Source: Nitrospirota bacterium
GTDB taxonomy: Bacteria > Nitrospirota > UBA9217
Reading direction: 5' to 3'
Length of the DNA stretch: 64,000 nucleotides
NCBI GenBank assembly: GCA_963751455.1
Contig: CAVVUN010000001.1
Span: 512,001-576,000, forward strand
Below, in pieces: positions 1 through 64,000 of this stretch. A model generated the notes under the pieces. That model ran no database searches. It was not told the origin of the DNA and was given only the letters and a program-made list of their open reading frames with translations. Numbering within the stretch: position 1 is the first letter of the stretch; each line of letters opens with the position of its first letter. The translations under genes and the position numbers were made by a program.

Positions 1-1160
1 AGACGCGAGAGATACAGCCGGATGTGCCGATCGAGCAGGTCTATCATGTTGTCCTTGTTTTTTATCGCCGCGATTTCAGCCTGGTCGCTCAGTTGAAAGA
101 CTTTGACCACATCGACCAGCATCTCCCTGACGATATCCGACTCCCTGAGCGCTTCCCGGGTCGCTTGGCCAAGGGCAAGGGCAGGCGTACCCAGCACGTG
201 TTCATCGAGGTACATCGGGCCGAATTTCTTCTCTTCGGCTTTTGCCGGCACCAGTTTAACGATCAGCTTGGAGAACAATCCGATGAAAGGGATGAAAACA
301 ATGGCCATGATGACGTTGAAGAGCGTGTGTGAATTCGCTATCTGTCTGGCGGAATCCGCTGCCGTATTGATCACCAGGGTGTGAAACGGCGTGACGAACG
401 GGAGGAAAAGTATGACGCCGAAGAACTTAAAAAAAAGGTGCGCCCAGGCAACCCGCCGCGCTTCAACCGGCGAGCGGAGGCTCGCGATAAACGCGGTCGA
501 GCAGGTGCCGATATTAGCGCCGAACATGATGAACATGGCCTCATGGATCGTGATCAGGCCGCTCTCCGCCAGCGCGATCGCGATCCCCATGGTCGCTGCG
601 CTGCTGTGGATCAGGGCGGTTATTACCGCCGAGACCACAATCGTTACGAACGGCGCCTGTCCAAGCGCCATGAACATCTGTTGCACAAGCGGGCTTCCCT
701 GTACCGGCACCATCGCATTCATCATGATCTTAACGGACAGGAATACGAAACCAAATCCCAGAATACCCTGGCCAAGGTTCTTTGTGACCGTTTTCCGCGT
801 AAAAAGAAAAAAAGACAGGCCGATGCCGATCAGGAGGAGGGCGTAGTCGTAGACATGGAACGCTATAAGCTGGACGGTAAGAGTGGCGCCGATATCCGCG
901 CCGAGGATGACCGCAAGCGTCTGGCGGAATGTCATCAGCCCGGCGCTCACGAAACCGACGAGCATCACCGAAGTCGCGCTGCTTGATTGAATAATCCCGG
1001 TTATAAACGCCCCGCCGCCTATCGCAGCAAGGCGGTTACTGGTAAGAGAACGGAGGAGCGACCGGATCTTCGGTCCGGCCGCGTTCTGAAGCCCGTCGTT
1101 CAGCAGGCTGAAGCCGTACAGGAGAAGAAGAATTCCGCCGAAAAGGCTGATGAAGATCAT
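1..1160 (-). CDS. Na/Pi cotransporter family protein (3' end runs off the window)
   Basis: Manual minus-strand translation from ATG at 1160: MIFISLFGGILLLLYGFSLLNDGLQNAAG...IIQSSSATSVMLVGFVSAGLMTFRQTLAVILGADIGAT, which carries the QSSS signature of the family; absent from the ORF track because it has no stop in the window. Confidence 0.85.
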   Translation of the reverse strand, partial: MIFISLFGGILLLLYGFSLLNDGLQNAAGPKIRSLLRSLTSNRLAAIGGGAFITGIIQSSSATSVMLVGFVSAGLMTFRQTLAVILGADIGATLTVQLIAFHVYDYALLLIGIGLSFFLFTRKTVTKNLGQGILGFGFVFLSVKIMMNAMVPVQGSPLVQQMFMALGQAPFVTIVVSAVITALIHSSAATMGIAIALAESGLITIHEAMFIMFGANIGTCSTAFIASLRSPVEARRVAWAHLFFKFFGVILFLPFVTPFHTLVINTAADSARQIANSHTLFNVIMAIVFIPFIGLFSKLIVKLVPAKAEEKKFGPMYLDEHVLGTPALALGQATREALRESDIVREMLVDVVKVFQLSDQAEIAAIKNKDNMIDLLDRHIRLYLSR

Positions 1161-1209
1161 GAAGTAACTATGCCTAATTTTTTGGTATTCGTCAAGGTAA
1201 TCTTCCCGG

Positions 1210-3825
1210 TTACCCCGTCTTTTTCCTGACGAACTCGATTTCCTCTTCTCGATTTTTGACCAGACCGTCCAGTTTCGCGTCCCGCAGTTCCGCAAGGAGC
1301 TTCCGGTAACGCGGTCCCGGCGGGATTCCCAGCTTTTTCAAATCGTCCCCGGTCAGCGTAACGGCAACTTCTCGAAGGTAGGTAAGATAATGAGAGACAT
1401 ATTTCTTGGCCGTTTCCTTCTTTGCCTTCGCCATCATGAGAAGAAGCGCTTCCGTTTCAAGCGGTGCTAGCAGATCGTAGATCCGGCTTGCCGGCAGACG
1501 CGGTTCCCTGTAGAAAAGATAGAGCACGTCGCGGTAATGCGCGCGGGCTTTTCGGATGCGGTCTCTCACTCTGGGCGGGACAGCCAGTCGTTCGAGCACT
1601 TCTTCGACGTCCGGTTGCCTCAATACATCGACAAGACCGAGAACATGGATGAACCAGCGTTCTATCTTCAGGTCCAGGTAAAGAAGCTTGAACCACGTAA
1701 GCGTCTCCCCGATATTCTCGAACAGGTGCTCCTGTTCCGGCGTGGCCTTCAGTTTCGGATGGATAAACTTCAGGAGATCGAAGTCCTGCATTCTCTTCAA
1801 TATCCTGGCCGGTTCGGCCTCGGAGAACATGAGAACAAGCTCTGCATAAATTCGTCCGCCGGTCAGCCTGTCGAAGAGCTTCATGTTCACTGCGCTTTTT
1901 ATGAGATTCTGCGTATGCTTGCTCATGTGAAAATCGAACCGCTGCTCAAAGCGGATGGCGCGCAGGATCCGGGTCGGATCTTCTACAAAGGAAAGGCTGT
2001 GCAGCACGCGAATAGTCTTCTCCTTGATATCGCGGAGGCCGCCGAAGAAGTCTATGAGTTCGCCGTAGCGCTTCTCATTAAGGCGGACTGCGAGCGTATT
2101 GATCGTAAAGTCGCGGCGGTACAGGTCTTTCTTGATCGATGAAAGCTCGACGGTCGGCAGCGCTGCCGGGGACGCGTAATACTCGAGCCGTGCCGTGGCA
2201 ATGTCTATCTTCAAGCCGTCAGGCAGAACAATGACAGCGGTTCCGAACTTCTGGTGCGTCTTCATGCGGCCGCCGGTTTTTCTGAGCAACATGCCGGCAA
2301 AGGTGATACCGTCCCCTTCGACGACAATGTCGACATCGAGGTTCGCTACCCGCAGGAACAGATCGCGTACGATCCCGCCGACAAGGTATACAGGAAAACC
2401 CGCTTCATTCGCCGCCTGTCCGATTGTTTTGAGAACATCCGTTACTGCCGGCGGCAGCCATTCGTGGATCAGGTTTTTAACGTTACGCCCGAAGCGAAGT
2501 CCGAATTCATCGGATTTCGTAACGTCGGCCAGCCGCTCTTCATGCAGCGACCGGAGCAGGTCAGTGCGCGTAATAGCGCCGACCAGCAGACCGTCGGGGT
2601 CAAGGACCGGCAGAAAGCGCTGGTGCTGTTCAATCATGATCTGTTCCACCCTGCTCATCGGCATATCGGGCTGTGCGGAAGGCAGGCCAACGGACATGAA
2701 CTCCTCGACCTTTTGGCTGCCCAGCCCGTGAGCGAGCGCCTTTTGCACTATCTCGCGCGTAATAATGCCCTCGTACTTTCCCCTGTTCAGGACCGGCAGC
2801 ACGTTAATGCTGAAGCGCGTCATCGCCTCGCCTGCTTCGGCGATTGTGCTGCCCGCCGGGATCGTCTTCACGGGCGTAGTCATGATTTCGCGGACAACAG
2901 GTCCCGGCTTGATGTGGCGCTTCAGAATGTCGATCAACTGCTCCCTGGTTTGAAGATAGGTCATATCCCTGACGACTCCGGCCGCCGCCGTTGCATGGCC
3001 GCCGCCGCCCAGTTCCGCCAGCACAGAGCCGGCATTGACCGCGGGTATCCTGGACCGGGCTATGACGTGGGTCTTGTCTCCCATTTGTACAACCAGAAAG
3101 ACGACGTCGAGACTCTCTACGTCCCTTAACTTATGGGCGAGATTGGCGAGATCAGGGATAAAATGAGGCGATGCAAGCGCCGAAATCACTACGGGAACAC
3201 CGTTGATATCGTAGCTCGTTGCCGATTCGATCAGGCTGTTCAAAATTGATATCTGCTCCGGGGACAGCTCCCGCGACATGAAGTCTGAAACTATATTCAG
3301 CACGGCGCCGAGGGATATAAGGTATGCCGCGGCTTGGGCGTCGCGCTCCGTGGTCGATATGTATGTAAGCGAACCGGTTTCCTCGTAAATCCCGAGAGCG
3401 AATATCGTGGCCTCGAGCGGGCTAATGGGTATTCCCTTCTTCCGGAGCAGCTCCACCATGATCGTGGTCGTTGCTCCCACCTCCTCCACGACTTCCAGCT
3501 CTCCTCTGACGTCCCCCTCCGAAGCCGGATGGTGATCGTAGACGTGAACCGTTACACCGGGCCGCTTCAGCGCTTCCGAAAGCTTTCCGAGCCGGGCAGG
3601 GTTGCGGTTGTCGACGATGATCAGCCTTGTGATGGCAGCGACATCCACGTTCTTCAGCCGCTCGACTTCCATTGCATAAAAGGCCGATTCGAGAAAGAAA
3701 TCCCGCATGCTCTTTTCCTGCGAGCCGGGGAACACGAGTTTGGCTTCAGGGTAGAGTTTTTTAGCTGCGAGCATCGACGCCAGAGCGTCGAAATCCGCGT
3801 TAGTATGACTGGTGATGACTTCCAT
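1210..3825 (-). CDS. DHH/DHHA1-CBS-CBS-poly(A) polymerase family tRNA nucleotidyltransferase (probably A-adding type)
   Basis: N-terminal HTNADFD/DHH/GGGH motifs, CBS pair, GGIVRD..DVD, RRDFTIN and EDPTR motifs. Confidence 0.88.
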   Translation of the reverse strand: MEVITSHTNADFDALASMLAAKKLYPEAKLVFPGSQEKSMRDFFLESAFYAMEVERLKNVDVAAITRLIIVDNRNPARLGKLSEALKRPGVTVHVYDHHPASEGDVRGELEVVEEVGATTTIMVELLRKKGIPISPLEATIFALGIYEETGSLTYISTTERDAQAAAYLISLGAVLNIVSDFMSRELSPEQISILNSLIESATSYDINGVPVVISALASPHFIPDLANLAHKLRDVESLDVVFLVVQMGDKTHVIARSRIPAVNAGSVLAELGGGGHATAAAGVVRDMTYLQTREQLIDILKRHIKPGPVVREIMTTPVKTIPAGSTIAEAGEAMTRFSINVLPVLNRGKYEGIITREIVQKALAHGLGSQKVEEFMSVGLPSAQPDMPMSRVEQIMIEQHQRFLPVLDPDGLLVGAITRTDLLRSLHEERLADVTKSDEFGLRFGRNVKNLIHEWLPPAVTDVLKTIGQAANEAGFPVYLVGGIVRDLFLRVANLDVDIVVEGDGITFAGMLLRKTGGRMKTHQKFGTAVIVLPDGLKIDIATARLEYYASPAALPTVELSSIKKDLYRRDFTINTLAVRLNEKRYGELIDFFGGLRDIKEKTIRVLHSLSFVEDPTRILRAIRFEQRFDFHMSKHTQNLIKSAVNMKLFDRLTGGRIYAELVLMFSEAEPARILKRMQDFDLLKFIHPKLKATPEQEHLFENIGETLTWFKLLYLDLKIERWFIHVLGLVDVLRQPDVEEVLERLAVPPRVRDRIRKARAHYRDVLYLFYREPRLPASRIYDLLAPLETEALLLMMAKAKKETAKKYVSHYLTYLREVAVTLTGDDLKKLGIPPGPRYRKLLAELRDAKLDGLVKNREEEIEFVRKKTG

Positions 3826-3835
3826 TGTTTAAACA

Positions 3836-3907
3836 GGCAGAGCGCATAGCGCAAAGGGCATAGCGTTAAGCCATCTACTCCCTACGCTCTGCGCCATGCG
3901 CTTTGCC
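3836..3907. repeat. Heptamer-based inverted repeat (GCGCATA/GCGCAAA/GGGCATA ... complement)
   Basis: Seen directly; a related copy lies at 19414-19490. Confidence 0.6.
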
Positions 3908-4789
3908 CTACCCTCTCGGATGATACTTCTCGTGGATCTGCCTGAGCCGCTCGCGCGATACGTGCGTATAGATCTGCGTTGTCGAGATATCGGAATGGCC
4001 AAGCATAGCCTGCACTGCCCGCAGGTCAGCCCCATTGTCCAGCAGATGCGTAGCGAAAGAGTGACGCAGGGTGTGCGGCGATATATTTTTTTCAATGCCC
4101 GCCCGTGTCGCGCATTGTTTGATCCTCTCCCAGAACATCTGCCGCGTCAGGCCCCTTCGCTGGGAACTGATAAACAGCATTTCGGAATCTTTTCCTTTGA
4201 GCAGGCCCGGCCGGGCCCGGCTGAGATATTCCCGGACCACCTCTATTGCCGCCTCTCCAATCGGAACTGCGCGCTCCTTGGATCCTTTTCCCAGAACGAT
4301 AAGAAAACCACGTTCAAGATTGATGTCCCCTATCTTCAGCCCTACCAGTTCGCTTACCCGAAGGCCGGTTGCGTAGAGCACTTCGAGCATTGCCTTGTCG
4401 CGCAGCCCGAGCACGGTTGAGGTATCGGGCTGTTCAAGGAGCGCTTCGACATCCGCCGAGGACAGGCTTTTCGGCAGCCTTTTCCATCCGCGCGGCGTCT
4501 CGACATTCACAGTCGGGTCCGTTTTCGCAAGACTGTCGATCAGCAGATATTTGTGCAATCCTCTGATTGCCGCCAGATTTCGCGCCGAGGAACGCGGAGA
4601 AAGCCCAGCCGCCGAAAGACCGGCAAGGAATGAAACCACGTCCTGATGGCTGATTTCATCCGGCTGTTTTGTTTTCATATGGTGGAAGTACCTGCTGAGG
4701 TCGCGTTCATACGACCGCACGGAATTGGCCGCAAGTCCCTTCTCAACGGAAAGGAAATTCAAAAATCTCTGAAGGAGATCGTCATCCAT
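3908..4789 (-). CDS. xerD: Site-specific tyrosine recombinase XerD
   Basis: LPKSLS, YATGLRVSEL, GKGSKER, SPHTLRHSFATHLL, LGHSDISTTQIYTHV, HPR C-terminus. Confidence 0.92.
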   Translation of the reverse strand: MDDDLLQRFLNFLSVEKGLAANSVRSYERDLSRYFHHMKTKQPDEISHQDVVSFLAGLSAAGLSPRSSARNLAAIRGLHKYLLIDSLAKTDPTVNVETPRGWKRLPKSLSSADVEALLEQPDTSTVLGLRDKAMLEVLYATGLRVSELVGLKIGDINLERGFLIVLGKGSKERAVPIGEAAIEVVREYLSRARPGLLKGKDSEMLFISSQRRGLTRQMFWERIKQCATRAGIEKNISPHTLRHSFATHLLDNGADLRAVQAMLGHSDISTTQIYTHVSRERLRQIHEKYHPRG

Positions 4790-4820
4790 ATTTAATATAA
4801 CTTTGAAATGCGCCGCGTTT

Positions 4821-4916
4821 CGTCATTTCGAGCAGAAGCGAGAAATCCATGAATTGACGCGCCGTGGTATCCCGGTGGCGGACCTTTAAAGATTTCTCCC
4901 GCTGGTCGAAATGACA
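4821..4916. repeat. CGTC/TGTC-type REP-like palindromic element
   Basis: GTCATTTCGAGC..GAGAAATC ... GATTTCTC..GGTCGAAATGAC; second copy at 60764-60832. Confidence 0.75.
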
Positions 4917-5026
4917 AAAAAACTCTTTACTAACTTGATTGTAAGTGAATGTTATTGAAAATGCAAGTGATGGGAAGAAATTGGATGGCTGGTTTAACGT
5001 AACTGCCAAGAATGGAAAAACCATTC

Positions 5027-5127
5027 TCACACGAAGGCACAAAGCACACAAAGAAGATCAAAAGTAAGTTAACTTTGTTTAAACATAAGAATCAAAGCTT
5101 TTCTTCGTGTCTTCGTGTCTTTGTGTG
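5027..5127. repeat. Nonamer-triplet inverted repeat element
   Basis: CACACGAAGGCACAAAGCACACAAAG ... CTTCGTGTCTTCGTGTCTTTGTGTG. Confidence 0.65.
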
Positions 5128-5157
5128 AACATGAATGTTATGTCTTTGTTTCTCGTC

Positions 5158-6534
5158 TCATTCAATCCCGAACCGTTTCATTCTTCTTTTAAACGTCTCG
5201 CGGGTCATTTTGAGCAATTGTGCGGCCTTATCGTGATTGCTGCCCGACATTTCAAGCGCTTTTCTAATCAGCGCATGCTCCACCTGCTCAAGAGAAATTC
5301 CGGTTTCCGGGATGACAAATCCTTCGAGGGAGGCCGGTTTCACGGGATCCACACTCAGGGACGTTCCGTCCAGGATGTCCTGTGACAGGTGTTCCGGAAG
5401 AATTTCAGATTCGATATCCAGTATCATGGCCCGTTCAATCACATTTTTCAGCTGTCGCACGTTTCCCGGCCAGGAATAGGAAGCAAGAACCCTCTCCGCT
5501 TCCTTTGATATCGCCTTCACGTTCTTGTGGCATTCGCGATTAAAGTGGTCCATGAAATGTCTTGCCAGCGGAAGAATATCCTCTTCCCGCTCTCGAAGCG
5601 GCGGCATGGTGATCGGCACTACCTGGAGCCGGTAATAAAGGTCTTTTCTGAACCGACCCTCGTTCATGGCTTTCGACAGTTCCTGGTTGGTCGCAGAGAT
5701 GATCCGTACATCGACCCTGATGTCCTTTACGCCCCCGACGCGTTTAAAGCTTTTCTCCTCGATCAGACGAAGCAGCTTGGCCTGCATGTTCAGGGGCATG
5801 TCGCCGATCTCGTCAAGGAACACGCTGCCGCCGTTGGCGAGTTCGAAAAGTCCCTTCTTTGCGGTCTTTGCGTCCGTAAACGCGCCTTTTTCATGCCCCA
5901 TCAGTTCGCTTTCAAGCAGGTTGATCGGGACTGCAGCGCAGTTGATCGCCATGAACGGTTTATCGGACCTGGCGCTGGAGTAATGAAGCGCCTTGGCAAC
6001 CAGTTCCTTGCCTGTTCCGCTCTCTCCCTGGATGAGTACGGTCGCGGTATCGCTTTCGGCCAGTTTCCGCACCAGCTCCTTTACCTTGATCATTTGGGCG
6101 GAATCGCCGAGGAGCGAATCCGGTTTTCCCCGGGACTCCTGCCGCAGGTGCTTCACGTGGCTGCGAAGAGCTCCCGTTTCGAGCGCTTTTTTTATGATAA
6201 AGCTGATTTCATCCAGGTTGAACGGTTTGCTGATATAATCGTAAGCTCCCAGTTTCATCGCCTTTACGGCCGTTTCGACCAGTCCGTAGGCCGTAACGAT
6301 GATGACCATGAGGCCGTTCTCGCGGACCTTCAGCTTTTCGAGCAAGTCAAGTCCCGTCATGTCCGGAAGACGATTGTCGAGGAGGACCAAATCAGGAATT
6401 TCCCCGGCAATGAGTTCGAGTCCCTTCTCGGCGGATTCCGCTGTGGCCACGTCGTACCCTTCTTTCATGAGGTGCTGTTCAAGGGTCCAGCGGATCAGTT
6501 TCTCATCATCGATCACGAGGATCTTCCGGGTCAC
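5158..6534 (-). CDS. Sigma54-dependent response regulator (NtrC/ZraR family)
   Basis: Receiver domain, GESGTGKE, GAFTDA, WPGNVRQL, C-terminal Fis-type HTH. Confidence 0.92.
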   Translation of the reverse strand: MTRKILVIDDEKLIRWTLEQHLMKEGYDVATAESAEKGLELIAGEIPDLVLLDNRLPDMTGLDLLEKLKVRENGLMVIIVTAYGLVETAVKAMKLGAYDYISKPFNLDEISFIIKKALETGALRSHVKHLRQESRGKPDSLLGDSAQMIKVKELVRKLAESDTATVLIQGESGTGKELVAKALHYSSARSDKPFMAINCAAVPINLLESELMGHEKGAFTDAKTAKKGLFELANGGSVFLDEIGDMPLNMQAKLLRLIEEKSFKRVGGVKDIRVDVRIISATNQELSKAMNEGRFRKDLYYRLQVVPITMPPLREREEDILPLARHFMDHFNRECHKNVKAISKEAERVLASYSWPGNVRQLKNVIERAMILDIESEILPEHLSQDILDGTSLSVDPVKPASLEGFVIPETGISLEQVEHALIRKALEMSGSNHDKAAQLLKMTRETFKRRMKRFGIE

Positions 6535-8021
6535 GCTTGAGCTCCCCGTATAACCAGGATGTCGGGACAGGGCAGGCTGATCGTAAAACAGGCGCCTTGC
6601 CCCTCGTCGCTGGTAACGCTTATTTCTCCGTTATGCTGTTCTACGATGCGCCGGGTAATGGCGAGCCCCAATCCGGTACCGCGTTGTCTTGTGGTAAAAA
6701 AGGGATTAAAGATCTTTTCCATATCTTCCCGTGAAATGCCTTTCCCTGTATCGCTGAACGAGATATCGAGCGTTCGGCCGTCTTCTCCATTTTTGGTCGT
6801 TTTTGTCTCGATCGTCAATTTCCCTCCGTCCTGCATGGCCTGTATGGCGTTCAACACAATATTGATAAGGCCCTGCTGGATCAGATTGGGATCGAGCGTC
6901 AGCGATGGAAGGCCGGGGGTCAGTTTTCGCTCGACCAGAATGGAGTGTTTCGCAAACTGCGTCGACAGGAAGTCGAGAAGCTTTCCGGTCACGTCGTTGA
7001 TGTCTACCAGAGTCAACTTGGGTTCCGGGGGCCGCGCAAAGGACAACAGGTTCCGAACTGCCTTATCCATCCGTTCGACCTGCGCCAGGGCTTCCTCCAG
7101 CACAGCCCTTTTCCGGCTGTCCGAAGGCATATCCTTTTTCATCAGCTGAATAACGCCCGCAATTCCTGTAAGCGGATTCTTTATCTCGTGCGCGATGCCT
7201 GCGGCCATCTCACCGATCGAGGCAAGCCGGTCCGCCCGGCTCATTTGCTCATAATGATACCGCTCCTCCCGCTTGCGGGCCTGTTCCAGCCTTGACAGAA
7301 GAGAGTTGAACGCCAGTCCCAGCAACCCTATATCATCGGAGCTCTTTACGTTGACGCGGGCTTCAAGCCCCTGCTCTGCCCGCTCCATCGTCGTAATCAA
7401 CGCTCGGATGGGATTTGTCACGAAATGCGTCAGGAACAGGGAAAGGGATATGGCAAGCACGGCCGTTATTCCGAAGGCCCAGAGGACCATGGTCTTGGTC
7501 AGATTCCCGAGTTTTTGCCGGGTCTGGGCCATGGAAACGTTCACGGAGAGTATACCGTTCAATTTTATCTTCGAACTGTGACAACGAAAGCAGCGCGCTT
7601 CATTTTCTATGGGGAATAGGACCGAAAATATTCCTTCGTCCCTGCGTTTGATCGGCGTTTTGAAGATGTTGGAACGGAACCACTTCCCGGTGGGCTCGTC
7701 TATTTTCGTTCCTATCATCCATGGTTTCGAGGACTTCAGGATGGTTCCGTCCGGGCTGAAAATCTTCACCTCCCGGATATTATGGTAGCCTCCGACGGCC
7801 ATGAGGATGTCCTGCACCTCCTTGCTCTTGCCGTTGAGCATGGCATCGGAAAGACTTCTTTCTATGGTGTTGGAAATAATAAGAACGTTGTCTTCGAGCG
7901 CCTCTTCCATCTGCAGGCGCTGATGCCCGATGTTGAGCCATGTGCCTAAGCCGATGGTTACCGCCAGGATGGCGGAAACCGATATGATGATCTTGCTTCT
8001 GAGACTCGAAACGATTTTCAA
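6531..8021 (-). CDS. HAMP sensor histidine kinase with a periplasmic CxxCH motif
   Basis: Two TM segments, CFRCH, HAMP, AHEIKNPL H-box, N/G1/F/G2 boxes. Confidence 0.9.
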   Translation of the reverse strand: MKIVSSLRSKIIISVSAILAVTIGLGTWLNIGHQRLQMEEALEDNVLIISNTIERSLSDAMLNGKSKEVQDILMAVGGYHNIREVKIFSPDGTILKSSKPWMIGTKIDEPTGKWFRSNIFKTPIKRRDEGIFSVLFPIENEARCFRCHSSKIKLNGILSVNVSMAQTRQKLGNLTKTMVLWAFGITAVLAISLSLFLTHFVTNPIRALITTMERAEQGLEARVNVKSSDDIGLLGLAFNSLLSRLEQARKREERYHYEQMSRADRLASIGEMAAGIAHEIKNPLTGIAGVIQLMKKDMPSDSRKRAVLEEALAQVERMDKAVRNLLSFARPPEPKLTLVDINDVTGKLLDFLSTQFAKHSILVERKLTPGLPSLTLDPNLIQQGLINIVLNAIQAMQDGGKLTIETKTTKNGEDGRTLDISFSDTGKGISREDMEKIFNPFFTTRQRGTGLGLAITRRIVEQHNGEISVTSDEGQGACFTISLPCPDILVIRGAQA

Positions 8022-8953
8022 CCCGTAATCACCCTGCCGATAAGGCTTTTGATATCGTGTACGTTCTGCTCAACCATGATGCGCTCCATGTCCTGCAGAA
8101 CATCAAGCGTCGCGTGTGGGTTCACAAAATTGGCAGTTCCTACCGCCACAGCGGAGGCGCCGGCCAGAATGAACTCGACAGCGTCTTCCCCGGTCATGAT
8201 TCCCCCCATCCCGATTATGGGGAGAGATACCGCCTTCGCTGCCTGCCATACCATGCGGACCGCGACCGGTCTGATCGCGGGGCCTGACAGTCCGCCGGTG
8301 CAGTTAGCCAGCCTCGGCCGCCTGCAGCGAACATCGATCGCCATGCCGAGAAGAGTATTTATGAGGGAAAGGCCGTCGCATCCCGCTTCCTGCGCAACTT
8401 TTGCAAATTCGGCAATATCGGTGACATTCGGGGAAAGTTTAGCAATGACAGGCAATTTAGTTTTTTTGCGGACTGCCGACAGGAGTTCGAAACACGCTGT
8501 CCGGTTCGTTCCGAATACGATGCCGCCGGCTTTTACATTCGGGCAGGAAATGTTTACCTCGAGGGCGGCGACTCCCGGTACGCCGTCAAGCCTCTCTGTT
8601 ACCCCCACGTAATCTTCAAGACTGTAGCCGAAGATGTTCACGATCACAGCAGTATCGAACTTTCTCAGAAAAGGAAGTTTCTCGTTCAGGAAAACATCTA
8701 CTCCGGGATTTTCGAGTCCGATCGCGTTCAGCATTCCTGAAGGGGTTTCCCAGATCCTGGGCGGAGGATTCCCCTTGATCGGCTTGAGAGAAATTCCCTT
8801 GACGATGACGCCGCCGAGCTTGTTCAGGTCCACGAACTCCGCGTACTCTTCGCCGTAGCCGAAGGTGCCGGACGCAGTGAGGACCGGGTTCTTCAGCTTA
8901 ATGCCGGCGAAATCTATGGAGAGGTCAACCTCTGGTCTTCTCTTATTCGGCAT
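8018..8953 (-). CDS. pyrD: Dihydroorotate dehydrogenase B, catalytic subunit
   Basis: ASGTFG, NAIGLENPG, NISCPN, KLSPN, GGLSGPAI. Confidence 0.95.
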   Translation of the reverse strand: MPNKRRPEVDLSIDFAGIKLKNPVLTASGTFGYGEEYAEFVDLNKLGGVIVKGISLKPIKGNPPPRIWETPSGMLNAIGLENPGVDVFLNEKLPFLRKFDTAVIVNIFGYSLEDYVGVTERLDGVPGVAALEVNISCPNVKAGGIVFGTNRTACFELLSAVRKKTKLPVIAKLSPNVTDIAEFAKVAQEAGCDGLSLINTLLGMAIDVRCRRPRLANCTGGLSGPAIRPVAVRMVWQAAKAVSLPIIGMGGIMTGEDAVEFILAGASAVAVGTANFVNPHATLDVLQDMERIMVEQNVHDIKSLIGRVITG

Positions 8954-9099
8954 AATAATAGTTGCAAAAGGTCACGGTTACGAGGCTCGTTTCGTTGTTC
9001 GGTTATGTTGTTCCTGCAGTTTCTATACGTTATTGTTGGACGCTATACGATACGGGCGTCGTCACCACTAGACGAATGACGATCTTTCCCGTTCAAACA

Positions 9100-9948
9100 T
9101 CACTTTTTCACATGCAGAACCGGCAATACCACCCGCTCGCTCCAATCAACATCCCTTGAATCGAACACCGGTCCTTCCTTGCATGCCCGTTTATAACCGC
9201 CCGCCTTCATCGGTATTGAGCAGCCCATGCACGCGCCAAGGCCGCACGCCATGCGCTCCTCCATGGAGACGTAACACGGAATGGCATGATCAAGCGCCAG
9301 TTTACTGACGGCGGCAAGCATTGCATGGGGCCCGCACGCGTAGATCACGAGATGGGCCTTGTTCTCCATCTTCGTAAGGAAAGCGTCCAGTATGTCCGTG
9401 GACATTCCCCGGGTGCCCGCGCTTCCATCCTCGGTCGCGATATGAACTTTAAAGGTATTTTCCCGGAAACTTTTTATTATACTGCTCGGCGGAAGGCATT
9501 CCTTATTTTTCGATCCTGCAAACAGATGGGCTCTCGGGCCTGCGCGTTCAGCGAGAAAATGAAGCGGAGGAAATCCGCTGCCGCCTGCAACAAGTATGGG
9601 CGTCGTGCCCTTGTCCGGAACGGGGAACCCCTGTCCCAGCGGGCCGAGCAGACCGAGGCTGTGTCCGGCTTCCACACCGGAGAGCAGCGCCGTGCCCCTG
9701 CCTGCAACGCGGTAGAATATTTCTATTGTCGATCTGGTTGGAACCGAGGAAACGCCGAAAGGCCGCGCGAGGAGCGGGTCTCTGTTTTCGGAAACCCGCA
9801 GCATTACGAATTGACCCGGAAGCGCTGCGGCAGCTGCTTCCGGTGCTTTCAGTACGAGGCGATGGTAACCCCTTCCAGCGGATTCATGCAGAACAATCTT
9901 TGCCGAGTGCAACCTATTCGACGGCAATCTGGATCTCCTGGATCTCAT
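9100..9948 (-). CDS. pyrK: Dihydroorotate dehydrogenase electron transfer subunit
   Basis: PGQFVML, RPF, CGP, MACGLGACMGC..CKEGPVF [2Fe-2S] motif; start uncertain because it overlaps greA. Confidence 0.9.
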   Translation of the reverse strand: MRSRRSRLPSNRLHSAKIVLHESAGRGYHRLVLKAPEAAAAALPGQFVMLRVSENRDPLLARPFGVSSVPTRSTIEIFYRVAGRGTALLSGVEAGHSLGLLGPLGQGFPVPDKGTTPILVAGGSGFPPLHFLAERAGPRAHLFAGSKNKECLPPSSIIKSFRENTFKVHIATEDGSAGTRGMSTDILDAFLTKMENKAHLVIYACGPHAMLAAVSKLALDHAIPCYVSMEERMACGLGACMGCSIPMKAGGYKRACKEGPVFDSRDVDWSERVVLPVLHVKK

Positions 9949-10396
9949 ACTCCACGGTTTTTGCAGGCGTCTTAACGGGCACGATATCGCCGACCTTATG
10001 GCCTATGAGCGCCTTGCCCACGGGGGATTGTATGGAAATTTTCCCCTTCTTGAAATCCGCCTCTTCCTGGCCGACCAGCATGTATTTCTTAATGTCGCCC
10101 GAATCAGTGTCCGCAAGCGTCACGGTCGCCCCAAATACCACTTTCTCGTTCGAAAGTTTGGACACGTCGATGATTTGCGCATGGGCGAGTTTGTGCTCGA
10201 GTTCCCGCTTCTTGGCATCGAGATGGCCCTGCCGCTCCTTGGCCGCATGATACTCGGCGTTTTCGGAAAGGTCGCCGTGCGCGCGCGCTTCTTCGATGTC
10301 CCTGATGTTCTTTCCCCGTTCGACTTTGATGATCTTGTCGAGCTCCTGCTTGAGCTTCTCATAGCCTTCTTTGGTCATTGGAATCTTCTGCGTCAT
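9914..10396 (-). CDS. greA: Transcription elongation factor GreA
   Basis: HGDLSENAEYHAAKE, ISIQSPVGKALIG. Confidence 0.95.
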   Translation of the reverse strand: MTQKIPMTKEGYEKLKQELDKIIKVERGKNIRDIEEARAHGDLSENAEYHAAKERQGHLDAKKRELEHKLAHAQIIDVSKLSNEKVVFGATVTLADTDSGDIKKYMLVGQEEADFKKGKISIQSPVGKALIGHKVGDIVPVKTPAKTVEYEIQEIQIAVE

Positions 10397-10456
10397 GATG
10401 TGAGCTATTTCCTTTCAACGGAACTGAATCGACTATGGCCCCAGCCATACCGCAAA

Positions 10457-13400
10457 TTAGCTGCTGGAAGCCGTCCCATGATACTCCTGTAGTGATTTTA
10501 CCTGTAGATGGTTTCTCTTTATCGCAGCGATGCCGCGCACGGCTGCCTTCGCCGCGGATATTGTCGTAAAATAAGGGATGCCCTTCATAAGCGTCGTGCG
10601 CCTGATCGAGTAGGAGTCCTTTTGGGACTGGGCCCCGTGGACTGTATTAATGACGAAATCGATCTTCATGTCCGTGATCTGGTCGACGATGTGCGGCCGG
10701 CCTTCTGTCACTTTGTTCACGCTTTCAACGATGATTCCCCGCTGTCTCAGATAGTCAGCTGTGCCCTTTGTAGCCACGATCTCGAAGCCGGCCTTCTCGA
10801 GTCCCTGCGCCACTTCGAGCAGCCCGGCCTTGTCCTTGTCCTTGACGCTCAGGAACACCCGCCCGGAAACCGGCATTGGGTTCCCGGCTGCAATCTGTGA
10901 TTTCGCGAAGGACATGCCGAAATCCATGTCGATTCCCATTACTTCGCCGGTCGATTTCATTTCAGGACCAAGCAGCGTGTCAACGCCCGGGAACTTGGCA
11001 AAGGGAAATACCGCTTCCTTTACCGATATATGCTTGGTTGTGACTTCCCTGGTAAAACCAAGTTCTTGAAGCGTTTTCCCTGCCATAACGCGCGCCGCAA
11101 GTTTCGCAAGCGGCACCCCGGTCGCCTTGCTTACGAAAGGCACGGTCCGGGAGGCCCTGGGATTCACTTCGAGAACGTAGACCTGGCCTTCCTTGAACGC
11201 AAACTGTATGTTCATCAGTCCGATGACGCCGAGTTCGAGCGCGAGCGCCCGGGTCTGACGGTCAATCGTCTGGATGACGTCGGCCGGAAGAGAAAACGGA
11301 GGAAGCGAGCAGGCCGAATCGCCCGAATGCACTCCGGCTTCCTCGATGTGCTCCATGATGCCCGCAACAACAACTGTCTTTCCGTCGGATATCGCGTCCA
11401 CATCGATCTCGATCGCGTCTTCGAGATACTTGTCGACGAGTACGGGCCGTTCGGGAGAGGCTTTAACCGCGCGCGTCATGTAATTGCGGACGCTCTCCTC
11501 GTCATAGACAATTTCCATGGCGCGGCCGCCGAGCACGTAGGAAGGACGGACCATGACCGGGTACCCGATCCCGTTCGCGGCCTTGACAGCTTCGTCGCAG
11601 GACACCGCGGTCCCGCTCTCCGCCTGCAGAAGCCCCAGTTTCTCGAGCAGCTCCTTGAACCGCTTCCGGTCCTCGGCCCTGTCAATGCTGTCCGGCGTTG
11701 TTCCCAGGATCTTAACACCCGCCTGCTCCAGCGGGACCGCGAGTTTGAGCGGCGTCTGCCCCCCGAACTGCACGATCACGCCGTCCGGCCTCTCCCGGTG
11801 TATAATATGTAAAACGTCTTCGAGTGTCAAGGGTTCAAAATACAGACGGTCGGAGGTATCGTAGTCCGTGCTGACCGTCTCCGGGTTGCAGTTCACCATG
11901 ATCGTTTCGAACCCGTCTTCTTTGAGCGCGAAGGCGGCATGCACACAGCAGTAGTCGAACTCGATGCCCTGTCCGATCCTGTTCGGTCCGCCCCCAAGGA
12001 TCACGATCTTTTTGCGGTCAGTAGGATTTGCCTCACATTCGGCACGCAGGCTGAAGCCTGCGGCTACCCCTTCACGACTCCCGCCTTCCGCTTTTCCATG
12101 CGCCATGCCCTCCGCAGCATGCTCTAATTTATAGAACGGCTTCTCATACGTGGAATACAGATACGGGGTATGCGCCTCGAATTCGGCCGCGCAGGTGTCC
12201 ACGGTCTTGAACACGGGTATGATGCCCAGTTCATATCGTTTTTTACGCACTGCCTCTTCAGTGGTCGTGAACAGCTTGGCGAGCCTGCGGTCGGAAAAGC
12301 CCTGCTCCTTGGCCCTCCTGAGCATATGGTCCAGGGAAAGCGACTTGTCGGACAGTATCTGCGCTCCGTTTTCCCGAAGCTCCTTTTCACTTTCCGTAAT
12401 CTGTTTGATCTGGTGCAGGAACCAGGGGTCGATCTTCGATAGCCTGAACACCTCCTCGATCGTCATCCCCTCCCTGAACCCGTCGGCGATGTACCATATC
12501 CGCTCCCAGTTAGGAACGCTTATCTTCTGCCGGATATCGTCTATCCGCTGTTCGCCATCGCCGTCCCGGTCCCTCCGCGATTCAAAACCGTAGCGGTCTA
12601 TCTCGAGCGAGCGAAGCGCCTTCTGGAGCGCTTCCTTGAAGGTCCTGCCGATCGACATTGCCTCGCCGACCGACTTCATCTGCGTGGTGAGCGTGGCGTC
12701 CGCCTGCGGAAATTTTTCGAAGGCAAAGCGCGGGAACTTGACGACCACGTAATCGATGGTCGGCTCGAAGGAGGCCGGCGTCGCTTTCGTGATGTCGTTC
12801 GTAATCTCATCAAGCGTAAAGCCGACGGCCAGTTTCGCTGCAATCTTCGCGATCGCGAAGCCGGTTGCTTTGGAGGCGAGCGCCGAGCTGCGGGAAACGC
12901 GCGGGTTCATCTCGATAACGACCATCCTGCCGTTGTCCGGGTTCACGGCGAACTGGATGTTCGATCCCCCGGTGTCCACGCCGATCTCCCGAATGATCCT
13001 GAGAGACGCGTCGCGCATGATCTGGTATTCCTTGTCAGTCAGCGTCTGCGCCGGAGCCACGGTCACGCTGTCGCCGGTATGGACGCCCATCGGGTCGAGA
13101 TTTTCAATAGAGCAGACGATCACCACGTTGTCTTTGGTGTCGCGCATCACCTCGAGCTCGAATTCTTTCCACCCCATGACGGATTCCTCGACCAGGATCT
13201 GCCGGACAGGGCTTGCCTCGAGGCCCCGTGTGATCAGTTCGGTGAACTCCTCGCGGTTGTACGCAATACCGCCGCCTGTACCTCCCAGCGTAAAAGCAGG
13301 CCTGAGGATGGCCGGGAAGCCGACCTTCTCCAGGATTTCATACGCGTGGTCCAGGCTGGTTGCGAAACCGCTTTTCGGCACTTGCAGCCCGATGGTCTCC

Positions 13401-13807
13401 ATTGCCCGCTTGAACAGTTCACGGTCCTCGGCCTTCTTGATTGCCGGAAGCTTGGCCCCGATAAGTTCAACGTTAAATTTTTCGAGTATGCCCATTTCTG
13501 CGAGCGCCACCGCGGTATTGAGGGCAGTCTGTCCGCCCATCGTGGGAAGCACCGCGTCCGGCCGTTCGCGCTCTATGATTTTAGCCACTATCGAGGCAGT
13601 GATCGGTTCGATATAGGTGCGGTCGGCCATTTCCGGGTCGGTCATGATCGTCGCAGGGTTCGAATTCACGAGTACGATCTGGTAGCCCTCTTCCTTGAGC
13701 GCCTTGCACGCCTGCACGCCCGAATAATCGAACTCGCAGGCCTGCCCGATCACGATCGGTCCCGCGCCGATGATCAGGATCTTCTTAATGTCAGTTCTTT
13801 TTGGCAT
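10457..13807 (-). CDS. carB: Carbamoyl-phosphate synthase large subunit, with a ~30-aa repeat-derived insertion
   Basis: [30 protein letters not shown], two ATP-grasp domains, MGS domain. Confidence 0.97.
12044..12068 (-). repeat. GTAG-type REP inside carB coding sequence
   Basis: Minus strand GGTAGCCGCAGGCTTCAGCCTGCGT; near-identical to intergenic REPs at 20074 and 30687. Confidence 0.8.
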
Positions 13808-13874
13808 CTATTCCTTCCTGAAATTTGTTCATCAAATTTGCAATTTGCACTTTGCAATTTAAAATGCTTCAGGC

Positions 13875-14768
13875 TCAAATATCCTGCACCCATCCATTTT
13901 CTAAGCCATATTTCTGCATAGCCTGATAGGCTTCTTCATACTCTTCTTCGGTGACCCTGCGTGAAATTTCTTTCATGTCATTCGCTTTGTAAGCCGGGAA
14001 GTACTGGGACATGAGGCTGATATACACGTCTTTGGAAATTTCTTCAGAAAGAAATTTCATGATCTTTTCGGTGCCGGACAACCCGCTTGGCAGAACCAGG
14101 TGCCGAATAATGAGGCCTTGTTTCGCGACGCCTTCGTAGTCAAGTACGAGATTTCCCACCTGCCGGAACATTTCTTTTATAGCGCTGGTGTTGATCCCGG
14201 GATAATCCGGTGCAATCGAATATTTTTTAGCTGCCGCATCGTCGGAATACCGCATATCGGGAAGATAGATATCCACGATGCCGTCAAGCAGCTGAAGCGC
14301 TTCAATTGATTCGTACCCACTCGTGTTGTAAACGATCGGGAGATTAAAACCGCGCTCCCGTGCAATGCCGAGCGCCTTAAGGATCTGAGGCATGAAGTGG
14401 GTCGGCGTTACAAGGTTCAGGTTGCGGCAGCCCTGCTCCTGCAGCCACAGCATCTGGCAGGCAAGCTCTCCGGGGGTCCGTTCCACGCCGTTTCCCAGCT
14501 GGCTGATCGGGTAGTTCTGGCAATATGCGCACCGGAGATTGCAATTCGTCAAAAAGATCGTGCCGGACCCCCGCGTTCCGGAAATCGGCGGCTCCTCGCC
14601 GTGATGAGGGCTGGCGCTGGATACGATCGGGTTGAGTCCGGACCTGCAGAAACCCAGTTTATCGTTCTTTAACCGGTTCACCCCGCATTCGCGGGGGCAG
14701 ACGCGGCAGGATTCGAGGAGTTTGTAGGCAGCCTCTATCCGGTGCTGTAATTCTGTATCTGAAATCAT
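13875..14768 (-). CDS. Radical SAM protein, PflX-like
   Basis: CRVCPRECGVNR, HHGEEPPISG, CNLRCAYC, RHLVLP, SLMSQYFP. Confidence 0.85.
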   Translation of the reverse strand: MISDTELQHRIEAAYKLLESCRVCPRECGVNRLKNDKLGFCRSGLNPIVSSASPHHGEEPPISGTRGSGTIFLTNCNLRCAYCQNYPISQLGNGVERTPGELACQMLWLQEQGCRNLNLVTPTHFMPQILKALGIARERGFNLPIVYNTSGYESIEALQLLDGIVDIYLPDMRYSDDAAAKKYSIAPDYPGINTSAIKEMFRQVGNLVLDYEGVAKQGLIIRHLVLPSGLSGTEKIMKFLSEEISKDVYISLMSQYFPAYKANDMKEISRRVTEEEYEEAYQAMQKYGLENGWVQDI

Positions 14769-14800
14769 TGTTAAAAAATCAAGTAAATAATCTTTTCTTT

Positions 14801-14880
14801 GTCCACAGATTACGCAGATTCCACGGATTAAACTGAATTTACGGTTTTAAAATCTGCGCCCATCGGCGTAATCTGCGGAT
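14801..14880. repeat. Nonamer-triplet inverted repeat element
   Basis: CCACAGATT ACGCAGATT CCACGGATT ... AATCTGCG..AATCTGCGG. Confidence 0.65.
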
Positions 14881-14900
14881 AAATTTTGAAGTGCACAAAA

Positions 14901-16073
14901 TCAATTTACGACTTTCTTCACGTCTTCGCGTCTTCGTGGCGGAATCATATTCTGTTTCTTATGCTTTTCCATCATATCCACAAACCTCTGGAACAGATAC
15001 CTGCTGTCATGCGGCCCCGGCGATGCCTCCGGATGGTACTGGACCGAGAACGCGGGAAGCGTCTTATGCTGTATCCCCTCGCAGGTCTTGTCATTCAGGT
15101 TCATGTGCGTCATGGTTACCTGGTCTTTCACGGTCTCCATGTCGACCGCGAAGCCGTGGTTCTCCGCTGCGATCTCGACCTTGCGCGTGGAGAGGTCCAT
15201 GATCGGCTGGTTTCCGCCGTGATGGCCGAATTTGAGCTTGTATGTCCTGCCTCCCAGGGCAAGGCCGAAAAGCTGCTGCCCGAGACATATCCCGAAGACC
15301 GGCTTTTTTCCGAGGATCTTTTTGATATTCTCGACGGCGTATGTCACCGGCTGGGGATCGCCCGGGCCGTTCGACAGGAACACTCCGTCCGGGTCCATGG
15401 CGAGGACTTCTTCCGCAGGCATGAATGCCGGCACAACCGTTACCTCACAGCCGGCGCTGGTTAAAAGGCGAAGGATATTGCGCTTGATTCCGTAATCGTA
15501 TGCGACAACCCTATTTCGCATTAGTTTCTTTCCGCTGTATCCCGATTCGAGGTCCCAATCGCCTTGCTCCCACACATACGGTTTGCCACAGGTGACGTCT
15601 TTCACGAGATCCAGGCCGCCCATCATCGGCAGCTCTTTTGCCCGGTTCACCAGTTTGTAAAGGTCCGTATCCACGGTCGAGATGATGCCTGGTTGAGCGC
15701 CGCAGTCCCGAAGATGACGGGTAAGGGCGCGCGTATCGATCCCCTGTATGCCCACAATCCGGTTCTCAGCGAGATACTGGTGAAGCGATTTTTTCGCACG
15801 CCAGTTGCTCGGTATATCGAATTGCTCTTTCACGATGAACCCTTCGACGTATGGCCTGGCGGATTCCACGTCTTCTTCGTTTATACCGTAGTTGCCAATC
15901 TGCGTATACGTCATCGTGACAATCTGGCCCTTGTACGACGGGTCAGTCAGTATCTCCTGGTACCCGATCATGCTCGTATTGAAGACCACTTCTCCCGAAG
16001 TCTCGCCCTCAGCCCCGAACGAGTGGCCTTCGAACACCATACCGTCAGCCAGTGCAAGAAACGCTTTTTTCAT
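14901..16073 (-). CDS. carA: Carbamoyl-phosphate synthase small subunit
   Basis: [32 protein letters not shown]. Confidence 0.96.
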
Positions 16074-16253
16074 GTTCCACCTTTATCCTTTGGACCAAGG
16101 CAACCGCGTTGCCGTCTTAATAAAACGCCATTACACCCTGCACTCGCACTTGCGCAATGCCTGGACTCATTGTCGTACCATCTCGCTGAGAAACTCGAGA
16201 CGGGAATCAAGTACCTCATAAACGCTGGGCGCAGGCGGATGGCTCGCTCCACA

Positions 16254-17138
16254 TCAAAATCTATCCCTGACCTTCCCATTCATGTCCGCCACTTCCGCGC
16301 TCACCTTGTCGCCGTCAACAGTCACGAGAATATAATGATTGAAGCCCCCGAATTCATCCAATGCGTACACCGGGGCCCCGGCGCCTCCTGTGATGACATG
16401 GTTGATGCCGTCCACGGTCTTCCTCTGATAGAAGTGTTCATGGCCTGCAAACACCGCTTTTACCCCGTTCTTCACGAACAGCGCTTCCAACCTGTCCCTG
16501 TCGCCGGGGTGCTTGTCAAGGCTCTCGCCCGCATGTCTTCCTTTACCCGGTACGGTATACATCGGATGATGGAGAAACACGAATTTGTGCTTCAGTTTAG
16601 AACTCGTGAGTAATGCCTCGAGCCATGCGTACTGTTCGCCGGAGATCTTTTTTTCCTGGCCGCTTATATATGAATCAAGAACAACTAACAGGGAATTGCC
16701 GGCTGTAAACGAATAGTACAGTTCATTCCCCGGAAGGTCCACCTGCTCCTTATACGTTTGTTCACTCGACCGCACCTCAGGATGTGCGTCATGATTCCCG
16801 ACAGTCAGAAAATACGGAACAGTAACAGCTTTTGACAATTGCCAGAAATTGTCCCAGAGCTGTACGTTACCGGGCTTTGCTATCACATCCCCTGTATTCA
16901 CGATAAAAACCGGTTTCCGCTCCATTGCCATGGCAACCAGCTTTTTATATGTGTCGTCACCCGACCGGTTGTCGCCCAGTACGACAAAAGAGAATTTCCC
17001 CTGGATATTCGCCAGTTCAGACAGCTTTTCCTTGATGTGCTGATTTTGAGCGGCCAACGATGAAGTTGGCAAAAGGAACCCGCATAACAAAGCAACAAGA
17101 ATGATTTTATTCCGAACTCCAAACTCCGAACTCCGCAC
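16254..17138 (-). CDS. Secreted calcineurin-like metallophosphoesterase
   Basis: GDNR, GD, GNHD, HHP, GHEH motifs; signal-peptide-like N-terminus; GTG at 17138 overlaps the pyrC TAG. Confidence 0.82.
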   Translation of the reverse strand: MRSSEFGVRNKIILVALLCGFLLPTSSLAAQNQHIKEKLSELANIQGKFSFVVLGDNRSGDDTYKKLVAMAMERKPVFIVNTGDVIAKPGNVQLWDNFWQLSKAVTVPYFLTVGNHDAHPEVRSSEQTYKEQVDLPGNELYYSFTAGNSLLVVLDSYISGQEKKISGEQYAWLEALLTSSKLKHKFVFLHHPMYTVPGKGRHAGESLDKHPGDRDRLEALFVKNGVKAVFAGHEHFYQRKTVDGINHVITGGAGAPVYALDEFGGFNHYILVTVDGDKVSAEVADMNGKVRDRF

Positions 17139-18398
17139 TATAATTTTCCTCTCACAATCGTCTGCACAGCTTTTCCCTTCATTTTCCACCCGTCGAATGG
17201 CGTATTTTTTGATTTTGACTTCAACGCGGAGGCTGCCACAGTCCACTGGATATCCGGATCTATGATCGTAATATCCGCATCAGCGCCCTCGGATAATGTT
17301 CCTTTATCGATCTTGAGCACTGTTGAAGGGTTCAGGTTGAGTTTTCGAACAGCATCGGCAAGCGGAAGAACGCCTTCGTCCACGAGCTTGAGAGTGAGAC
17401 CGAGGGCGGTTTCGAGTCCGACAATGCCGAAGGGCGCGAAATCGAACTCTCCTGATTTCTCGTCCATGGCATGAGGGGCATGGTCCGTGGCAATAACGTC
17501 GATGGTTCCGTCTTTGAGGCCCTGCTTGATCGCGGCCACGTCCTCCGAGGTCCGAAGGGGCGGGTTCATTTTCGCCATCGTATTGTACCCCCGCACGGCT
17601 TCCTCGGTCAAAGAAAAGTAGTGCGGGCAGGTCTCAGCGGTAACCTTTACTCCCCGCGACTTGGCGTCCCGGATCAGCCGGACCGACCCCGCGGTGCTTA
17701 CATGCGCGATATGCAGCCTGCACCCGGTAAGTTCCGCCAGAGCGATGTCTCTGCCGGTCATGACTTCCTCCGCGGCCCTCGGTATTCCGCGGAGACCCAG
17801 TTGGGTCGAGACTATTCCCTCGTTCATCACGCCGGTGCCGGAAAGCGTTTTATCCTCGCAGTGCGAGACGAGCACCATGTCGAATATCTTGGAGTACTCC
17901 ATGGCACGCCTCATGATCCCTGCGGTCATGACCGGCCTGCCGTCGTCCGAAACAGCGCAGCAGCCTGCCTGGCGAAGCTCTGCCATCTCGCTCAGTTCTT
18001 CGCCCTTGGAGCCTTTCGTTATCGCTCCTATCGGTAAAACGCGTGCAGCTGCGTTCTTTGCCTGCGAAAGAATGAATTCAGTGACAGAACGATTGTCGTT
18101 TACCGGGTCCGTGTTCGGCATGCAGCAGACGGTAGTGAAGCCGCCTGCCTTTGCCGCGGCTGTTCCGGTTTCGATCGTTTCCTTGTACTCGAATCCCGGT
18201 TCCCGCAGATGCACATGCATATCGATCAGCCCGGGTACGACCAGTTTAGCGGAGGCATCGATCACCTGCGCACCGTTGGCTGATATCGAACCCTGTCTTG
18301 CCGACTTTCGCGATCCTTCCGTCGGAAACAAGGATATCGAGTTTGGCGTCAAGATTGTTGGCCGGGTCGATGATGTGACCGTTTTTAATTAAAATCAT
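17138..18398 (-). CDS. pyrC: Dihydroorotase, with a +1 frameshift near 18295 (error or pseudogene)
   Basis: N-terminus [29 protein letters not shown] from ATG 18398 is out of frame with [14 protein letters not shown]...ATDHAPH. Confidence 0.88.
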
Positions 18399-18412
18399 AA
18401 GGACCTTTTTTT

Positions 18413-18463
18413 GCCCCCTCACCTTTGTCCTCTCCCCGGAGGGGAGAGGGTAGGGTGAGGGGG
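18413..18463. repeat. CCCCTCACC..CCTCTCCCC..GGGGAGAGGG palindromic REP-like element
   Basis: Hairpin seen directly between pyrB and pyrC. Confidence 0.6.
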
Positions 18464-18469
18464 AATTAA

Positions 18470-19400
18470 TTACGCTTCCGGCTTACCGCCGCCTGACAGC
18501 AGGAACATGACCGCCATACGGACCGCCACCCCGTTAGTCACCTGGTCCAGGATCACGGCGTACTGTCTGCCACTTCTGAAGATATTTCAACTCCGCGATT
18601 CATGGGTCCGGGATGCATAACCATCGCGTTCGTGCTCCGGCTCTTTCAAGCCGTGCTTTGTTCAATCCGTATAGTCTGGCATATTCCCGGACTCCCGGGA
18701 AGAGTCCGGCAGCCTGGCGCTCGAGCTGCAGCCGCAGCATCATTACAGCATCAACGCCCTCGACAGCTTTGTCCATGTCGTAATAAACCTGAGCTCCCAT
18801 GCTCTCGATACCCGGAGGTATCATCGTCGGGGGACCGCATACCCGGACCTTGGCGCCCATGATGCCGAGCCCGTAGATATTCGAGCGGGCCACCCGGCTG
18901 TGCGCAATGTCCCCGACGATGGCGACGGTAAGCCCTTTAAGCTTTCCGAACTTTTCCCGTATCGTGAACATGTCGAGCAGGGCCTGGGTCGGATGTTCAT
19001 GGAAACCGTCCCCTGCATTGATCACTGAACTCTTCAGCCGCTTTGACAGGAATTCCGGGGCGCCCGAGCAGGCGTGACGCACTATGATAATATTGCACTT
19101 CATCGCCTCGATGTTGCGCGCGGTGTCCAGAAGCGTCTCACCCTTGACAACGCTGCTGGTCGAGGTAGAGATATTGATCACGTCCGCGGACAGCCTCTTT
19201 CCAGCGAGTTCGAACGAGGTGCGCGTCCTGGTGCTCGCCTCATAGAACAGGTTGATGACGGTCTTGCCGCGAAGAGCAGGAACTTTTTTGATGTCCCGCT
19301 CGGACACGTCCTTGAAAGTCCCGGCCGTATCAAGCAGGAGCTTGATCTCGTCCGGACTCATGCCTTGTATGCCGAGCAGATCTTTGGAACTGAGGGTCAT
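18470..19400 (-). CDS. pyrB: Aspartate carbamoyltransferase catalytic subunit, with two frameshifts near 18635 and 18565
   Basis: STRTRTSFE and HPTQALLD; the C-terminal motifs [12 protein letters not shown] and [12 protein letters not shown] lie in two other frames, ending TAA at 18470. Confidence 0.88.
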
Positions 19401-19500
19401 TTTTGTCCTAACCCGCATGGAGCATGGCGCTAAGCGCATAGCGTTGCTTTTTGCTTTTTCGCTATGCCCTATGCGCTTTGCGCTATGCGTAGTCTCTTCA

Positions 19501-20043
19501 TCATTCTCCCAGGATCACTACCTTCTCTTCCGAACCGTCGTCTGCCAGCATTACTTCCACTTTTTCCCTGATCGAAGTAGGGAGGTTCTTTCCCACATAA
19601 TCAGCCCGGATCGGGAGTTCCCTGTGCCCGCGGTCTACGAGCACCGCGAGCTGAATGCGGCGCGGCCTGCCGTAGTCCATTACGCTGTTCAAGGCGGCCC
19701 TGATGGTTCTGCCCGTAAAAATAACATCGTCTACCAGGACCATGATCTTGTCCTGGATATCGAACGTGATGTCGGTTTCCTTGGGGACAGGCTGCGATTT
19801 TCGCGTTGCCAGGTCATCCCGGTACATCGTGATGTCAAGGCTTCCGATCGGAGGTTCGAAGCCTTCGATTTCCTTTATTTTCGACGCAAGCCGCTTTGCC
19901 AGGTTAACGCCGCCCCGCTGGATGCCGACCAGAACGAGCGACTTTGCGCCCTTGTTCTTTTCCAGGATCTCATGCGCGATCCTGGTCATGGCCCGGTCGA
20001 TTCCGGCCTTATCGAGTATCAATGCTTTTTCTTTTAAGCTCAT
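19501..20043 (-). CDS. pyrR: Bifunctional pyr operon attenuator / uracil phosphoribosyltransferase
   Basis: [45 protein letters not shown]. Confidence 0.96.
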
Positions 20044-20073
20044 AGAGAAACTCCGGTTAGGCCGCTAGCTAGG

Positions 20074-20141
20074 GTAGCCGCAAGCTTCAGCTTGCGTGTT
20101 CAATTTCGGCAGTTCTTCGCTAGGCTAAAGCCTGCGGCTAC
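20074..20141. repeat. Inverted GTAG-REP doublet (REPIN-like)
   Basis: GTAGCCGCAAGCTTCAGCTTGCG ... GGCTAAAGCCTGCGGCTAC. Confidence 0.75.
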
Positions 20142-20187
20142 CATTTAGTGATTTACTTGCGTTCATGTCTTCCTGGATTCTGGAAAA

Positions 20188-20224
20188 GACAAAAAAAAAC
20201 CTTCTCCCGGTGCGGGAAGAAGGT
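20188..20224 (-). terminator. Intrinsic terminator of the pyr leader
   Basis: Minus strand ACCTTCTTCCCGCACCGGGAGAAGG followed by a T-run. Confidence 0.8.
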
Positions 20225-20274
20225 CGCGCGTGCATGCATCAAGCGTTATTCCGCTTTTATGTTTTTTCATGTAC

Positions 20275-20312
20275 AACCCTTCCTGGCCTCTCGGGACCAG
20301 ACTTAAAGAGGA
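20275..20312 (-). ncRNA. PyrR binding site (cis-regulatory RNA)
   Basis: Minus strand CCTCTTTAAGTCTGGTCCCGAGAGGCCAGGAAGGG matches the CUUUAA..GUCCnGnGAGGC PyrR binding loop, upstream of the terminator and pyrR. Confidence 0.85.
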
Positions 20313-20326
20313 TTTCTTACGGGGTT

Positions 20327-20355
20327 AAAATACATCAAGTCGCAGAAACTGTCAA
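20327..20355 (-). promoter_or_regulatory. Sigma70 promoter of the pyr operon
   Basis: TTGACA-17 bp-TATTTT just upstream of the PyrR site. Confidence 0.7.
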
Positions 20356-20421
20356 GAAGTTTTTGTCGTCATTCGTCCCTCATCCCTCAGAGATTCATCG
20401 CCTTTACGTCCCCTCCGGTTC

Positions 20422-23416
20422 TTATCTCATCCTCTGAAGCAGGGCCACGGGGAAATTAGCAAAGACATCACTGAGCCATAACCCGGCCTTGCCATGCGCC
20501 AGGCGCCTGGCGGAAACTACTTCGCGGGTAAATATATTCCGGTACTCGGTCCCGGCTTCAACATCCAGAACGAGGTGCGTGTCCTGCCATACAGCCTTTC
20601 CGAACGGGACCGAGGTACTGCCACCCACGATATCTGGCCAGCAGTCTGGGTACGATTATAAACGCCGATTCGCGTTCAATTTTCCTTTCAAACGCACAGA
20701 CGCTGCGGCCCCGGGCTCCGGCAGCTTCGAGCATAGCGTACCCGCCCTCCAGAAATAAGCGCCGGTTCGCCCTGCGGAAATTGAGCGCCTTCCATATCAG
20801 ATACAGCATGATCCTGCCGTCATCCTTGCTTACTGTAAGCTCCCGGCACAATTCGGTTCCGGATTTGCGGGCTGCGAGCTCCTTCAAGCCTGAAAGCATA
20901 TGCTCCCGCTTATCGTAATCAACCGGCCTCCGGTTATCCGGATCCACCAGACTGAAATCCCAGAGCTCCCTGCCTTGATAAAAATCAGGCACTCCCGGGC
21001 ACGTAGTCTTCAACAGCGCCTGGGAAAGAGAGTAGAACATCGCGTAATGAGAAACAGAGCGTTGAAACGGCAAAAAATCATTCAGAAAAGGATTTTCAGC
21101 GGAGGGACGAAGGACTGTTTCTATGAAGGCGATTACGGCATCCTCATACGCTTTATTCTGGTTCGTCCAACTCGTATTCAGCTTAGCCTCTCGCAAGGCC
21201 TTCACCATATACTCCTTGATTCTCCCTATCAAATCGCCGTAAAACCGGCCGGCCGGCATAACAACCGGCCAGACGCCGACCAGGGTCTGGTAGAGAAGAT
21301 ATTCCTCGTTAAGGTCCGGCGCAGGCACGCTCTCTATGGAGATCTTCTTTTTCTTGTTCAGCTTGGCCCACTTTTTCAAGTGCTCCGCCCACTCAACAGG
21401 CATTTCCGAGAGAACGTTGATCCTCATGCGCACGTCCTCGCTCCTCTTGGTATCATGAGTGGAGGTTGTTATTAGGGCATGCGGCCAGTTCTTCACGCGC
21501 TCCATGTTCTGACCGTGAAAGGTCTCGAGCGGGGTGCCGAACCTGTCCGGCATTCCTCCCACCTCGTTCAGGGAGACGAGGCGGTTATAGACATAGAACG
21601 CGGTATCTTCGAGGCCTTTCGCCATGACCGGGCCGGTAATCTGCTGAAAGCGCATTACGAAATCGACCCACTTGGCCTTGTCCTCATCCTTGAAGTCTTT
21701 GGGACACCGCACGAGCAGAATGTCCTTCAGAAAATCGAAAATGGATTCGCTGATTGCCGGGTTGCGGCGCTTCGCCTTGGACACTGCCAATTCTATATAT
21801 TGAGAATCCCGGTCCGTAACATGACAGCTGTTGATATAGGTCCGGTACACCGGGAAGGAGGCGATGACGTCGACAATGGCGCTGCGCAGGCTATAGAGCG
21901 TAAAATCCCGTGTGTGACGGTTTTTTTCGGATATATCGTTCAGGTAGCGTCCCAGCGTATTGACTTCACTCGACATGGCCACCTGCATCACGAGTTTCTT
22001 TTTTTCGTAGAAAACATCCTGGAAATTGAGCCTGGATCTTATGAATTTTTGATATATGAGCTCGAACGCCTTCGCGTTCTCGCCGTCGATGAAAATACCG
22101 TTTACGGAATTCAGGAAGACATACCCGGTCGTGCTGAAAATCGGCCACTCGCGCGGCATTCGTTCGCTCCTGGTAAGTATCTTTTCACCGACGATGTAAA
22201 ACGGCTTATACTCGGGATCCTGCTGAAGCGCGGCCCTGTATTGCTTCGCAAGCTCTCGCTCTTCTCCCGGCGTGCCGTTCCCGTTCGGACCGCCGCCTGC
22301 GAACGCGTATTTTGCGGCTTTTACGATCTGAACGAAGCACCCCTCCTGTAACCGATGGAAATAATCGTCCGGATCATACAAGCCGTCGGGATGGTCGACA
22401 CGAAGGCCGGTGACGCTTTTGTCCCGTATCAGCCGGAAAATAAGCTCATGGGTAGCTTCGAAAACCCCGGGATGTTCCATCCGGATGGCTGCCAGGCCGT
22501 TTATATCGAAAAATCTGCGGTAGTTGATCTCATCCGTGGCCACCCTCCAGTGAGACAGCCGGTAAACCTGCTGGTTCATAAGGCCGTCGAGGAGATCAAA
22601 GCTCTTCGGGTCTCCTTTTGTTCCGTTGAACAGCCGCACGTTTTTATCAATGTGCGCCTTGATCTCCCTGGAGCTTGAATACAACGTGGAGAGTCGGCGT
22701 TTGATCACCTTTTTCTCGCGATACCGCTCTTCAATCTTTTCCCTGTCCCTCTCAAAGGACGACGGCAGGTGTTTCAATGCCGTGATAACGCTCAAAAACT
22801 CTACGAGGTCCGGGTTATCATTCTGCAGAGCCGCCTCGAGCACATGCAAATGGTGCTCGAGGATAAGAACATATGTCTGGGGCTGCACAGGGAACTTATG
22901 CTCGTAGTAATACAGAAAAAAAGCTCCCTCTTCAAAAGATATTGTAAGGTCAGGCGCTTCCAGCGCCCTCCCGTATTGATCGCCAAGTATGGGGATCAGG
23001 ACTTTGTTGAGGAGCTCTTTCTTGACCGGCGACCAGTCGATATCGAAATACTTCGCATAGGGCGAACTCTGCCCGTTTTCGAGGAGGTCCGTCCACCACC
23101 GGTTGTCAGGGTCCTCGATGCACATATGGTTCGGAACAATGTCGAGCAACTGTCCCATACCGTGGCGGTTCAATTCGGCGACCATAGCCTGATAGTCGTC
23201 CTCGGTGCCTATTTCCGGATTGAAGCTATTGTGGTCCACGATATCGTATCCGTGCATGCTTCCCTGCTTTGCCTTGAAATAGGGCGAGGCATAGATATCG
23301 GTTATCCCGAGGTCGTGGAGATACGGGATAATCCGGGCGGCATCCCTGAAGGTGAAGTGACGGTTGAACTGGAGCCGGTAGGTGGCGCCGGGTATTTTCG
23401 GTACAGGCAGATCCAT
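20422..23416 (-). CDS. treY: Malto-oligosyltrehalose synthase, with a frameshift near 20630
   Basis: ATYRLQF, GSMHGYD, DIVPNHM, NYRRFFDIN, GLRVDHPDGL, STHDTKR, PGVPDFYQG; the C-terminus (WQDT...FPVALL) is in ORF 20422..20628. Confidence 0.9.
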
Positions 23417-23581
23417 AATCAGCGTTCCTTCCCTTGCGGCCTGTTAAAGTATTAAAGAAACTCAATCACATCGGTAAACCAAACAAAAGCAAATAATATC
23501 ACCACACCCTGCATTCGCGGCGTAGCACTCATGACCGCTGGGTGCAGGCAGAGGACACAGCATTTGAGAAAGAATCATAAT

Positions 23582-23716
23582 TGATGAAATCGTAAGAAGT
23601 CAGAATAAGCCCTATTTCGTCATACCGGCGAAAGCCGGTATCCAGTCTTTTCAATGAGTTCAATGTTTACTGGACCCCGGTTTTCACCGGGGAGACGACT
23701 TTTTACGAATGCATCA
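23582..23716. mobile_element. MITE-like element carrying a CGTC-type REP pair
   Basis: Terminal IR TGATGAAATCGTAAGAAGTC / GACTTTTTACGAATGCATCA, flanked by TAAT on both sides. Confidence 0.65.
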
Positions 23717-23723
23717 TAATAAT

Positions 23724-23853
23724 TGCTGAAACCGTAATAATTCAAAATTTTCACACGGAGCCACGGAGCCACGGAGAAATAGCGCTGAAAACAAAGATGG
23801 TTTTCTTTGTGTCTTTGTGGCTTTGTGTGAGACTAGTTTTTACGAATGAATCA
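23724..23853. mobile_element. Second MITE-like element of the same family carrying a nonamer-triplet inverted repeat
   Basis: TGCTGAAACCGTAA ... TTTTTACGAATGAATCA, TAAT flanks. Confidence 0.55.
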
Positions 23854-23910
23854 TAATAGAAATTGTCCTTCTCTGTGCCTCCGTGTCTCCGTGGTTAAAA
23901 TTAGTGTTTG

Positions 23911-25806
23911 TCATGCTCCCTTCCCTTCAGCCTGATACATCACTGCGCTGAAGGGGTTCATGGAAACAAGCACTTGCTCGCCAGTCGAAACGATCGCCTG
24001 TTGCGCTATTTCTCCGCTTCCTCCCCATACCGCCGCAGTTGAATCCATCAGCTTCGTCCAGGAGCCTGCTCGCACGATTACCGGGATAGCGGTCGGGTGC
24101 TCGTTGAATGAGTAGATCATCGTAACCCGGCTGCCTTCCCGCCCCCTTCGCACGACTATGGCCCGCTCCCTGTCAAAACCAGTCACCTCCATGTCTTCTT
24201 TGGTCAGGTTCGAAAGCGCGGGAATCGCTTTCCGAATGCGAATCAGCATTTTATAATAATCGAACAGGATCTTATGCCTGCCGGACGTGCGGAGAGCAGG
24301 CGCGAGCTTCGACCGCAGAAACGTTTTTTCGTCCTGCGGGTCCGGGACTTCTCCGTCCCATTCAAAATGGGAGAATTCCATGCTCCTTCCTTTTCTGACC
24401 GCTTCGATAAGGGTGTCATGAATGTGGCTCACAAAATACTGAAACGGCGCTTTCTCTCCGTATTCCTCGCCCATGAACAGAAGCGGTATATAGGGGGAAA
24501 GTAAGATACAGGCTGCCGCAAGCTTGACTTGTTCGAAGGACGCGATCGAGAATAAGCGCTCGCCGAGCATGCGGTTGCCGATCTGGTCATGGTTCTGGGT
24601 GCAGACGATGAATTGACGCGGGTGCCTCTCCCGTGATGAACTTCCGTGACTCCGTTTGCGGTAACGGGAATAAGCACCCGAGTAGACAAACCCTTCTCTG
24701 AAGGCCTTTGCCATCTGTTCTATTGTGCCGAAGTCCAGGTAATATCCTTTCCGTTCACCGGTAATGAGCGTATGAAGCGAGTGATGGAAGTCGTCGTTCC
24801 ACTGCGCATCCAGTCCATAGCCGCCGATATCCCGGGGATTTATGATCCTTACATCGTTCAGGTCGCATTCGGCTGTTATGAATATTTTTCTCCCTAGTTC
24901 GCGGGCCCGGGCATGGACCGCATTTGCCAATTTCTCCAGGAAATGACCTGGTTTGAAATCGTAGATCGTATCGACGGCATCCAGCCTCAGGCCGTCCATG
25001 TGATACTCCGTTACCCAGAACAGGGCGTTCTGGACGAAGTAATTCCGGACCTCATCGCTGTAAGGGCCGTCATAGTTCAGGGCATCTCCCCAGGGCGTTT
25101 TGTATTTGCCGGTAAAGTAAGGCGCGAAATCGGCAAGATAGTTCCCATCGGGACCCAGGTGGTTGTAAACCACGTCGAGAATGACGGCAATGCCCTTTCC
25201 GTGACAGGCATTTACCAGCGCCTTCAAACCGGACGGTCCGCCGTAGGAACTTTGAGGAGAGAAGGGATAGACGCCGTCATACCCCCAGTTCCTGGTTCCC
25301 GGAAACTGGGCAACGGGCATGATTTCGACGGCTGTTATGCCGAGTTCTTTGAGATAATCGAGCCGCGGGATAACGGCTTCGAACGTCCCCTCCGGTGTAA
25401 AGGCGCCTATATGAAGTTCATATATGATGTATTCTTCGAGAGAAATGCCTTTCCATGCCTGGTCGTCCCACGGGAACTCGCCGGGATCGATCAGCTCGGA
25501 CGGATCGTGCACGCCTTCAGGCTGGGAGCGGGATGCGGGATCAGGCCGGTCTTTTTCATTATCAATCCGGAACACATAGCGCGCTCCGGGCAACAGGCCG
25601 GTTACTGTCGTCTTCCAGTAGCCCCGGTCGTCCCGGCTCATCGGTTTTATCCGGGGCTCAGGTGATGCTATTTTTACGGAAACACTTTCCAGAAGCGGGG
25701 CCCAGACCGTAAAATCACACGTTCCGTTTCCGCGATACACGGCGCCGATATCGGCCAGTTCATCTTTGCGAGCTGTGCCCACTGCCGACCACCTCTGTTC
25801 GCGCAT
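23911..25806 (-). CDS. treZ: Malto-oligosyltrehalose trehalohydrolase
   Basis: FTVWAP, PDPASR.QPEGVH, RNWGYDGV, DVVYNHLGP, LRLDAV, QNHDQIGNR. Confidence 0.92.
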   Translation of the reverse strand: MREQRWSAVGTARKDELADIGAVYRGNGTCDFTVWAPLLESVSVKIASPEPRIKPMSRDDRGYWKTTVTGLLPGARYVFRIDNEKDRPDPASRSQPEGVHDPSELIDPGEFPWDDQAWKGISLEEYIIYELHIGAFTPEGTFEAVIPRLDYLKELGITAVEIMPVAQFPGTRNWGYDGVYPFSPQSSYGGPSGLKALVNACHGKGIAVILDVVYNHLGPDGNYLADFAPYFTGKYKTPWGDALNYDGPYSDEVRNYFVQNALFWVTEYHMDGLRLDAVDTIYDFKPGHFLEKLANAVHARARELGRKIFITAECDLNDVRIINPRDIGGYGLDAQWNDDFHHSLHTLITGERKGYYLDFGTIEQMAKAFREGFVYSGAYSRYRKRSHGSSSRERHPRQFIVCTQNHDQIGNRMLGERLFSIASFEQVKLAAACILLSPYIPLLFMGEEYGEKAPFQYFVSHIHDTLIEAVRKGRSMEFSHFEWDGEVPDPQDEKTFLRSKLAPALRTSGRHKILFDYYKMLIRIRKAIPALSNLTKEDMEVTGFDRERAIVVRRGREGSRVTMIYSFNEHPTAIPVIVRAGSWTKLMDSTAAVWGGSGEIAQQAIVSTGEQVLVSMNPFSAVMYQAEGKGA

Positions 25807-25847
25807 GTTGTCTCTGCGGTAGCGGTTGAAACGCCTTATTCCGGAGA

Positions 25848-27059
25848 TTACATCTCCAGCACCCGTCTGCCGTCGCTCTCTACCGAGTACCAGATCGAGA
25901 GGTAATCACGGATCTGTCTTGTTATCAGAAAATTAGTCCGGACGTGTTCCCGGGCCAGTTCACCCATTCTTTTCTCCATATCGGGATTGTTCAGGAACTG
26001 CCGGATCCTGAACGCCGCGCCCTCCGCGGAATGAACGAGAAAGCCGTTGACGCCGTGAACGATCTGAAGGGGAATGCCGCCGACGGCCCCGCCGATTATC
26101 GGCTTTCCTTTCCACATGGCCTCGGACACGGTAAGACCGAACCCTTCCTTGAGCGATTTTTGCAGCACCACGGTAGCCAGCCTTTGAAGGGCATTGATGT
26201 CCTTATCGCTGAACGGAGGCAGCAGCAGGATGCGTATGTCAGGATCGTCGGCCGCGCTCTTCCTCACTTCGTTAAGGACCATTTCCCCTTCCGGGTCGTC
26301 GGACGCCGGGCTCCCGGCAAGCACCAGGATGCAGTCATTGTACTTCTTCACCATGCGGTACGCGTTGATCACGCCGATAGGGTCCTTGAACCTGTCGAAC
26401 CGGGAAACCTGGAGGAGCATCGGCCTGTCCGGCGGGATATCGAACTTGATTGCGGTGTCCCGGATTTCATTCTCGGTAAGGTCCCGGTTCTTTTCGCTTA
26501 CCGGGTCAATGGAGGGAGGGACGATGAATTCATCGAGCGACATCTTCTTCGCGAATTTTGAAACCGAGAAAACAGCGGCGTCGTACTGTTCGCAGTACGG
26601 CTTGAGCGAGTCCCATGTTTCCTTCCGGGGGTTCGAGACATCGATATGGCATCTCCAGATCCACGTCCCGTTTTTTCTGAACTGGATAAGCGGGGCAGGC
26701 TGGGGATCATGGATGAGTACCGCATCCGCCTCCAGGTCAAGGTTTTCCGCGTTTCTCCGGTTTACCTCGTAATGATAGTCCCACATCTGCCGCGTAATAT
26801 TTTCCTGATCGCCCTGGAGCGAGTTATGGACCTTTTTGGTCATGTCGTAAAACTGAGCGTCTCCGCTGATGACCTCCCATCGGGTGTCCACGCCAAGCTC
26901 CTGCAGCATGGGGATCATGCGGTGCAGTATCTCGGCCACTCCGCCCCCTTCCCGTGTGGAGTTTATATGAAGAAATTTCTTCTTCTTCAGCCGCTCCCCC
27001 AGTTTCTGGATGAGCATCAAATCGCCCTTCGGAGCTATTCCGTAATATTGGCTAAGCAT
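25848..27059 (-). CDS. treT: GT4 glycosyltransferase, trehalose synthase TreT-like
   Basis: NSTREGGGVAE, IHDPQP, WRCHID, QVSRFDRFKDP, EGFGLTVSEAMWK. Confidence 0.85.
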   Translation of the reverse strand: MLSQYYGIAPKGDLMLIQKLGERLKKKKFLHINSTREGGGVAEILHRMIPMLQELGVDTRWEVISGDAQFYDMTKKVHNSLQGDQENITRQMWDYHYEVNRRNAENLDLEADAVLIHDPQPAPLIQFRKNGTWIWRCHIDVSNPRKETWDSLKPYCEQYDAAVFSVSKFAKKMSLDEFIVPPSIDPVSEKNRDLTENEIRDTAIKFDIPPDRPMLLQVSRFDRFKDPIGVINAYRMVKKYNDCILVLAGSPASDDPEGEMVLNEVRKSAADDPDIRILLLPPFSDKDINALQRLATVVLQKSLKEGFGLTVSEAMWKGKPIIGGAVGGIPLQIVHGVNGFLVHSAEGAAFRIRQFLNNPDMEKRMGELAREHVRTNFLITRQIRDYLSIWYSVESDGRRVLEM

Positions 27060-27773
27060 GGTGGACCCCCGCTGCTTCCATCTGGGTTCTCACTTCCGCG
27101 CCGACTGCCGCGCTATACCCCGCTGTTTCCATGTCCTTTTTCACTTCCTCTTCCAGGACAGCCACGATTCGCCCGCGGATCCCTTCCATGGAATGCACGA
27201 AAGGATCTATGGCCATCAGCTTTTCAGCAGCGTCCTTCTTTCCCTGTGCTGTTTCCAGCCATTGAGAGAAGTCGTTCATCCTTCCGCCCAGACGCTGCCG
27301 GGAATCGAAAAAGTGGTAATAGAGAGACGTGGGATCGATGTATTTGATTGCCAGTAGAAACTCGGCAAGGTTTTTCACCCAAACGCCTGCCGGAAAGACA
27401 AGGGTTATCGTTTCGTTGAAATAGAATTCGTCTCCCCGCCTGGTCTCCCGGGGTTCAGGGAACCGCTCTAAATAAGCATCGATCACGCGAATCAGCTCGG
27501 TTCGAAGCGAATCGATGGTCTTGAAATCATACGGATCTATATTCGACAATTCCTCCGCCAATTCACGTTCTTCGAGGTTCTCTCCGGCCCATTGTGCGAA
27601 ATCATTCGTATATTCCAGAACGTGACCTTTTAGAAAATATTGGTGCACATGGTGAAACAGGGATGATTCGCTTTCAATGCTATGACGTCACGCAGTTCAG
27701 CAAGCGATTTCGCCATGTTGCCTGTCGCCTTAAGCAGCGTTGAACATTGTTTAAATTGGAATACACCGTCCAT
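27052..27773 (-). CDS. DUF5752-like protein (TreT-associated), with a frameshift near 27675
   Basis: MDGVFQFKQC..ATG..A..L.EL continues in another frame with FHH.HQY..YTNDFAQW..NDFSQW; adjacent to treT. Confidence 0.65.
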
Positions 27774-27801
27774 GGTTTCCTTTCCTCTCCCCCTAGGGGG
27801 C

Positions 27802-27939
27802 CTGGCAGGCTGTTGAAAAACCCTCCGCTCACCCTTCGACAGGCTCAGGGCGAACGGAGGGAGCCTTGAAATCCTTGCTTTTATCCGTTCGTGGTGAGCC
27901 TGTCGAACCACTCAAACGACTTTTTCAATAACGTGCTAG
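27802..27939. mobile_element. MITE-like element with internal CCTTCGACAGGCTCAGG palindromic pair
   Basis: Ends GCAGGCTGTTGAAAAA / TTTTTCAATAACGTGC. Confidence 0.6.
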
Positions 27940-28158
27940 ACCTTATCCGGCAACGCCGGCCTGAAGTTACTGAATGTTTTCGATCGTAACCATAATATTT
28001 AAAATATAGTTAGCAGAACGTTGTTTGTCAAAAAGATCGTACAAGTGGCTTAAGCCAATCGTTCGATAAACAGGAGTAAACAGCAGGAAAACAAATGCCG
28101 CGCCGGGTGTGATTTGAATCACGGCAACTATGAACCAAATGAAGGAAAAATCAATACC

Positions 28159-29535
28159 ATGAGTGTTGTTGCAACAGACCCCGTACTCCAGGTCGACCGT
28201 CGGAAGGATTACCGTGTCAGGAAGACGCTGCGGTACTCCCTGCATGAAGGCGCTTTTTCGGCCGCCATGATCGGGTTCGGGGAGTCTTTCTTTGCTGCAT
28301 ATGCGCTTTTCCTCAAAGCCACTACTTTCCAGGTCGGCATGCTGAGCGCTCTGCCGCAGGCAATCGGTTCGCTTTGCCAGTTTTTTTCCAACCTGCTGAT
28401 CCGCCGCCTCGGTTCCCGTAAAAAACTGGTCGTTTGGGCAGCGCTGCTCCAGGCCCTCGTGTACATACCGGTAGCCCTTGTTTTTTTCTTCGGCCATTTC
28501 AAGGTATGGCACCTCATTTTCTTTGCCTCTCTATACTGGTCCTTTGGAATGATATTGAGCCCGTCCTGGAACAGCTGGATGGGAGAACTCGTGAACGAAA
28601 ACCGGCGGGGCGCGTATTTCAGCCGCAGGACAAAGATCACGGGCATGGCAACATTCCTCGCGCTCCTCTCTGCCGGGTATATCCTGGAGCAGTTCGCGCA
28701 TGCGGGCATAAAAAAACAGTATATCGGGTTTACCATCATCTTCGCGATAGCGTTCGCAAGCCGTATCGCGTCCGTGGTCTTCCTTTCCAAACTATACGAA
28801 CCTCGTTATGTGGTCCCCCGGGAAGCGGAATTCGGCTTTCTTGATTTCCTGCAGAACAAGGAATTCACGAACTACCGGACGTTCGTTATGTATCTGGGCT
28901 TTATGAACCTGGGCGTGTTCCTGTCGGCGCCTTTCTTTACCCCGTACATGCTCACTGATTTGAAATTAAGTTATATTACTTTCACGCTGGTAAATGCGTC
29001 CGCGATCATAACGAAGGTGTTGTCGATGAGGGTCTGGGGTTGGGCGACCGACCGCTTCGGCGCACGCCGCGTGCTCAAGCTTGCCGGTTTTCTCATGCCC
29101 GTGGTGCCGGTGCTGTGGCTCGCCTCGCGGGACGTCAGGTGGCTGGTCGCGATCCAGGTCTATTCGGGCTTTGTCTGGGGAGGTTTCGAGATCGCGACCA
29201 TCAGCTTCATTTTCGATACCACCACGCCTTCCAAGCGGGCAACCTGCGTGGCCTATTATAACGTGATCAGCGGGTTCACCCTGATCAGCGGGGCGATGCT
29301 CGGCGGCTTCATTGTACGGTATAATCACGTGTTCGCGTCAAGCTACCTGCTCGTCTTTCTCCTGAGCGGCGTACTGCGGTTCGGGGCGTCATTCCTGCTG
29401 CTGGGGCGGCTGAAGGAAGTACGTACGGTCGAAAGGATAGGCTATCCGCAGCTGTTCATGAAAGTCATCAGGAGCATGCCAACAATGGGACTCTTATATG
29501 AGCTGATTCCGTTCAGGCGGGAAGCGGAGGACTAA
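28159..29535 (+). CDS. MFS transporter
   Basis: About 12 hydrophobic segments, DRFGARR motif; ATG 28159 preferred over TTG 28114. Confidence 0.85.
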   Translation: MSVVATDPVLQVDRRKDYRVRKTLRYSLHEGAFSAAMIGFGESFFAAYALFLKATTFQVGMLSALPQAIGSLCQFFSNLLIRRLGSRKKLVVWAALLQALVYIPVALVFFFGHFKVWHLIFFASLYWSFGMILSPSWNSWMGELVNENRRGAYFSRRTKITGMATFLALLSAGYILEQFAHAGIKKQYIGFTIIFAIAFASRIASVVFLSKLYEPRYVVPREAEFGFLDFLQNKEFTNYRTFVMYLGFMNLGVFLSAPFFTPYMLTDLKLSYITFTLVNASAIITKVLSMRVWGWATDRFGARRVLKLAGFLMPVVPVLWLASRDVRWLVAIQVYSGFVWGGFEIATISFIFDTTTPSKRATCVAYYNVISGFTLISGAMLGGFIVRYNHVFASSYLLVFLLSGVLRFGASFLLLGRLKEVRTVERIGYPQLFMKVIRSMPTMGLLYELIPFRREAED

Positions 29536-29546
29536 AGGCCCTTAAA

Positions 29547-29644
29547 CGCACCCTGAAGGGTGCGGCTACCTGGGATCATCAATGTGCTGCCTTTTGGCAG
29601 CCGCAGGACTTCGGCGAGCTCAGTCGAGTCGCTTTAGCCCTGCG
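29547..29644. repeat. GTAG-REP doublet with a nested ~23-bp hairpin insertion
   Basis: Direct-repeat homolog of 30635-30708. Confidence 0.7.
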
Positions 29645-29675
29645 AAATATCGCCTTTTCATTCTATTGGCTTCGC

Positions 29676-29951
29676 TCATCGCTCACCTGAAAACCTCTGA
29701 GCAGCGCGTGCTCGTGCCTTGGCTTTCTCTTTTGCGCGGGTCCTCGGTGTTGCATTCGTCTCAAGCGAGTTCAGAAGGTTTTTGGAAACTGCCGCTACTT
29801 CATCAACGGCTGCAGCAAATGCAGGTTCGTTGCTTTTCGATGGCTTGTTGAAGCCGCTCACTTTTCTCACAAATTGCAATGCAGCCGCATGAATCTCTTC
29901 ATCCGTGACAGGCGGTTCAAAGTTGAACAGGGGTTTAATGTTTCTACACAC
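29676..29951 (-). CDS. DUF2277 family protein
   Basis: (M)CRNIKPLFNFEPPVTDEEIHAAALQFVRKVSGF; GTG start after GGAGG. Confidence 0.85.
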   Translation of the reverse strand: MCRNIKPLFNFEPPVTDEEIHAAALQFVRKVSGFNKPSKSNEPAFAAAVDEVAAVSKNLLNSLETNATPRTRAKEKAKARARAAQRFSGER

Positions 29952-29965
29952 AAGTTGCCTCCATG

Positions 29966-30520
29966 CTATGAGCAATGATGGTTACGGTCTTTCTGGTCCG
30001 GTAATTGGTCTGCCAGGACCTTTCGTATCGTACTTGTAATAAAGTTGTTATTGGGAATAAGAACTGTTTCTGAGTCCGTCTCGAGAGTCACATATCTCAA
30101 ATTAATATCAATGACCTTTCCTCTGATGCCGCTTACATCGATTGTATCCCCCAAATAAAATGGCGCATAAACGATGACCATCAAACCCGCCACAAGATTG
30201 GAAATGGCGTCTTTTAATGCAAGGCCAAGGGCAAATCCGGTCAGGCCCAGCCCGGCAACCAGGGCTGTTATGTTAACACCCACAGTGCCCAAAGCGGAAA
30301 TCGCGCCTGCCCCTACAATTACGGTATTAATGCTGCCGGCAATGAGCCGGTAGACGCGGTTTGCCTGCACGGTCTTGCGTTTCCCAAGTCGTCGAAGCAG
30401 CGAAGAAACAAACCAACCCGTAAATATAAATACGGAAAGGACAAACAAGGCGAGCAACATTCTTTCGGAGTAATCCAGGAATATTTTTTTGGTGTAATCC
30501 ACGAAGAGTTCTTTAAGCAT
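29966..30520 (-). CDS. Small-conductance mechanosensitive channel family protein
   Basis: ALVAGLGLTGFALGLALKDAISNLVAG, PF.LGD.I, IPN. Confidence 0.85.
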   Translation of the reverse strand: MLKELFVDYTKKIFLDYSERMLLALFVLSVFIFTGWFVSSLLRRLGKRKTVQANRVYRLIAGSINTVIVGAGAISALGTVGVNITALVAGLGLTGFALGLALKDAISNLVAGLMVIVYAPFYLGDTIDVSGIRGKVIDINLRYVTLETDSETVLIPNNNFITSTIRKVLADQLPDQKDRNHHCS

Positions 30521-30634
30521 AGTGTTCTCACGAGTAAACCGGACTTTTCGTTTAACTTCTTTTTTTACTCTATGTCACTATTTTATCTCGAATCGCTTTA
30601 ATAGTGATGACTGTCATAGCTCTCGCAGCATAAA

Positions 30635-30708
30635 CGCACCCTAAAGGGTGCGGCTACCTGGTTTATAATTAATGTGATACGTTTTGGTAGCCGCAGGCTT
30701 TAGCCTGC
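30635..30708. repeat. GTAG-REP doublet
   Basis: CGCACCCTAAAGGGTGCGGCTAC ... GTAGCCGCAGGCTTTAGCCTGC. Confidence 0.75.
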
Positions 30709-30819
30709 AAAAATTGTTTTTCAATAGCCTACCAGGAAGTGCATGTGGTTGAGGTTACTGTGTGGTAGAACGACTTAGGCCGTAGCTGTTTGCTAGGCAT
30801 GAGGCGCGGGAGGTAAGGA

Positions 30820-31911
30820 TCAGTGATTTATCCAACGAATAAATTCAGCAGGAAGTGACCTTATAGTCTTCCATTTATTATTCAGCCAACTATCTGTCCA
30901 CTTAATCTTAAGATCTTTCTTTCTTATCTTAATATATTCTTTCCTTATATTCACATCCGTCTGCTTTATCGCCAGAAATGCGAGAACCGCTTCGACTGTG
31001 CGTTCCGGGTCTTCCTCCTGAGGCATATGCCCCAGGTCATCGAATATTTCCAATTGGCTTCCGGAGATGTCCCGCCTGAACCGTTGTGCGTGGTCAGGAG
31101 GGATAAGCCGGTCGCGGCCGCCCCAGATAATGAGGGTCGGCTGCTTGACGGTCTTTATCATTGGCGCAGCTGACCCTATATTCGATTGCTCGATCGCCTT
31201 GATGAGCGCGCCACGGTTGCCCTGGCAGAGCATCATCTGCTCGTGTCTGTCCACCACTGCCCGCGTTACCCGCGAGGGATCTCCATACAGCTTTTTCAAA
31301 CCCGATTCCAAGGCACTTCGGGACATTGCAAATCTGAACAACTGATTGAGCACCGGCATCTTTACTATATAAGAATAGATTGATTTTGATTGAGGCATGG
31401 GATATCCGGCCGCGTCTACGAGGATCAATCGTTGCACGCGCGGGGGCGCTGCCACAGCAAGATGCCAGGCAATGTCGCCTCCGAGCGAATTACCAGCCAC
31501 AATGCAAAGCTGAACCCGCAGTGTATCCAGCAAGTCCATTACAAATTGAACATAGCTCTCGAGACGATAATCACCCCGGGCATTTGGGCCTGTCAGACCG
31601 AACCCCGGCAAATCAAACGTGATCACGCGCCGCTGACCTTTCAGCGCTTCAACCCAGCCTTCCCACGTTTGCAGGCTTGATGAAGTGCCGTGGATCAGCA
31701 CAATGGGAACAGGGTCAGTGCGAGGCCCCTCATCACGTAGATGAACCTTCAGCCCCTTCACGTCCACAAACGTTGAAGGCGGTAAGGCCCATCGTCCGAT
31801 GAGGTCCTCCATGGGTATGTCAGGCTTCCAGGGACCTGTCATCATGACCCGGCTTGACGACCAGCGGACCATCATGGTAAAGACTCGGTATGGGAATAAT
31901 ATGTCTATCAT
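30820..31911 (-). CDS. Alpha/beta fold hydrolase
   Basis: LIHG, DLPGFG, GNSLGG nucleophile elbow, WG.RD, GHMPQEE; start uncertain. Confidence 0.85.
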   Translation of the reverse strand: MIDILFPYRVFTMMVRWSSSRVMMTGPWKPDIPMEDLIGRWALPPSTFVDVKGLKVHLRDEGPRTDPVPIVLIHGTSSSLQTWEGWVEALKGQRRVITFDLPGFGLTGPNARGDYRLESYVQFVMDLLDTLRVQLCIVAGNSLGGDIAWHLAVAAPPRVQRLILVDAAGYPMPQSKSIYSYIVKMPVLNQLFRFAMSRSALESGLKKLYGDPSRVTRAVVDRHEQMMLCQGNRGALIKAIEQSNIGSAAPMIKTVKQPTLIIWGGRDRLIPPDHAQRFRRDISGSQLEIFDDLGHMPQEEDPERTVEAVLAFLAIKQTDVNIRKEYIKIRKKDLKIKWTDSWLNNKWKTIRSLPAEFIRWINH

Positions 31912-32262
31912 TATTTAACGCTTTTGCTTTAACTGATAATCCCGACCATAAAGCGAAATAATACTTATGCTGTAGGAAAATGGTATCATAACAATTTGGC
32001 AATGGCAAGCAGAAGGATTCTGAATAAACAGAAACCGAAGGCAGCACCACAATATAAGGTTGAGATTATCGGGTCGGATGAGCGCGAGACAGGTGTAGGA
32101 GCGGATGTGAATAGCGTTAACAGCAGCGAAGAATATCAGTCGAGGAATGAACCTGCCCGCAGCAAGCTATGGGTATCTTGGCTTCTAACTCGCACCTCCC
32201 TTCGATGCGAGGGGACTAAGGGGAGGGTGAAGTATCCGGCGTTCGTGCTCATCCTGTAGCGC

Positions 32263-32976
32263 TCAAGCAGATTCAAGAGCGCGTTTTTCCCACTGTTCGA
32301 CGTTTACTCCCTTAATCAAAAGCCACAAGAGCAATATTAATTCCCCGATAAACGTAAACTGGGAAATTGTTATATCAAGGTCGGGCAAAAGAAACAATAC
32401 AATGGAATCTATCACATAGCCAAAGCCTGCAATGACCAGCAAAATGCCCAGAATTCCCGGAAGAAAACCCGACTTGAAAACTAAATACCCCATAGGGAAT
32501 AGCCAAAGACCCCAGAATATCTGGGTAATAAAAAGCCCATAATGGTGTAAGTTCAGAAAGAACATTACGTGGGAATATAACTGATCTGCACTGAATACTT
32601 TCAGAGAGTCAGCGCCGTTCAATAGCAGCAAGACGGCAAAGTGGTTAAGCTCATTTAACATCGCAATAGGAGCAGCGGCCAATGCGAATACAACCATAAG
32701 CACAGCATGGTTATTATTAACCGATTTGAGTAATTTATATAATAAGAGAGCTGCCAAAATAGTGACAATAGGTGTAGCCAAAGCGCACATAATACTGAGA
32801 CGGAACAGCGATGAGGAAGCTATAATATTATTGGCTGTTGTCAAGGTATCCCCCGGCACAGTAAGGGAGGGAATATACATGCCGCCGAAGAAACCGAGCG
32901 GAGCCAAAAGCAGATAAAGGAACCCTGCAGCTCTTGCGATCTTATTAACTGAATTCATTTTTCCTTTGGCAGTCAT
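32263..32976 (-). CDS. DUF4386 family membrane protein
   Basis: ARAAGFLYL..., FWGLWLFPMGYLVFKSGFLP, WLLIKG; ATG after AGGAG. Confidence 0.75.
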   Translation of the reverse strand: MTAKGKMNSVNKIARAAGFLYLLLAPLGFFGGMYIPSLTVPGDTLTTANNIIASSSLFRLSIMCALATPIVTILAALLLYKLLKSVNNNHAVLMVVFALAAAPIAMLNELNHFAVLLLLNGADSLKVFSADQLYSHVMFFLNLHHYGLFITQIFWGLWLFPMGYLVFKSGFLPGILGILLVIAGFGYVIDSIVLFLLPDLDITISQFTFIGELILLLWLLIKGVNVEQWEKRALESA

Positions 32977-33057
32977 CGTTTTTTCTCCTTTGACTATCCC
33001 GATATCGTCTATTTCAAGAAACAATATCTGACTCTAAAGGTTTTCCGCGGCGCGGTT

Positions 33058-33390
33058 TTATCGCGTTTGCTGGATTGACTTATTGATTATCCCGACAATA
33101 TGGAACAGTCCCTCAATTATCCTGAACCCGGCAGATCCGAGAGCCAGGCCTTCATTATAATTTTTTAAAACCGGATACAGAGAAATTCCAATGCCGGCGC
33201 ATGCAGCAGCCATAATGAACAGAAAAAGCGCTCCTGTTATTACCCGGTTTTCATTTCCAGAAATTTTAGCAAGATGATCCGGAGCATCTAAAACAGGTTG
33301 TGTAAAAGCAACACCAAGCATCCCCGCAACAATCGCGATGATAAATAGTACTCCCGTAATTCTTGCCGTTTTCTTGTTTGTGCTCATCAT
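33058..33390 (-). pseudogene. 5' fragment of a DUF4386 family gene
   Basis: KTARITGVLFIIA...LYPVLK.YNE.LALG...FRIIE then abrupt end at about half the expected length. Confidence 0.65.
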
Positions 33391-33404
33391 ATTTTAGAGC
33401 CGCA

Positions 33405-33476
33405 TTACAACGCCGACAACGATACTTACGTCGTTGTCCTCGCCGAACGCTGCATCGCTTAAGCCGATCGTTAAAA
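33405..33476 (-). other. Degenerate attC-like site
   Basis: TTTTAAC ... GTTGTAA ends with only partial internal pairing. Confidence 0.4.
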
Positions 33477-33502
33477 TAAGCCCGATACTACTGATGACCG
33501 TT

Positions 33503-33562
33503 TTATACACGGCTGCCTCCTATCGCGGCCGGATTGAACCCTTTAACGATCAGCCATATCAA
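33503..33562 (-). pseudogene. 3' remnant of a third DUF4386 gene cut by the Y1 element
   Basis: Translates LIWLIVKGFNPAAIGGSRV*, matching the family C-terminus (compare WLLIKG in 32263..32976). Confidence 0.55.
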
Positions 33563-33593
33563 AACCTTTAGAACCTTTAGAGAACCTTTAGGG

Positions 33594-34463
33594 TCAAGTC
33601 TTTTTTGTTGCATTTTCGTATTCACGAAGCCAGCGGCTGATCGTCGAGTAGTGGACGGCCACATGACGGGCAAGTTCACTCTGATGATAACCGTATTTTT
33701 CCACGGCCTCGGACACCTTTTTCATCAGTTTGCGATGATTGTTCATGGCCGAGTCGGGCAGCAAAACGGCAAGCGACGGTCGAGTCGAATATCGCTGACT
33801 CCGGGGAATTTCGGGAATGTCCTTGTGCTTTTTGAGATAATCCGTAAGCTTATCTACGAAATCGTCCTCACCTAAAAGCGCTTGGCCTCGCACTTCCGTC
33901 CAGATCGTCTTCTTTCCAATACCCCACTGAACGAACTGGCGATACTCTTTTTCCGCTTTATCTCGTTTTCTGCTGAATTGACCGAGCACCCAGTCCTTTG
34001 TGAGGCAGGGATGAGGTTCTGCCTTACCCGCCGTCGCAAGGTAACTGGACCACTTCCAGTCTTCCGGCGCTTCGACCATCTTTGCTCTTACCGGATTTAG
34101 AACCACATATCGGCAGACCTCAAGGAGATGACTGTCTTTCTGGATCAAGATGGCCTTATACCGGCCCTGGAATAAATGCCCGGACCTTCCGTGATACTTG
34201 TTGAAAAGTTGCGTATAGACGCCGTTCAATTGGCGCATACCGAGAGAAAGATTGCCTTCCGGGGTCTCGATAAGAAGGTGGTAATGATTTGTCATGAGGC
34301 AATACGCATGACAGATCCAATTGTACCGCTTGTTGACGTGCTGGACCGTGTTCAGGAAGTTTTCGCGGTCCTGGTCGTTTTTGAATACGGACTTCTTCTC
34401 ATTGCCACGGGATGTTACGTGATAGACCGCACCGGCATATTCTATTCTTAGAGGTCGGGCCAT
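33594..34463 (-). CDS. REP-associated/IS200-like Y1 tyrosine transposase with C-terminal HTH
   Basis: YHVTSRGN, LMTNHYHLL (HUH), GHLFQGRY, RYVVLNPVRA, WSSY. Confidence 0.9.
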   Translation of the reverse strand: MARPLRIEYAGAVYHVTSRGNEKKSVFKNDQDRENFLNTVQHVNKRYNWICHAYCLMTNHYHLLIETPEGNLSLGMRQLNGVYTQLFNKYHGRSGHLFQGRYKAILIQKDSHLLEVCRYVVLNPVRAKMVEAPEDWKWSSYLATAGKAEPHPCLTKDWVLGQFSRKRDKAEKEYRQFVQWGIGKKTIWTEVRGQALLGEDDFVDKLTDYLKKHKDIPEIPRSQRYSTRPSLAVLLPDSAMNNHRKLMKKVSEAVEKYGYHQSELARHVAVHYSTISRWLREYENATKKT

Positions 34464-34469
34464 GGGGCG

Positions 34470-34498
34470 ACTGTAGCAGAAATCAGAATAAAATGCAA
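34470..34498 (-). promoter_or_regulatory. Transposase promoter, probably leaderless; -35 lies inside the TIR
   Basis: TTGCAT-17 bp-TACAGT-6 nt-ATG, conserved in copy 2. Confidence 0.55.
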
Positions 34499-34597
34499 CG
34501 AAAAAGACTTGACCCTAAAGGTTCCGTTAGCGTTAGTAAAATTGATGGAACTAACAAAAAAATGTAAAATGCAATATCTGCCATATCATTTTTCCCG

Positions 34598-34656
34598 GTA
34601 CAGCCGCGCGGGTGAGGAGCGTGCTTTTCGCGACTCACTCGACCCGCTCGTTAACA
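34598..34656 (-). other. attC site (R' box GCT variant)
   Basis: TGTTAAC-GAGCGGGTCGAGTGAGTCGCGAAAAGCACGCTCCTCACCCGCGCG-GCTGTAC directly after a stop codon; homologous to 46476-46533. Confidence 0.7.
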
Positions 34657-35238
34657 TCATGTTCTTAATTGAAGTAATTGCTCCAGCGAGACCCGCAGTA
34701 TGTCAGAGTTAACAGCATGAGTAACGTCAGCGGATACGCTAATACTGTTTCGAGCCAACACAGGGAACGACCAACCATTTTTAATTAAAATTCTTATGGC
34801 TTCTTTTCGTGATGAATTGTTTAGATACCTTTTCGCTTCCTCCGGTGAATTGGAGTAAATGTTGTATTTATCAAGTTCTGGATCATTGGCAATAACTTTT
34901 TTTGCGAATAAAACTCTGCTTGGCCCTGAATAAGAAAATAATTTCAACTTGCTTTTTGAGATTGAACTGCATCTGAGTTCTAATCTGTTCGGCGGTGCAC
35001 CTTCGACACGGGTATATGTCAGCGTAAACTTACAGTCATTAAATTGCCCCGTAAAGCAAGGTTCGTCAGAAAGAAATTTTCTTGCCTCCGATAATGAACC
35101 GGGGAATTGGGTCGATAGATTTTCTAGCTTCTCATAGTAAGGCTGCATAACTCGACGATTTCTTCGGAAGAAATATGCAACCACGAATGTAAGAACAAAA
35201 ATACCGCCAATGAATGTAATATAAGGGTTCATGCTCAT
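34657..35238 (-). CDS. Hypothetical membrane-anchored cassette protein
   Basis: 193-aa ORF with an N-terminal TM segment, bounded by attC sites. Confidence 0.7.
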   Translation of the reverse strand: MSMNPYITFIGGIFVLTFVVAYFFRRNRRVMQPYYEKLENLSTQFPGSLSEARKFLSDEPCFTGQFNDCKFTLTYTRVEGAPPNRLELRCSSISKSKLKLFSYSGPSRVLFAKKVIANDPELDKYNIYSNSPEEAKRYLNNSSRKEAIRILIKNGWSFPVLARNSISVSADVTHAVNSDILRVSLEQLLQLRT

Positions 35239-35244
35239 TTAGGG

Positions 35245-35300
35245 GGTTAACGCGCGCGTGTACCGCCGCGTAGCGGTCGGACACGACGCGCTGGTTGGAA
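35245..35300 (-). other. attC site
   Basis: TTCCAAC-CAGCGCGTCGTGTCCGACCGCTACGCGGCGGTACACGCGCGC-GTTAACC imperfect hairpin. Confidence 0.75.
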
Positions 35301-35394
35301 TTCATCTTCTTGTCATGATGGAGAACCAGCTTGTCAATATCAAAGATTCGACCCAAGACACTCCCAATCAGTGCATCCGCTTGTTATGGCAATC

Positions 35395-38055
35395 TTATCG
35401 TCGATCTATAGAATATGAATAAGATCCACTGGCGGAACCACAACCCATGTTGTTACAACCTATGAATCTGAGCTTAGTCCTCTTGAATTGTCCTGGATTA
35501 GCATAGTACTGAAACGTCCCCGATGGCCCGCTGATTGAACCGTCATTAGATGATGGAGTCGGTGCAGATGGCGTGCTAGGCGTACTGCCGTCATACGTGT
35601 TGACCATCGTATAATAAATTGTCGTGGCACCGCTACTGCCGACGCTGATATTCTGCGGAGATGACGTCCAGCTGCCGCTGGACGGGCTTACCGCGACACT
35701 GCCCGGCACTGTCCTTAAGTCTATCGAGTATGAGTACGATCCGCTTGCTGGTCCGCACCCCGCACTATTGCAACCTATAAACCGGAGCTTGGTTCTCTTG
35801 TGCTGATCAGAGCTTGCGTACAACTGAAACGTTCCGGAAGCTCCGCTGATTGAACCGTCGTTCGAAGAGGGTGACGGCGCATCAGGATCAGAAGGCGCAC
35901 TGCCGTCATACGTGTTGACCATCCTATAATAAATTGTCGTTGCGCCGCTACTGCCGACGCTGATATTCTGCGGAGATGACGTCCAGCTGCCGCTGGACGG
36001 GCTTACCGCGACACTGCCCGGCACTGTCCTTAAGTCTATCGAGTATGAGTACGATCCGCTTGCTGGTCCGCACCCCGCACTATTGCAACCTATAAACCGG
36101 AGCTTGGTTCTCTTGTGCTGATCAGAGCTTGCGTACAACTGAAACGTTCCGGAAGCTCCGCTGATTGAACCGTCGTTCGAAGAGGGTGACGGCGCATCAG
36201 GATCAGAAGGAGTACTGCCGTCATACGTGTTGACCATCCTATAATAAATTGTCGTTGCGCCGCTACTGCCGACGCTGATATTCTGCGGAGATGACGTCCA
36301 GCTGCCGCTGGACGGGCTTACAGATATGCCAGCCGGTATGACTTCAGAATTGACAATAACAGTGTAGTTAACAATATTACTCATCTTACCTGAACTATCC
36401 GCACCCCACCAGGTATAGGTTCCAGCCGGTCGATCCGAAGGTATCGTGTAAGTGATGGAAAACGTTCCATCTGGTTTAATACTCTGCGAAAGAGTTGGGA
36501 ACTCTGAGCCATCGGGCTTCTTAAAATGAAGCACAGCTGTGCTGTTGGGAGTGAAACCTGTGCCCCACTGCGACACTGTATCGGCCTGCTTCGCCGTCAT
36601 CGGAGTCTGAGCAACTGTCGGGGATACTGTTATGCTATCGACAACGGAAAGGACGAAATTCTTCTCTGCTTTTTGTGAATTATTATCGTAAACTTGCACT
36701 GTAAACTGATAAGTTCCGGTATTTGTGGGTATTCCTGAAATCTCACCGCTTGCACTTAAGCTTAGACCTGTTGGCACTATACCGTCAGAAAGTTTCCATG
36801 AGTATGGCCACGAGCCACCTAAAGCTGAAAAACGGAAGTAATGGTAAGCGCCGACTTTACCAACAGATAGAATCTTCGACGTTGAAATTGATATTGGAAG
36901 AGGCTGCGACAAATTGTCAACAGAGATAGCACTATCTCGCTCTGCAATATCACCACTTGAGTCGGTTACAGCTACTGTGAATTGGTAGGTGCCTTGTTGT
37001 GAAGGAGCGCCAGAAATTACACCATCCTTTGATAATGAAATCCCGGGAGGCAGATTGCCTTTAGCAATTGACCATGTATATGGTGGAGTGCCGTCAACTG
37101 CGGACAAAATAAGACTAAAAGCGTTGCCAACAATTAATGACGGGCAATATGACAAACTCCCTTCAACTATACCAACCTTAAAATTCTTATCCTTTTTCGT
37201 AACGCGCAGACCGATTGCTTGGCCACCATTACCCGGAAGCTTACCAACACGCTCCCATTCATCAAGAAAGCTTTTCCTTGTAAAACTCCGTTTATGAGCA
37301 TACGTTTCATATAGCCAGGTCCGTCCGGGATCATTAGCATAAACATAATCTTCGTCAATCCCTACAACTAGCATCCAATGTTGGACGCTCCCTTGCTTCA
37401 TTGTCCCCGGAATCGAGTTATTACCTCCTTGGGAAGAAACTACAACTAAGACAGGGTTTCCGTCTGCTAATTCAGAACGTAGCGCTTCTAATGTTGGCTT
37501 TATGTACTCAACGCTAAAATTACCCTCTTTCTCTAACAACTGTTTCATCTGTTTGTTGTCCGTATAGTCGCCGGTGTATTTATCTCTTCCATATCTTGGT
37601 GGATTATAACCGTCAATATTAGAAATATTGTCAGGATATTGGGGACCCATCCAATCGATCATATTTTTCAGATTTGACCATGCAGTGTCATGATTCGGCG
37701 CGATATCGATGTGATAATGAAATGCTTTTAGCATCAAATAGCTTGCAGGCCCACAGTTCACATTATTTCCATCCGGGCCAGATTCAAATTGAGATATATA
37801 GGGAACATCAAGCGTTTGGCTATCCTTCTTTAATGCGTGCGGCGCCAAAACGGTTTTCGAATAAGTTGAATTTGTCGCGCTATTACCAACAACAGCAACA
37901 AGATCATCATGACTGACTATAACTGCTCCCGCCAATTGAGGCCCATCATCTATAGGATCGCCACTACCGCCACCGTTATGACAAGAAATTAGCAAAAGAC
38001 CAAATAAGAGGAAAAATATGATCCTTCTAACGAGTCTATATTTTTGTCTCATCAA
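35395..38055 (-). CDS. Lipoprotein: C39-like cysteine peptidase + two putative Ig domains + three 105-aa FN3/chitobiase-like repeats
   Basis: LISC lipobox; VPYISQ..NCGPAS..HWMLVVG..NDP; G.LP.G.SLS..G.ISG.P repeats. Confidence 0.78.
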   Translation of the reverse strand: MMRQKYRLVRRIIFFLLFGLLLISCHNGGGSGDPIDDGPQLAGAVIVSHDDLVAVVGNSATNSTYSKTVLAPHALKKDSQTLDVPYISQFESGPDGNNVNCGPASYLMLKAFHYHIDIAPNHDTAWSNLKNMIDWMGPQYPDNISNIDGYNPPRYGRDKYTGDYTDNKQMKQLLEKEGNFSVEYIKPTLEALRSELADGNPVLVVVSSQGGNNSIPGTMKQGSVQHWMLVVGIDEDYVYANDPGRTWLYETYAHKRSFTRKSFLDEWERVGKLPGNGGQAIGLRVTKKDKNFKVGIVEGSLSYCPSLIVGNAFSLILSAVDGTPPYTWSIAKGNLPPGISLSKDGVISGAPSQQGTYQFTVAVTDSSGDIAERDSAISVDNLSQPLPISISTSKILSVGKVGAYHYFRFSALGGSWPYSWKLSDGIVPTGLSLSASGEISGIPTNTGTYQFTVQVYDNNSQKAEKNFVLSVVDSITVSPTVAQTPMTAKQADTVSQWGTGFTPNSTAVLHFKKPDGSEFPTLSQSIKPDGTFSITYTIPSDRPAGTYTWWGADSSGKMSNIVNYTVIVNSEVIPAGISVSPSSGSWTSSPQNISVGSSGATTIYYRMVNTYDGSTPSDPDAPSPSSNDGSISGASGTFQLYASSDQHKRTKLRFIGCNSAGCGPASGSYSYSIDLRTVPGSVAVSPSSGSWTSSPQNISVGSSGATTIYYRMVNTYDGSAPSDPDAPSPSSNDGSISGASGTFQLYASSDQHKRTKLRFIGCNSAGCGPASGSYSYSIDLRTVPGSVAVSPSSGSWTSSPQNISVGSSGATTIYYTMVNTYDGSTPSTPSAPTPSSNDGSISGPSGTFQYYANPGQFKRTKLRFIGCNNMGCGSASGSYSYSIDRR
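35398..36325. repeat. Three 315-bp intragenic tandem repeats
   Basis: ATGACGTCCAGCTGCCGCTGG recurs at 35661, 35976 and 36291. Confidence 0.9.
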
Positions 38056-38108
38056 AAACCTTCCCCTTATGCAAGCATCTTACTGACGACGTAGTCTAGG
38101 CATTCAAT

Positions 38109-38422
38109 GTTCAATGGGGCGATAACTCGCTGCGCCCGCAGGGCGCGTCGGGTTCATTGCCTGGTTCCAGCGGCGCTTTGTACCGCGTCTCACAGGCAAT
38201 AAGCGAGTTATCGCCCCATTCCAGCGGCGGCTGGAACGTCCCGGATGAGCGGCTGCCCCCGCAGGGGGTAAGTCCGTCTCGATCCGGTTTGATGGCTCGC
38301 GCTGGTTTCGCGCGAGACATCAGGATCGGCCGCTCATCCGGGACGATGGACCGCGCGAAGCGCGGGCCATCGCGCGGGTAAGCCGCGTGCTTTTCGCGGC
38401 GGACTTGACCCGCTGGTTGAAA
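38109..38422 (-). other. Three consecutive ORF-less attC-like hairpins
   Basis: TTTCAAC..GATGGCC; GTCCCGGATGAGCGGC..GCCGCTCATCCGGGAC-GTTCCAG; CTGGAAT-GGGGCGATAACTCGCT..AGCGAGTTATCGCCCC-ATTGAAC. Confidence 0.65.
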
Positions 38423-38435
38423 TCCTCGCTGTGTT

Positions 38436-39851
38436 TCATTGACTGGTCAATAAAACACACGGAACGATTGCGTTGGTCATCACCGGATTATATGAGGAGC
38501 GGGTCCAAGTCACTCCGTCCGGGGATGTAGCATAACCGATGTTGTCTTGGGTTCCTACCTGATACCAATACCACATTTTGTACAGACCACCATCGAAAAT
38601 GACATTTGGAACGATTGCGTTCGTCATTACCGGATTATGCGAAGAGCGGGTCCAAGTCACTCCGTCCGGGGATGTAGCATAACCGATGTTGTCTTGGGTT
38701 CCTACCTGATACCAATACCACATTTTGTACAGACCACTATCGAAAATGACATTCGGAACGATTGCGTTCGTCATTACCGGATTATGCGAAGAGCGGGTCC
38801 AAGTCAATCCGTCCGGCGATGTAGCATAACCGATGTTGTCTTGGGTTCCTACCTGATACCAATACCACATTTTGTACAGACCACCATCGAAAATGACATT
38901 TGGAACGATTGCGTTCGTTATTACCGGATTATGCGAAGAGCGGGTCCAAGTCACTCCGTCCGGGGATGTAGCATAACCGATGTTGTCTTGGGTTCCTACC
39001 TGATACCAATACCACATTTTGTACAGACCACTATCGAAAATGACATTCGGAACGATTGCGTTCGTCATTACCGGATTATGCGAAGAGCGGGTCCAAGTCA
39101 ATCCGTCCGGCGATGTAGCATAGCCGATGTTGTCTTGGGTTCCTACCTGATACCAATACCACATACTGAAAACCTTGCCCGTAGCTTCAGGTGTGGTACT
39201 CGTCACCGTTAAGGTATAGGATGTCGTTGAATTATCAGCGGCGGTAACTGTATATAAGACCGGATTTGTGAAGTCGTTCGGCGTTGTACCACTTACCTGA
39301 ATCGCAGAACCAACTTTGACGTTTGCGCCTGTTGTCGTAAAGGTTGCGACGAGTGCGGTAACATTCGTACCATTCGGGACAGTGATGGAGATTGTCTTTG
39401 CTGTTTCATTTATCGATCCTGTTGCAGCAGGGTTTGTGAATGAGAACGCTGTAAGGGCTTTTGCTGAACTGGAGGCTATCGTCACAGTCACAGTGTATGT
39501 TGCAGTTGAGTTATCAGCGGCAGCAACCGTATATGAAACCGGATTTGTGAAGTCGTTCGGCGTTGTACCACTTACCTGAATCGCAGAACCAACTTTGACG
39601 CTTGCGCCTGTTGTCGTAAAGGTTGCGACGAGTGCGGTAACATTCGTACCATTCGGGACAGTGATGGAGATTGTCTTTGCTGTTTCGTTTATTGTTCCTG
39701 TTGCTGCAGGGCTTGTAAAAGAAAAGGCAGTGATTGTTTTTGAACTGTCCGAGTTGCCTCCTCCTGTGCTCGTATTGTTATTTCCGCTGCAAAAAGACAA
39801 AGCAACGCCAACCATTAACATAAAGAAAGCCCATACCATACGTCTAAGCAT
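38436..39851 (-). CDS. Lipoprotein with two Ig-like (DUF5018-like) domains and a five-repeat Asp-box beta-propeller
   Basis: LSFC lipobox-like; two ~94-aa repeats; five 49-aa repeats with SPDG.TW. Confidence 0.78.
   Translation of the reverse strand: MLRRMVWAFFMLMVGVALSFCSGNNNTSTGGGNSDSSKTITAFSFTSPAATGTINETAKTISITVPNGTNVTALVATFTTTGASVKVGSAIQVSGTTPNDFTNPVSYTVAAADNSTATYTVTVTIASSSAKALTAFSFTNPAATGSINETAKTISITVPNGTNVTALVATFTTTGANVKVGSAIQVSGTTPNDFTNPVLYTVTAADNSTTSYTLTVTSTTPEATGKVFSMWYWYQVGTQDNIGYATSPDGLTWTRSSHNPVMTNAIVPNVIFDSGLYKMWYWYQVGTQDNIGYATSPDGVTWTRSSHNPVITNAIVPNVIFDGGLYKMWYWYQVGTQDNIGYATSPDGLTWTRSSHNPVMTNAIVPNVIFDSGLYKMWYWYQVGTQDNIGYATSPDGVTWTRSSHNPVMTNAIVPNVIFDGGLYKMWYWYQVGTQDNIGYATSPDGVTWTRSSYNPVMTNAIVPCVLLTSQ
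38461..39165. repeat. Five near-identical 147-bp intragenic tandem repeats
   Basis: MWYWYQVGTQDNIGYATSPDG.TWTRSSHNPV.TNAIVPNVIFD.GLYK x5 (last unit partial). Confidence 0.92.
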
Positions 39852-39929
39852 TTTCTGGTTCTCCTTCTGGAAGTTAAGCGGTCATTGTCCGCTTGTACTG
39901 CTGGTTGGCACAGAGCGGTATTTTGCCGG

Positions 39930-39988
39930 AGCCAACGCGCGGGTGTGGGGCGCGGTTCGCAGCGACCCACACGACCCGCTTGTTGAAG
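39930..39988 (-). other. attC site
   Basis: CTTCAAC-AAGCGGGTCGTGTGGGTCGCTGCGAACCGCGCCCCACACCCGCGC-GTTGGCT. Confidence 0.75.
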
Positions 39989-40024
39989 CGATTTTATGGG
40001 ATGCAATAAAGTTATTTTTACGCG

Positions 40025-40366
40025 TTATCCTATCGGAGAGTCCACTTTATTGAGAATTGGTCGTCGCCCATGTATACTTGTAAATTGATTTAACCAAGTT
40101 CTTTCAAGTTTAGGTAGGTTTTTTGGATTGTAGATTGCAAAGTAGAACCAAATCGCCTTACCTTCTAGTGTTGGATTTGTTTTTTCTGGATTGTCGAGGT
40201 GTTGCTGAAATCTAACGAATAAATTATCCGAAAGTCCAATATATAGGATGTCATTGTCAAACGTAGTAAGAACATAACAACCTGTCTCATTAGGTACTGA
40301 TTTAAACGATGCACGTTTAAAATGTACCTTGTCTTTTGGTAGCGGAATTAGTTCGGTGATCTTCAT
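40025..40366 (-). CDS. Stand-alone GIY-YIG nuclease family protein
   Basis: GCYVL..ILYIGLS.NL..R..QH..LE..N motif order; ATGA overlap with the upstream gene. Confidence 0.8.
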   Translation of the reverse strand: MKITELIPLPKDKVHFKRASFKSVPNETGCYVLTTFDNDILYIGLSDNLFVRFQQHLDNPEKTNPTLEGKAIWFYFAIYNPKNLPKLERTWLNQFTSIHGRRPILNKVDSPIG

Positions 40367-41502
40367 AATTCCATTTCTTTTTCCGTTTTAATGTCGGATT
40401 GTTTATGAAGCGCCTTCACCATTTCGCTATTTATCTTACTTAATGCGCCAGTATTTAAACCACTTGCAGTACCACTTTTCACCCAGAAATCTGTATGGCC
40501 AACTCCAGCTCCATCACCTTCAACATTTTCAAAAACATTTTCCAATAATGACTGCATCGTTGAAACTTTATAATCGGGCATATTAACCATCTTGTTGTAA
40601 AATGGAACGCAAAATTTAGAGAATAATTCAACTCCATTGTATTTGAATAGAACTGTTGGCTCACTATCGCCGAGAATGTTGGTAATAGCCTTCCAATAGT
40701 TCATGTAAATCCTATGTTGCCTGTCTTCCTTTTCTGTGTTGCAAACAGGATTATTTGCAACTAAAACATATTTCTTAATTGCTTTCACAAAACTCTTCTG
40801 ATTAATACTTCCATCACTATTATCATCATTGGCCATTTTAATTTTATTTTGCCAAGGACTGTCTTTGTCATTGTTTAAAAAATCTACATACTGTAGAGCT
40901 TTTTCATCTTCACCTTTTTGGACTGAATTGAGAATCCATTTTGGTAAATTTGGCGTATCATCGACACCCATTGCTTTTGTTAATCTCGCTCGGATTCTCT
41001 GAGCAACGCCTTCCTCAACACTTTTTTGTGTGGTATTAACAATGAGGAAGTGACACATTTGCGCAATCTCAGAAAGATTAACTGCAATATTGACAGATAC
41101 TTCAAATTCTAGAACACGAGGATCTTTATCAGCCGCCATTTTTAAACCTTCAACACGGTGTTGACCATCAACAACATTGAATGGCCCTACTTCATCGATG
41201 TCTATTTCAATGGTGTTATTATTCGGATGGAATGCTATATTTTTATCCGTTGCAATAAAAATGCTTGTCGGCAAAAATGCATCTTTAGTTTCTTGTCCCG
41301 CAACAATATAGTCGGCAAGCTTTTTTGCTCTTGACTTGTTTAGTAACCGCTGATAACCCTTATCACTAGCATTTTCAGGGTCGAGTCTCTCTATGCTATA
41401 AAAGTTCGGAATTATTAAATCTGAAACTTTTAATGATGTAGCGTAAAGGATCAGATCTCCTTGTTTTACCAAAGAGGCAGGTCTAACGATTTTCTTACTC
41501 AT
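40363..41502 (-). CDS. DGQHR-domain protein (DndB/ParB-like fold)
   Basis: GYQRLLN..R, P.SI, VVDGQHR, F..VNTTQK; ATG 41502 follows AGGAG. Confidence 0.85.
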   Translation of the reverse strand: MSKKIVRPASLVKQGDLILYATSLKVSDLIIPNFYSIERLDPENASDKGYQRLLNKSRAKKLADYIVAGQETKDAFLPTSIFIATDKNIAFHPNNNTIEIDIDEVGPFNVVDGQHRVEGLKMAADKDPRVLEFEVSVNIAVNLSEIAQMCHFLIVNTTQKSVEEGVAQRIRARLTKAMGVDDTPNLPKWILNSVQKGEDEKALQYVDFLNNDKDSPWQNKIKMANDDNSDGSINQKSFVKAIKKYVLVANNPVCNTEKEDRQHRIYMNYWKAITNILGDSEPTVLFKYNGVELFSKFCVPFYNKMVNMPDYKVSTMQSLLENVFENVEGDGAGVGHTDFWVKSGTASGLNTGALSKINSEMVKALHKQSDIKTEKEMEL

Positions 41503-41732
41503 ATTTTCATCTCTCCTTTTTAATGTGTCGGCAACAATACTTGTCTCAAAATCAACCAGTGTTTGATGGGACGGAAACCGCCCCGCCATTTCAGAAAATT
41601 CGGTAATGGCGGGGTGAAAATTAAATATTTTTGTTCAATAATGTAAACTTCTGCAACTGCGGTTTTCGCCTTGCCAAATACTGAATTTCGGAATTGGCAG
41701 GATAAAATTTCTGCAACTTTAAATGCAAATCG

Positions 41733-41761
41733 AGTATATTTTATGCATTATGGCCTGTCAA
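41733..41761 (-). promoter_or_regulatory. Near-consensus sigma70 promoter driving the cassette strand
   Basis: TTGACA-17 bp-TATACT. Confidence 0.75.
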
Positions 41762-41888
41762 GATAAAGTTGTTCAAAGTTGTTGAATATTCGGATCGGAA
41801 TACAACGCGAGAACACCTTTCCCGAATTAAGAAAAACACATGAATGAGACACTCTTATGAATACCAGCATGATGATAGCGTTCTCCTC

Positions 41889-41917
41889 TTGATAAGTGAA
41901 CATTTGTTCACTATATT
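41889..41917 (+). promoter_or_regulatory. intI promoter with a palindromic LexA-like box in the spacer
   Basis: TTGATA-17 bp-TATATT enclosing AGTGAAC-ATTT-GTTCACT. Confidence 0.7.
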
Positions 41918-41956
41918 ATTGTTTATATGGTTCATGAAGCTGTCTGAAGCAACCGT

Positions 41957-43288
41957 TTGATTCTCATACGACCCGTGCAACCCATACCCAAAGATATTCT
42001 GGCTAAATTTGACGGCATTCTGAAACAACGGAATGTCCCCCTTTGCTCCCGATCCGATTACCGGAAGTGGCTGCTGTATTTTCTCGACTTCCGAGCTAAA
42101 TATCCTCTTCCGGAAGGCAAATCGGATCAAGTGAGGGCGTTCGCGGACAAGCTGCGGTCAAAGAATCAATCCTCCATGCAAATAGAGCATGCAGCTAAAG
42201 CGATTTCGCTGTTCTTTGCTTTGCAACAGGGAAAAAAGACTATTTCATCGTCGGCCGCCGCGCAGATTGCGCCTCCTGCAGCCGGGCCGCATTGCGGCCT
42301 ACAGGTAAAATACATCCAAGCACAGCAACTGTGCTCAACAACAGCGACGAAGGAATCCGAGATGGTTTGCGAGCCGCCGGCGCCCTCCGCGCCGTACACG
42401 CCCAGGATCCGGGGCGGCAAACACTACGATGAATGGCGCTGCCTCAAAAAAACCGAATCCCCGGCGTGGGACAAGGTCATTGAAAATCTTGCTGCGGAAA
42501 TAAAGCTGCGGCATTACTCTCGAAAAACGCTCAAGCATTATGCGGACTGGAGCCGCAAGTTCCAGAACTACCTGAAAGACAAACCACCTTCGGAATTGTC
42601 TCCATCGGAGGTGAAGGCGTACCTGACGTATCTGGCCGTGAACTGCAAGGTATCCTCAAGCCACCAGAACCAGGCGTTCAACGCACTCTTGTTTCTGTTC
42701 AGACATGTTTTAAAGACAGATTTCGGCATCCATAAGGACATCCCGCGCGCGAAGAAATCGAATTACATTCCCGTGGTTCTTTCCCGCGAGGAAATCGACG
42801 CTGTTTTGAGACATCTCGAATATCCATACAAGCTTGTGGCCCAACTCCAGTACGGCTGCGGGTTACGCATTTCGGAAGGCTGTAAACTGCGGGTGAAGGA
42901 TTTCAATTTTGACGCCGGCATTCTCACTGTCCGCGGAAAAGGCGATAAAACCCGCACCGTGCCTATTCCGCAAAGAATCGTGCCGGAGCTTCAGGCCCAA
43001 ATAGAGACCGTGAAAAAAATGCATGACGAGGATCTGGCAACAGGGTACGCAGGGGTTTTTCTCGATGATCAACTGGAGAAAAAATATCCACGAGCCGCGA
43101 AGGAGCTTGTCTGGCAATGGTTTCTCCCGAAGCAAACGTTAACCTTTGTTGCGGAAACGAAGGAGCGGCGGCGGTATCATCTTCATGACTCTCATGTTCA
43201 GGATGCGCTGAACGACGCCGTCAGGAGGGCAAAGCTCACTAAGCGCGTTACCTCCCACACCTTCCGTCACTCATTCGCGAACCTTTAG
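41957..43288 (+). pseudogene. intI: Integron integrase with long N-terminal extension, truncated after box II RH by the Y1 element
   Basis: HYSRKT..Y..W, QNQAFNALLFLF, PVVLS, YGCGLRISE, IntI-specific patch (LEKKYPRAAKELVWQWF..RRYHLH); ends HTFRHSFA with no LGH..TT.IY. Confidence 0.88.
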
Positions 43289-44157
43289 CGAACCTTTAGG
43301 AACCTTTAGGAACCTTTAGGGTCAAGTCTTTTTCGTTGCATTTTCGTATTCACGAAGCCAGCGGCTGATCGTCGAGTAGTGGACGGCCACATGGCGGGCT
43401 AGTTCACTCTGATGATAACCGTATTTTTCCACGGCCTCGGACACTTTTTTCATCAGTTTGCGATGATTGTTCATGACTGAGTCGGGCAGCAAAACGGCAA
43501 GCGACGGCCGGGTCGAATATCGCTGACTCCGGGGAATTTCGGGAATGTCGATACCCCACTGAACGAACTGGCGATACTCTTTTTCCGCTTTATCTCGTTT
43601 TCTGCTGAATTGACCGAGCACCCAGTCCTTTGTGAGGCAGGGGTGAGATTCAGCTTTACCCGCGGTCGCAAGGTAACTGGACCACTTCCAGCCTTCCGGC
43701 GCTTCGACCATCCTTGCTCTTACCGGATTTAGAACCACATATCGGCAGACCTCAAGGAGATGACTGTCTTTCTGGATCAAGATAGCCTTATACCGGCCCT
43801 GGAATAAATGCCCGGACCTGCCGTGATACTTGTTGAAAAGTTGCGTATACACGCTGTTCAATTGGCGCATACCGAGAGAAAGATTGCCTTCCGGGGTCTC
43901 GATAAGAAGGTGGTAATGATTTGTCATGAGGCAATACGCATGACAGATCCAATTGTACCGCTTGTTGACGTGCTGGACCGTGTTCAGGAAGTTTTCGCGG
44001 TCCTGGTCGTTTTTGAATACGGGCTTCTTTTCGTTACCACGAGAAGTTACGTGATAGACTGCACCGGCATATTCTATTCTTAGAGGTCGGGCCATGGGGC
44101 GACTGTAGCAGAAATCAGAATGAAATGCAACGAAAAAGACTTGACCCTAAAGGTTCC
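43280..44157 (-). mobile_element. Y1/HUH transposase element copy 2 with perfect 35-bp TIRs and 4x AACCTTTAG
   Basis: GGAACCTTTAGGGTCAAGTCTTTTTCGTTGCATTT / AAATGCAACGAAAAAGACTTGACCCTAAAGGTTCC. Confidence 0.8.
43322..44095 (-). CDS. Y1 tyrosine transposase, copy 2 with a 32-aa in-frame deletion
   Basis: Near-identical to 33594..34463 but lacks GKKTIW...KKHK. Confidence 0.85.
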   Translation of the reverse strand: MARPLRIEYAGAVYHVTSRGNEKKPVFKNDQDRENFLNTVQHVNKRYNWICHAYCLMTNHYHLLIETPEGNLSLGMRQLNSVYTQLFNKYHGRSGHLFQGRYKAILIQKDSHLLEVCRYVVLNPVRARMVEAPEGWKWSSYLATAGKAESHPCLTKDWVLGQFSRKRDKAEKEYRQFVQWGIDIPEIPRSQRYSTRPSLAVLLPDSVMNNHRKLMKKVSEAVEKYGYHQSELARHVAVHYSTISRWLREYENATKKT

Positions 44158-44196
44158 CCTTGGACTGCTAGTTGGCGTAGAGCGGTATTTTGTCGG

Positions 44197-44312
44197 AGCC
44201 AACTCGCCGGTCACTCGCCGCAAGGCGAGTCGATGTGGACCGGCAGGTGATATTTTTAACGCGACGCTGAGGGGCGCGTTTTCAGCGACCCTCTCGAGCG
44301 CTATGGTTAGAA
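44197..44312 (-). other. Two adjacent ORF-less attC sites (44254-44312 and 44197-44253)
   Basis: TTCTAAC..GTTAAAA then ATATCAC..GTTGGCT, both with internal dyads. Confidence 0.68.
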
Positions 44313-44437
44313 CGCTCACAAAGAAAAAGTATTAATAAGTGATGTCTGACACTGCTACATGATCACATTGATTTGTCCTTAGAAGTTGATGTGGTGCATC
44401 TGCACCACTTTCATGGCCGCTTTGATAGAAATGGGCT

Positions 44438-46360
44438 TTACGATCTAAATCTCTCACCAACAAGATGTATCGCCAGCTTTGCAAATTCATACAGATCCGC
44501 GTTATCCCGTTCAATTAATTTTATGCCTATTTCTGTAACTTCTGGAATAAGCAAGCAGAGAAATTTCCTTTTGTTATGTGCCATATCTCTTGATAAATTA
44601 AGTGCGGCAGTAAATAATTTATTTGCTTCGCCATAATTCGCTTCCAACAAGTAACACAACGCCAAGTTGTAAGATACTAGTGCGTCAGATAAACTAACTG
44701 ATGTTTGTTTTTGCGCTTTAATTAAGTACTCCTTAGCCTCCGAAATTTTGTTTAATGATAAATAAAGGTATCCGATATTGTTTAATACAGATACACTACT
44801 TTTCTTATCGCAAAAGGTAAGCGCTTTTCCCAAGTCACTGATTACCTCAAGTCGATAACCACCGTATTTGTCATTCCCGGTTTTAGCAAGTTCAAATTTT
44901 GTTTTTGAAAGGTTGTCATATACCGTAAAGCATCCCTTCATATTTGTTGACTTGCAGATTGTTATTGCTTTTTGTAAATCTATACAAGCTTCTTCTAGCT
45001 GCCCTATGTTAGATAAAGATGCGCCTCTAGAACAAAGTGCTCCTGCATGATTTGGCTCATACGATAAAGCTTTATTGAAATATTTAATTGCCTGCGTATC
45101 GTCATCCGTTATTAGCCCCAACTGGTACCAAGCATTTGCATTATTTTCATCAAAGGATAATGCTTCGGTTAGTGCTTTTTTTGCGTAATCTTTTTGGTCT
45201 AAACTTTTCAAACAAATTGCTTTGCAGACATGATAGCTAGATTCACTGGACCTTATTTTTATTGCTTGATTAAATTGAAGCAATGCCTCTTGATAGTCAT
45301 CGTTGTCTAGAAGAAGTAATCCATAATGGAAATGGATGGAAGAACAACCGTTATTGAAATCCAGTCCTTTTTTATAGCAAATAGCAGCCTCGTCCTTTCT
45401 GCCCTGTTGCTCCAGTAGAATTGCTTTGTGATGCCATAAATATTCGTTTTTTTCATCAATTTTAATTGCATCATTTAAGCAGTTTATGGCTAAATCTTTT
45501 TCATCTTGCTGAGTAAAAATTTCTGCTTTTAAAATTAATAATTGCACGTCGGAACTATGATCTTTTATTAATTCGTCAAGAAGCTTCTTTGATTCCTCAT
45601 ATTTCTTTAAATTGACCAGTATCTGTATTTTTTGGTAATAATAAAAAGAGGTTAATGTAATATTATATTTTTTGGACGCTTTTTCTATTTCGTTCACACA
45701 GACCCGGAACTTAATTTCGTCATCTGTGGTTATCTTACTTCCACTATTTTTAAGTTCTGAAAATGTTACAAGGGACTCTTTGACTTCTTTCTCAATATAA
45801 TCTTTTTCAGGAAATACCAGTTTCATAAATGCTTCTTCAACCAGCGGCTCAACTTTCTTCAGTTCGTTAGTCAATATTTCTCTTAGATTCTTGGGATCAC
45901 TATATTTATATCTGACATACATTTGATCTTTCACGTCTGAGAAGTCCTTGTCCATGTCTATCAGTGCAACAGGAGGTTTCTTCATCGGCTCTTTCATAAA
46001 GCTCTGAATATCAATACATGCTTTTTGTTCCAGCAGCACTATACAAGGCTTGCGAAGTCCAACCAGAATTCCATATTCAAATATAACATTCGGCCTAAAA
46101 CCATCCAAAATTATGATCGCTAACGAGCATCTATTTAAAAAATCTAGAAGCTGAGAGTATTGACTGTGGCCAGGTATTCCATGGATTGAAAGTCTTTTTG
46201 TATCATATTTTCCTGTTGCTTCTAATACTGTTTCAATGGCATCAAGCGTGATCGCAATATGCGGCTCTCTAGACGAATAAACAATGAAACATGTTTTTGT
46301 TGATTCTTTATGCATGTCTAGTCGTATTTGCATGTAGTGAACAATTTTTGTTTCATCCAT
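44438..46360 (-). CDS. TIR-like/nucleoside-deoxyribosyltransferase-like domain + TPR repeat protein
   Basis: N-terminal CFIVYS...RPNVIFEYG.LVGLRKP.IVL; many C-terminal TPR units. Confidence 0.72.
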   Translation of the reverse strand: MDETKIVHYMQIRLDMHKESTKTCFIVYSSREPHIAITLDAIETVLEATGKYDTKRLSIHGIPGHSQYSQLLDFLNRCSLAIIILDGFRPNVIFEYGILVGLRKPCIVLLEQKACIDIQSFMKEPMKKPPVALIDMDKDFSDVKDQMYVRYKYSDPKNLREILTNELKKVEPLVEEAFMKLVFPEKDYIEKEVKESLVTFSELKNSGSKITTDDEIKFRVCVNEIEKASKKYNITLTSFYYYQKIQILVNLKKYEESKKLLDELIKDHSSDVQLLILKAEIFTQQDEKDLAINCLNDAIKIDEKNEYLWHHKAILLEQQGRKDEAAICYKKGLDFNNGCSSIHFHYGLLLLDNDDYQEALLQFNQAIKIRSSESSYHVCKAICLKSLDQKDYAKKALTEALSFDENNANAWYQLGLITDDDTQAIKYFNKALSYEPNHAGALCSRGASLSNIGQLEEACIDLQKAITICKSTNMKGCFTVYDNLSKTKFELAKTGNDKYGGYRLEVISDLGKALTFCDKKSSVSVLNNIGYLYLSLNKISEAKEYLIKAQKQTSVSLSDALVSYNLALCYLLEANYGEANKLFTAALNLSRDMAHNKRKFLCLLIPEVTEIGIKLIERDNADLYEFAKLAIHLVGERFRS

Positions 46361-46475
46361 GGTGCATTACTCCCTTCTGGAACATAGATACTGCGTAGAT
46401 TGAGCTGAATGTTCTTTGTGAAACCCAACAAACCTTCTGAAGAAACGTTGATCAAGCTGAACCATTTTGCCCAGC

Positions 46476-46533
46476 CTACAACGCGCGCGTGAGGAGCAAG
46501 CTTTTCGCGACTCACTCGACGCGTATGTTATCT
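46476..46533 (-). other. attC site
   Basis: AGATAAC (contains the stop codon of the TPR gene) ... GTTGTAG. Confidence 0.8.
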
Positions 46534-47517
46534 TACAGCCTCTTGGAGCACCTTCAGGTGCTCTGATGTTTCTTTGCTTTTAGGGTTCAATTTCAAACTT
46601 TCCTGAATTACTTTCTCAGCCTCTGCCGACTTCCCCATTTTATGTAATATCCATCCCTTCGTATCGAGAAAATATGAATTGTCGGGTTGATGTTCTAGAG
46701 CTGCTGTTATAAGACCTACAGCTTTATTGAGGTACTTTTCGTTCTCAGCATAGTCCATCGCAAGTTCATTCATAATCATTGGATCTTTCGGATATAGAGA
46801 TTGTGCAGTTTCTAATGTTGTCAATGAGCCAGACAGATCTTTAATATCTTTCTGGAACCTAGACAGCATTATATAAATATCTGCCTTTGAAACTGTCTCT
46901 GCATCATGAGTGTCGCGTTTCATTTCTGAGATAAAACTTTTAAGAATGTTTATAGCGATATCAATATTACCTTTTACCCAATTACACATCGAGCTGATAA
47001 TTGCCTTCTTAGTTGGATCATCACATTTTGCTTCAGCTTTATGTAAATGTTCGAGAGCTTCATCTTTTCGACCCATTTTCTTCAAAATTTTAGCAGTCTC
47101 TATATGAAGCCCGATAGCGTCAGCGCCGTTTCTTAACGCTTCTTGACATGCCTGGAGAGCCATTTCGGTCTCATTGAGCGCGTCATAACATGTCCCCACT
47201 ATAAACAGGGCGAAATCATCTCGGGGATTAAGCATCAAATATTTATTAAAGTAGAAGACGGCATTTTTATAATTACCAAGATTTAAATAAGAACGCCCAA
47301 GATAGTACCAATTGTATTTTGAAAAAGTCTTGTCATTATTATGTGAACTTTCAGATTTTTCAAATTTCGATATAGCTTTTCGGTACTTTCCCAGTTCGAA
47401 AAATATATTCCCCAGATTTGCATAATGTGTTTCTTGAAGGGTAGGTATGGTCCAAAAAACAAGGTGATTCCAATATAGTTTCAGGTACAAGATCAGATAT
47501 CTTAATCGAGTAGGCAT
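46528..47517 (-). CDS. TPR repeat cassette protein
   Basis: Repeated LG..Y...G.Y..A motifs, LDTKGWILHKMG; bounded by attC sites. Confidence 0.78.
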   Translation of the reverse strand: MPTRLRYLILYLKLYWNHLVFWTIPTLQETHYANLGNIFFELGKYRKAISKFEKSESSHNNDKTFSKYNWYYLGRSYLNLGNYKNAVFYFNKYLMLNPRDDFALFIVGTCYDALNETEMALQACQEALRNGADAIGLHIETAKILKKMGRKDEALEHLHKAEAKCDDPTKKAIISSMCNWVKGNIDIAINILKSFISEMKRDTHDAETVSKADIYIMLSRFQKDIKDLSGSLTTLETAQSLYPKDPMIMNELAMDYAENEKYLNKAVGLITAALEHQPDNSYFLDTKGWILHKMGKSAEAEKVIQESLKLNPKSKETSEHLKVLQEAVR

Positions 47518-47531
47518 AAGCTTTTTTAAAT

Positions 47532-47581
47532 TGATAACAAAGAATTGAGCGGCTAAAGGCCGCTCAAATATTTCGTTAAAT
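47532..47581 (-). other. Short attC site
   Basis: ATTTAAC-GAAATATTTGAGCGGCCTTTAGCCGCTCAATTCTTT-GTTATCA. Confidence 0.65.
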
Positions 47582-47661
47582 GGTTGACTAAGTTTCTTTG
47601 CTCGACCCGGATGGTTGAGTCATCCGTCGGGTTTCATTCTACCAGACTTAATCTCGCTGTT

Positions 47662-48274
47662 CTATTGTTCACCGGTCAATAAAGCAAAGAACATTTTATC
47701 AGCTAACAAATTGTCGACAGCCATGTCAAAAGCCTTATCATATAAATCCTTTCCCAATTTTATAAATTCAGCAGAAGAAGAATAGCCTTCCGTAGTCAAT
47801 GACAGCGAAATATCTTTCTTCTTTGTGTCATAGATTTCCCATTCAAATCTGACAAATACCTCTCCTTTAGTCCCGTGGACAGAGCCACACGTATTCGCTT
47901 TCACATCGGCAATCTTTCCGCCTAATAATAGTTCAGCTTGCTTACTATAATTCTTCATTAAACGGAGAATATGCTTTCCCAATGAGAGAATAACCATGTT
48001 TATCCAATTTATTTCTAACTACGTTGGCAACGTCGGTAACTACTCTTTCGTTTCCAGACCAACGTAATTCCCCGCCGGACATACACCATACCCCCCGATA
48101 AGCCTCGCCGATAACTGTATTCGCTTCTACGGCATCAACCAATTTATTTACTGATATTGATTTTGACTTATTTTTAAGTTCAATGGGGAGCTGACGTGTT
48201 ACGTTTTTTGACAAAGGTGCCATTGTACAGCCAACAAATGATCCGCAAATAATCAAAATCAGCCATTTCTTCAT
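47662..48274 (-). pseudogene. Hypothetical lipoprotein split by a frameshift near 47950
   Basis: FVGC lipobox in 47945..48274; reading continues in overlapping ORF 47662..47997. Confidence 0.55.
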
Positions 48275-48750
48275 AACCCCTCCATATTATCGGGTTTCGC
48301 ATCGCTCTACCCAGGCTGGTCTGCATATATTCTATAAACGTTAACAAGTTTTATAGGGACGAATTACGGTAGCATAGATTATATGCATGGTCAAGGCGAT
48401 TTAATAAAAGTTTGGCGTAAGCCGCGGAAATCATTAGCATCCATTTGCTGACTATTCCGTTTTACCGGAATATAGCAAGTAAGATGACTAATATTCATGA
48501 TTGAATGACAGTCGGCAGAGAATGCAGTGTGCTACGACAATGATCGATACTCATGTGTCCCGACCAGAACCGCGAAGATGCTAAAATCACTGGCTTCTGA
48601 TCAGTGTACATGGCTGGTTTAGAGCAGAAAAATGTCTTCTCCACATGGCCAGAGGAAAAGTATCCGGGGGGAGAATCGACGGAATTTTTACGGCAGAACG
48701 CGCGCTCGAAAAGGTGGAAGGTTCGGAGTAGATCGGTTGTTCTTTGTCTA

Positions 48751-48960
48751 TTATTTCGTTATGAGATTTTGAAGGTCTTCCTTGCTCATGCCGCATTGAT
48801 TCAAAATCCCCATTGGCCAATCTGAATGAAGAGGAACAACTGTTTTAAATTGATCTTTCTGCAAGCTGACGTGACTCCCTTTTTTTCGCACCTCTTTGAA
48901 ACCGGCTTTTTTGAGGAGCCTAATCAGATCATCTCCTGATAAAACAGGAAGTTTAGGCAC
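48751..48960 (-). CDS. hicA: HicA family toxin (possible short internal deletion)
   Basis: LPVLSG..LI..L.K.GF...R.KGSH..L, VVPLH. Confidence 0.8.
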   Translation of the reverse strand: MPKLPVLSGDDLIRLLKKAGFKEVRKKGSHVSLQKDQFKTVVPLHSDWPMGILNQCGMSKEDLQNLITK

Positions 48961-49174
48961 TGACAGTTACCTCCAGGGGATAGAAGAAGACCTCACCTGT
49001 GTTTTCCGGCAGGTCCTCGGTCCCGAAACTCTCGATATAGAGCTCTACGGCTTCTTTCAGGTTTTTCTGGGCCTCTTCGATCGTTGTCCCCTGGGCTACG
49101 ACGCCTAGTTCCACACAATGGGCCACATACCATTTCTCTTCTTTGGTAATAACGGCGGTAAATTTCTTCGACAT
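48953..49174 (-). CDS. hicB: Short HicB family antitoxin
   Basis: YVAHC.ELGVVAQG.TIEEA..NLKEAVELY. Confidence 0.82.
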   Translation of the reverse strand: MSKKFTAVITKEEKWYVAHCVELGVVAQGTTIEEAQKNLKEAVELYIESFGTEDLPENTGEVFFYPLEVTVSA

Positions 49175-49232
49175 GAAAAATGCCTCCTTAATACGTCTTG
49201 AGTTGGAGGGGTACTACAGTCTTAAACTTATA

Positions 49233-50054
49233 TTACAGCAGGATACTCTTCGCATCTGTATGCTTCAGCATGATCTTCTCGATCATCCTGACAATTCCAG
49301 TGCCAAGCGTGAAGATGAAATCTATATGGAGGTGGGATTCGGCAGTGTCGTCGAAGAACAGATGGAGTTTGGATTCCATGCCGTCTTCCGGCTTCCAGTA
49401 GCATATTAGGATCGGTACTTTCGGAAAGGGATAGAGGACTACCGATATGTCGGAATTGAAATTATTTTGGGATGAGTTTCCGCTGAACATGGTGACCAGA
49501 TCTCCGAAAAGTTCTGAATGGCTGTCCGCAATCTGCTTCAGCGGCGTTTCGCATCTCCGTTCGAAAAGCCGGCTCCAGTTCTGGCCGTTCTTCAGATCAC
49601 GAAACGGGACCCATCTACCGCTTACGTCCGTCCCCTTGCTGCTAAGAATATAGTCCAGCAGCGGTATTGAGAACCATGCATGGGTGTGGCAGTGAGATTT
49701 GACAGCGGCTTTTGGGTCGACTTCAAACTCTTTGCCAAGGCACTTGATCACTATTGCATCATTCTTGATCCCGGCCCCTATTCGTTCTGCCCGCGACAAC
49801 AGATCAATGGCCGATATTTTTTTTGCCAGATCTTTCAAGGTTTCTTCCTGGATGCTTTCCAGGTTTACCTGCTTGTCGATCTTGCCTTCAAATCCGGCCA
49901 CAAGGCTGCTGTCCAAATGCGGGCAATCCTTGAGTTGTTTTTCCTGTTTTATGACAGCCGCAGAAAAGCCGAGGCAGGTTGCAATGCCGCATTGTCCGCA
50001 GTTGGACTTCGGCAAGAGCTTATAGACATCAAGAGGGGTATTCAGAGTAGTCAT
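49233..50054 (-). CDS. Fe-S binding domain + DUF3786-like protein
   Basis: LLPKSNCGQCG..TC..F...CP N-terminal motif. Confidence 0.72.
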   Translation of the reverse strand: MTTLNTPLDVYKLLPKSNCGQCGIATCLGFSAAVIKQEKQLKDCPHLDSSLVAGFEGKIDKQVNLESIQEETLKDLAKKISAIDLLSRAERIGAGIKNDAIVIKCLGKEFEVDPKAAVKSHCHTHAWFSIPLLDYILSSKGTDVSGRWVPFRDLKNGQNWSRLFERRCETPLKQIADSHSELFGDLVTMFSGNSSQNNFNSDISVVLYPFPKVPILICYWKPEDGMESKLHLFFDDTAESHLHIDFIFTLGTGIVRMIEKIMLKHTDAKSILL

Positions 50055-50073
50055 GTTTAAAATAGGAAACTTT

Positions 50074-50176
50074 TTGGACGCAGATTAAAGCGGATTTTCG
50101 CGGATAACCAAAAAGGAGATTCTGATTCAGACCAAGATTGTAAAAATCTGCGTTTATCCGATTTTTCCGCGTCCAA
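50074..50176. repeat. Nonamer-triplet inverted repeat element
   Basis: ACGCAGATT AAAGCGGATT TTCGCGGAT ... ATCTGCGTTTATCCGATTTTTCCGCGT. Confidence 0.6.
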
Positions 50177-50194
50177 ATGTTCTTTTCGGTTAAA

Positions 50195-51628
50195 TCAGGC
50201 CTTTGCCTTCGTTTCGAAATCCTTCTTCATCTTCAGAAAAGTCGGAAGGCCGGTTATCAGCCTGCGCGCGCTGTCAGGCGACTTGAACATGAGCGGACCG
50301 AATTTCCTCACCCAGTTTTTCCCGGTATAGAACCGTTTTATGAACAGGTTATACAGCTCTTCGAGACGCTCTTTTGACTTTATGCCTTTGGGCACGAAAA
50401 CGAAGTTGAGGCAGTTCATCAGCTCCCAGTTTTCATTGAAGCTGCCTTCATCATGTATCGTCTGGTAGATCGGCGAACCCGGGAAGGGCGTGAACTTGGT
50501 CATGTTCATGTCGTCCAGTTCGAGCCCTGTTATGAAGTCGGTTGTTACTTTGATCGTCTCTTCGGTCTCGCCCGGCAGCCCCATGATGAACAGACCCTTT
50601 GCACGGATCCCGGCTTTCTGGATTCTCTGCACTGTTGTCTTCATCTCATTGAAGTCGACTTTGGTCTTGTGCCTGGCCAGTATCTCGGGCGCGCCTGATT
50701 CGATGCCGAGGCTCACCATCCAGCAGCCGGACGACTTCAGCATCCTGAGGAGTTCATCGTCCGCATGGCCCACGCGGACCGCGCAGTTGAACGTCATCCC
50801 GAGCGGCTTCTCGCGGAGCAGCCCGCAGAATTTTTCTATACGCTCTCGGTTGAACGTGAAAAGATCGTCGTAAAAAAACACGTGCCTGATGCCGAAATTC
50901 TTCTTCAGGAACGCCATATGCCCGTAGAGATAGTCCGGAGAATTATAGCGGAAGCTTCTGCGGTACACGGAACGGTCGCAGTACGAGCACTGGTAGGGGC
51001 ATCCCCTGCTCGATATGATCGTTGCCGAAGGAGCTTTCGGATAGTTGAACAGGGCCGCCTCGTATTGCTTCGGAAATCCATCGAGTTTATGATACGCAGG
51101 GAAAGGAAGGCTGTCCAATTCGCACATATCTGTGCGGAGACCGTTGTCCTTTATCTCGCTTCCGTCTCGATAAACCAGGCCCTGGATCGTCTCAGGTTTG
51201 GCTCCGGAAGCAAGCTCATGGATCGCCTTCTCCCCCTCGCCGGTAACGATGTAATCGACTGAAGGATATTTTTCGAGTATCCTTCCGCGCAGCGCTGATA
51301 CGTGGACCCCGCCGATCACGATGGTGGTCTTCGGCAAAATATTCTTAATGGCTTCAGCCTGCCAATACGCGTCCATGAAACTGGATGTCACGGCAGTGAA
51401 CCCGACGATGTCCGGTTCGAAGGCCGCGACGCGGGAAAGGACCTCTGCGGTTCCCGCAAGCTTGACCGGCCTGCGGCAGTTGTAAATCTCAACCTCGATC
51501 CCGCGCTGCTCAAGATATGCCGCCATTGACAATATGCCAATAGGCGCCAGACGTACAGCGGTCTCGGTCCTGTCTTCCATGCCTTCGATCCAGTTGGACC
51601 CGAAGGGATTGATAAGCAGTATTTTCAT
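50195..51628 (-). CDS. B12-binding radical SAM protein
   Basis: GGVH, GEGE, SRGCPYQCSYC, GLFIMGLPGET. Confidence 0.9.
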   Translation of the reverse strand: MKILLINPFGSNWIEGMEDRTETAVRLAPIGILSMAAYLEQRGIEVEIYNCRRPVKLAGTAEVLSRVAAFEPDIVGFTAVTSSFMDAYWQAEAIKNILPKTTIVIGGVHVSALRGRILEKYPSVDYIVTGEGEKAIHELASGAKPETIQGLVYRDGSEIKDNGLRTDMCELDSLPFPAYHKLDGFPKQYEAALFNYPKAPSATIISSRGCPYQCSYCDRSVYRRSFRYNSPDYLYGHMAFLKKNFGIRHVFFYDDLFTFNRERIEKFCGLLREKPLGMTFNCAVRVGHADDELLRMLKSSGCWMVSLGIESGAPEILARHKTKVDFNEMKTTVQRIQKAGIRAKGLFIMGLPGETEETIKVTTDFITGLELDDMNMTKFTPFPGSPIYQTIHDEGSFNENWELMNCLNFVFVPKGIKSKERLEELYNLFIKRFYTGKNWVRKFGPLMFKSPDSARRLITGLPTFLKMKKDFETKAKA

Positions 51629-51903
51629 GGTAATCCTTTCCCGCCCTGCCTGACACATTGCGCAATGTTTTCCGGATGCCGAAAACCATTCGATTGAAGA
51701 GAACCCGGAGTCGTCGCTTTCTGGATATCGGCAAGCACAAAATGCCCGATCGAAAGCTTTTCGAGGAGAAGCGAATGCTTCCTGTTGACGGCAATGCGGA
51801 CTTCATGACCGCGGTCAAGAAGCGCCTTGCGAATGACAAGGCACTTTGCAATATGGGAAAGCGAATTATTGCCGGGAACGAGAAGATATTTCCGAGCTCG
51901 CAT
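51625..51903 (-). pseudogene. N-terminal fragment of a GT-B glycosyltransferase
   Basis: LSH...L.I..AL..RGHEV.IA motif, only 92 aa. Confidence 0.5.
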
Positions 51904-51972
51904 GAAAGAAAGGCTCTTTCCTTGAATATCCTAGAAGAATATCTTTACTGCCGGGTACTTTACAAACAGGGG

Positions 51973-52393
51973 TCTTTAATTTTGAGTCAATGTTTGAGAA
52001 ACAAAAAAGTACCAAATGAGTCAATAATATTATCCGCGGATTGCGCAGATTTCGTCGATTAAAACCAACGCCTGATTTAATTTGTTCTATTTAAAAATCT
52101 GCGGATATCTGCGAAATCTGCGGATAAAGCTTTTAAAAATTCCAGTTTTGCTTCATCGGTCTCAGACGTTTTCCCCGTTAAAAACCTTTACTTCGCATTA
52201 TCTTTAAATTTGAGTCAAGTTTTTGAGAAGCTAAAAAGCGTTTACCGCGAAGGCGCGAGGAGCGCGAAGGAAACCATACGACAAAATCTTATTTCTGGTT
52301 TAAACCCGTTTCAATTCCTGCTTTCCTCGCGTCCTTCGCGCCTTCGCGGTTCCAAGGTATTTTTTTCATCGGTCTGAGGCCTTGCCTCGTTAA
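51973..52393. repeat. Two tandem composite repeats with shared ends and different nonamer inverted-repeat cores
   Basis: TCTTTAA.TTTGAGTCAA..TTTGAGAA at 51973 and 52201; TTCATCGGTCT.AG.C...CGTTAA right ends. Confidence 0.65.
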
Positions 52394-52397
52394 GCTT

Positions 52398-53444
52398 TTA
52401 ATTCCCGATCTTTTTTAGATAAATAGTTTTCTTCTCACCCGTGCAGTCGCAATCAATGCACCGTATCAGCCCTATACGGGAACTTCCCGTGGTTGAGAGC
52501 AGATGAAGTCCTCTCGGATTTTCCTGGATCGGGGAAGCATAGAGATGCTGGTTTCGGAGCATAAGAGCGCCCGCAGCCATGTTGAAAGCGCTGCTGTTCA
52601 GTGTGGTCCCGAACAGAGGCGCGTAGCCCGCCGTGGGGACGCCTGAATCGAGAGAACCGAGGTAAGCCGATTCATCAGTCATCATGCCGTCGGCCGCAAT
52701 GATGTTGAGCTCCGGCCGGGCATTGTCGTCTCCAGGCCGGGTTTCCACCCTGCAGAGCGTCCTCCCGGCCTGCTCGGTTCCCAAAAGGAAAAAGGCGGCG
52801 CCTTCGCCGGGAACATGGCATGTCGGATGAAATGAAAAGGGTGTGATCTTTCCGTCAGGCGCGGGCGATAGCTTCCGTTCCGAAGCATAACCCAGAACAT
52901 CGCCGTACTGGTCGACTGCTCCGACCAGCACGTATTCGCACCGGCCGAGAGCCAGCCATGCTTCCGCGAGCTGCAGCGCTCCGAAGAACGAAAAGCGGAA
53001 TTGCGTCACGGTGAGTGTCGGACCTTTAATGTCGAATGTCGTCGAGATGTACGAAACAGCGGCATTGTGGACCGAGTTCGAAAATAACGTCGGCGATGCA
53101 TTAGCGTCGCCGTAATCCAGGATATCGTCAATAAAGGCGAACGTCGTAACGTGGGCGCCGAACGCGGTCGCGAGAATAATTCCGATATTTTTTTTCGTGA
53201 TGTTCTCGATCCCGCTTTCGCGAAGGGCCTCTGCTGCCGCAAGAACGGACATCTGGCTCAATTTATCGGACCGCCTGATCTTTTTAAGGAGCCCCTTGTC
53301 CGGGCTTGCGTTCACGTCGACCTGGTACGCCAGGCGTTTTCCCGTTGTTTCCGCCGGAGGCTGCCATCCCTCCTTCAGCGCCTGTTCGAGCGCCGAAATC
53401 CCCGCGCCCCGTGTAAATATGATCCCGCTGCCGAGAAGATTCAC
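52398..53444 (-). CDS. Beta-ketoacyl synthase chain-length-factor-like protein (no catalytic Cys)
   Basis: SPTLFSNSVHNA, GEGAAFFLL; lacks the ACS and HGTGT motifs. Confidence 0.75.
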   Translation of the reverse strand: MNLLGSGIIFTRGAGISALEQALKEGWQPPAETTGKRLAYQVDVNASPDKGLLKKIRRSDKLSQMSVLAAAEALRESGIENITKKNIGIILATAFGAHVTTFAFIDDILDYGDANASPTLFSNSVHNAAVSYISTTFDIKGPTLTVTQFRFSFFGALQLAEAWLALGRCEYVLVGAVDQYGDVLGYASERKLSPAPDGKITPFSFHPTCHVPGEGAAFFLLGTEQAGRTLCRVETRPGDDNARPELNIIAADGMMTDESAYLGSLDSGVPTAGYAPLFGTTLNSSAFNMAAGALMLRNQHLYASPIQENPRGLHLLSTTGSSRIGLIRCIDCDCTGEKKTIYLKKIGN

Positions 53445-54619
53445 GCTGCGGCCTCCCTGTCAAAAACGAGAACGGCATTATTCCCGCCGAATGCGAGCGA
53501 CGTCGAAACCGCCCACCGGCCGGAAACCGATGTTCTCTCGCGGACAGGTTCCAGAGGGATGGCCTCGTCCCGCGTTGAAAATCCGGCACTGGCCGGCACC
53601 CAACCGAGCCGAAGTCCGGCAACGGTAAAAGCGGCTTCGAGCCCCCCGGCTGCGCCCAGTGTATGGCCCGTGAAACCCTTGGTAGACAGCATGACAAGAT
53701 CGGGTCCGAAGATATCTTTGAGCACCTTTCCCTCGACCAGGTCGTTATCGCGCGTTCCCGTGCCGTGAGCGTTTACGAACGCGACCTGTCCGGAATCGGC
53801 GCCGGCCTCAGCGAGCGCCGACTTGACCGCAGCCCTCAGCCCGACGCCCTCGGGGCTCGGCGCGGTCAGATGATAGGCGTCGCTCGAGCAGCCGTATGCC
53901 GTGAGCGCAATCTCGGACGATACTCCCCTTTTGCGCGCTGCTTTCCGCGTTTCGAGAATCAGAATACCCGCCCCTTCCCCCAGGTTCAGACCTTTCCGGT
54001 CCCGGTCAAAGGGCGCGCAGAGTCCCGGGTTTACGATCCCGAGCGCATTGAAGCCACAGTACGGAATATGATTCAGTTCATCTGCTCCCCCGGCAATCGC
54101 AATGTCGCAGAGCTCGCTTTTGAGCCATGAGAGCGCAACACCAATCGCATCCGTTCCGGACGAGCACGCATTTACCACGGTAAGCCTCGGTCCGCGGGCG
54201 CCCGTTTTTGCTGCAATATAGTCGGCGAGGTTGCTCGCAAGGAACCTGTTGACAGCCGTCAGCGGAGCGTTTCCTGTTTCCCGGTAAGCGCGGTAGAATG
54301 ACAAATCGTTCAACTGGCTCGCAACGGACGTTCCGATACAGACCCCGACACGAAAGCCGGAGAGGTCCGAAAGCCGTGCATCCTTCAGCGCCTCGTCGAG
54401 AGCCATGAGCGCCAGTGAGACCGTCCTCAGCCCTTCAAGCCGGTACGCTGCCGGGACGTCTTTAACTTCGAACACGGGATTTCGCAGCGTGGTGGGAAAA
54501 AGCGTGACAGGACCTGCGTTCCGGTCAAGACGGCCAAACGAGTCGAGCGTTTCCGCGAGACCAGACCCGGCTGCCGAGACAACGCCTGAGCCGGTTATGA
54601 GTATTGTATTGTCGTTCAT
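53441..54619 (-). CDS. Beta-ketoacyl-ACP synthase (FabF-like)
   Basis: NACSSG, NAHGTGT..ND, GHTLGAAG, AFGGNN. Confidence 0.9.
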   Translation of the reverse strand: MNDNTILITGSGVVSAAGSGLAETLDSFGRLDRNAGPVTLFPTTLRNPVFEVKDVPAAYRLEGLRTVSLALMALDEALKDARLSDLSGFRVGVCIGTSVASQLNDLSFYRAYRETGNAPLTAVNRFLASNLADYIAAKTGARGPRLTVVNACSSGTDAIGVALSWLKSELCDIAIAGGADELNHIPYCGFNALGIVNPGLCAPFDRDRKGLNLGEGAGILILETRKAARKRGVSSEIALTAYGCSSDAYHLTAPSPEGVGLRAAVKSALAEAGADSGQVAFVNAHGTGTRDNDLVEGKVLKDIFGPDLVMLSTKGFTGHTLGAAGGLEAAFTVAGLRLGWVPASAGFSTRDEAIPLEPVRERTSVSGRWAVSTSLAFGGNNAVLVFDREAAA

Positions 54620-54659
54620 CCTTATCCTTCCGGTTGCCAATGCTGCGTTCCCCGAGACC

Positions 54660-54941
54660 TCAGCGCTTCCTGTTGTCGTAAATGTAATTTGAGATCGTAT
54701 CGATCGAGTAAAAGATTTCTTTACCCTGATCCATGTTCTTGATCTCGATGCCGAAATTACGCTGCAGGAGCACGACGATCTCGACGGCGTCCAGGGAATC
54801 GAGTCCGAGGCCCTCGCCGAACAGGACTTCGTTGTCCTTGATGTCGGCCGGATTGACGTCCTGAAGCGAAAGATCCTTCACGATCATGGCCTTCAGATCT
54901 TTCCGAATTTTTGTCAGTTCCTGTTCCTTGGTATCTGCCAT
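54660..54941 (-). CDS. Acyl carrier protein
   Basis: LFGEGLGLDSLDAVE. Confidence 0.92.
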   Translation of the reverse strand: MADTKEQELTKIRKDLKAMIVKDLSLQDVNPADIKDNEVLFGEGLGLDSLDAVEIVVLLQRNFGIEIKNMDQGKEIFYSIDTISNYIYDNRKR

Positions 54942-55108
54942 ATAGTCTCCTTCAATAATTCAAGTTCGAAATTCTAAACTACAAATCCTAAATAATATCG
55001 AATCTCAAAAAACTCAAAATTCGAATTTGATATTTCGATATTGTTTCGAATTTAGAAATTAGTAATTAGTCAGTTACAAATCAAATTCTTCTCAAAATGG
55101 GAAAAATA

Positions 55109-55212
55109 TTTACCGCGAAGGCGCGAAGGTCGCGAAGAAAACCTTGCAAGTCTTGAATTAAAAAACAAAATCTTTTTTTGATGTCCTTCGCGTTCTTCGC
55201 GCCTTAGCGGTT
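55109..55212. repeat. Nonamer-triplet inverted repeat element
   Basis: CCGCGAAGG CGCGAAGGT CGCGAAG ... CTTCGCGTTCTTCGCGCCTTAGCGG; close to 52241-52351. Confidence 0.65.
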
Positions 55213-55255
55213 CCAAGGTTTTAGTTCCGGCTTGTCCGGGTTAGGATTTGATGAT

Positions 55256-56155
55256 TTACTCATTCCCCTTCCACATGTCCCTGAAGACGAACCACTGATA
55301 GGGATATTGCGCTGCGTACTCTTCCAGGATGCGGGCAAACTGCTGAATGCATTCCTGCGCTTCTTCCCGTTTCCTGGTCCGTCCGGCCGAAGGCGGATTT
55401 ATCATGTGCGATACATCGACGATATACTTGCGGGCGCTCACCTTTGCCGAAAGGAGCACCACGACCGGGCATTGCGCCGCAGCCGCTATGCTGAATGCGC
55501 CGTGAGGAAAACGGACCTCTCCGCCGAGAAACGATGCAGGCAGCGAGCTGTACCCGTAGGTACGGTCGCCCATGATCGAAACAAGATCTCCCCGGTTCAG
55601 GGCCTTCAACGCTTCCACTACGCCGCCGAGCGAATCGTCCGTGGAAAGGATCTTCACCCGTTCGTCGCTCCCTATTCCCAGCGTTGCTTTCACGGCTGCG
55701 TTATCCTCAGGCCGCATCATTAGGTAGACCGTCTTGTTGAATCTTCTGAGCGCGGTCATGGCCACTTGCCAGTTTCCCACGTGGGCGGTCAGGAGTATCA
55801 CTCCCTTGTTGCCTTCGGCAAGGTAGGTTCTGAGCGCTTCATACCCCTGTATCTGCATGCCGATCTTATCGCCGCCCGCGATGAGGTAGTAGCGATCTAT
55901 CAGACTTTTCCCCTGACTCGCGAACAGCCGATACACGTCGAATCTCCGGCGCAGGCCGCCGTGTTCCGGGAACCTCCTGCGGACATAAGCCATGCCTGTC
56001 TCGACCGCCCCGCTGTCGAACAATGCATAGTAGAGGGCGACTACATAGAGCAGGCTGTAGGCGCCGCCCAGGCCGAAAATTCCGAGTGCCGTCCGGAAAA
56101 ACCAGAACCCGAGACGATTGCCTCTCTTCCGTTCAGCAGCCGTCTTTTGCGCCAT
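55256..56155 (-). CDS. LpxL-like lysophospholipid acyltransferase
   Basis: LLTAHVGNWQ, MGDR, YPYQWFVFRD. Confidence 0.85.
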   Translation of the reverse strand: MAQKTAAERKRGNRLGFWFFRTALGIFGLGGAYSLLYVVALYYALFDSGAVETGMAYVRRRFPEHGGLRRRFDVYRLFASQGKSLIDRYYLIAGGDKIGMQIQGYEALRTYLAEGNKGVILLTAHVGNWQVAMTALRRFNKTVYLMMRPEDNAAVKATLGIGSDERVKILSTDDSLGGVVEALKALNRGDLVSIMGDRTYGYSSLPASFLGGEVRFPHGAFSIAAAAQCPVVVLLSAKVSARKYIVDVSHMINPPSAGRTRKREEAQECIQQFARILEEYAAQYPYQWFVFRDMWKGNE

Positions 56156-57332
56156 AGGCATACCTGGCTTTTCTGATGAGCAGGGAGCTCGCAAATACAA
56201 TCCCCCCGATCACCACGGCAAGAACCGGTCCGATGATGAGCGAACCCAGAAACCATTCGTACAACCGGGAGGAAAATTGCTCGAACACGGTCCTGAAGGA
56301 AAGATCGGTCAGCCATTGGCCGTGCCGGAGATAATACCCGGTCTCGATGCAGAGGGCCGGGACGAGCGGCGGCATGGCGATATGCTGCACATTGAGTGAA
56401 ACCACTTTGTTCAGGTTGAGCCTGAGCGAAACGTACAGGATTACGACCGTATGCAGAAATAGAAGCGGCAGCACGCCGAGAAACACTCCTATCGCTGCTG
56501 AAGCCGCAAGCCCCTCGGGAGTCGCGTTCTCCTCGAGTAGAAGCTTAAGAACCTTCCCGGGATGTTTAAGCAGGGAAAGGTCGAAAGGTCCCTTCATATC
56601 CACGAGTTGTTTATGGGGAAGCGGAATCAGGCGTCTGACCACGAGCATCGAATGGATGCACGAAAGACGGGCGTTGTCGAGAAACGGCTTGAAGCTCGAA
56701 ACACGCTCCTCGGGTTTCGGATACCGCACGGAGACCGGGACCATCCTGAGATCAAGCCCGGCCCAGGCCGCCTTTGCAAGGACCTCCGCCTCGAAGTCGT
56801 AGCGGGCGCCCCTGAAATTGAGGCGGTTGAGATACTGGACCGGATAGACGCGGAATCCGCTCTGGCAGTCGTCTACCGTAATCCCTGCCTCGACCTTCAG
56901 CCAGAAATTTGCGAATTTACGGCCGAACCTGCTGGACGCAGGAACATTTTCCGTATCGAAGTTCCTGCAGCCTATAATAAGCGCCGGTTTCCTGTCCCGC
57001 ATCTCGTCCGCGAAACGCGTGATATCGCGCGGGTCATGCTGCCCATCCGCGTCGATCGTTATCATATACACGCCGCCCCGCTCTTCTATATAACGGGACG
57101 CGGTCAGAATCGCGCGTCCCTTGCCGCGGTTCTTGTCATGTTTCAGAACGACGACATCGAGACCGGCGAGGAGCGCGGCAACGTCGGCATCTGTGCTGCC
57201 GTCATCAACCACGACGACATGTCCCACCATTGACCGGCATCCGGCCACGACCTCTTTTACGGTTGATCCGTTGTTAAAGACCGGCACCGCAACCCATATG
57301 CGGTCATCCTGCGCCGTACTATTTTGCAACAT
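56133..57332 (-). CDS. GT2 glycosyltransferase fused to a DUF2062-like domain
   Basis: VDDGSTD, DADGQH, DCQSGFR; hydrophobic C-terminal domain. Confidence 0.85.
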   Translation of the reverse strand: MLQNSTAQDDRIWVAVPVFNNGSTVKEVVAGCRSMVGHVVVVDDGSTDADVAALLAGLDVVVLKHDKNRGKGRAILTASRYIEERGGVYMITIDADGQHDPRDITRFADEMRDRKPALIIGCRNFDTENVPASSRFGRKFANFWLKVEAGITVDDCQSGFRVYPVQYLNRLNFRGARYDFEAEVLAKAAWAGLDLRMVPVSVRYPKPEERVSSFKPFLDNARLSCIHSMLVVRRLIPLPHKQLVDMKGPFDLSLLKHPGKVLKLLLEENATPEGLAASAAIGVFLGVLPLLFLHTVVILYVSLRLNLNKVVSLNVQHIAMPPLVPALCIETGYYLRHGQWLTDLSFRTVFEQFSSRLYEWFLGSLIIGPVLAVVIGGIVFASSLLIRKARYAYGAKDGC

Positions 57333-58689
57333 GCCTGACCCTTTCCCGCGGCTTCCTTTGAGGCAGAAGCAGATCCCACATCGGCCCGGTATGTCCCATT
57401 TTGTGAAGTATCTGGAGATTCGCATCCAATGCATCAGGCGGAAACACGCAGTGGCGAACGCCTTCAAACGCTTTCTTCAGCCTCTCCTCGAGCCATTTTC
57501 TGTCCACTGCCGGCGACAGATAATAGACCGGTTCGAGAAGTCCATCGTCCTGCTTGATCAATTTTTCGTTGATTGCCAGCCTGGCCAGGGGCGTACCAGG
57601 CAGTATCCGGATGCCCATGAAGATAAAGACCACGCATTTCTGGAGCCCGAGAATATTTTTTATTCCTTCCTCCACGGTCTCCGGCGTCTCTCCCGGCCCG
57701 CCGAACATGAAAAAATGCGAGGCGGCTACGTCGTGGCGCACAAAAAGTTCGGTGCACTCGCTGATGTCGCTGAAGGTGAAGCTTTTGCCCATTCTTCTGA
57801 GCGTCGTGTCGCACGCGGCGTCCGATCCGACTTCAGCTGCGGCAAATCCCGTTTTCTTCATGCGTTCGATGATAGCATCGTTCAGCCCCCGGGGTTTGAA
57901 AAAAGCCATCCAGGGGATTGTAACGTTCCGCCGCTCCATCTCATCGATCACATCGAGGTACGCCCCTTCGTCGTCGTTAAAGACCGAGTCGACGAAAAAA
58001 ATGTACTTGGTTTTGAACTTGTCTCGAAGCAGCTCGATGTCGTCGACTACAGCCCGGGGCTCCCGCCTTCTGAGCTGCGGCCCTTCGAGAACCGGGTAGG
58101 TGCAGTAGACGCATTTGTAGGAGCACCCGCGCTTTGTCTGGACCGACGCTATATTCCCGCTGTGGAGATAGAACTCGAGGAGTTTCGGATCGTACAGCGC
58201 CGACTGTATCTGGTCGCCCGACAACCGGGATTGGGGCACGATGAGCATCTCCCCGGGATAGATCCCGTTTGCGGCGTTGTTCGCAAATTGAACTGCCTGC
58301 ACTTCTCCCTCGCCGATAATGCCGTAATCAGCGCCCGTCTCTTTCAGGATGAGGTCCGGGATGAGCGAAAAACCGGCCCCGCCGAGAATAATCTTGACCT
58401 TCGATACTGTTCGTATCTTCGTTACGATGTTCTTAACATTTTGAATATAATACTGTTCGTTCATCAGGTTCACGTTGTCGATATTGCGGACGGAAATCCC
58501 GACGAGACCGGGCCCAAACTCGGCTACTGCATGCGCCATTGCATCTACAGACGTTTGCTGCTCGAGAAAATCCACCTGCCGGACTTCGTGGCCGGCCCTG
58601 GTGAGCGCAGCTGCGACCATGCTTACACCGAGCGGGTAAATCGGGTAGGGCGACAGGGTTACATTTGCCGAAATCAGCAATATCTTCAT
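57319..58689 (-). CDS. Lipid-biosynthesis B12-binding radical SAM protein
   Basis: PYPIYPLG, SVRNIDN, KRGCSYKCVYC.YP.LEG, FGGPGET. Confidence 0.88.
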   Translation of the reverse strand: MKILLISANVTLSPYPIYPLGVSMVAAALTRAGHEVRQVDFLEQQTSVDAMAHAVAEFGPGLVGISVRNIDNVNLMNEQYYIQNVKNIVTKIRTVSKVKIILGGAGFSLIPDLILKETGADYGIIGEGEVQAVQFANNAANGIYPGEMLIVPQSRLSGDQIQSALYDPKLLEFYLHSGNIASVQTKRGCSYKCVYCTYPVLEGPQLRRREPRAVVDDIELLRDKFKTKYIFFVDSVFNDDEGAYLDVIDEMERRNVTIPWMAFFKPRGLNDAIIERMKKTGFAAAEVGSDAACDTTLRRMGKSFTFSDISECTELFVRHDVAASHFFMFGGPGETPETVEEGIKNILGLQKCVVFIFMGIRILPGTPLARLAINEKLIKQDDGLLEPVYYLSPAVDRKWLEERLKKAFEGVRHCVFPPDALDANLQILHKMGHTGPMWDLLLPQRKPRERVRHVAK

Positions 58690-59957
58690 CGATTCTTCCC
58701 CACGGCCTCTTCTTTCTTCCATCTCGTGCGCCTGAGCTCAGCGCCCCGGTAGGTTCCATCGGCCGTTTCCTTTTCAATGACCTTCATGAACAGCTTGGCC
58801 ATCCTCAGGTTCTGGCTGCTTTCCTGATAAAACGTATCCCAGGCATAATAATAAAGGTCCTGCAGGCGGGAGGCGGTCAGCTTCGCCGGTTGGTAAACCA
58901 CCGTGCCGCCCGTATAACGCCTCCAGTCATTCGAGAGAATTCTTCCCTCTTTCTGGAGGCTCTCGCGAATAGGCGTATGCGGGAACGGGGTGAGGATGGT
59001 GAATTCGGCCAGATCGAGGTTGATCTCGAGGAGAAAATCGACAAGCCGCTTGATATAATCCTCATCCTGTTCATCGGTCCCGAGAATGATCGTCCCCTCG
59101 ACCCCGATTCCCCGCTCCTGAAGGCGCTTCACCCGGTTTCTGATATGATCGGACGTGTCGAAGATCGCCTGGTACACGTACCAGCACCCGGCCTGGACCG
59201 CGAGATCGAGGATCTCGTCGTCATCCTTGATAGGATGGCAGACCCATTTCTTTTTAAGCGGGATCAAAGCCCTGAACAGGTCCTTCTCCCACTGGTCGTT
59301 CTGCGCCATCGAATTATCGACGAAAAACAGGCGGTTATTATCGATTGCGGCCACTTCGCGGACAACGTCATCTATCGGCCGGGGCCTGAATTCCCGCCCC
59401 CCGAGAAACGGCGTACAGCACGGGAAGCAGTTGAATCTGCAGCCTCTTGATGCATGGATCAGGTCCACCATCTGAACGCCCCGGTAGTTGTAGAGGTCCC
59501 GGTCGAGAATACTTCGCCGGGCCGGGCCGACGAACTTCATGTCGGGAAAATTCCACTGGAAATCGTATGTCTTTTTAAGTTGTCCCTTTTTGAGGTCCTC
59601 GATCACCTGCCCGAAGCGTCCCTCTGCTTCGCCGAGGAAAATAGCGTCCGCATGCCCACGGGTTTCGTCCGCATGCAGCATCGTTCCGATCCCGCCGAAA
59701 ATCACCGGAATGCCCCGCGCCCGGAAGGCGTCTGCTATTTCCCAGCCGCGCGGTATCTGGCAGGTCAGCATACAGGAGATCGCAACGAGGTCAACCTTCT
59801 CATCGAAATTGAGCGTCTGTACATGCTCGTCTATGAAGGTAAGTTCGTGTTCCGCGGGAACGGTCGCAGCAAAGCAGATGGGTCCATGCGGAGGGAGATG
59901 AAATTCTGTCTGCCGTTCGAGTTTCGGCCATTTCGGGTAAATAAGTTTAATCTTCAC
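58686..59957 (-). CDS. B12-binding radical SAM protein
   Basis: GEAE, SRGCRFNCFPC, TILTPFPHT. Confidence 0.88.
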   Translation of the reverse strand: MKIKLIYPKWPKLERQTEFHLPPHGPICFAATVPAEHELTFIDEHVQTLNFDEKVDLVAISCMLTCQIPRGWEIADAFRARGIPVIFGGIGTMLHADETRGHADAIFLGEAEGRFGQVIEDLKKGQLKKTYDFQWNFPDMKFVGPARRSILDRDLYNYRGVQMVDLIHASRGCRFNCFPCCTPFLGGREFRPRPIDDVVREVAAIDNNRLFFVDNSMAQNDQWEKDLFRALIPLKKKWVCHPIKDDDEILDLAVQAGCWYVYQAIFDTSDHIRNRVKRLQERGIGVEGTIILGTDEQDEDYIKRLVDFLLEINLDLAEFTILTPFPHTPIRESLQKEGRILSNDWRRYTGGTVVYQPAKLTASRLQDLYYYAWDTFYQESSQNLRMAKLFMKVIEKETADGTYRGAELRRTRWKKEEAVGKNR

Positions 59958-60085
59958 GGTAAAGCCTTTCTGTTTGAACTGTTTAATCCCTTACAGTGCC
60001 TATATTAAAACAATTTGCCGCAAAAATGCGCAAAAAGCGCAAAGGGAGATATTTGCTGGTCTTGGGTATTGCCTCGTTAAACAAT

Positions 60086-60751
60086 TTAATCCGTGTAAAC
60101 GGTTGTCTCCAATTTTCGTATCATGTCCGGCAAACTGATACTCGATTCTATAACAGATCGAACAGCAGTCAGCTCGGACAGAACTCCCGAGTCACGTTCT
60201 GAACTTTGCGACAGGACAAAGAAAACCGGTTCGTCCACTTCCGCGAGTCCTGCCAGGATAATCGGTGACTCGCCTGAAGCGATCATACCTGACGCGGTGT
60301 CCAGAACCCGGACAAGGGAAAGACCGCCCGCGTAATACATCGGCCCCTGCAAGCCGAAGTGAATCGCCGCTTCTCCGAGCGGGCTGGAAGGCAGCGTGTA
60401 AATAAAAAGATTCCCTCTCGACAGCTTCCTCCCGCCGTTTATATAATCACGGAAGAATTCGAGGTCCGCCCGGAGCGACCCCTCGCCGTTCGTCCCGATG
60501 ATGCCGATGTCCCGCTTTCGCTCCGGGGAATATTCGATGCCTGCATCCTGCATTGCAAGCGCAACGGCATAGGCAGTCGATCTGGAAACAGCGTCCATAC
60601 GCCCGAAATTCTTGAACGGGTGCGAAAAGATTCCCTTTTGCGGAAGCGAGTCCGCATCTTCGCCGTTCTCAAAAGCCTGCCGAAGACCGCTCCTGACGCA
60701 GCCGCAGCCCTCTTGTGTGAGCCAGCCTATTCCCCGGATGTAGATAGCCAT
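60086..60751 (-). CDS. Short beta-ketoacyl synthase N-terminal/chain-length-factor-like protein
   Basis: FGRMD, LFIYTLPS..LGEAAIHFGLQGP; no catalytic Cys. Confidence 0.72.
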   Translation of the reverse strand: MAIYIRGIGWLTQEGCGCVRSGLRQAFENGEDADSLPQKGIFSHPFKNFGRMDAVSRSTAYAVALAMQDAGIEYSPERKRDIGIIGTNGEGSLRADLEFFRDYINGGRKLSRGNLFIYTLPSSPLGEAAIHFGLQGPMYYAGGLSLVRVLDTASGMIASGESPIILAGLAEVDEPVFFVLSQSSERDSGVLSELTAVRSVIESSISLPDMIRKLETTVYTD

Positions 60752-60763
60752 ATCATCTATAGG

Positions 60764-60832
60764 TGTCATTTCGAACGCAGTGAGAAATCCTTCCAGTCGA
60801 AACGATAGATTTCTCCCTTCGGTCGAAATGAC
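60764..60832. repeat. TGTC-type REP-like element
   Basis: Homologous to 4821-4916. Confidence 0.75.
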
Positions 60833-60853
60833 CTTTTTTTCGAACCGTCTTCA

Positions 60854-61972
60854 TTATGCCAACACCAGCGCTGAATTTATCCCGCTGAACCCGGCATTCG
60901 TCATCAGCGCCAGGGTATTCTTCATGACCGGCCTTTGCTCAGCCGAAACCCACCCCGCTGCATCTAAGTCAGCCTCCTTCAGGTTGACGGTCGGCGGAAC
61001 AATTCCTTCCCGAAGAGCCCGGAGAGCAACGAGCATCTCAACGAGGCCCGCAGCGCCCATTGTATGACCGATGCCGCCCTTGATCGAGTAGACCGGCATT
61101 GGTGCGTCCCTGAATACGGCTTGAAACGCCCTCATCTCCATCGCGTCGTTGTACACGGTACCGGTTCCGTGGGCTCCTATAAAACCGATTCTGCCGGCGT
61201 CGACGCCTGCCGCTTTCAACGCCTTATTCACAGCCAGAATCAAGCCTTCGCTTTCGCGCGACGGACCGGTCATGTGATTTGCGTCGTCGGACAGGCCCCA
61301 TCCCGCGATTTCGCCGAGAATATTTCTCTTTTCCCTGTTTGCCCTCTCTTCGGTCATGACCAGTGCGTAGGCAGCTGCCTCGCCGACGGTGAGACCCGCC
61401 CTCTTCCTGTCGAAAGGCCTCGCAGGCTCTTTATCGAGCGCCATGAGCGAGGAGAAACCGGAAAAAATAAATTCCGTGACGCTGTCGCAGGCAACGACGA
61501 GCACGCAGTCGGCCTCGCCGCTTCTGATCATTGCCGCTGCCCTTCCCGCTGCCGCTGATGCGGATGTGCAGGCCGCGGAAACGATCATGCTCCCGCCCGC
61601 TGCCCCGCTCAGCTTCTCCACCTTTTCGAGGAGACGGCTTAAAGTCGAATCTTCCTCCGTCCCTCGCTTTTCGAGAACGTGCATTTCAAGAAGATCGATC
61701 TCGCCCTTTGTTGTAGCAAGAATCAACTTGGCGTCCCGGGGAATACCATCAGCCCTCCCGAAGAGGGTTGTCAGCATCTGGAGGACGAGAGAATCGGTCC
61801 CGTGATAGGTGAGCTCAGGAACAATTCCCGCAAACCGGGATTGGAACGCCCCGGTGTTGAATCTTGTCACCGCTGCGATGGCGGTCCTTCCCGCAGCAAT
61901 GCCCTGCCAGCAGGAGTCCGTCCCGTTTCCATACGGGGTCATCATGTCGGATGCGACAACGAGCGCTTTCAT
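60854..61972 (-). CDS. Beta-ketoacyl-ACP synthase
   Basis: AACTSA, AHGTGT..ND, GHTMGAAG. Confidence 0.88.
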   Translation of the reverse strand: MKALVVASDMMTPYGNGTDSCWQGIAAGRTAIAAVTRFNTGAFQSRFAGIVPELTYHGTDSLVLQMLTTLFGRADGIPRDAKLILATTKGEIDLLEMHVLEKRGTEEDSTLSRLLEKVEKLSGAAGGSMIVSAACTSASAAAGRAAAMIRSGEADCVLVVACDSVTEFIFSGFSSLMALDKEPARPFDRKRAGLTVGEAAAYALVMTEERANREKRNILGEIAGWGLSDDANHMTGPSRESEGLILAVNKALKAAGVDAGRIGFIGAHGTGTVYNDAMEMRAFQAVFRDAPMPVYSIKGGIGHTMGAAGLVEMLVALRALREGIVPPTVNLKEADLDAAGWVSAEQRPVMKNTLALMTNAGFSGINSALVLA

Positions 61973-62454
61973 GGACTGCGATGCATTTCCCCGGCTTTCC
62001 ATCTCTTCCGGCAGCTTTCAAGCAGAGCGGGCGAAATGATATAGGGTTCGCCGGTTTTGTGATCGGTAAAAATCTGGACCATATAGGCGCTCGTTGCGAT
62101 GCTGCCGTCTTCCTTGATCAACTGATACTCGGTGTTCATACGCGCGCCCTCATGCCAGATGAGCGAAGCGCGTATCGTGAACTCCTCGTCAAGGAAGAGC
62201 GACTGAAAATAATCGATATGGAGCTCGATGATCGGAGCCCTCAGCCCGGACTCAAAAAAATCCCGGTACGAGAGTCCGCACCGCCTGCCCAGTTCCTCAG
62301 AGGCTTCCTCAAAGAATAGCGGATATCTGCCGTGCCAGACGACCGCCATGAGATCCGTTTCATTGAAATGAACCCGCCGCTTTATCTCGACGACCACAGG
62401 CTCGGGAGCGCCCGGTGTTCGTTCGAAGTATGTTGTTTTTCTCCGTGGTTTCAT
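61969..62454 (-). CDS. Acyl-CoA/ACP thioesterase (4HBT hot-dog fold)
   Basis: V.F.ETD...VVWHGRY..FFE. Confidence 0.85.
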   Translation of the reverse strand: MKPRRKTTYFERTPGAPEPVVVEIKRRVHFNETDLMAVVWHGRYPLFFEEASEELGRRCGLSYRDFFESGLRAPIIELHIDYFQSLFLDEEFTIRASLIWHEGARMNTEYQLIKEDGSIATSAYMVQIFTDHKTGEPYIISPALLESCRKRWKAGEMHRSP

Positions 62455-62484
62455 ATGAAACGATTCAAGATCCTGACGACATCT

Positions 62485-63156
62485 TTACTCCCGGATCTCC
62501 TTCTGACGCACAATCAAGCGGTACCCGTGCCGGTAATTCGCGAGAATTATCCCCGCGGGATATAGTTTTCCGTTCTTGTGTTCGTAATCATAATAGGAAA
62601 CGCGCCAAACAGCCCTGTGGTCCTCCCGGTAGGTCTTTTTCAATAAGTTTCCCTCCGGCCCTGCAAATTCGTACTCGAGCGCCCCTTCACCCGCGCGCTC
62701 CCGGATAATCAGCGTATTCCTGCCGCTCCTTCTCCGCGAAACGCTCGAGGGGGTAAGATCGAGATATATCCGCTGAATGTCCTTCCCGACTGCTTCAGCT
62801 ATGTTGCCCGCCCGCGCAAGGGGCTCGATCGCGTACTGCCGGACGAGTCCGTTCCGGTCTCCCTCGAACTCGAAGAGTTTCACTCCAAGCTGGTTCATGC
62901 AGACAACCTTGTACCGGCCCCCGGCCCTGTCGATCTCTACATATCCTATTCCGGAAACAGTAAGCCAGCTGTGGTCAAACACAATGGTACTGACTAAACG
63001 AAATTGGTCGGGAACGACCGATCTGAATCGTTCGATGACCGCCTGCGGATCGGGATTATCAAGCGGCCCCGGTACCGGTTCGTTAAACGGTATACTCGTT
63101 GCGCACGCCGAAAGAACGCATACGGCGAAGCCTGCGAGCAGAAACGTCCTCATCAC
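62485..63156 (-). CDS. Lipoprotein of the fatty-acid cluster (DUF3261-like)
   Basis: LSAC lipobox, G.KLFE, cluster context. Confidence 0.6.
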   Translation of the reverse strand: MMRTFLLAGFAVCVLSACATSIPFNEPVPGPLDNPDPQAVIERFRSVVPDQFRLVSTIVFDHSWLTVSGIGYVEIDRAGGRYKVVCMNQLGVKLFEFEGDRNGLVRQYAIEPLARAGNIAEAVGKDIQRIYLDLTPSSVSRRRSGRNTLIIRERAGEGALEYEFAGPEGNLLKKTYREDHRAVWRVSYYDYEHKNGKLYPAGIILANYRHGYRLIVRQKEIRE

Positions 63157-63347
63157 GTCCCTTTCGACTCCTTCATTCCGCCGGGGCCGTGCGCGGGAAC
63201 CTGCGCCAACCCGGCGAAGCCGGACGATTCAGTGATCGCATCGATCGATCCTGCAATCAGTTCGGTAATCCCAAGGGGCTCCCTGGGGGAGGAGGACGGC
63301 AAAACTGATAACTGCACGGGAAACGGGCAGGCAAACAGGCCCGTCAT
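63153..63347 (-). CDS. Small hypothetical protein
   Basis: Overlaps both neighbours by 4 bp (ATGA, GTGA). Confidence 0.35.
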   Translation of the reverse strand: MTGLFACPFPVQLSVLPSSSPREPLGITELIAGSIDAITESSGFAGLAQVPAHGPGGMKESKGT

Positions 63348-64000
63348 CTTTGGGAACTCCGGGCTCTCACAGGCTTGACTTCAAAAGCGGCGTTTTCGAG
63401 CGGGACGTTCAGCAAGGTATTATTAAAATGTATCGTGGTAACGTCTCCCCCGACTTCCCTGATCCGGATCTGCTTCAGATACTTCTGGTCCTCTCGGAAC
63501 GTGATCGTAATGTTCTTGACGACTTTTTTGACGGCGTTTTTCTCGTTCGGGGAAAATTCAATTTCGAGCGGATCGCTGTTGATCCGGCGAATATCGTTCC
63601 CGGCAAGGAGCGAATTGTAGTCGCCGGAGAACCAGACCGTGAGCTGATTCAGAATGTTTTGAAAAACCGGATTCTTTCCGAGCGACAGCTCCTGTACTTT
63701 ATCGGTGTCTTCGTCCCATTGCCGTATAAGCTTGTCGGTGACAAGAATCGAGTATCGGACCGGAGAATCGACATGCCATGCGATCCTGTCCGGCTTCCGA
63801 AGATAGAGTCTTCCCTTCATGACGAGTTTATCCTTGAAGAGGGCCATTTCCTTTTCCTGGACAAACTCGGCTTTGAGCGTCGTGAAATCCGAAACTTTTT
63901 TCCCGAGCGCGATCAGAAAGGCCGACATGTCTTCGGATTCCTTCGAGCCCGCTTCGGAAGCAGTCCCTGGCCGGCCGGGCGCACAAAGGACCGCAAGAAC
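63344..64000 (-). CDS. LolA-like outer-membrane lipoprotein carrier (5' end outside the window)
   Basis: A.FVQEK, G.LYL.KP..IAW...P; frame stays open to the window edge. Confidence 0.8.
   Translation of the reverse strand, partial: VLAVLCAPGRPGTASEAGSKESEDMSAFLIALGKKVSDFTTLKAEFVQEKEMALFKDKLVMKGRLYLRKPDRIAWHVDSPVRYSILVTDKLIRQWDEDTDKVQELSLGKNPVFQNILNQLTVWFSGDYNSLLAGNDIRRINSDPLEIEFSPNEKNAVKKVVKNITITFREDQKYLKQIRIREVGGDVTTIHFNNTLLNVPLENAAFEVKPVRARSSQR

Follow-up and report, generated by a model that had tools for sequence, protein, structure and literature searches.

Two copies of a transposase gene in a bacterial integron raise the question of how a mobile element comes to carry several copies of its own outermost nucleotides stacked at one end. 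Both lie in direct orientation within the 64,000-nt stretch of Nitrospirota DNA that we analyzed (hereafter the window), and each carries the terminal 9-mer AACCTTTAG in tandem at its downstream end. The array of copy 1 (33563..33591, plus strand) holds three tip units of 10/9, 9, and 11 nt, with AACCTTTAG starting at 33563, 33572, and 33583 (spacers of 0 and 2 nt), and its innermost unit is likely the newest. That of copy 2 (43280..43319, plus strand) holds four units of 11, 11, 10, and 10 nt, with starts at 43280, 43291, 43301, and 43311 (spacers of 2, 1, and 1 nt). Both upstream ends have a single unit.

The arrays and spacers are where the original prediction placed them, as are the inverted arms of about 35 bp that it described as perfect in copy 2. 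The downstream arm of copy 1 (33582..33616, plus strand; core RGGGTCAR from 33590) matches its upstream arm (34490..34525, minus strand; single tip, core from 34516) over 35 nt with 97% identity, the paired stretches being 33582-33616 and 34490-34524. In copy 2, the downstream arm (43309..43343, plus strand; core from 43318) and the upstream arm (44123..44157, minus strand; single tip) are 100% identical over 35 nt. Taken singly, the ends form only weak folds (upstream end, -1.7 kcal/mol), and an Rfam scan of window positions 28000-52000 gave no matches.

The source genome holds five copies that are 93%-98% alike and lie at unrelated loci. One end, at C15:1292507, has the same whole 31-nt triple array as copy 1, the two loci being otherwise unrelated. 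TIRtrons, the class of elements to which these copies are assigned below, cluster in this genome and nest inside each other.

The element is a TIRtron

The gene of copy 1 (33594..34463, minus strand) encodes 289 aa, with a Y1 HUH domain and a C-terminal helix-turn-helix (HTH). That of copy 2 (43322..44095, minus strand) encodes 257 aa and has a 96-nt in-frame deletion located between the core domain and the HTH. The protein matches profiles PF01797 (E 1e-13) and NF047646 (above cut-off), and H60, H62, and Y119 are invariant across 58 relatives. A match to HTH_28 at the cut-off covers residues 256-284, where the structure model places helices (243-287). A sequence search against solved structures returned no matches for this protein, and its predicted HUH fold is closest to that of TnpA_REP (4ER8).

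Judged by its sequence, namely the HUH/Y core, subclass motifs, HTH tail, and terminal inverted repeats (TIRs), the element is a TIRtron whose transposase, TIRYT, belongs to Y1 subclass 2.1. TIRtrons and TIRYT were named by Di Nocera et al. (2013; PMC3733652) and correspond to TnpA_Y1 subclass 2.1 of Quentin et al. (2018; PMC6006769), so the original prediction of a little-described mechanism concerned an element class that had already been published. The likeness is close: a RAYT-like HUH/Y gene between inverted repeats, a GGGGWSAS-like motif that sometimes overlaps the gene, motifs NHYH, FQ, YxxxNP, and SS, an HTH_23 or HTH_28 tail, and no REPs. Bac_DnaA_C is the third HTH type given there for the subclass (PMC6006769). 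The motifs seen here (NHYH, LFQG, YVVLNP, and WSS) agree with the subclass set NH[YF]H, FQ, Y..NP, and SS. In contrast to the described elements, the core in the window copies starts with AGGG; it reads AGGGTCAA, differing from the GGGGWSAS consensus at two of eight positions, whereas GGGGTCA begins half of 279 related ends. The published mean intragenomic identity of the subclass is 49%, against 93%-98% among the five copies here.

The original prediction also placed the stop codon and a -35 box of the gene inside the TIRs. The TGA stop does lie within the downstream arm. A putative promoter of copy 1 (34470..34498, minus strand) would consist of TTGCAT in the upstream arm, 17 nt, TACAGT, 6 nt, and ATG, but its -35-like hexamer matches only 3/6 consensus positions and a promoter scan made no call. 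This promoter is weak, and its existence is suggested by relatives, in which an exact TTGACA occurs at the same offset in 32/160 upstream ends versus 4/119 downstream ends.

Stacked tips at related ends

Ends of relatives were tabulated in a set anchored on TIRYT genes, which replaced a looser motif-based count (38/204) that had taken in chance ends. Among 279 distinct ends, which come from relatives that are not mutually independent and stand apart from 30 further loci, 66 show an exact tandem duplication in contact with the core. The same duplication was seen at 17/1048 anchors shifted outward and 0/1116 shifted inward, and thus the arrays exceed chance. The duplicated ends carry 57 different tips, share one geometry, and are spread over 58 records and many assemblies.

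This wider collection changes the picture drawn from the window. One-sidedness holds for the two window copies only: upstream ends are duplicated in 34/160 cases and downstream ends in 32/119 (Fisher p = 0.32), and an upstream-type end at C3:359725, of the same family as the window copies, has three units. The predicted fixed 9-mer unit gives way to innermost units of 7-26 nt and to the variety of tips just noted. Nor is a 35-bp TIR supported as a family trait: the repeat common to both ends is a core of about 25 nt, and full identity of the outer 8 nt is seen in only 4/93 two-ended elements. Unit number also varies. Three pairs of ends (L031/L034, L111/L192, and L146/L149) share a locus and differ in end state; at shared loci, arrays grow in place. 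Unit lengths are unequal in 29/31 multi-unit arrays, a count from a rough parser that misses units in long arrays and reports a unit in 67/837 controls.

The edges of the units are informative. In 62 single-run cases the outer edge is unimodal, 5-13 nt outside the RGGGTCAR core, and in the 30 cases without microhomology it falls at -10 to -8 in 21, with no base preference. The inner edge is bimodal, with 33 cases at +1 to +4, 28 at +6 to +9, none at +5, and a tail to +28; in some duplications it lies hundreds of bases into the element. Among the 30 exact cases, 11 have the inner edge at +7, and 10 of these read CA^G (C^T when read on the opposite strand); another 12 have it at +1/+2, where the edges are not C^T. 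These +1/+2 edges rule out that all units come from one C^T cut. Microhomology of 0, 1, 2, 3, and 8 nt was found in 30, 16, 10, 5, and 1 cases (random expectation for 0-3 nt: 35, 17, 7, and 2) and is at chance level.

Junctions with targets and with the element itself

Element-target junctions occupy the same outer-edge position as the starts of the duplications. At 13 of 14 hand-picked ends, homology between the flank and intact paralogues ends at -11 to -6, and at the fourteenth it ends at the outer edge of the copy 2 array; past the junction, the paralogue continues with sequence unlike the tip. In an unselected list, homology stops at -13 to -5 in 18/53 ends. The 14 junctions share no target motif. 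Target duplication does not rise above shuffled sequences in 93 elements and is ruled out as an element trait. Flank comparisons and a plasmid search, in which one of 72,556 records matched, yielded no clean empty site of the kind that would show transposition of the whole unit.

Some ends are joined to TIRtron sequence. Those joined to the interior of TIRYT genes are in direct orientation in 10/11 cases, three of the ten stemming from one nested cluster, and those joined to the element's own interior are direct in 5/5.

How the arrays may arise

We propose that the ends of TIRtrons carry stacked, polar tip duplications produced by a Y1 HUH nick, extension by the host, and resealing, a reading to which we give a rough probability of 0.55. 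The HTH would recognize the RGGGTCAR core at either end, and a nick would be made about 9 nt outside it, at a site set by distance (mostly -10 to -8) rather than by sequence. Host polymerase would then copy inward from the 3' end set free by the nick, and the tip still bound to the tyrosine would be resealed onto the extended 3' end. If extension mostly halts at +1/+2 or +7, units of 9-19 nt would be added on the inner side, whereas extension that runs on would produce incomplete tandem copies, about 140-900 nt long. Spacers would be flank or previous-unit bases taken in through a shift of 1-2 nt in the outer edge; the 11-nt unit of copy 2 opens with CG, the last bases of an integrase Ala codon. 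A tip sealed to a 3' end elsewhere would let one end move alone, and such moves may leave adjacent deletions and gene truncations. The arrays thus likely record enzyme nicking and resealing after a short burst of copying, and the earlier idea that the enzyme re-joins its own end, one unit per cycle, stands as an interpretation. For BIME amplification, the same scheme of nicking, extension, and resealing has already been put forward (PMC3333891, Fig. 7B legend).

Most likely, these steps amount to a rolling-circle start that aborts, at an element with two origins. More tentatively, TIRtrons in general could be two-origin rolling-circle elements, with the HTH as ruler and a one-tyrosine enzyme that seals the tip to any 3' end with neither target sequence nor target duplication. 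Some points sit awkwardly with the nick-extend-reseal scheme. The tyrosine-carrying strand cannot be read from end products, and the 31-nt triple common to copy 1 and C15:1292507 is unexplained by a nick measured from the innermost core.

The inner edge is sharp and at +7 coincides with C^T, as cut by TnpA_REP, and therefore may mark a first or second cut by the enzyme instead of the point where the polymerase halts. This opens the way to an unlikely alternative with two enzyme cuts of opposite polarity. Here the enzyme would first nick the outward-running strand inside the core, at the +7 C^T or in the G-run; the polymerase would extend outward beyond the tip, and a second nick near -9 would provide the 3' end for resealing, as in the BIME model. 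Its short products would be identical to those of our preferred scheme, 10/11 of the exact +7 edges are C^T on the outward-running strand, and TnpA_REP, which cleaves CT, has such a model (PMC3333891). However, the 12/30 edges at +1/+2 are not C^T, and in long duplications and target junctions the -9 edge is fixed while the other is arbitrary and not C^T.

It is also rather improbable that the arrays form without synthesis, by enzymatic strand exchange between two copies of the end on the sister strands of a fork, or by an excised copy re-inserting into its own end. Y1 enzymes are described as performing ssDNA strand transfer at forks (PMC6006769; PMC3333891), and the clustering and nesting of TIRtrons in the source genome would suit this route. 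So would core-truncated ends: by eye, about 4-6 of 181 genes have upstream ends that lack the front of the core, and such losses would also be expected from reciprocal exchange, a point against our own scheme. Yet gains (34/160 upstream ends) far exceed these visible reciprocal losses, though losses are perhaps under-sampled, and random re-insertion is unlikely to give 10/11 direct joins.

A quite unlikely reading leaves cutting by the enzyme out altogether and attributes the units to replication slippage or repair by the host at an end that is bound by protein or folded back. Runs of identical units (L014, L039, L042, and L126) could be extended by slippage once two units exist, but the chance-level microhomology, unequal unit lengths, edges anchored to core and junction position, empty inward controls, and weak folding of single ends all speak against it. 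An assembly or sequencing artefact is scarcely credible: no reads across the copies' flanks were found (six runs contained only 6%-7% of the words, and four of them were examined), but the duplicated ends keep one geometry over many records, assemblies, and tips, and tandem copies also occur in loose ends within contigs from public runs.

Relation to known systems

The nearest relatives in fold, with 4ER8 as best match, are TnpA_REP and the REPtrons (Ton-Hoang et al., PMC3333891), whose 5'-phosphotyrosine chemistry we would expect here as well and for which a nick-extend-reseal route to tandem units has been proposed. REPtrons differ in having hairpin REPs with a GTAG foot, a CT cut, no HTH tail, and reported immobility as a unit. 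The units described here are 7-26 nt, are anchored to the TIR core, and have an outer edge defined by distance. The element ends are inverted arms with no GTAG-foot hairpin REPs, which rules out REPtron identity.

IS91 transposases are two-tyrosine enzymes. IS91/ISCR rolling-circle elements resemble TIRtrons in using an HUH enzyme, making no target duplication, and rearranging neighbors through one-ended events, but they lack TIRs, their ori and ter ends differ from each other, and they use a tetranucleotide target (PMC13181058). The symmetric TIR ends and lack of a common motif at 14 junctions rule out this identity. IS200/IS605 elements (IS608, ISDra2) share the Y1_Tnp domain and fold and the absence of target duplication, but they have subterminal hairpins in place of TIRs, YxxxQ, and one active strand, in contrast to the TIRs, YxxxNP, HTH tail, and symmetric ends here. 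Subclass 1.1 (YxxxQ, core-only protein) is thus ruled out by YVVLNP, the 289-aa protein with HTH, and the TIRs.

Our literature searches found no assay of substrate, cut site, or mobility for subclass 2.1 or TIRtrons and no published description of the stacked-tip footprint; the accessible parts of PMC3733652 and PMC6006769 do not describe stacked tips, tips that vary outside the core, where junctions fall, joints of a single end, or mobility. Subclass 2.1 proteins were present in 14.9% of the strains surveyed in 2018 (PMC6006769), and stacked tips, at about a quarter of TIRtron ends across many bacteria, provide a map on which the nick would lie roughly 9 nt beyond the core, extension would stop at +1/+2 and +7, both ends are alike, and targets share no motif. 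An enzyme that uses one tyrosine to join a defined end to whatever 3' end is available would represent a new mode of HUH transposition. It would also generate deletions and truncated genes in integrons and might be turned into a compact ssDNA-joining tool. The two-origin reading, if correct, would add a route of transposition and rearrangement apart from IS200/IS605, IS91, and REPtrons, one that leaves aborted starts stacked in dated order at both ends and remodels integron arrays.

Broken genes in the integron

Both copies lie in an integron, whose context is marked at 34596..46545 (minus strand), each at a joint of unrelated broken genes, and the cassette genes and both elements are all on the minus strand. 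The attC-like hairpins, near 34600-34658, 38365-38424, 39940-39995, 44255-44318, and 46478-46535, were defined by their folding and by repeat family D8; scanning with a strict attC pattern gave no match. Copy 2 cuts an integron integrase gene (41957..43279, plus strand; TIGR02249, 292 bits), a truncation of the kind that one-ended moves could leave. The protein ends after ...HTFRHSFA and lacks about 46 C-terminal aa present in paralogues. This missing part was not found adjoining any element end, and orphan pieces at C1:32096 and C12:96415 proved to be other relics. The upstream arm of copy 2 is joined into a repeated cassette leader, adjoining an attC-like hairpin.

At copy 1, the upstream tip cuts the probable 5' start, about 20 codons, of a cassette ORF (34526..34596, minus strand) that is probably unrelated to the other flank. 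There, the array adjoins an orphan 3' end (33503..33562, minus strand), probably from a DUF4386 gene, judging by eye from its resemblance to the C-terminus of the DUF4386 ORF at 32263-33024. Just past a truncated DUF4386 gene lies a solo stub (33028..33044, minus strand), a tip plus partial core with one mismatch, which is possibly the scar of an element.

Stacked tips at TIRtron ends

Tandem copies of the tip, the bases outside the conserved core RGGGTCAR, recur well beyond the window. When units were tabulated per end across copies and relatives, as the original prediction had proposed, 66 of 279 distinct ends (297 gene-anchored ends from 205 loci plus the source genome) proved to carry an exact tandem duplication in contact with the core. 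These 66 ends come from 58 records and carry 57 different tips. Control anchors gave 17 duplications in 1048 when shifted outward, where some land in array tails, and 0 in 1116 when shifted inward. The arrays had been thought to be one-sided, but this does not hold. Duplications occur at 34 of 160 upstream and 32 of 119 downstream ends relative to the gene (p = 0.32), and an upstream-type end of the window family in the source genome (contig C3, position 359725) has three units. Stacked tip arrays are real, family-wide and two-sided. No such end footprint was found in the literature searched, namely open-licence PubMed Central and bioRxiv.

Unit geometry and the element terminus

With the R of the core numbered 0 and negative positions outward, the outer edge of the duplications is unimodal, at -13 to -5 in 62 single-run cases. 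Inner edges are bimodal, with 33 at +1 to +4, 28 at +6 to +9 and none at +5; the remaining five lie deeper, at +12 to +28. Microhomology at the junctions is at chance level. Among 30 exact cases, a subset that leaves out ambiguous junctions by construction, the outer edge has no base preference and inner edges fall at +1 (5), +2 (7), +6 (3), +7 (11), +8 (2) and +12 (2). Broken ends are seen at loci L017, L189 and L202: the upstream end of L017 halts at +2 and picks up again near +19, and at L189 duplication up to +7 persists despite a lost G-run.

The two window copies (33563-34525 and 43280-44157), their inverted arms and their arrays are exactly as first described. The array of copy 1 parses as a duplication of 9 nt and then one of 11 nt opening with the AG of the unit before it, and that of copy 2 as an 11-nt duplication beginning at the tip-adjacent CG, then two of 10 nt. 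These parses explain the apparent spacers between units, and they imply that the newest unit is probably innermost. Copy 2 lacks an in-frame 96 nt. The stop codon of the transposase gene (TIRYT) does lie inside the downstream arm. The proposed -35 box is weak in copy 1 (3/6, and not called by a promoter scan), but its position is backed by relatives, in which an exact TTGACA at +18 is present at 32 of 160 upstream ends versus 4 of 119 downstream ends.

Comparison of the two ends of 93 elements shows that core and tip are distinct. The core (0 to +24) is common to both ends far above shuffled pairs, and the outer 8 nt are fully identical in only 4 of the 93; no target duplication above shuffles was detected in this set. 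Tips are nevertheless carried by the element. Among 14 hand-picked ends whose flank has an intact paralogue, drawn from matches ending no more than 45 nt from the core, 13 lose homology at -11 to -6, and past this point the paralogue runs on unlike the tip. On the unselected list homology ends at -13 to -5 in 18 of 53. The outer edge of the units is thus the element terminus.

Long duplications and a possibly carried array

TIRYT-gene sequence adjoins 11 of the 279 ends, 10 of them in direct orientation (two of these being weak matches). Where the adjoining sequence belongs to the end's own element, the orientation is direct in five of five cases (C1:185199 and C15:1324347 in the source genome; L074, L090 and L199 in relatives). 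These direct duplications, about 140 to about 900 nt long, are longer members of the short-unit series. End states also differ at shared loci: L031 and L034 are 98% alike with different end states, and L111 and L192 differ by an extra unit. In L146 and L149, the upstream ends are joined about 590 nt apart and the downstream flanks are unrelated.

An identical 31-nt triple array is present at unrelated loci in copy 1 (C1:545560-545590) and at C15:1292525-1292555, which suggests that an array can be carried whole; its carriers are the two most similar copies (98.0%). In a mixed array at C12:235566 (minus strand), an outer unit with a window-family tip precedes a tip and a TIRtron end of another kind.

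A probable mechanism

The C-terminal HTH would bind the core, and a nick would be placed at the tip by distance, leaving the tyrosine on the tip. Host polymerase would then extend inward before resealing, and sealing of the tip to a distant 3' end would give one-ended joints. A similar scheme has been proposed for BIME amplification (PMC3333891), and one-ended events are known for IS91 (PMC13181058). Against the scheme for TIRtrons, duplication products cannot show strand polarity. Of the 11 exact cases with a +7 inner edge, 10 read C^T on the opposite strand, and the scheme does not explain the whole triple that copy 1 and C15:1292507 have in common.

Element class

The 289-aa TIRYT protein has a Y1_Tnp domain and the HTH, and scores above the cut-off of the REP-associated tyrosine transposase family. 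H60, H62 and Y119 are invariant among 58 relatives, and the predicted structure (pLDDT 86.7) best matches TnpA_REP (4ER8, E 5e-7). Its motifs fit subclass 2.1 of Quentin et al. (PMC6006769), a subclass that those authors tentatively identify with the TIRYT/TIRtrons described by Di Nocera et al. (PMC3733652). This kind of element is already published, and the window element adds a member to it; in open-licence PubMed Central and bioRxiv only two works name TIRYT or TIRtrons, and no assay of such an element was found there. The closest named relatives are Nitrospirota, with matches in 32 of 64 genomes searched within the family (E 1e-100). The source genome has five near-complete copies, 93-98% alike, and dozens of related ends.

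Integron setting and insertion sites

Both window copies lie inside an integron and share the strand of its cassettes. The integrase is cut by copy 2 after RHSFA, and the other end of copy 2 lies in a repeated cassette leader. Copy 1 joins the 3' end of a probable DUF4386 gene to what is probably the beginning of a different cassette gene. The flanks rejoin across neither copy, and no clean empty site was found. A sibling (C15:1323421-1324719) sits within the gene of another TIRtron, about 400 nt of which is absent. Directly after a truncated DUF4386 gene, a solo tip with partial core (33028-33044, minus strand) shares its first 11 nt with the outermost unit of copy 1, and is possibly an excision or abort scar.

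The first cassettes beside the integrase (40025-41589, minus strand) encode an overlapping DGQHR-domain protein and GIY-YIG nuclease, a possible defence pair. Large cassette genes at 35395-39851 (minus strand), with internal tandem repeats of 315, 147 and 279 nt, comprise a gene for a C39-like peptidase carrying Ig domains and a lipoprotein-like ORF rich in repeats. In the integron integrases at window 41957-43288, C2:447005-448672 and C3:356530-358123, the SAM-like domain is preceded by ~175 extra N-terminal residues.

Elsewhere in the source genome, there is a MITE-like unit of about 75 bp (C12:213392-213466) in which two TIR cores face each other and a tip is duplicated. Another sibling copy is split by a ~610-nt element (C1:505645-506258), whose weak Y1-type match and look suggest an IS200 type. 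Nested or partial TIRtrons cluster at C15:211886-219110, C15:1291572-1295407, C15:1322959-1324809 and C12:233588-255523, possibly through local hopping or repeated one-ended joining.

Follow-up and report, generated by a model that had tools for sequence, protein, structure and literature searches.

Several anti-phage systems are described as sensing modified DNA through a ParB fold: GmrSD, BrxU and SspE, whose ParB-fold domain recognises marked DNA, hydrolyses NTP in response and switches a nuclease on (PMC10952713); TgvAB, a two-gene version with overlapping genes (PMC11014532); and Dazbog, a two-gene DUF262 system that is toxic upon expression of a phage methylase and is presented as answering phage methylation, possibly abortively (10.1101/2022.08.27.505566). 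The motifs QR, DGQxR and FxxxN are reported as the three motifs of both DGQHR and DUF262 domains (PMC4619093; PMC12065111). An integron cassette of V. cholerae with a DndB-type first ORF, HPY05_15170-15175, is reported to protect against phage (10.64898/2026.03.17.712381). DndB and DpdB themselves are portrayed, in the accounts available, as a regulator or modification helper and not as sensors. The concept of an NTPase sensor joined to a nuclease is already established, and ParB-fold sensors drive effectors of the HNH, HEPN, PD-(D/E)XK and Toprim types. A GIY-YIG partner of such a sensor was not found in the literature searched. Nor did the full-text literature, which leaves subscription papers uncovered, yield a paper on a DGQHR + GIY-YIG system; candidate tables could list the pair.

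Such a pair occupies the first cassette of an integron in the window (the whole 64,000-nt stretch of Nitrospirota DNA that was analysed). The features are:

40363-41502, minus strand: DGQHR-domain gene P0001, 379 aa, with an N-terminal ParB/Srx-fold domain (residues ~1-160) followed by an all-helical C-terminal domain
Within P0001: motifs QR at residues 51-52, DGQHR at 112-116 and FxxxN at 152-156
40025-40366, minus strand: minimal GIY-YIG nuclease gene P0002, 113 aa, without a separate DNA-binding domain
40363-40366, minus strand: ATGA stop/start overlap of P0001 and P0002
39936-41555, minus strand: integron cassette of 1,620 bp, in first position directly at attI
39930-39988, minus strand: attC of 59 bp, R'' CTTCAAC and R' GTTGGCT, bottom-strand hairpin of -19.2 kcal/mol
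41550-41568, minus strand: attI core, with the crossover between G and TT at 41556/41555
41733-41761, minus strand: promoter TTGACA-17-TATACT, the integron cassette promoter Pc, part of the platform and not of the cassette
41957-43288, plus strand: integron integrase gene intI, divergent, cut after HTFRHSFA by an insertion element, with the last ~50 residues missing

We propose, at roughly even odds (about 50%), that the pair is a split GmrSD/SspE-like anti-phage nuclease that carries out modification-dependent cutting with a GIY-YIG domain in place of HNH. The DGQHR protein, predicted to bind NTP and DNA, would sense foreign and probably base-modified DNA, gripping it with its helical domain and hydrolysing NTP; physical contact would then bring in or activate the minimal GIY-YIG protein. 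This second protein is predicted to nick or cut the sensed DNA, which would protect the cell from phage. Since no cognate methylase is encoded, self and non-self would have to be told apart by a mark or structure absent from host DNA.

The pair is real and uncharacterised. P0001 scores 113.4 bits against TIGR03187 (DGQHR; cut-off 58.85) and 56.2 bits against PF14072 (cut-off 29.1) and, judged by these scores and by its QR, DGQHR and FxxxN motifs, it is a member of the DGQHR family. P0002 passes the PF01541 GIY-YIG cut-off (32.5 bits against 22.6), adopts the fold of that superfamily in its model and carries the set Tyr/Tyr/Arg/His/Glu/Asn, residues that we take to be catalytic. The sequence-only reading had described an AT-rich pair of DGQHR and GIY-YIG genes joined by an ATGA overlap, and every part of that description stands: the pair has a GC content of 0.36 in a genome of 0.51, both proteins exceed their family cut-offs, and the overlap and both reading frames had been placed exactly. 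The overlap suggests translational coupling. PADLOC 2.0 calls no known system on the two proteins. The top matches of P0001 are DpdB (7.5e-17) and DndB, and those of P0002 are weak GIY-type matches; Dazbog, Menshen and PD-T4-2 give no match to the pair at E<=1, Dazbog models presumably being included in the library. Sequence searches of the PDB returned nothing useful (best E 0.44), and atlas searches brought back only DndB-like and GIY-YIG clusters.

The pairing of the two genes is near-obligate. A protein search picked out 1,959 relatives from 4,547 candidates, and identity in the best 120 is 79-100%. The family comprises 85 loci (1 from a genome, 80 from metagenomes and 4 from plasmids); in 80 of them a GIY-YIG gene lies directly behind the DGQHR gene, and in the other five the sequence ends 0-93 nt past the match. 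A lack of joint conservation, which would have counted against the defence idea of the sequence-only reading, is clearly not what is seen. Junctions in the 80 loci are ATGA (66), GTGA (4), TTGA (1), a one-base overlap (5), a 5-nt gap (1) or a broken first gene (3). Both genes are present in all four viral loci with room for them; single-protein scans found one locus among genome contigs and none among viral contigs. Identities of the two genes co-vary (r=0.79 over 62 non-redundant pairs), which shows co-inheritance only. Named carriers are a deltaproteobacterial MAG, Panacibacter, Patescibacteria, Cupriavidus, Sinorhizobium and Rhizobium, locus GC ranges from 0.30 to 0.67, the pair also occurs on large plasmids and viral contigs, and none of 400 sampled genomes of the host phylum has it. 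This distribution appears wide yet patchy, resembling that of mobile defence genes.

In the reverse direction, five of nine plasmid matches to the GIY-YIG protein sit behind a DGQHR gene, three are orphan copies from Rhizobium, and one is a distant Haloferax gene without partner. The two Rhizobium orphans that were read share flanks, one being frameshifted and the other having an altered N-terminus, and the third was matched in two pieces. The GIY-YIG frame of the Haloferax plasmid (L136, 2971-3315) carries no annotation, stands alone and has genes for a repair exonuclease and an ATPase downstream of it. Elsewhere, 1.3 kb separates the pair from tet(X) and an IS982 transposase in one metagenome contig (L024, 2928-5101), and in two viral contigs (L123, 5997-8324, minus strand; L124, 7397-9100, minus strand) a further DGQHR frame, distantly related, lies next to the pair on the other strand.

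Both proteins are strongly conserved where the proposed activities would require it. Across 80 distinct rows that reach down to 56% identity, residues Q51-R52, D112/Q114/H115/R116 and F152/N156 of P0001 do not vary, and G113 of DGQHR is kept in at least 95% of the rows; G29-C30-Y31, Y42, G44, R52, H56, E88 and N106 of P0002 are likewise invariant across 72 rows that reach down to 41%. Values of dN/dS for the two genes are 0.004-0.04 and 0.04-0.13 in three of four pairs, the fourth being saturated, and indicate purifying selection on both.

The AlphaFold model of P0001 (pLDDT 85) has a ParB-like N-domain and is all-helical from residue 164. Its highest structural score is to ParB 5k5d_B (Z 7.6, rmsd 3.4, 121 aligned), and the top rows are ParB, PadC, KorB and sulfiredoxin; BrxU (Z 4.4, rmsd 4.8, 111 aligned) and SspE (Z 4.4, rmsd 4.2, 122 aligned) score lower, and Foldseek gave no match to the model at E<=0.001. 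In the whole-model comparison the helical C-domain was without a clear structural match; ParBDB is described as having an eight-helix domain like GmrSD-M/SspE-M behind its ParB domain (PMC12065111). The model of P0002 (pLDDT 93) contains no further domain and matches a plant Grx N-domain (2lwf, E 6.7e-5) and the UvrC N-terminal domain (1yd6, E 4.5e-4). A predicted 2:2 complex scored 0.38 (runs 0.48, 0.00 and 0.38) against 0.00 for the best of three controls, so that the complex prediction suggested by the sequence-only reading came out above its controls but with one of three runs at 0.00. Of 157 solved complexes 116 reach the mark applied, as do 2 of 215 mismatches, and passing scores at or below 0.60 belong to only 18 of the 157 solved complexes plus both passing mismatches. 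Contact agreement between runs is at least 50% and partner pLDDT at least 79, and the prediction lends weak support to a physical 2:2 complex.

Fusions bear on how the two halves may cooperate. A profile search of 1.84 billion representatives, of which the best 150 of 1,739 were considered and 22 scanned for domains, yielded P0299, a single 524-aa chain that joins a DGQHR part (33% identity to P0001) to a GIY-YIG domain of the P0002 subfamily (32% to P0002), and P0322, in which the DGQHR part (27%) is fused to an HNH nuclease in the GmrSD layout. Among the 22 scanned, HNH was seen only in P0322, a distant relative. Each of the two is a one-member cluster on a long branch inside the wider clade in a quick tree of 46 hand-chosen rows. 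Other DGQHR relatives carry N-terminal Mrr_N, DUF5655, DUF7662 or HARE-HTH domains (HARE-HTH in P0319 and P0330), and HARE-HTH is described as recognising modified-base DNA (PMC10853773). Extensions of at least 80 aa occur in 19 of the 120 best matches, a minority that excludes P0001, and most are unnamed; where present, these optional domains would add DNA contacts. Because the nuclease is without a DNA-binding domain, is sometimes fused to the sensor and is sometimes swapped for HNH, it would be the cutting half of a split enzyme, and the fusions to HNH and to modified-DNA readers lean towards a GmrSD-like DNA-sensing restriction enzyme.

Two candidates were dropped, P0315 as a second fusion (a frameshifted read-through) and the apparent extensions in L052 and L044 (chance open frames), and a weak search among 7,996 candidates gave no longer, fused GIY-YIG forms. 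In a sister clade (P0260-P0307) the DGQHR proteins are 370-400 aa long, show 30-37% identity and carry the same motifs; a viral scan for its partners gave only known loci and distant matches.

How far the likeness to described systems goes can be set out case by case. With GmrSD, BrxU and TgvAB, the pair shares a ParB/Srx fold bearing QR, DGQxR and FxxxN, a helical domain behind it, a nuclease that is fused or on the next, overlapping gene, the lack of a cognate methylase, and a place beside RM genes. Those systems, however, combine DUF262 with a DUF1524 HNH domain, whereas the pair combines DGQHR (TIGR03187/PF14072) with GIY-YIG: P0001 scores 21.2 bits against PF03235 (GmrSD_N, DUF262), below the 33.2 cut-off, its motif reads DGQHR and not DGQQR, and its partner is GIY-YIG in place of DUF1524. 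SspE resembles the pair in fold class (Z 4.4) and in its NTPase-to-nuclease layout, but it needs sspABCD and a host mark, and a search of the host for SspD-like PF01507 gave only one weak, unrelated match. Dazbog, Menshen and PD-T4-2 also pair a ParB-fold first gene (DUF262, without DUF1524) with a separate effector gene; their partners, in the descriptions available, are not said to be GIY-YIG, and P0001 falls short of Dazbog on both the PADLOC search and the PF03235 score. DndB and DpdB belong to the same DGQHR family and are the best profile matches of P0001, but it lies far under their equivalog cut-offs (DpdB 57 against 300 bits, DndB 25 against 328) and outside dnd/dpd clusters. The V. 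cholerae cassette is likened to the pair by description only; its second ORF has no identified homologues in the available text of its paper (10.64898/2026.03.17.712381), whereas that of the pair is GIY-YIG.

Filamentous phage PfAC19 and Providencia plasmids carry a different unit (L086, 4965-6944; L087, 4959-6829), in which a gene for a ~300-aa protein without a Pfam family lies behind a distant DGQHR gene of ~330 aa. The two partner proteins are 27% alike, and the DGQHR genes (25-27%) were left out of the family because of their other partner. The unit is possibly of the type of the tested V. cholerae cassette.

The surroundings of the pair also point to defence. From 76 loci (9 near-duplicates excluded), 59 have flanking ORFs, 206 in total, of which 148 were scanned with NCBIfam and 130, from 53 loci, with PADLOC. 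Matches include type I, II, IIG and IV restriction genes, a type III-like REase, AbiE, ThsB, SIR2- and REase-Argonaute, BREX-like genes, HerA and WYL, and some generic kinases and helicases. PADLOC matched 43 of the 130 scanned neighbours. The control consists of 17 stretches of 7 kb, chosen arbitrarily in the host and in its family and not matched to the loci by taxon. Against it, the excess per ORF is 43/206 against 9/116 with unscanned ORFs counted as misses (p=0.002); per locus, neither RM genes (15/59 vs 1/17, p=0.10) nor any PADLOC match (29/59 vs 4/17, p=0.09) reaches significance. The pair is probably linked to defence islands.

Phosphorothioation genes were looked for as well. Among the 130 of 206 neighbours scanned with PADLOC, dnd, ssp and pbe models had no match. 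The host genome (100% complete) lacks dndC, dndD and dpdA, so that the absence of such genes noted earlier for the window extends, for these three, to the whole genome; dndE gave no match there, and its control likewise matched nothing. P0001 is the host's single PF14072 gene, and dndC is absent from five other carriers (two whole or partial genomes and three plasmids). The earlier idea of a nucleotide-sensing NTPase plus nuclease, acting in anti-phage defence or as a toxin-antitoxin module, is therefore kept in part: a conserved, dnd-independent two-gene module of NTPase fold and nuclease beside defence genes is borne out by the 80 of 85 paired loci and by the PADLOC neighbours, but the HNH and modified-DNA-reader fusions favour GmrSD-like DNA sensing over a nucleotide-pool sensor or a classical toxin-antitoxin.

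Several points weigh against our reading of a split, modification-dependent nuclease. P0001 is, by its profile scores, DGQHR/DndB-like and not DUF262, and DndB and DpdB of its family act as regulator or helper; the fold scores to BrxU and SspE are low, and the helical domain finds no clear counterpart; one of three complex runs gave 0.00; both fusions are single sequences on long branches; the defence excess does not reach significance by locus; reader-type N-terminal domains are a minority that excludes P0001; and 120 clusters at 79% identity or more are, in our judgement, unusual for a gene that chases phage marks.

Rather unlikely, though the best placed of the alternatives, is an abortive-infection or toxin-antitoxin module, in which the DGQHR protein would restrain the GIY-YIG protein and free it on infection, when host DNA would be damaged and the cell would stop; the trigger could be altered nucleotide pools, a phage protein or, as for Dazbog, DNA methylation. 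The gene order and coupling, with the larger gene first and a small nuclease second, suit such a module, and with no DNA-binding domain to itself the nuclease could lack specificity. Precedents are the toxicity of Dazbog when a phage methylase is expressed (10.1101/2022.08.27.505566) and the stand-alone GIY-YIG (URI) nucleases near dnd loci, which have been proposed as suicide back-ups (PMC10853773). The decayed look of the orphan copies on three Rhizobium plasmids fits as well, but one orphan (L134) retains Y, Y, R, H, E and N. The GIY-YIG frame is also whole in the three loci (L014, L051 and L075) with a broken DGQHR gene, where assembly errors are possible, and the single-chain fusion P0299 suits activation better than a degradable antitoxin.

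We consider it improbable that the trigger is the shape or topology of DNA, with a ParB-like clamp loading on incoming plasmid or phage DNA (ends, gaps or small circles) that the GIY-YIG protein would nick. ParB, PadC and KorB as the nearest solved folds, the closeness of P0002 to the UvrC and plant Grx N-domains, and the strong conservation, which fits an invariant target, all speak for it, but the HNH and HARE-HTH fusions indicate a modification-reading lineage and the pair is itself carried by large plasmids and viral contigs. About equally improbable is a role outside defence, as a DndB/DpdB-like modification helper, a repair nuclease or a selfish homing unit: the top PADLOC matches and the inclusion of UvrC and homing enzymes in GIY-YIG would suit it, but dndC, dndD and dpdA are missing from the host and dndC from five other carriers, the scanned neighbours are without dnd/dpd genes bar a low-ranked DpdJ match on one generic helicase, 0 of 400 sampled host-phylum genomes speaks against housekeeping genes, no two sites share their flanks, and the GIY-YIG protein is without a site-recognition domain.

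The split-nuclease reading might be widened, doubtfully at present, to a type IV restriction class in which a DGQHR/ParB nucleotide switch reads a phage mark and licenses a separate GIY-YIG nuclease, with swappable reader domains. If so, sensor, reader and nuclease would be exchangeable modules, the sensor being wired to HNH elsewhere, and the unusual conservation seen across phyla would imply that the target is a phage mark or DNA structure that is common and does not vary. The pair would explain what DGQHR proteins do when they stand alone outside dnd clusters, and a modification-specific nuclease might be derived from it. At 1.5 kb, methylase-free and already packaged as a cassette, it is directly testable in E. 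coli.

The pair had been assigned to the intI-proximal position with an attC downstream, and this is what the cassette boundaries give: the unit lies first at attI and is closed by the 59-bp attC with its R''/R' boxes and hairpin. Two more integron platforms (C2 and C3) are present in the host genome, and similarity to them runs from intI through the promoter and ends at CAAACACTG directly before GTTG, which places the attI crossover at 41556/41555. A 1,685-nt contig from another run matches 39934-41556 exactly with unlike flanks, an independent reading of the cassette ends; platform contigs from other runs end at 41552-41554, and two contigs that span the attI joint in other runs, with fewer than 31 letters on one side, were left uncounted. 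The near-consensus promoter noted upstream does exist (11 of 12 consensus positions) in a region where promoter-like sites are not enriched (10 found against 6.5 +/- 2.4 in shuffles). Its assignment to the cassette was rejected: it lies outside, and because both hexamers are identical in C2 and C3 it is taken as Pc. The first position of an array is described as the best expressed (10.1101/2024.07.02.601719).

The integrase gene (292 bits against TIGR02249, cut-off 265) is truncated by an insertion element, which the sequence-only reading had missed. The integrase of a relative extends ~50 residues past the truncation point and includes a tyrosine, presumably the catalytic one. The other two intI copies of the host genome are likewise interrupted, although assembly error is possible, so the array may be frozen. 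An attC-like site lies downstream in only 1 of 62 other loci of the pair (0 of 124 shuffles), and the integron would thus be one vehicle among many, its setting incidental.

Further attC-like sites in the same orientation lie at ~34605, 35245, 38371, 44260 and 46482. A palindrome, AGTGAAC-ATTT-GTTCACT (41895-41912), covers the likely intI promoter (41889-41917) and is matched upstream of intI in four relatives; we take it to be a candidate LexA box of the GAAC-N4-GTTC type. At 39900-39935 and 44168-44205, gene-less 'cassettes' of ~35 bp, 86% alike, lie between GTTGGCT and GCCAAC, each behind an attC and followed by an incomplete attC. Among the other cassettes, a 640-aa gene (44438-46360, minus strand) with a weak nucleoside-deoxyribosyltransferase/TIR-like N-terminus and many TPRs is another candidate for defence in this array. 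Internal repeats mark two lipoprotein-like cassette genes (38436-39851 and 35395-38055, both minus strand), one with five 147-bp units and DUF5018 domains and the other with a C39 peptidase, Ig domains and 315-bp repeats. The insertion element (43279-44157 and 33571-34525) encodes a REP-associated-type tyrosine transposase (NF047646, above cut-off) and has at least five close copies in the genome, one of which cuts intI and abuts an attC remnant. Its terminal inverted repeats, which are not expected of this transposase class, are perfect over 35-36 bp, and one of its ends bears 10-bp GAACCTTTAG units in a run of variable length.
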